Position numbers and translations under genes: made by a program. DNA of 64,000 bases from the NCBI RefSeq assembly GCF_001194135.2, contig NC_068985.1, positions 41,281,617 to 41,345,616 on the forward strand. Reading direction: 5' to 3'. The notes under the pieces are model-generated. The model was given only the letters and a program-made list of their open reading frames with translations, searched no databases and had not been told where the DNA came from. The first letter of the stretch is position 1. Each line of letters opens with the position of its first letter. Shown in pieces: positions 1 to 64,000 of the stretch. This DNA comes from Octopus bimaculoides. Lineage: Eukaryota.

Positions 1-679
1 ATATATATATATATACACACACACACATACACATATATAGACACATATATCTTCATATTTCTAAAAACACATTTGTCACTACTAAAAGCTGGCCCGCTAA
101 CACAAAGTACACTAATATTACAAGGTCGCTACTGTCAGTTTGTCAGGGTACATATATCAAACACAGAAAATAGATGAGGATGGAATTATCTAAACAAAGA
201 ACTCTTTTGGCAATTAATACACACGTCATACATCTGTACGTAATCAAAATACTTGGACTTGGACTAAACGGCAGTCGTACTGGGGCAGGAGATAAGGTGA
301 AGTTACAATCATACATGCATAGCTATCTAGCTGCCTATTTATCTAACTAAATGCTTGCCTACCTATCTTACATAAACGCGTACATAGGCAGGTACGTATG
401 TGTGTGTGTGTGCGTGTACGTACGTGTATATGTGTGTGCGCATATATATATCTGTATAGGCATACAGAGATGTACATAAAAACCTTTTTTATAACTGATA
501 GTGTATATGTACATATATAGTTAGATACATCTGCATGCGCATGTATATATTCATGCAGGACTGCATATCAAAACTAAACTACAAAAACTCATACACCTAT
601 ATACATATATATATATAATACAAAGAATATATATACATGTATACACACATATATGTACATACTTACATCTACATGTGTA

Positions 680-812
680 TATACATGCATATCAGGGTAC
701 AGGACGTTAGAACAATAAACTACAGACAACGGAACGAACACATAGGAAAACGGAAAGCCCCTTGGAATATCCCTTCATCAGCTGTCTCTATTCTATCTAG
801 ACGTTTCGAAGA
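680..812 (-). mobile_element. Penelope-like-derived non-autonomous repeat fragment (same family as 32884-33100 and 47180-47335)
   Basis: Minus strand reads TTCGAAACGTC...ACAGCTGATGAAGGGATATTCC...ACGTCCTGTACCC. It shares (A/G)CTGATGAAG and (A/T)GTCCTGTACCC blocks with the two other copies and is flanked by (TA)n. The Penelope-like origin is inferred from the hammerhead half-motifs. Confidence 0.45.
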
Positions 813-814
813 CC

Positions 815-858
<44 letters not shown>

Positions 859-921
859 CATACATAAATACACACATACACTAACGCACACGCGCACATG
901 CATACATATATAGCTATTAAG

Positions 922-1241
922 TGGCACTCCGTCGGTTACGACGACGAGGGTTCCAGTTGATCCGATGAACAGAACAGCCTGCTCGCGAAATTAACGTGCA
1001 TGTGGCTGAGCACTCCACAGACATGGGTCCCCTTAACGTAGTTCTCAGGGAGATTCGGCGTGACACAGAGCGTGACAAGGTTGGCCCTTTGAAAAATAGG
1101 TACTACTCATTTTTGCCAGCTGAGTGAACTGGAGTAATGTGAAATAAAGTTCGTGCTCAAGGACACAACGAGTTGCCGGGAATTGAACTCACCACCTTAC
1201 GATCGTGAGCCGAATAATCTAACCACTAATCCACGCACCTT
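922..1241 (-). mobile_element. Full-length tRNA-derived CORE-type SINE (family A)
   Basis: Minus-strand head GGTGCGTGGATTAGTGGTTAG...GAGTTCAATTCCCGG carries A/B boxes. It is followed by a CORE-like GTGTCCTTGAGCA block and a tail ending CGACGGAGTGCCA. It is colinear with 49813-50142. Confidence 0.85.
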
Positions 1242-1674
1242 CATTATTTTTATTTCGCTTAAGTATAGCGATACTAATAAACTGGTGATAGAACCTAATA
1301 TACATATGGTTCAGAACAAGTTTTCAGTCGTATACAAAAATGACGAAGGAAAAGAAATTATATCATTAACTTCATCAGCTTACAGCCGTTTCTGCTGTAA
1401 CATGCAATGCACTAATAGTTGAATGCTTGTGTATCACCCTATAGCTTCATCGGATCTTCAAGCATGAAGTACAATATTATTTGAGAAAGCATTTCCATTT
1501 ACATATACTCATAGAAAAGCATTACCAACGAAAAAATTCATAGAAATATGTAGGAAATGAATTTAAGTGTTTGATGAGTAGAAGTATCACCCAGAAATGA
1601 AATAAGACGATATTTCATCTCTCTCTCTCTCTCTGAATATATATTTTTTTTTCTGGTGTTTATTCGGGTGTATA

Positions 1675-2481
1675 AGAGGGGGTACCCAAAAGTAACCGGA
1701 AACGTTCTTTGTGGGACAAGCCCATTGTAGTTCAGGCTTCCGCCACTAGAAGTTACTTGATGCAACCCTCAGGCATAAATTGTACAGCCATGTAGTGCGT
1801 CTTTGTTTTGTAGTGCTTCTCCCCTATTTGTCGATTTTTTCGATGGCTAAACGAAGGAACAGCGTGCTTCCGTGAAATTCTGTTTTCTGATGCGGAAAAC
1901 GGCAGCCGAAACAGTTGTCATGCTTCAAACAGTTTACAAGTACGCTGCCATGAGGAAAACACAAGTTTACTAGTGGTTTCCACGCTTTGTGAATGGTTAC
2001 TTATCGCTTGAAGACCAAGCTCGTCCAGGGCGACCCTCGACACCCCGCCCTCAACGAATGAAAATATGAAAATTCATAAACTGATCTTGCCAACAAATGA
2101 GTGAGGAATTGCGAATGTAAAGCGTTGCAGCAAAATTTGTGCCTCGTTTGCTCACGGAAGATCAAAAGCAGTCACGACTGAATGCGTGTCGTGAATAAAA
2201 AGAACAGTTGGAAGTTGATCTTACTCCCTGCAACTGTTTTTTTTTTTTTTTTTGAANNNNNNNNNNTAAACTGAGTGAAAAAGTCCTTAAACTGAGTGAA
2301 AAAGACCTTAACGGAAAACGTTGTGCAGATGTGGAAGAGGTGAAGAAGAAAAAAAGCGACGGAGACGTTAAAAAGCGTCACTCTTTGCAAGAGTTCCAGT
2401 ACTGCTTCGAATAGTGGAAAACGCTGGACCGATGCATAAAATGATATTGCAAAATTCCGGTTTCTTTTGGGTACCCGCTCG
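1675..2481 (+). mobile_element. Internally deleted mariner (Tc1/mariner) transposon with a decayed transposase
   Basis: TIRs AGAGGGGGTACCCAAAAGTAACCGGAA (1675-1701) and TTCCGGTTTCTTTTGGGTACCCGCTCG (2455-2481), with TA on both sides. Translation gives EQRASVKFCFLMRKTAAETVVMLQTVYKYAAMRKTQVY*WFPRFVNGYLSLEDQARPGRPST (mariner HTH N-terminus), then VAAKFVPRLLTEDQKQSRL, then a C-terminal KRCADVEEVK..QEFQYCFE*WK. The catalytic domain is missing. Confidence 0.92.
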
Positions 2482-2821
2482 TATTTCTATTTTTCATTTA
2501 TATATCTCTCTATATTTTGCCCTTTCGTTCATTATCATACGATATAGAATATACCCACCTACGATCTCATACATATACAGACATATATTCATGCATGCAT
2601 CCATACATACACATACATACAACATATAACTATACATGTGCACATACAAATACATTATATAGTCACGTATGATTTATAAATATTTATGAAAATGCGTTAT
2701 TACATGCATTCCATTATACATATTGCAGTATCTCTTTCTGAGCTGCAGTGGAATAGTTTTGCATGTTTATATGTTACATATACACATGCATTATATTTCC
2801 CGCCCACAAATACACACACAC

Positions 2822-2897
<76 letters not shown>

Positions 2898-3286
2898 GTG
2901 CGTGTGTAAATGTATATAATGTATATAAGTATGTGCGTGTGTGCGTGTGTGCGTGGTGCGCGCATACATCTAAGACAAACAAACGAAAGGATATGAAAAC
3001 TAATATATGGCGCTATTTTTGTCTGGATAACTGAATCATCAAATTATATAGCGCTTGTTATTAACTTGACTGTCCCCCTCCCTCTCTTTCTCTCTCTAAC
3101 ATCCTCCCTCTGGCTTTCTTCCTCTCTTTCACTTTCTCTCTAACTCGCTTCCATTTCTCTTATCCAACAATTGTGATAGCGTTGATGTGTTTACAGAGAT
3201 AGCTTTACCTAGGTTGTGTGTGTGTATGTGTGTGTGTGTGTGTGTGTGTGCGTGCGTATACATGTATGAATGTATGTGTCTGTCCG

Positions 3287-3340
<54 letters not shown>

Positions 3341-3355
3341 GAACTCTTTGTCTTG

Positions 3356-3392
<37 letters not shown>

Positions 3393-4365
3393 AAACACAC
3401 AAATATATATATGTAAATATATAAATATGTTGTACATTGAGAGGGTCATATTGCCAACAAAATACATGTAATTGTGCTTCACTTATCATCATCATCATCG
3501 TCGTCGTCGTCAGTGAACTTGTGTAATTAGCTAATCCATTGTTTGACCAATTTTTAAATAAACCAATCAGCTCATTCGTCCGAGATATTTCGTCGCAGTT
3601 TGCAGTCTTATCGTTGAAATACAATCACCTGCTATTCTGTCACAAACTGTCACAAAATCACAGTTCCATGTGGTATTTGTTACTAAGGAGACAGAAGCAA
3701 GCCGAAACAGCGGTGTCTGACATTCCGCTAATGCCACTGGAGTGAGCGCTTTGTTTACACAGTTCACCTATCCGGAGAAGTAGTTCCCCGCAAATGAAAT
3801 TTAACGGTTAAAAGCTATATTCGCCTTCAAAATCTGCCAGAATTTGTTCCGAATGAAAATATACATCGTTGTTTAGATCCTCGCTCTTTTGTGAAGGATA
3901 ATATTTATATATTTAAAAAGAAAATTAAGTACGAATAAAAGTTTAGAAGACTCATAATGCAGTAAAATTGCGCATCAAACTCTTTGTTCAACCCTACATG
4001 AAAACTCATTTGTGCATATATGTATGTATGTTCCCGGCAGCACGTGTGTAACTATTCCTCGTCTTTCAACTCCAGTTTTTATTTTCTTCTCAGATTGTGT
4101 CCTCTTATTGAACACGTTTTACCGTCTTCTGGGGCTGTTTTCCAATTTATTGGCCTTTTTCCAATCTATTGGCCTTCATTAAGCCTGCTTCCAGAACAAG
4201 ATATATTCTGATACATGCTTCTAAACACCTCCTCCTGCCTCTCTTCTTAACTCCCTCATAGAACAACATTTCTCATAGCTTCTGACCACTCACCTCCTAT
4301 CCCAACCGTTTATTATTATTATTATTATTGATGGTATTGCTCTTGTTATTATTACTATTATCATT

Positions 4366-4575
4366 AAGGTGGTGAACTGGTAGAATCGTTAACACGCCGG
4401 CCAAAATGCATTTCGCCCGTCTTTATGATCCGCGTTCAAATGCCGCCGAGGTCAACTTTGCTTTCATCCTTTTGGGGTCGATAAATTAAGTACCAGTGAA
4501 ACACTCGGGTTGATGTAATCGACGAGTCTCCTCCTCCAAATTTCAGGCCTTATGCTTATTATGATTATTACTATT
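4366..4575 (+). mobile_element. SINE family C (GAGCTGGCAGAATCGTTAGCACGCC head, (ATT)n tail)
   Basis: Matches about 30 other copies in the window, with the conserved CGCCGAGGTCGACTTTGCCTTTCATCCTTTCGGGGTCGATAAA body. Confidence 0.85.
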
Positions 4576-4649
4576 ATTATTGTTTTGCACTTTTGGAATT
4601 ATTTTCAAATTATTGGAGTTCGTTGCTCTTCTCATAGTGACGTGTAACT

Positions 4650-5262
4650 GGCCGTGTGCAAAAATACACAAGCGGAATCTTTCGGAATCTGCCCATCTAC
4701 GATGGGAAATAAGGGGATAGTATCGCAAATCTATACCCTTTAAATTCACGAACTATACGCGGGGGGNNNNNNNNNNGGGGGGGGGAAGAATCTAGAATGA
4801 ATCCTTGTGACCGAAATTTTAACAACAAGAAAAATAAATATCAAAGGTGATCTATTAATACAAATCCACTAAGTAATATCCACTAAGTAATCATACTTTT
4901 TCACATTTTTTCCTGATTACTTCCTTCGTAATCCCGAAAAACATCGTGACCATTGCTCCAGCCGTTTGACAGTGAATAAGGAACAGACATTATAGTAAGA
5001 ATTTGATTTACTTCCCTTTGCTTCTTTTATTAGTTACCTTTCCCTTAATTTTTATTTACTCTATTTTTACGCCCGTAAACTGAAAAATTACCCTCAATAT
5101 CCACTGGATAATAATATTTTTTTTACATTTTTTTGCTAAAAAAACCTTCCTGATTACCTCCGTCGTAATCCCGAAAAACATCGTGATCATTGGTCCATCC
5201 GTTTGACTGTGAAGAGAGCACAGGCAGACAGACGGACATAACGCCCATTTTAGTAAGATACT
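4650..5262. mobile_element. Helentron/DINE-1-like non-autonomous repeat with an internal duplication
   Basis: 4911-4976 and 5148-5213 are near-identical (CCTGATTAC..CGTAATCCCGAAAAACATCGTGA..CCGTTTGAC). The element ends ACAGGCAGACAGACGGACA...CCCATTTTAGTAAGAT. The class assignment is by resemblance only. Confidence 0.4.
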
Positions 5263-5760
5263 ATTTATTTTATAAACTTTACTTCTTCCTATTTTATTCA
5301 TTTCATGTTTATTCTCTTTATATATGTGTTGTGTTGATGAAAAGTGAAGTAACTATGATATTCTTTGACCTGATGAGCAAACTTTTTTTTTACCTCTATT
5401 AATTTATAAATTATACAACGGTATTATATAATTTATATTATATACATTAATACAGACATGTAATTTGATTAATTTATTTATTATACACTAAAATAAATTG
5501 TCTTTATTTGCAAAGATCGTCGTTATATGGACGTCTCAAGATGGAATAAATTTATTCATCTTATACCACCTGTCTTTCTTTATATTTTATATGTGTGTGC
5601 GTGCGTGTGTACACACACGCACACACACATATATATATGCGCGCGCGCGCACGTTTAATGACACTTATTGTTTTCCTTTATGGAAACTCTGCGAACTGCA
5701 ATTTTTTTAATTATTTGTATAAACATTAGTAACGATTCGCTAAATCATCCATAAATTTTA

Positions 5761-5904
5761 TATGTGTTGGTAACGCGGCTGTCCAGGAACTGGCAAACAT
5801 GTGCCGACCCTTCTGACGATGCTTCGGCCTAAAGCTGAAACCGTACAGTCAAGAGATATCACAGTCGCCAATTTCCAGTCATCTACGGTCGCTGCCAGCA
5901 TGTA
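5761..5904 (+). ncRNA. Candidate type I hammerhead ribozyme at the apex of a long imperfect hairpin
   Basis: Core CTGACGA at 5813-5819; stem II GCTT/AAGC at 5821-24/5832-35; GAAA at 5837-40; stem III AC..GT at 5840-5849; GTC cleavage triplet at 5848-50; stem I CCCTT/AAGAG (4 of 5 pairs). Stem I extends outward through TGTG/CACA, TGGC/GCCA, GGAA/TTCC, GCGGCTGT/ACGGTCGC and TGTTGG/CCAGCA. Confidence 0.6.
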
Positions 5905-6053
5905 TGTGTAGAATTATATATGAGTTGACCGCAGCAACAGAACCCTTTAGCTCTTATTTATAGTGTAGTTGTTCTAACACCCTTAGTCATATTTAATGAC
6001 AATTATTGTTTTTCTTTCTGGTGAAACTCTGCTAACTAGATGCCTCATTTAAT

Positions 6054-6114
<61 letters not shown>

Positions 6115-7825
6115 CTTAAACAAGAATTAGTGATCGTCTACTTTGGCAATATTGATTACAAATAGTCTCAGATGAAGGCTTCTTTCCGATACATTTTCCA
6201 TTTCTTCAATATAAATCAAGTTGCTCCACTTTGAACTGTCTTTAGTGTTTTTCAGTTTCTCCACACTTGTTGACTTCAATGAATATATTCATTTCATCAT
6301 TAGACATTCATATAACGGCGATCGTCTCATATAAAAAAAAAACAATTTATTTTTGTGTATAATAAATAAATTATTTATTTATTTATTCGCACTTTAAATG
6401 TACCATTGAACACTTGAAAACATATATCTCAGTCAGATCAGCCTGTTGAAGATCACCCCCACTCTCCCTCTCTCTCTAACAGTTTTAATATTTTACTGGT
6501 TTCAACGGATATGCATAGGCTTCACCATCAACAGGATCTGTTTTGTGAACTTGCTTCTGCTGCTGTTGGACACCACTAGTGCTGGAAACAATGTATTCAA
6601 TTTCGTATAACAGGGATCCTGTCTATGCGTTTTATTGGGTTTAACTGAGCAATCTACAAACATGTGGTCTCTGTAGCGGAAAGGATAAAATTATGGACAC
6701 CATACCGTAACTCTATTCGCTGGCCTTGTATATTCTTTGTCTAGATAGAATCTCTTCCATGTTCACATTGGTACGTTTCCATGGACTTAGTAAGTAAGTA
6801 AGTAAGACGTAACGGCTTTTGTCAAGAATTGAAACTTACTCGCAATTTCGCATCGACAGAAGCATAACTTCATGCTCGATAACCCACTCATCCGCTCACT
6901 CAGTCTCCTCAATTAACAAAAGTGAAAAATTGGTTCGGCAAGACAGTTTAATGTTAAGGGATGAATTTCTTCAGCGGATGGGGGCTTGGGAATGGCGGTT
7001 CTGATTTAGGCTTCGTAATTTGATTGCAGGAAGGGGAAAAAATAACAGGACTAAACTGCAAAGTCTTATTGGTTTGAATTTGATAACTCTTGTCAGTGTT
7101 AGTTACTCATTTTCTTCCAAAGTATTAAGTAGAAAGAGAGAAGAAGAGAGAGGGCATGTGTTTGTGTGTATGCAGTGACTAGAAAGTGATATGGTGCAAG
7201 TCAGAGAAAGAAATGCTAACATAAATCAGACATACTGCCTCCTGTTAATGCATCAACTAAAAAAACAAATCCTTACTGTCAAAAAAGATTAAGGACTGTT
7301 TTTAGTATTAATCTTCGGTGTGTGCGTGGGGGGAGGGGGATGAACAAAGTAGTTGAAGCAGAATTTTGAACATGGCTCAGCTTCTTGAGATTAACTAAAG
7401 CCTCTAGAATCGGAAGGGCACTGGATTGCTCAGCTCGAATTTGTCTTTTTGCTAACCTGAAATGACGAGTCAACACATGTTCCTGCTAAGTCTATATACT
7501 GTTATATACTACTTTGTACTGTGCTATTATTATACTGCTTGTATTAATATTTCGAAAACTTTTGGTGGCAAGTTCTTCAAGGTATCGGGTTGTAGGCGCA
7601 CCACCAATAACCCCCAAACTTCAAAATCCGAAACCTCTATAACCCGCAGTTTTTACTTTCTTTTAGTGAGAGAAGCAACTCATACGGAAAATTCAAGAAA
7701 ATGGACCCCCAAGAAAAAAATATGTACAGCTGTTGCAAGCCATCAGCTGTTGTGCTTTGCGTCAACTATCCTGGTTGAGGCGAAAGCATGCTAACAATTC
7801 TGCCAGCTCACAGCCTGAATGGTTC

Positions 7826-8430
7826 CAGATTTTTGCACAAGGCCAGCAACTTTAGGGGAGATGGTAAATCGATTCCATCGATACCAGTGCTCAACTGATA
7901 CTTATTTTATCGACTCCGAACGGATGAAACGAAAATAACTCGGCGGTATTACAAGGTGGTATTTAAGAAACCGGAAGAAAATGCCGCTAAGTATTGCGTC
8001 CGACGCGCTAACGACTCTGCCGGCTCACCACCTCCATAATAATAATTGTTTCAAATGTTGGCACAAAGCCAACAATTTCAGATGGAAGAGACTTGTCGAT
8101 TTTGGTGGCAAGTTCTTTAAGGCATCGGGTTGTAGGCGCAACGCCAATAATCCACAAATTATGCACCATATATGAGCCAGTCGACCCAGTACTTAGCTGA
8201 TATTTATTTTATCGACCCAAAAATGATGAAAGGCAAAATCGAACTTGATGGAATTTGGTTGCTAGTTTGCAGCTTTTAATAGTAACAATAGCTTCCAATT
8301 TACTCACAAGGCCAGCACTTTCGAACGGAGGTTGTTAGTTGATAGCATCGAACCCAATTCTTGACCAATACTTTATTTCATGGACCCCGGAGGAATAATA
8401 GGAATAAGGTTGACTTCGACGAGATTTGAA
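7826..8430 (-). mobile_element. Cluster of two to three degenerate family C SINE copies
   Basis: GCACAAGGCC..AATTT tails, TACTTATTTTATCGAC bodies and a GCTAACGACTCTGCCGGCTC head, all in minus orientation. Confidence 0.7.
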
Positions 8431-8937
8431 TTCAGATTCATCCCACCCACCAAACCCATTACTATCAGCACCACCACAACCACCAAAATTACCACTAGCA
8501 CCATCACCACCACCGCCACTACCGCTACAAAGAAAAAAAAATCAACAATACCAATAAACGCCTGAAGCATACCATGATAAATTATGTTAAACATGATGCA
8601 AACGCCAAATGTTGTGACGCCCTTGCATTTTATTAGTTCAACCGATACTCACAAGTTCATAGGAGTTATTCATCACTTTAGTCAAACCACTTCACTGCTC
8701 CATAACAGGTTTCTCTATAAAACACCTGGATATAACATCGGTCATCTATCAAAACATCAGCGAACGGCGAACTCTCACACCACCTGTCTGAAAACAGACT
8801 TCCAAACCTGAAAATCGAGATTCCTGGTAAATGATTCAAGGGAATGTCTGCCACTCTCGCCCTCTGCCTTACACTTTTCTCCCTTTCTGTTGCCTCCTTC
8901 TTTTCTCTCTTCGCCTTATCTCTCTCTTTTTTATGTA

Positions 8938-9448
8938 CAGTAACGCCTCGATTTACGAGTCAATTTGTTCCTGGAGTCCGCTCGTAAAGCGAAAACTCGT
9001 AAAATAGAGCAATAATTTCCCGTAGAAGCAATGTTATAAAACGTAATTCGTTCCCAGAAAAATATTTTACTCATAAAATTTTAAATACTCGTAAATAAAT
9101 GGGAATAAAACAACGGTAGAAGGTAAAAATATTTTATGTAGAAGTAAAAAGAATGTCAAGATTATTTATAATAAAAAAATTATTATTATAATCATTTTCT
9201 GAATCACTTTCACTCTCACTACACTCGCGCACACCAAAACTTGAAGAAGCGATCGCCGATTCACAAGCACTCGTAGACGGACTTGTAGATTTCTTTTTAA
9301 AAAACAATTCGAGAGTTAGAAGAAGCTTTTTTTTTCGCTCTCTTTAAATTTCTCGGAAACACGGAGAAGCATTTGTTATGTTAGTAGAAACTTTTGCACT
9401 TCGTTAAAATTTATTATAAAGTAAAACTCCTAAAGTGTGGTATTACTG
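8938..9448. mobile_element. Tigger/pogo-like MITE
   Basis: Left end TA|CAGTAACGCCTCGATTTACGAG; right end CTCCTAAAGTGTGGTATTACTG|TA, whose reverse complement is CAGTAATACCACACTTTAGGAG. TA TSD. Internal CTCGTAAA repeats are typical of Tigger-type MITEs. Confidence 0.75.
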
Positions 9449-9576
9449 TACTTACAAAGGCTTCTGTTAGTGACTGCTTGTGATTTAAGGTAGATGTGGT
9501 AGCAATTTCTCGCAAGTCGAGCAACTACACACAAACTCCTAATTTGTGATGCAAGCACGTATTACATAAATACGTA

Positions 9577-9818
9577 CAGTGTTCATAAATTATCTTTGCA
9601 AATTTCACAATTTATTGTGTCTGCTAAAGTTGAGATCCATCGATCAACTTCCTTGCATGTTAAATAAATATTATCAAAGTCTTCTGATGTTTCTAATAAA
9701 GCTTTATTTGTTTGCTTATGTTTTCCAATAAACTCTGCTTATTCTTATTTCTTTATTCTTATTTTTCATTTTTTTTCCTGAATTTTTCAAAATGTAAAGA
9801 TAATTTATGGACACCCTG
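9577..9818. mobile_element. Tc1/mariner-type MITE (about 240 bp)
   Basis: TIRs CAGTGTTCATAAATTATCTTTGCA and TGTAAAGATAATTTATGGACACCCTG, with a TA TSD at 9575-76 and 9819-20. Confidence 0.85.
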
Positions 9819-10344
9819 TACGTATGCAAGTATGTGTGTATGTGTGTATGTATGTATGTATGTATGTATGCATGAGAGTACGTACGCACGCTTGTGCGTG
9901 CATGTGTGTGTGTGTGTGTGTGTGTGCGTGCGTGTGTGTGTAACTTGCTTAAAACCACTCAGATTAATAAAATAAGGCTTTTATCAGAACTAAACATAAA
10001 TACACACACACATATTCTTTTATTAGCAGTAGTCAGTTAAATAATTAACTAAGCAAGTAAACAATTGCTTGACTAATAGTTTCAGAAGTCAATCAACCAG
10101 TTGGTTTGTCAGACGTGTTCTAATTACTCCAGGTGTGCGCGTGCGCGTGTGCGTATGTTGTGTGCGTGCGCGAGACTACATGGTAACAGAACAGGTTTTT
10201 AGAAAGATAAAGCATGCAACCGCATAAATATAATTACAATCTGCACCTTTCATTGGGTACTTCACCCGTGTTCGTTATATTTAACTATTCAACATGTATG
10301 TGTGTATGTATGTATGTATGTATGTATGTATGTATCTATCTATC

Positions 10345-10510
10345 TATTTTTCATTCCTTCCGTTTTTTCCCCTCTTAATCCTTTCTCTCAAAGAGCGTAG
10401 GTTCGAAGCGTAAAAAACTTTTCCATATTTCCCGAGCGTTAAACTAATACACCTGCTTGTTATTCCTACACCTGTCTTCGTTTTTTGTTTTCTGTAAATT
10501 TTAAATATAT
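10345..10510 (+). mobile_element. Penelope-like terminal repeat fragment (sibling of 32755-32880)
   Basis: GAGCGTAGGTTCGAAGCGTAAAA...CCGAGCGTTAAAC...CACCTGTCTTCG matches the reverse complement of 32755-32850. It abuts (TA)n and a gap. Confidence 0.6.
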
Positions 10511-10525
10511 ATATATATATATATA

Positions 10526-11498
10526 NNNNNNNNNNNNNNNNNNNNNNNNNNNNNNNNNNNNNNNNNNNNNNNNNNNNNNNNNNNNNNNNNNNNNNNNNNN
10601 NNNNNNNNNNNNNNNNNNNNNNNNNNNNNNNNNNNNNNNNNNNNNNNNNNNNNNNNNNNNNNNNNNNNNNNNNNNNNNNNNNNNNNNNNNNNNNNNNNNN
10701 NNNNNNNNNNNNNNNNNNNNNNNNNNNNNNNNNNNNNNNNNNNNNNNNNNNNNNNNNNNNNNNNNNNNNNNNNNNNNNNNNNNNNNNNNNNNNNNNNNNN
10801 NNNNNNNNNNNNNNNNNNNNNNNNNNNNNNNNNNNNNNNNNNNNNNNNNNNNNNNNNNNNNNNNNNNNNNNNNNNNNNNNNNNNNNNNNNNNNNNNNNNN
10901 NNNNNNNNNNNNNNNNNNNNNNNNNNNNNNNNNNNNNNNNNNNNNNNNNNNNNNNNNNNNNNNNNNNNNNNNNNNNNNNNNNNNNNNNNNNNNNNNNNNN
11001 NNNNNNNNNNNNNNNNNNNNNNNNNNNNNNNNNNNNNNNNNNNNNNNNNNNNNNNNNNNNNNNNNNNNNNNNNNNNNNNNNNNNNNNNNNNNNNNNNNNN
11101 NNNNNNNNNNNNNNNNNNNNNNNNNNNNNNNNNNNNNNNNNNNNNNNNNNNNNNNNNNNNNNNNNNNNNNNNNNNNNNNNNNNNNNNNNNNNNNNNNNNN
11201 NNNNNNNNNNNNNNNNNNNNNNNNNNNNNNNNNNNNNNNNNNNNNNNNNNNNNNNNNNNNNNNNNNNNNNNNNNNNNNNNNNNNNNNNNNNNNNNNNNNN
11301 NNNNNNNNNNNNNNNNNNNNNNNNNNNNNNNNNNNNNNNNNNNNNNNNNNNNNNNNNNNNNNNNNNNNNNNNNNNNNNNNNNNNNNNNNNNNNNNNNNNN
11401 NNNNNNNNNNNNNNNNNNNNNNNNNNNNNNNNNNNNNNNNNNNNNNNNNNNNNNNNNNNNNNNNNNNNNNNNNNNNNNNNNNNNNNNNNNNNNNNNNN
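10526..11498. other. Assembly gap (one of about 14 large N runs, most bordered by (TA)n or (TG)n)
   Basis: Directly visible. The X-rich ORFs in the track are artefacts of these gaps. Confidence 0.99.
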
Positions 11499-11804
11499 AG
11501 GGTTAAAGCAAATTTAAAATGAAAAAAGCAAATAAAACGAAGGTATGGAGATTAAATACGCTTTACATCGCTTAATCAGCCAAAGGACTAAATGTAAACA
11601 ACTGAATACTTGTCAGTGAATGGTTGAAATTATCGAAATAAGACAATTTTTTACATGAAATAAATTCGAATACAAAAAGATTTTCCTGTTCTATAACACA
11701 AAATAGATAAGTATACGAAGTTTGAAAGTCTTTCGGTACCAAAAACACTACGTAAAACATTAATGAAAAATGTGGCCCCCGTTTTAAAAAAGATCCAATT
11801 ATTT

Positions 11805-12067
11805 AAAGCCTGGTACTTATTCTACCGGTCCCTTTTGCCGAACCGCAGTGGTGGGAGACAAGCATAGACATAAAGACGCGTGTGCGCGAGCACACACGCA
11901 CACACGATGGGCTTCTTTTTAGTCTCCGTCTACCAAATCCAATCACAAAGTTTTGATCAACCCGAGGCTAAAGTAGAAGACAATTGCCCAATGTTCCGCG
12001 CAGTGGGACTGAACCCGTGACCATGTGGTTTGGAGACAAACTTCTTACCGCTCAGTCACGCCTGCGT
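11805..12067 (-). mobile_element. tRNA-derived SINE family B (internal microsatellite type)
   Basis: Minus-strand head GCAGGCGTGACTGAGCGGTAAGAAGTTT...CACATGGTCACGGGTTCAGTCCCACTGCG, then GATTTGGTAGACGGAGACTAAAAAGAAGCCC, a (TG)n tract, and GTTCGGCAAAAGGGACCG. Confidence 0.8.
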
Positions 12068-12159
12068 GATTCGGGTTCCATGGGCAGCTTTAGACCTTTT
12101 TCCATCCAAAGGGTTTTTTAATCCAATATTTTATACGCTAATATTTATAATTGTATTTA

Positions 12160-12375
12160 AAGCGACGAGGCAGAATCATTAGCACGCCCGGCAAAATGCT
12201 TAGCAGCATTTCGTCCGTCCTTACATTCTGAGTTCAAATTCCGCGAGGTCATCTTTGCCTTCCAATCTTTCGGGGTCGATAAAATAAGTACCTGTTGATC
12301 AATGGGGTCGATGTAATCGACCTACCTGCCGCCATCCCCACAACTGCTGGCATTGTGCCAAAAATTTGAAATCAA
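12160..12375 (+). mobile_element. SINE family C
   Basis: GCAGAATCATTAGCACGCCCGGCAAAATGCTTAGC...CTTTCGGGGTCGATAAAATAAGTACC. Confidence 0.85.
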
Positions 12376-13505
12376 TATTTATAACTGTACACGCTTTGCA
12401 TCTTGTCTTTAAAAGTAATTTACTTCATATTTCTCGAAGCTTCAGAATTCTTATAATGTAAATGTCTTGCAATTCTCCCTGGTGTCGGGAGCATATCAGT
12501 CATTGCTGCTGAATTTGGAGGTTCATGCCCACCGGCCAGCATATGACTTGTTTTTCTTTTGTTTTATTTTTTTTTTTTTAATGTTTTATTATTATTATTA
12601 TTATTATTACCCAAGGAAATATTCTGCACGCTATTATGTCTGACTTTATCTTCTTCGAGTTCTACCAGTAAAAATATTCTATTTATATCTTTCGAAGTTT
12701 CTAAGTATTAATAATGTAAACGTACACACACACACACACACTCTCTCTCTCTCATGCGCTCTCTCTCTCTCATGCGCTCTCTCTCTCACGCACTCTCTCT
12801 CTCAGGCGTTCTCTCTCTCATGCGCTCTCTCTCTCTTTCTCTCTCTCTCACACACACTCACACACAAAGACACACACACATATGCATACATATGTGTGTG
12901 TGTGTGTGTGTGTATACGTGTGGATGTGTGGAACGTACATGTGTATACAACAATATATATAGGAATATATGTGGTGTGTGTGTGTGTATCTGCGGATAGG
13001 AAGAGAGGAGAAAGAGAGGGAAAGAAAGAGATACACACACACACACACAGAGGCAGATTGATAGAGAAAATCATGAAGATCAGCAACACATTAAAAGTGT
13101 CATATAACAGGAGGTAGGAAGAGTTTGTTAGTTTAAGATTAGGAATGGTGGCTGTTATTATTTATTAGACAGAATAGGTGGGCGTAATGTCTTTCTGAAC
13201 TATCATTTACACGGCGATGGCTATACTTAGTGGATGACGTTGGCATGCCATACGCTTTTAAACATAAACTTTTGTGTGTGTATGTGTGCGTGCATGTGCG
13301 GGCGCGCTCGTGTGTGTGCGTGTGCATTATATACATGTAGATATATATATATATATAGTGAAAAGGTACGATAATTTTTTTTCCATAGGGTAAATTGTAG
13401 TGAAAAATATACAAAGAAAGAAAATGAACAAAAATTTTAAATTTGACAATATATATATATATTTACACACATACACACACGCGTACATACTCACACACAT
13501 ATATA

Positions 13506-13540
13506 TAGTCGACTGGTTTCGCTTGTGCTAATCATGACTA
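13506..13540 (-). ncRNA. Degenerate minimal type I hammerhead motif (Penelope-type)
   Basis: Minus strand reads TAGTC ATGATTA GC-ACAA-GC GAAA CCAGT C GACTA. Stem I is a perfect 5 bp; the core matches CTGATGA at 5 of 7 positions; the triplet is GTC. Confidence 0.4.
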
Positions 13541-14860
13541 AAAAGTTAGTGCTAATCTTGCNNNNNNNNNNNNNNNNNNNNNNNNNNNNNNNNNNNNNNN
13601 NNNNNNNNNNNNNNNNNNNNNNNNNNNNNNNNNNNNNNNNNNNNNNNNNNNNNNNNNNNNNNNNNNNNNNNNNNNNNNNNNNNNNNNNNNNNNNNNNNNN
13701 NNNNNNNNNNNNNNNNNNNNNNNNNNNNNNNNNNNNNNNNNNNNNNNNNNNNNNNNNNNNNNNNNNNNNNNNNNNNNNNNNNNNNNNNNNNNNNNNNNNN
13801 NNNNNNNNNNNNNNNNNNNNNNNNNNNNNNNNNNNNNNNNNNNNNNNNNNNNNNNNNNNNNNNNNNNNNNNNNNNNNNNNNNNNNNNNNNNNNNNNNNNN
13901 NNNNNNNNNNNNNNNNNNNNNNNNNNNNNNNNNNNNNNNNNNNNNNNNNNNNNNNNNNNNNNNNNNNNNNNNNNNNNNNNNNNNNNNNNNNNNNNNNNNN
14001 NNNNNNNNNNNNNNNNNNNNNNNNNNNNNNNNNNNNNNNNNNNNNNNNNNNNNNNNNNNNNNNNNNNNNNNNNNNNNNNNNNNNNNNNNNNNNNNNNNNN
14101 NNNNNNNNNNNNNNNNNNNNNNNNNNNNNNNNNNNNNNNNNNNNNNNNNNNNNNNNNNNNNNNNNNNNNNNNNNNNNNNNNNNNNNNNNNNNNNNNNNNN
14201 NNNNNNNNNNNNNNNNNNNNNNNNNNNNNNNNNNNNNNNNNNNNNNNNNNNNNNNNNNNNNNNNNNNNNNNNNNNNNNNNNNNNNNNNNNNNNNNNNNNN
14301 NNNNNNNNNNNNNNNNNNNNNNNNNNNNNNNNNNNNNNNNNNATATATATATATATATATATAAAACTTTAACAAAAAAATGAATACACGAAACGAACAA
14401 TTCACGTAATTGCTTCCAGTTGCCAATGTACTAATGGCATACTTTCGACGATGAGATTGCACAACACTCTGATACTGCTGCTGCTACAACAACAAGAAAA
14501 AACAACAGAAACAACAAGAACAACAACTACTACTACTACTACTGAATGTATTGTTGATAACAACAAAAACATCAGCATCAACAACACAAAGTCTTCTTAT
14601 TCATATATTTAAATAATTATTGTCTTTATCTCCCACAAATGGGACTATAAAGGCAAGAGTACAAGGACGAATTACAAAAGTTTTGGGGATTAATGTAGAA
14701 TCGTGTGCGCGCGCGTGTGTATATTATTCTGTGTGTGTGTGTGTGTGTAATTGTGTGTATCAGTAAGTGTATGTATAAAGGGCCCGAAAATCTAAGCACA
14801 CAAAAGGCATGAAAAAAGAGGTTCCATATCGGTGACAAACAATTACGCTAATGAAAATAA

Positions 14861-15779
14861 CCCTTTCTACTATAAGCACAAGGCCTGAAATTTTGGTGGA
14901 GAGAGTAAGTCGATTACATCGACCCCAGTGCTCAACTGGTACTTATTTTATCGACCCCGAAAGGATGAAAAACATTTGCACTGAGAACGTGAATACAGCC
15001 ATGAATACAACTAAGCATTTCGCCCGGCGTGCTAACGATTTTGCCAGCTCGCCGCTTATGGTAATGAAAATAACAGAAGAAGTAACAACAACAATATTAT
15101 TTTCTATTATAAACACAAGATCTGAACATTTTCGTGGGAAGTGGGTAATTCGATAACATTGACCCCAGTGATCAATTGATACCAATTTTTTCGACCCCGA
15201 AAGGATGAAAGGTAAAGTCAACCTCGGCGAAATTTGAACTCAGAACGTAAAGACGGACGAAATGCCGCTAACGATTCTCTCAGCTCGTCGCCTTACTGAC
15301 TAATAATAATATTAATCCTTTCTACTATGGGCACAATGCTTGAAATTTTGGGGGATGGGGATAGTCGATTACATCGACCCCTGTACATGACTGGTACCTA
15401 TTTTATTGACCCCGAAAGGATGAAAGTCAAAGTCGACCTCGGCGGAATTTGAACTCAGATGGTAAAGACGGACGAAATGCCACTAAGCATTTTGCTCGGC
15501 GTGCTAACGAGTCTGACGGCTCGCCGCCTTATTGATTAATAATCATTAATAATGCTAATTCTTTCTAATAATGGTACAAGGCCAACAGTTTTAGAGGAGG
15601 AAGCTAATCGATTACATTGATTCCAATGTTTCACTGGTGTTATAGTCTATATCAATACCGAAAGAATGAATGGCAAATTTGATCTCGAAAGTATTTGAAC
15701 TCAGAATGTAAAGAGCTGGAAGAAATGCCGCTAAATATTTTGTCCAAAGCGCTAACAGTTGTGCTAGCTCGCCACTTTA
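14861..15779 (-). mobile_element. Head-to-tail array of four family C SINEs
   Basis: Units at about 14861-15058, 15100-15295, 15316-15531 and 15560-15779. On the plus strand each runs from a CTTTCTACTAT..GCACAAGGCC tail to a GCTAACGATT..CCAGCTCGCCGCCTTA head, with AAT-rich spacers between units. Confidence 0.85.
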
Positions 15780-16019
15780 ACCAATTAGCGCCCATGGTCC
15801 TTTTTTTTTGGGGGGGGACCAAAAGGATAATCCACATTTCTGCAACACCTGTATTTTTCTGAGATATCTTTTATTAGTCATCAAGACTGGAGTGTCTTTC
15901 AAATATTGTGATAATTTTTTTAATATATTTAGTATTAGATAAAGTCGTATAAAAAAATATTTTTGGTAATGAATCAAATAAAAAATTTGGGTACTAATGT
16001 ATTAATAATAATTACAAGT

Positions 16020-16559
16020 ACAAAGCAGTGACTCTCATGGCTTCTGTTCTTAACTGATTGGAATTTTTATCATGTACTTGCTTTGTTTTGGTGTAAAAGA
16101 TGGGTTACAGGAAATATTCAGTTCAATACCACAGATTTGCTTGTCAGTTACTTGACCTTAAGCAGTCGAGCGTGTCCCTTGGTGACTGACAATATGAGCA
16201 TCTCTGATCACGAGCAGTAGTGGGCAAACATCATAGCTATGTTTTGAGAGAGATTCTTTGGGGTTTATATAATTTACCTCTGGGAACATAGATGCTTCAC
16301 TCATCATCCTTAAACAACCCTTATTCAGAGATCTTTTGAGTGGAATTTGCTATACGACTTGAAGAAAATTCTAACTGCACCTGCAAGGTCATGCGCTGTT
16401 TATCTTAATATGAGATCACCATGTCGTGCATATGTTGTGATGCATGTGCTTGGTGTACCCTTATCAGACGGGTAGTCCTGATGAGTATATTGGGCTTCGT
16501 GTATTTGTACCCCAGTGTCAGTTTGATGGCATGCTCTGCTCTCTCACTCAATAATAATG

Positions 16560-16590
<31 letters not shown>

Positions 16591-16595
16591 TAATA
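16020..16595 (+). mobile_element. Dispersed repeat ending in an (AAT)n tail (probable retroposed non-autonomous element)
   Basis: Ends GGTGTACCCTTATCAGACGGGTAGTC...GATGGCATGCTCTGCTCTCTCACTC(AAT)n. I recall it as an abundant octopus repeat; there is a single copy here, so it is not verified within the window. Confidence 0.4.
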
Positions 16596-16598
16596 ATA

Positions 16599-16808
16599 AT
16601 CCTTTCTACTATAGGCACAAATCCTGAAACTTTTGGAGGAGGGGTTCTAGTCCGTTACATTGACGCTAAAGCTCGACTAGTACTTTATTTTATCGACCCC
16701 AAAAGGAAAGTCGTACTCCACGGAATTTGAACTCAGAACGTGAAGACGGACGAAATGCTAGCAAGTATTTTGTCCAACGTGCTAACGATTCCCCAACCCA
16801 CCGCCTTA
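16599..16808 (-). mobile_element. SINE family C
   Basis: CCTTTCTACTATAGGCACAA...GGAATTTGAACTCAGAACGTGAAGACGGACGAAATGC...GCTAACGATTC. Confidence 0.85.
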
Positions 16809-17170
16809 ACGTTAATAATGACAACAATAACAACAACAATAATAATATCGTCAGAGCATTTTCAAGAATTTTTATCGCCGCAGACGAATGTGTCAACTTT
16901 GTAAATTACGAGACATTAGCGTCAGCAGCAAGAGCAGCAACAGAAATGATAACAACAGAGGCAACAACAATAATAACACCATCAACAGTAATGGATGCTG
17001 CAAAAATGTTTTATGAGATCTCATCCAGATGAATAAAAAAAAAGAAAAGAAAAAGAAAAGAAGCACTGCTCCACCCGTCCCTACAAACGTACACATACGC
17101 GTACACCCGCGCCAGCTATATAATTACAGGAACGTGAATGCATGAATGTATGTATGCATGTATGTGTGTG

Positions 17171-17235
<65 letters not shown>

Positions 17236-17324
17236 GTATTTATATACACACACAAAACCATGGCTGTGTGTTAAAAAGTTTGAAACACGTGGTTCTGTGT
17301 TCATTTCCACTGCGTGGTATCTTG

Positions 17325-17990
17325 GACCGTATTAGCTTGTCTCTTTTTTTGCTTGAAAATTCTAGCTTCATCGGGTTGTCATTTAGACATTTACGAACAT
17401 AACCAAGTGTACCAATGATTACTGGTATAGATATAAATTTATAATCAGGATAGAGGAGTTACAAATTCTGAAACATTTGTCCAAAGCTATTCTCCTTCTG
17501 AAACAGTTGTCCATAGCTATTCTCCTTATTTTGGAATAGTTGTTCATAATTGCAAGGAAGTTAGCCTCTATGACTCTGCACAATCTTTCTTTTCTTTTCC
17601 AAATAACTATGTCAGGTGCGTTATGCTTGTACTTCGTAGATTTGGCGGGAATATTCTACCAATAATCACTGTTTGGATATGTATATATTCAATCGCAGAA
17701 TTGTTGTTTATATTCATCCCAGACCAATCTTCCTTTTGCAGATGGCATTGTTCATTGTTTAGCAATATCATGACGCAGTGGGATGTTGTATATCGATGAA
17801 TATCTTTATAGCTACTGAATATGTGTGTATTGTTCTCTACAAAAGAGTAACATAGTCGTTATTTGTGGTTAATTTTTAGGAGTTTAAGGGCTTCACTGTC
17901 CCGTTTATTCAGTAGCTATTTCCTGCTCTTGGATTATGAAAGCTGAGCCATCGAAATGTGACATAACGTAACCTTGGACTGATTGCACGT
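17325..17990 (-). pseudogene. R4/Dong-type LINE ORF relic: zinc knuckle plus restriction-like endonuclease
   Basis: Minus-strand translation across stops and frameshifts gives SHFDGSAFIIQEQEIAT; RLCYSFVENNTHIFSS (CCHC region); PLRHDIAK; YW*NIPAK..KHNAPDIVIWKRKERLCRVIE (PD-(D/E)xK motif); FGQMFQNL*LLYPDYKFISIPVIIGTLGYVRKCL..KLEFS..DKLIR. It contains a 30-bp tandem duplication at 17467-17526. Confidence 0.85.
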
Positions 17991-18419
17991 TAATCAGTCA
18001 TACGACACTGAAGCGATTATATATGAAGAAGTCACCGCCATTAAACATTATAAATGTAAAGCAAGCAGATAAATTCAGCCATACTTCTTTCTTCAGAAAT
18101 AAAGAAAAGTGGAACACAACAAAATGATTCAAGTACGTCTGGCATTTATAAGAGCATGTTACTGATTGCGACATAATGGAGAAAGTTTTACGAAATGCTG
18201 ATCATATAGCAAAGGAACAAAATGTTGCAGGTTATAGATAGCTGTGAAGTACCCCAAATCTATAAAAATCTGCAAAGTATCTAAATATCAGATCAGTAGT
18301 ATTCCTTAAATGTCGCAACTCTAAGAAGTAGCTCTTGAAAAGTATCATATCACCTCGAAATGGAATGAATCAATACTTAACTATTTACGAAGAACAACTG
18401 AACTTTTTGCTGATCTCAC

Positions 18420-18635
18420 TAAGGAGGTAGGCTGACAGAATCGTAACCACGCCGACAAAAATGCTTAGCGGTGTATTTTCCGACTTTACATTCTGAGTTC
18501 AAATGCCGCCGGGGTCAACTTTGCCTTTCATTCTTATGGAGTCGATAATGTAAGTATCAGTTGAACACTGAGGTCAATGCGATCGAATTCCCCTTTCTCC
18601 AAAATTGCCGGCCTTCTACTAAAATTTGAAACCAA
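18420..18635 (+). mobile_element. SINE family C
   Basis: GCTGACAGAATCGTAACCACGCCG...TTCTGAGTTCAAATGCCGCCGGGGTCAACTTTGCCTTTCAT. Confidence 0.8.
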
Positions 18636-19502
18636 TACTACTGAGTTCATTATTCATTGTATGAGTTCCCTCTTTGAAACTCTGTAGTCCCACATTTATC
18701 TCCATGTAACAGTTTTTAAAAGTCTACTTGTTTAGTTATATATTTTTAAAGTCAGTTTCTATATATTTTTAAAATTATTTCTAATTACGGAAACGAAATA
18801 ACAAGTTACGCTGCTTACGATATTTTTTTTTACTAAATATACCAGAATAAAACCCTACACAAAACAACCCATTTATGTCAGGTGTACTGTAGAATTTGGT
18901 GTACTTTGTCATCAAAAGATTAGTTGAGAAGAGATTACAATGTATTAGTATTAATAACGGACTATATCGTTTTATAAAAATATTTATTCTACTGTATGCA
19001 TCGAGAAATCTAATTTTGTTCATGTTCACATCTATAACTTTAGTGTGAGTGTGTGCATGTAGGCTTATACATTTACACACACACATAATACAAATCTAGT
19101 TTCTGCGTCCAGTATTCTAACTGGGTATTGACTAACCCGAGATTATATTGGGAGATGTTTTCCTAAGTAGCCGTGCATTGAAATCGAACCCGAAACGACG
19201 GATGTTGTGAAGCAAACTTCATAATGACGCAACCGTGCTTGTGCCTTTATACCCACGCAAAGTTATGTCGAAAATGTATCAAATGTTTGTTTTACAAACA
19301 TTTAGTGATGTATTGGAGAGATATACTGATAAATTTATTAATGCGTTGTGCCCACCCATTTTTTAAAAAATAATTTGAATAATTTTCTGTGAATAACACC
19401 CAGTTAATTAAAAAATAAAGCCCATGCCTGTTCTTGCTGTTATTTTCAGTGGCGTATGTGCTACTGACCTTTATCAATATCTCATGATGACGCCAGACAT
19501 CT

Positions 19503-19587
19503 ACGTCTGCTATGATAAATGTCGTCTGCTAGTGTGAATGTCGTCTGCTATGGTGAATGTCGTTTGCTACGGTGAATGTCGTCTGCT
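19503..19587. repeat. 19-bp minisatellite, about 4.5 units (AATGTCGTCTGCTATGGTG)
   Basis: Tandem units are directly visible: AATGTCGTCTGCTAGTGTG, AATGTCGTCTGCTATGGTG, AATGTCGTTTGCTACGGTG, AATGTCGTCTGCTT. Confidence 0.9.
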
Positions 19588-19640
19588 TCGTACTTAATAA
19601 GCCTCCGATGATTCTGTTTCATATTTTTCATCCTTTTGTA

Positions 19641-19779
19641 TGAGCGCAAGAGTAGGTTATATGGGTAAGAAGCTCGATTTAGAACCACTATTTTTTTACT
19701 AAACATCCCACACCAAAAGCCTATTGTCCGGTACCTTGGGCAACTAGTTTTTCGTTATAGCCCCGGGCCGACCAATATC

Positions 19780-19862
<83 letters not shown>

Positions 19863-20066
19863 CGCGTGCGTCTCGTTGTGCTTGTCCCTTGCCACCGCTC
19901 GACAGCCGATATTTTTGTTAGGCTTGTTTATGTCTCCAGAAGATAGCGATTCTGTATCTCTGGGATTAGTTGACCAATTTGCTCGACTAATCCTTTCAAG
20001 CCGCTACCTCCCAACGAGCTTGCAATCTACTGACTGGCGCAAGTAAAAGATAAAAGATAAAAGATC
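19641..20066 (+). mobile_element. Degenerate family B SINE with an internal (TG)n
   Basis: CCTTGGGCAA (CORE-like)...TATAGCCCCGGGCCGACCAA, then (TG)n, then TGTCCCTTGCCACCGCTCGACAGCCGAT, then a CAAGTAAAAGATAAAAGA tail. Confidence 0.7.
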
Positions 20067-20164
20067 TCAGGCTGTATACAAATTATTCTTGCTAAATGCC
20101 TATGATATAATATACTGCTATAACGCCAACGATATTTTTGTTTTTAATATAATACCTAAAAGTT

Positions 20165-20330
20165 CTGATTACCTCGACCCCAGTGTTCAACTGGCACTTA
20201 TTTTATTGATACCGAAAGGATGAAAGTCAAAGTCAACCTCGGCGGAATTCGAACTTAGAACGTAAAGACAGACGAAATGCCGCTAAGAATTTTGTCCGGC
20301 ATGCTAACAATTCTGCCAGCTAGACGTCTT
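20165..20330 (-). mobile_element. SINE family C
   Basis: TCGACCCCAGTGTTCAACTGG...GAAAGGATGAAAGTCAAAGTCAACCTCGGCGGAATTCGAAC...GCTAACAATTCTGCCAGCT. Confidence 0.85.
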
Positions 20331-20357
20331 GGATACGCCAAATATCAACGTAGAGTG

Positions 20358-20984
20358 AACTAGAAAAGCATTCGGAGAGCGCAGACCTCCGCCAAGCAGC
20401 TCATTTCCATCCATATACACGCATACTGAAAATCATCCAATTTCCCAAACCGGCAAAAACATAACCTCCTTGGCAGGGTTAAAAAAAAAAATAACACAGC
20501 CATATGATTTTTAAAAAAAACTTTAAAAACAGGAATCATCTGAAGCAGTTATAATACATAAATGACAACAGCAAGCTAGTTTCATCATACAACTAAAAAG
20601 AAACAAAAATTACCTAAAACTTGAGTGATACACACACAACACGAGCAAAATTACTAATAGAGAAACGAAAATAACTTTGGAAACAGCAACGCCACCATAA
20701 GTTACGTTGAAACGATGAACGTGTTTTCAAGGGAGATAATCAAAGAACGTAACATTGTAATACTTCACGTAAAGTAAATATAAGAAATGAAAAATCCTTC
20801 AAGAATCCAGAAAAATTCACGGATCACTACCAAAATTTCATCATCTGTTCTTTGTGTCATTACCAACTTTTCCTACAAGTTTCATCAAGGACCATTCACA
20901 ACTTTTTGAGTTATTTTTCACACAGATGGACAAACGGACAAACCAACGCCGATGAAAACATAACCTCCTTCCTTGGCGGAGTTA
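20358..20984 (+). mobile_element. Helentron-associated (DINE-1/HINE-like) non-autonomous element(s)
   Basis: Starts AACTAGAAAAGCATTCGGAGAGCGCAGACCTCCGCCAAG. The subterminal ACCTCCGCCAAG (20385-96) is inverted relative to CTTGGCGGAGTT (20972-83). The 3' motif AAAACATAACCTCC..CTTGGC occurs twice, ending near 20480 and 20983. Confidence 0.5.
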
Positions 20985-21057
20985 ATAAGTTAAATACTAT
21001 GTCGCCAGTCTTATCGAAATGTGATAACGCGAAACTCGTAGTAATACGGTGTAATAT

Positions 21058-21094
<37 letters not shown>

Positions 21095-21186
21095 AAATCT
21101 AATATATATTTATGTCTGAATGCATGTGATAGAATATGGTGCGTATGTATCACGTTCATTTACATAAGTATACACTTACATACATT

Positions 21187-21220
<34 letters not shown>

Positions 21221-21841
21221 CTACGTCTACGTAAACGAATGTGGATGTGTACTTATCTATATGGGTACATTATTCGCCAGGGAATGTGTTATATATGTGC
21301 ATATGTGTATACACGTAGATGCATTAAGTGCATATATGCGTACGTACATAGACGCATATGTGCATATATGCGAATATTCTGTGCACAAGTCTGTCTGTTA
21401 TTGTGCGCATTAACAGGGTATAAATAGGATGGTTTGATTATTATATTAATACGGATTGATTGATTAAGAAATTTACCGACTAAAATAGACAGATTAAATT
21501 AAAAGCGAATTACATACATATGTAGATTGTACACACGCGCGCGCACACACACACTCACACATACATACACACACACTTCGTATATCTTCCTCTGTGTATG
21601 TGTATATTTGCTTGTGTGTATATGTCTGTGTGTGTGCATGTGTATATGCGTATGTATATATATCTCTGCCTATGTATGCATGAATATATCTATCTATCTA
21701 TCTATCTATTTCTTCCTATACATAAATGCCTACATGTACGCATATATGTATATAAATTTCTACGTATATGCATATAATTATATGCAGGTGCTTCTCGTAT
21801 ATGCACACACACACATATATATACATATATATGCATATATG

Positions 21842-21888
<47 letters not shown>

Positions 21889-22099
21889 ATATGTATGTAT
21901 TTGTACGTATACATACAGAAACACATACACGCACACACACACACAGATTACACACGTACGTACGTATGAAATAGCCCATTAATGCACATAATCGAAATTG
22001 CATTAGTTTCTTCCACATTCTCTCCATACCCCCTCCCCTTCTGTTCTTCCTTCCCCTCATTCTCCTCGCTTCCTTCCAACCATCCATCCAGTCAGCCAG

Positions 22100-22339
22100 C
22101 CATCGTTCCTTCCTTCTTCACTACCATATACCACCACCATCACAGCCGCCGCCGCCGCCGCCGCCGCCGCTACCACCAGGACTGTTTGTAGCTGTTGTGA
22201 TCGTACCGAGAGACTTGTTTATAACAGCATCTCAAGTGGCGAAATAATTAAATCAAACGAGAATCAAAGGATGGGTAAATCATAGTCGTGAAGAAGTGAT
22301 GACGATGACGATGACGATGACGATGATAGTGAGATGATG

Positions 22340-22373
<34 letters not shown>

Positions 22374-23300
22374 TGGTGGCTGTGGTGAATGAAGGCAACG
22401 GTGATACTGAAGGCGACAACTACGATGGGATGACGGTGATGATGATGATGAAATGATTGGTAATGACGATGATGGTGATGACAATGCCGGTAATAATGAT
22501 GTTAAGTAAGCAAAAACAAAAAAAGAAGAAGAAAAGGAATACAGGGGATTTAATTACAAAAGGCTTTAGATGTAAGTAGACTGAGGAAAGTTAATGAAAA
22601 TGGCGATGGATCTAGTGGTGGTGGTGGTGGTGGTGGTGGTGGTGGTGNNNNNNNNNNNNNNNNNNNNNNNNNNNNNNNNNNNNNNNNNNNNNNNNNNNNN
22701 NNNNNNNNNNNNNNNNNNNNNNNNNNNNNNNNNNNNNNNNNNNNNNNNNNNNNNNNNNNNNNNNNNNNNNNNNNNNNNNNNNNNNNNNNNNNNNNNNNNN
22801 NNNNNNNNNNNNNNNNNNNNNNNNNNNNNNNNNNNNNNNNNNNNNNNNNNNNNNNNNTGGTGTTGGTAGTGATGGTCTTTCAGATGGCAACAGTAGGTAG
22901 ACACAGTGTGGTGGTGGTGGTGATGATGGTAGTGGTGGTGATGATGATGATAATGATGATGATGATGATGATGGTGATACTGGTAGGGGTGGTGATGATG
23001 GTGGTGGTGGTTTGTGGCAGTGGTAGTGATGGTGGTGGTGGTGATGGTGATGACCATAGTGGTGGTGTTGATGTTGATTATGGTGGTGGTGGTAGTGGCG
23101 GTGGTGGCCTTGGTGGTGGTGGTAGTGGTGGTGCTGCAGCTATTGCTCAAGGCGATGGCTCTATCGGTCGTGGTGGTGGTGGTGATGAGTTCATGATTAT
23201 GTCGACGGTGGGGGTACGGTGGGGGTGAAGGTAACGTCAGGGTCAGTGATGATGGTGGTAGCGGTGGTATTGGTGATGGTGATGGTAGAGGTGTAGACAT
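22100..23300. repeat. Compound trinucleotide microsatellite field (CCG, GAT, GAC, GGT) with a gap
   Basis: Directly visible. The overlapping poly-H/T/V/M ORFs are repeat translations. Confidence 0.95.
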
Positions 23301-23507
23301 CAGAGACTGTTGTATTGTAGGGGAATGAGTCGTTTAGTTTGTAACAAATAATTCAAATATAACCCCACCTCTCTTTTTTTCTCACTCTCTCTCGCTCCCT
23401 CTCTCTCCCTAACATACAGACACACGCTAATATATATACATTCATATCTACGTATATGTATGTTTTCATACATATATATACATACATATACACAAGCATA
23501 CACTTCG

Positions 23508-23554
<47 letters not shown>

Positions 23555-23639
23555 CATTTATCTATCTGTCTGTCTATCTAGCTGGCTATCCATCCATCCA
23601 TCCATCCATCCATCCATCCACCATATATCTATCTATCGA

Positions 23640-23760
23640 TCTTTTCTACTTGTTTCTGTCATTAGACAACGGCCTTGCTGGAGCACCGCTAGGTTACGGA
23701 GACATGAATACACCAGCATCAGTTGTCAAGGGATGATGGGGGAACAAGCACACACATAAA
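23640..23760 (-). mobile_element. Family B SINE 3' fragment
   Basis: ACTTGTTTCTGTCATTAGAC..GCTGGAGCACCGC..ACACCAGCATCAGTTGTCAAG. Confidence 0.7.
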
Positions 23761-62689: not shown

Positions 62690-63510
62690 CGATACCTGAA
62701 GGATGAAAGACAAAATGAGCCCTGTGGGATTTGAATTCACACCGTAAGCATCAGAACAAATATTGTTTAATTTCGCTAATCCATCGCCATTTTAATAACA
62801 ATAATAATTAGTATTTATTTAGGCACAAGGTCAGTAATTATGAGAGAAATATGAATCGTTTACACCAGGACTGGCCAACCTGAGGCCCGCGGCCCGCAGA
62901 CTTTTATCTTGCAGCCTGCTTGATACTTTCTGGAAATGGGTTTATTTAAACAAACATTTAAAAAAAATTTTTATCAAAAATTAAAGAGTGTAAAAAAGAA
63001 AGATACTAATGTTTTTGAAACGATAATATTTCGTGAGAAAGCAAAATGCTTTCAATTATGTCAGTATACAAGCGGCCCTCAAAAAACTTTCTGTGATTAA
63101 AGTGGCCCGCAATGTAATTCGAGTTGGCCAGGCCTGATTTATACCAACGATCCAGTACTTGACTGGTATTCTATTTTTTCGACTTCGAAAGGATGAAAAG
63201 CAAAGTTAAAGGTAACTTCGGCAGGATTTAAACTCAAAACATAAAGAGTGAGAAAAATTTTGTTCGACGCCCTTACTACTCTGCCAGCTCGACCGACGCC
63301 TACATTACTAATAACTCTTTCTACTGTAGGTACAAAGCCTAAAAATTAGTGGAGCGTGGGAGAAAATTAGTACTTAATTTTATCGTCCCCGAAAGAATGC
63401 AAGGCAAAGTCGACTCGGTCGAATTTGAACTCACAACTTCATGAGTTAAACGACATACCGCCTGCTATTTTGTCCGACGCTCTAACGGTTCTGCCAGCTC
63501 GCCGTTTCCG
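62690..63510 (-). mobile_element. Three head-to-tail family C SINEs (the middle one interrupted by the MITE)
   Basis: GAAAGGATGAAA(A/G)GCAAAG bodies and CTGCCAGCTCG heads at about 62700, 63190-63295 and 63390-63505. Confidence 0.7.
62866..63136. mobile_element. hAT-type MITE nested in a family C SINE
   Basis: TIRs CAGGACTGGCCAAC and GTTGGCCAGGCCTG; 8-bp flanks GTTTACAC and ATTTATAC (2 mismatches). The family C sequence continues on both sides. Confidence 0.8.
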
Positions 63511-64000
63511 TATAATAACGATAACAATAAGAATATTAATTATTATAATTATTATTAGAACAAGTTACATACTGAGTTCGATCAACTTGAACAGTATACT
63601 CCTTTCTCGTCTCTATACTATGGTCATGTGTGTTTAGAAATTAACATTATACATTAATTATATATATAATCATACATAATTAATGCTACTGATGCTAGTT
63701 TGTATCATTATTTTTTCTATTTGTTGTTGTTGTTATAATTTTCATTATCCCTTTACTTTATTCTTATTAAAGGTTGCCGTTGAGTTGCTGAATCGGTGGA
63801 ACACTGGACAGAACTCGTTGCGATATTTAATCATGCCTGACCACACTCCGAGTTTCATTCACCTAGAAAACATGTCTGCTATTATTCATTCTATCAAGTT
63901 CTATTATACCGTACCTTAAAGTAGCAAATACCAGTCATATACTGAGGACAAGTGTTGTTAGTAGTGTCAGTATTAATGTTGTTGTTATGTGGTGATGGTC

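What the first reader, a model, noticed from the sequence alone, without database searches (positions are those of the whole stretch)
5761..5904. Hammerhead ribozyme core capping a 145-nt G.U-rich hairpin in a unique GC-rich island
Seen in the sequence: CTGACGA (5813-19), stem II GCTT/AAGC, GAAA (5837-40), stem III AC[CGTACA]GT (one change from the palindrome ACTGTACAGT), GTC (predicted cleavage after 5850) and stem I CCCTT/AAGAG. Stem I continues outward through five further helices, 5800-03/5860-63, 5791-94/5867-70, 5786-89/5873-76, 5775-82/5885-92 and 5761-72/5893-5904. Six non-Watson-Crick pairs are G.U on the + strand against one A.C. That asymmetry fits selection on an RNA of the same strand as the core better than a decayed DNA inverted repeat. 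Established: minimal hammerheads occur in Penelope-like elements, while long-armed hammerheads occur in retrozymes and as conserved intronic ribozymes. Inference: this is not a minimal Penelope motif. It may be an unannotated cephalopod retrozyme-like unit or a domesticated ribozyme. Caveat: U residues flank stem II at 5820 and 5836, so the usual G10.1-C11.1 junction is offset.
Basis: partly seen in the sequence, partly recalled or inferred. Interest (0 to 1): 0.85.

Follow-up and report, generated by a model that had tools for sequence, protein, structure and literature searches.

The report
Decayed hammerhead-like retroelement relic
The hammerhead-ribozyme words and the long hairpin are really there, but they most likely mark a worn-out, inactive copy of a known kind of ribozyme-carrying mobile element, one of several in this window, and not a new or working ribozyme.

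Summary
The architecture (CUGACGA-U-GCUU..AAGC-U-GAAAC-CGUACA-GUC at a hairpin tip) matches experimentally validated animal retrozyme hammerheads. These include the axolotl one, which has the same U.U flank on helix II.

Support is moderate:
- A compact hammerhead descriptor is expected 0.0045 times per shuffled window.
- The flanking arms are in the best 1.25% of positions.
- The window holds two other hammerhead-derived motifs, at 42675-42719 (-) and 58597-58641 (+).

Against it:
- No Rfam hit.
- My own covariance model gives only 14.2 bits (E about 0.1).
- The hammerhead fold costs 15 kcal/mol more than the minimum-energy fold, against 3-7 for validated ribozymes.
- There is no second copy, no tandem partner, no homologue and no reverse transcriptase nearby.
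- The G.U asymmetry and the "unique GC island" arguments do not hold statistically.

Verdict: probably (about 0.6) a decayed, inactive solitary copy of a retrozyme or Penelope-lineage element, bounded by 46-nt direct repeats 338 nt apart. Chance resemblance is about 0.27. An active or domesticated ribozyme is about 0.05. It is a known kind and of low to moderate interest.

The parts
5808..5812 (+). helix I, 5' strand (CCCUU)
   Evidence: Pairs with 5851-5855 (AAGAG): 4 of 5 pairs, with C5809.A5854 mismatched.
5813..5819 (+). catalytic box CUGACGA (C3-A9)
   Evidence: Read directly. One of only two full CUGANGA..GAAAY..RUH word sets in the window.
5820..5836 (+). helix II hairpin: U5820, GCUU 5821-24, loop CGGCCUA 5825-31, AAGC 5832-35, U5836
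   Evidence: Four base pairs opening with G-C and flanked by a U.U mismatch. Validated axolotl Ax353 has the same arrangement.
5837..5840 (+). catalytic box GAAA (G12, A13, A14, A15.1)
   Evidence: Read directly.
5840..5849 (+). helix III: A-U and C-G pairs with hexaloop CGUACA; ACCGUACAGU is one change from a 10-nt palindrome
   Evidence: Coral Amil224 has ACAGUACUGU in the same place. All four validated ribozymes and the two other motifs in this window have perfect palindromes here.
5850..5850 (+). C17; cleavage would fall between 5850 and 5851 if the motif were active
   Evidence: Position follows from the hammerhead numbering. Activity was not tested and is judged unlikely.
5851..5855 (+). 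helix I, 3' strand (AAGAG)
5761..5807 (+). outer 5' arm of the hairpin
   Evidence: Helices 5761-72, 5775-82, 5786-89, 5791-94 and 5800-03 pair with the 3' arm. The arms-only energy is in the lowest 1.25% of positions.
5856..5904 (+). outer 3' arm of the hairpin
5654..5697 (+). direct repeat, copy 1
   Evidence: 87% identical over 46 aligned positions to 5992-6037, E 2e-9 to 2e-10. No other copy in the window.
5992..6037 (+). direct repeat, copy 2 (start-to-start spacing 338 nt)
   Evidence: No further similarity beyond it.
5585..5652 (.). compound (TG/CA/TA/GC)n microsatellite abutting repeat copy 1
6046..6114 (.). (TA)n microsatellite just after repeat copy 2
5470..5559 (.). left arm of an outer 95-nt inverted repeat that brackets the whole region
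   Evidence: 80% complementary to 6279-6373, E 1e-19.
6279..6373 (.). right arm of the outer inverted repeat

Best explanation
The locus is most likely a decayed, solitary copy of a small non-coding retroelement that carried a type-I hammerhead ribozyme. That is the lineage of metazoan non-LTR retrozymes and of the terminal repeats of Penelope-like elements.

In a live element, the + strand RNA folds so that the hammerhead sits at the tip of a long imperfect hairpin. Because helix III is tiny and palindromic, two tandem copies pair to form the active dimer. Cleavage after C17 releases unit-length RNA, which is circularised and copied back into DNA by a Penelope-type reverse transcriptase and endonuclease, often at microsatellites and as more-than-unit copies.

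Here only one unit remains, about 294-338 nt, marked by 46-nt direct repeats between two microsatellites. The motif keeps its catalytic words. It has a mismatch in helix I, a broken helix III palindrome, a U.U at the base of helix II and a strongly favoured competing fold. It is probably catalytically dead and has no present function.

Shown: the anatomy, the resemblance to validated ribozymes, the chance rates, and the presence of other hammerhead relics in the window. Inferred: the retroelement origin, the life cycle (taken from the cited papers) and the inactivity.
For: 1. The full catalytic centre CUGANGA/GAAAY/RUH is present with all three helices.
2. The layout matches validated retrozyme hammerheads. 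Ax353 has the same U-helix II-U arrangement, coral Amil224 has AC + GUAC-centred hexaloop + GU, and in all four the ribozyme caps a long hairpin.
3. Three traits that Cervera and de la Pena list as not imposed by their search are present: a nucleotide after A9, G10.1-C11.1, and palindromic 15.2-16.2.
4. A compact descriptor finds only this site in the real window, none in the reversed decoy, and 0.0045 per shuffled window. The arms plus helix I occur together at 0.3% of positions.
5. The window has two other statistically solid hammerhead-derived motifs, so such elements are common in this genome. 42675-42719(-) scores 27 bits, E 1.8e-5, with my model and 21.9 bits with Rfam Hammerhead_1. 58597-58641(+) has a feature set seen in 0 of 3000 shuffles.
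6. Direct repeats 338 nt apart, unit GC 0.39 and microsatellite flanks fit the published retrozyme size (150-450 bp), GC below 45-50%, long target duplications or partial tandems, and Penelope target bias.
7. Repeat divergence of about 13% predicts roughly three substitutions in a 50-nt motif. That fits the helix I mismatch plus one palindrome-breaking change.
Against: - No Rfam hammerhead family scores it, even at E <= 10 in a 73-nt search. This is weak evidence, because Rfam is also silent on 58597-58641.
- My model built from validated ribozymes gives 14.2 bits, E about 0.1. That is barely above visibly non-hammerhead hits at 12-12.8 bits.
- The catalytic words alone are expected 0.5-0.9 times per window.
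- My descriptor thresholds were set after seeing the candidate.
- There is no other copy in the window, no tandem partner ribozyme and no second unit.
- There is no sequence similarity to the other hammerhead-like loci.
- No RT or GIY-YIG remnant lies on the + strand within about 2.4 kb either side.
- No homologue was found in any reachable collection.
- Direct repeats of this spacing cover about 6% of the window.
- The extra U5836 before G12 is not part of the Penelope consensus.
Confidence: 0.6

Rival explanations
1. Chance resemblance. An ordinary imperfect hairpin in repeat-rich non-coding DNA happens to carry the short hammerhead words at its apex. The hairpin could be the remnant of an inverted duplication or of some other inserted element. 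No ribozyme ancestry or function is involved.
For: - The catalytic words are expected 0.5-0.9 times per window.
- A looser descriptor is expected 0.125 times per window and also hits obvious junk at 1278-1378.
- My covariance model gives E about 0.1, within the noise continuum.
- Rfam is silent.
- Hairpins this stable occur at 1-5% of positions, and the strand asymmetry is ordinary.
- The arm alignment is not significant as DNA.
- The minimum-energy fold buries the core, and the hammerhead fold is 15.4 kcal/mol worse.
- It is a single copy with no homologues.
Against: - Requiring compact loops and all three helices drops the chance rate to 0.0045 per window. Adding the arms drops it to about 2e-4.
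- Details not used to find the motif agree with validated ribozymes: the U..U flank, G-C as the first helix II pair, a GUAC-centred near-palindrome, and the position at a hairpin tip.
- Two other hammerhead-derived motifs in the same 56 kb raise the prior for a real copy.
Confidence: 0.27
2. An active or domesticated long-armed type-I hammerhead, for example an intronic or regulatory self-cleaving RNA, or a live retrozyme unit. It would cleave the + strand transcript after C5850.
For: - The catalytic centre is intact.
- The U.U-flanked helix II is compatible with activity in axolotl Ax353, which self-cleaves 22% in one hour and more as a dimer.
- The + strand folds better than the - strand.
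Against: - The hammerhead fold is 15.4 kcal/mol above the minimum-energy fold, against 3.1-7.4 for four active retrozyme ribozymes.
- Helix I has a C.A mismatch.
- Helix III is 2 bp with a broken palindrome, and there is no tandem partner for dimerisation.
- No recognisable loop 1 / loop 2 tertiary motif is present.
- No conservation data are available.
- The strand asymmetry is not significant.
Confidence: 0.05
3. The 294-nt segment between the direct repeats is a retro-insertion of a - strand RNA, with an A-rich 3' end next to 5698 and a long target-site duplication. Alternatively the hairpin is a decayed MITE or inverted repeat. In either case the + strand hammerhead words are antisense or incidental.
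For: - On the - strand the segment ends ...ACAAATAATTAAAAAAATTGC, directly before the repeat copy.
- A 47-aa ORF spans the hairpin on the - strand.
- The locus sits inside a 95-nt inverted repeat pair, so inverted duplications occur here.
Against: - The A-rich run is short and the flanks are AT-rich anyway.
- There is no tRNA or pol III box and no Rfam family.
- The ORF has no homologue and no credible domain.
- The hairpin base (5761/5904) does not coincide with the ends of the repeat-bounded unit, and the arms are not significant as a DNA inverted repeat.
- The - strand fold is unremarkable, z -0.64.
Confidence: 0.06

Closest known systems
Metazoan non-LTR retrozymes (Cervera and de la Pena, NAR 2020, PMC7229834), especially axolotl Rtz353/HHR_Amex2 and coral Amil224
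   Same: - Type-I hammerhead at the tip of a long imperfect hairpin.
- Helix III of 2 bp with a (near-)palindromic loop.
- U.U at the base of helix II, as in HHR_Amex2.
- Unit of about 340 nt, low GC (0.39), and circular-fold z within the validated range.
   Different: - No tandem array or second ribozyme, and only a 46-nt repeat.
- Helix I is mismatched and the palindrome is broken.
- The hammerhead fold is much less accessible (15.4 against 3.1-7.4 kcal/mol).
- No family, and no evidence of expression or a circular RNA.
Minimal hammerheads of Penelope-like elements (Cervera and de la Pena, MBE 2014, PMC4209133)
   Same: - An extra nucleotide between A9 and 10.1.
- A G10.1-C11.1 pair.
- A short helix I (4-5 bp).
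- Palindromic 15.2-16.2.
- Usually found as dispersed single, truncated copies.
- Penelope elements prefer to insert at microsatellites.
   Different: - Helix II is 4 bp, not 6-8 bp.
- There is an extra U before G12.
- The long hairpin arms are not a described Penelope trait.
- No RT/GIY-YIG ORF or second terminal repeat lies nearby.
Rfam Hammerhead_1 (RF00163)
   Same: Core boxes and type-I topology.
   Different: The candidate scores below roughly 9 bits (not listed at E <= 10 in 73 nt). The relic at 42679-42715(-) scores 21.9 bits against a gathering score of 34.
Conserved intronic hammerheads of amniotes
   Same: Single-copy genomic setting with extended helices.
   Different: Those are defined by deep sequence conservation and efficient monomeric folds. 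Neither can be shown here, and the fold test argues against it. The Rfam HH9/HH10 models do not match.
MITE or foldback hairpins
   Same: An imperfect long hairpin in AT-rich, repeat-rich DNA. A true 95-nt inverted repeat pair brackets the locus.
   Different: The hairpin arms are not significant as a DNA inverted repeat (P = 0.07). No copies were seen, and the ends do not match the direct-repeat boundaries.

Membership tests
Hammerhead ribozyme, type I | Conserved catalytic centre CUGANGA ... GAAA ... UH in the right order and spacing | tested here: met
   Located at 5813-19, 5837-40 and 5849-50. The words alone are expected 0.5-0.9 times per window by chance.
Hammerhead ribozyme, type I | Three helices meeting the core, with G10.1-C11.1 directly adjoining A9 and G12 | tested here: inconclusive
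   Helices I (4 of 5 pairs), II (4 bp) and III (2 bp) exist. U5820 and U5836 separate the G-C pair from the core. Active axolotl Ax353 has the same feature.
Hammerhead ribozyme, type I | Significant score against curated or validated covariance models | tested here: not met
   No Rfam hammerhead hit at gathering or at E <= 10. My own model gives 14.2 bits, E about 0.1.
Hammerhead ribozyme, type I | Hammerhead fold energetically accessible | tested here: not met
   It is +15.4 kcal/mol above the minimum-energy fold, against +3.1 to +7.4 for four validated ribozymes in the same-size context.
Hammerhead ribozyme, type I | Site-specific self-cleavage in Mg2+ | not testable with these tools
   Needs in vitro transcription of 5755-5910 and of a dimeric construct.
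Metazoan non-LTR retrozyme | Tandem repeats (two or more units of 150-450 bp), each with a type-I hammerhead | tested here: not met
   One motif only. The repeat is limited to 46 nt at 338-nt spacing, and no similarity continues after the (TA)n tract.
Metazoan non-LTR retrozyme | Low GC (below 45-50%) and a unit size of a few hundred nt | tested here: met
   Unit 5654-5991 is 338 nt with GC 0.39. Criteria are from PMC7229834.
Metazoan non-LTR retrozyme | Hammerhead caps a long self-paired arm of the unit RNA | tested here: met
   Arms 5761-5807/5856-5904. The same is seen in all four validated retrozymes. The whole-unit circular z of -1.46 is within the validated range of -0.97 to -3.38.
Metazoan non-LTR retrozyme | Multi-copy family in the genome, expressed as circular RNA | not testable with these tools
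   No other copy in the 64-kb window. No cephalopod genome or RNA-seq data is reachable. Searches of other collections gave only unrelated bacterial genes.
Penelope-like element hammerhead | Located in a terminal repeat flanking an RT-GIY-YIG ORF (or a truncated copy of one) | tested here: not met
   No RT or GIY-YIG match in the three + strand frames of 3301-8200. Most published motifs are truncated solo copies, so this does not exclude the lineage.
Penelope-like element hammerhead | Nucleotide between A9 and 10.1, G10.1-C11.1, palindromic 15.2-16.2 and loop 3 | tested here: inconclusive
   The first two are met and 15.2-16.2 is C-G. Loop 3, CGUACA, is one change short of a palindrome. An extra U5836 is non-consensus.
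MITE / TIR hairpin | Significant terminal inverted repeats with target duplication and multiple copies | tested here: not met
   The arm alignment gives P = 0.07 against shuffles. There is no blastn self-hit between the arms and no other copy.

The most novel reading that the evidence does not exclude
The motif is a live, single-copy, long-armed type-I hammerhead with a U.U-flanked helix II. It would be conserved across cephalopods and used by the host, for example for co-transcriptional cleavage of an intron or non-coding transcript. That would make it an invertebrate counterpart of the amniote intronic hammerheads.
Probability: 0.04. Interest if true: 0.7.

Novelty: new member of a known kind. 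Interest (0 to 1): 0.3.

Why it matters
If the relic reading is right, this window alone carries three or four hammerhead-derived motifs. None of them reaches an Rfam gathering score. That would mean this genome holds a sizeable unannotated population of retrozyme or Penelope-type elements.

This is useful for repeat annotation and for asking whether cephalopods express ribozyme-derived circular RNAs. It extends a known phenomenon and does not reveal a new one. It is also a practical warning: Rfam's hammerhead models miss variants with unpaired nucleotides flanking helix II. The locus itself is probably inert.

Tried and rejected
- Rfam at gathering and at E <= 10 on the window, on the locus and on a 73-nt core: no hammerhead.
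- tRNA scan: none.
- Coding exon on the - strand (47-aa ORF): only a sub-threshold Pfam hit (Mito_fiss_reg, E 0.018, 15.7 bits against a cut-off of 26.3), no homologue in 5.8 billion proteins, and no record of the ORF or of two neighbouring ORFs in public assemblies.
- Exact-pattern scans of metagenome, GTDB and viral collections: four hits, all unrelated bacterial coding sequence.
- Literature search for the sequence strings: none.
- Supplements with cephalopod Penelope consensus sequences: not held.
- A second tandem unit after the (TA)n tract: not significant.
- Homology between this locus and the other hammerhead-like loci: none.
- "The whole unit is poorly structured" as an argument against a retrozyme: dropped, because validated retrozymes have similar z-scores.
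- G.U asymmetry as evidence of selection: rejected as mostly ascertainment.
- The loose-descriptor hit at 1278-1378(-): junk with 40-nt loops and no Rfam hammerhead.
- One script timed out and one was lost. Both were repeated.

Full report
OBSERVATION

- CTGACGA lies at 5813-19.
- U5820 is followed by GCTT/AAGC (5821-24/5832-35) around a 7-nt loop, then U5836.
- GAAA lies at 5837-40.
- A-U and C-G pairs enclose CGTACA (5840-49), followed by C5850.
- CCCTT/AAGAG (5808-12/5851-55) has one C.A mismatch.
- The five outer helices are present. Of the 37 listed pairs, 30 are Watson-Crick, 6 are G.U and 1 is C.A.

The window itself is a gap-rich (7769 N) and microsatellite-rich eukaryotic draft. It has no tRNA and no Rfam family at gathering score. 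I could not verify the cephalopod origin.

IS THE HAIRPIN SPECIAL?

- 5755-5910 folds at -50.7 kcal/mol on the + strand (z -3.27) and -42.4 on the - strand (z -0.64).
- In a scan of the whole window, 22 of 422 non-repetitive positions reach z <= -3.27 on some strand.
- 37% of positions show a strand difference of at least 8.3 kcal/mol, and 8% show as large a z difference.
- The arms alone, joined by a tetraloop, give -38.4 kcal/mol, which is the lowest 1.25% of positions.
- An unbiased DNA alignment of the arms gives 6 G.U-type and 7 A.C-type mismatches and is not significant (P = 0.07).

The hairpin is therefore good but not unique, and the G.U argument is mostly a product of how the helices were picked. 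The "GC island" is local: 0.51 in the hairpin against 0.23-0.28 in the flanks, with a window mean of 0.37.

IS THE HAMMERHEAD MORE THAN CHANCE?

Against:
- No Rfam hammerhead model lists it, even at E <= 10 in a 73-nt search. In a search of that size, scores of about 9 bits do appear.
- The minimum-energy fold pairs UGAC 5814-17 with GUCA 5848-51.
- Forcing the hammerhead costs 15.4 kcal/mol.

For:
- The catalytic words with natural spacing occur twice in the window, at 5813 and 58602, against 0.5-0.9 expected.
- A loose descriptor is expected 0.125 times per shuffled window.
- A compact descriptor requires helix II of at least 4 bp with 0/1-nt offsets, helix III of at least 2 bp with a loop of at most 8 nt, and helix I of at least 4 of 5 pairs. 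It is expected 0.0045 times per shuffled window. It hits only this site in the real window and none in the reversed decoy.
- Arms this good together with an acceptable helix I occur at 0.3% of positions. That puts the joint chance rate near 2e-4 per window.

These thresholds were set after seeing the candidate, so the true rate is higher.

COMPARISON WITH VALIDATED RIBOZYMES

Supplementary Table 2 of PMC7229834 gives four retrozymes that self-cleave in vitro:
- coral: CUGAUGA-GGCC-AGAAA-GGCC-GAAAC-AGUACU-GUC
- mussel: ...GUCU-UUUGU-AGAC-GAAAC-GCGC-GUC
- axolotl Ax353: CUGAUGA-U-GCC-CACUA-GGC-U-GAAAC-ACGU-GUA
- axolotl Ax330

The candidate, CUGACGA-U-GCUU-CGGCCUA-AAGC-U-GAAAC-CGUACA-GUC, shares the U..U flank of Ax353. 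The paper describes that flank as a U.U mismatch at the base of helix II, with 22% self-cleavage per hour and more as dimers. The candidate also shares the 2-bp helix III with a GUAC-centred hexaloop seen in the coral.

Cervera and de la Pena (PMC4209133) list features that emerged beyond their descriptor: a nucleotide between A9 and 10.1, G10.1-C11.1, and palindromic 15.2-16.2 and loop 3. The candidate has the first two and is one change short of the third.

In all four validated retrozymes the ribozyme caps a long imperfect hairpin. There the hammerhead fold costs only 3.1-7.4 kcal/mol over the minimum-energy fold, so the candidate is clearly worse on that measure.

A covariance model built from the four ribozymes scores the candidate 14.2 bits, E about 0.1. 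It ranks second in the window, only just above non-hammerhead noise at 12-12.8 bits.

OTHER HAMMERHEAD-LIKE MOTIFS IN THE WINDOW

- The top hit of that model is 42675-42719 (-). Its sequence is ACUGUAC-CGAUGA-GAUAU-AAAU-AUAUC-GAAAC-GCGC-GUU. It scores 27 bits, E 1.8e-5, and Rfam Hammerhead_1 gives 21.9 bits. It has U4 changed to C and is followed by an A-rich tail.
- 58597-58641 (+) reads ACAGU-CUGAUGA-CA-GCU-UAGCU-GGC-C-GAAAC-UUCGAA-GUC-ACUGU. It has intact boxes, a perfect 5-bp helix I and a perfect 10-nt palindrome. That combination was seen in 0 of 3000 shuffled windows. Rfam does not list it either, so Rfam's silence on the candidate carries little weight.
- 1887-1919 (+) is a weaker partial match.

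These loci share no sequence outside the core. Their presence shows that hammerhead-bearing elements have been active in this genome. That raises the prior that the candidate is a real, decayed copy. For scale, the giant squid genome paper reports 235 Rfam Hammerhead_1 hits (PMC6962438).

CONTEXT

- The motif lies in a segment bounded by direct repeats 5654-5697 and 5992-6037: 87% identity over 46 aligned positions, E about 1e-10, spacing 338 nt, and no other copy in the window.
- Microsatellites lie on both outer sides. The whole region is nested between 95-nt inverted repeats at 5470-5559 and 6279-6373.
- The unit is 338 nt with GC 0.39. This fits the published retrozyme range and the microsatellite target bias and partial-tandem insertions of Penelope-like elements.
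- Direct repeats at 100-600-nt spacing cover about 6% of the window.
- Nothing after the (TA)n tract resembles a second unit.
- No RT or GIY-YIG remnant lies on the + strand in 3301-8200.
- The unit folded as a circle has z -1.46, inside the validated range of -0.97 to -3.38.

HOMOLOGUES

None could be reached.
- The - strand 47-aa ORF has no relatives and only a sub-threshold Pfam match.
- Neighbouring ORFs are not on record.
- Pattern scans of metagenome, GTDB and viral collections returned only unrelated bacterial genes.
- The sequence strings appear in no paper.

VERDICT

- Most likely (about 0.6): a decayed, solitary, catalytically dead copy of a hammerhead-bearing non-autonomous retroelement of the retrozyme/Penelope lineage.
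- About 0.27: chance resemblance in an ordinary hairpin.
- About 0.05: an active or domesticated ribozyme.
- About 0.06: a - strand retro-insert or MITE with incidental words.

The asymmetry, uniqueness and domestication arguments are not supported. The thing is a new member of a known kind, and a genome-wide copy search would settle it quickly.

Noticed in passing
window 42675-42719, - strand (tail to about 42620): The best hammerhead-like motif in the window: ACUGUAC-CGAUGA-GAUAU-AAAU-AUAUC-GAAAC-GCGC-GUU, with U4 changed to C. My model gives 27 bits (E 1.8e-5) and Rfam Hammerhead_1 gives 21.9 bits (gathering 34). Helix III has the same form as the mussel retrozyme. A (GAAA/CAAA)n-like A-rich tail follows. 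It is probably a decayed retroelement 3' end.
   Followed up: partly
window 58597-58641, + strand: Hammerhead-like motif directly 3' of a (CATA)n(TG)n microsatellite. It has intact boxes, a perfect 5-bp helix I, a perfect 10-nt palindrome ACUUCGAAGU, and a 3-bp helix II flanked by unpaired nucleotides, as in axolotl Ax353. This feature set was seen in 0 of 3000 shuffles. Rfam misses it, and an assembly gap begins about 100 nt downstream.
   Followed up: partly
window 1887-1919, + strand: Partial hammerhead-like match: CUGAUGc-GG..CC-GAAAC-AGUU-GUC, with A9 changed to C and no helix I. My model gives 10.2 bits. It may be another relic or noise.
   Followed up: no
window 5470-5559 and 6279-6373: A genuine 95-nt AT-rich inverted repeat pair (80% complementary, E 1e-19). 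It brackets the finding, both microsatellites and about 720 nt in between. It could be a foldback or MITE-like element, or an inverted duplication.
   Followed up: partly
window 4910-4989 and 5147-5226: An 80-nt direct repeat (86% identity, spacing 237 nt) only about 430 nt upstream of the finding. Local duplications are common here. Other pairs lie at 7560/8100, 7884/8186, 14849/15304, 26398/26683, 40638/40974, 40776/41204 and 62021/62169.
   Followed up: no
window 24571-24804; also 36661-36816(-), 42745-42900(-), 60529-60684(-), 52027-52182(+), 55303-55458(+): Non-repetitive 156-nt stretches that fold far better than the finding (z -6 to -7.8). At 24571 this holds on both strands, which suggests a true inverted repeat. 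Not examined further.
   Followed up: no
window-wide, e.g. 12288-12458, 14763-14942, 31168-31383, 41866-42045, 54139-54324, 62000-62137: Recurrent short ORF fragments with similar peptides (VPV[DE][QH]WGRCNR....TGV[DE][VL]ID[LR][PT]P[SP]P[KS][IF]..). They point to many copies of one interspersed repeat, probably a SINE-like family.
   Followed up: no
window 1278-1378, - strand: A loose hammerhead descriptor also hits CTGATGA ... GAAA here, but with loops of about 40 nt and no Rfam hammerhead score. It is a useful example of a chance hit.
   Followed up: yes
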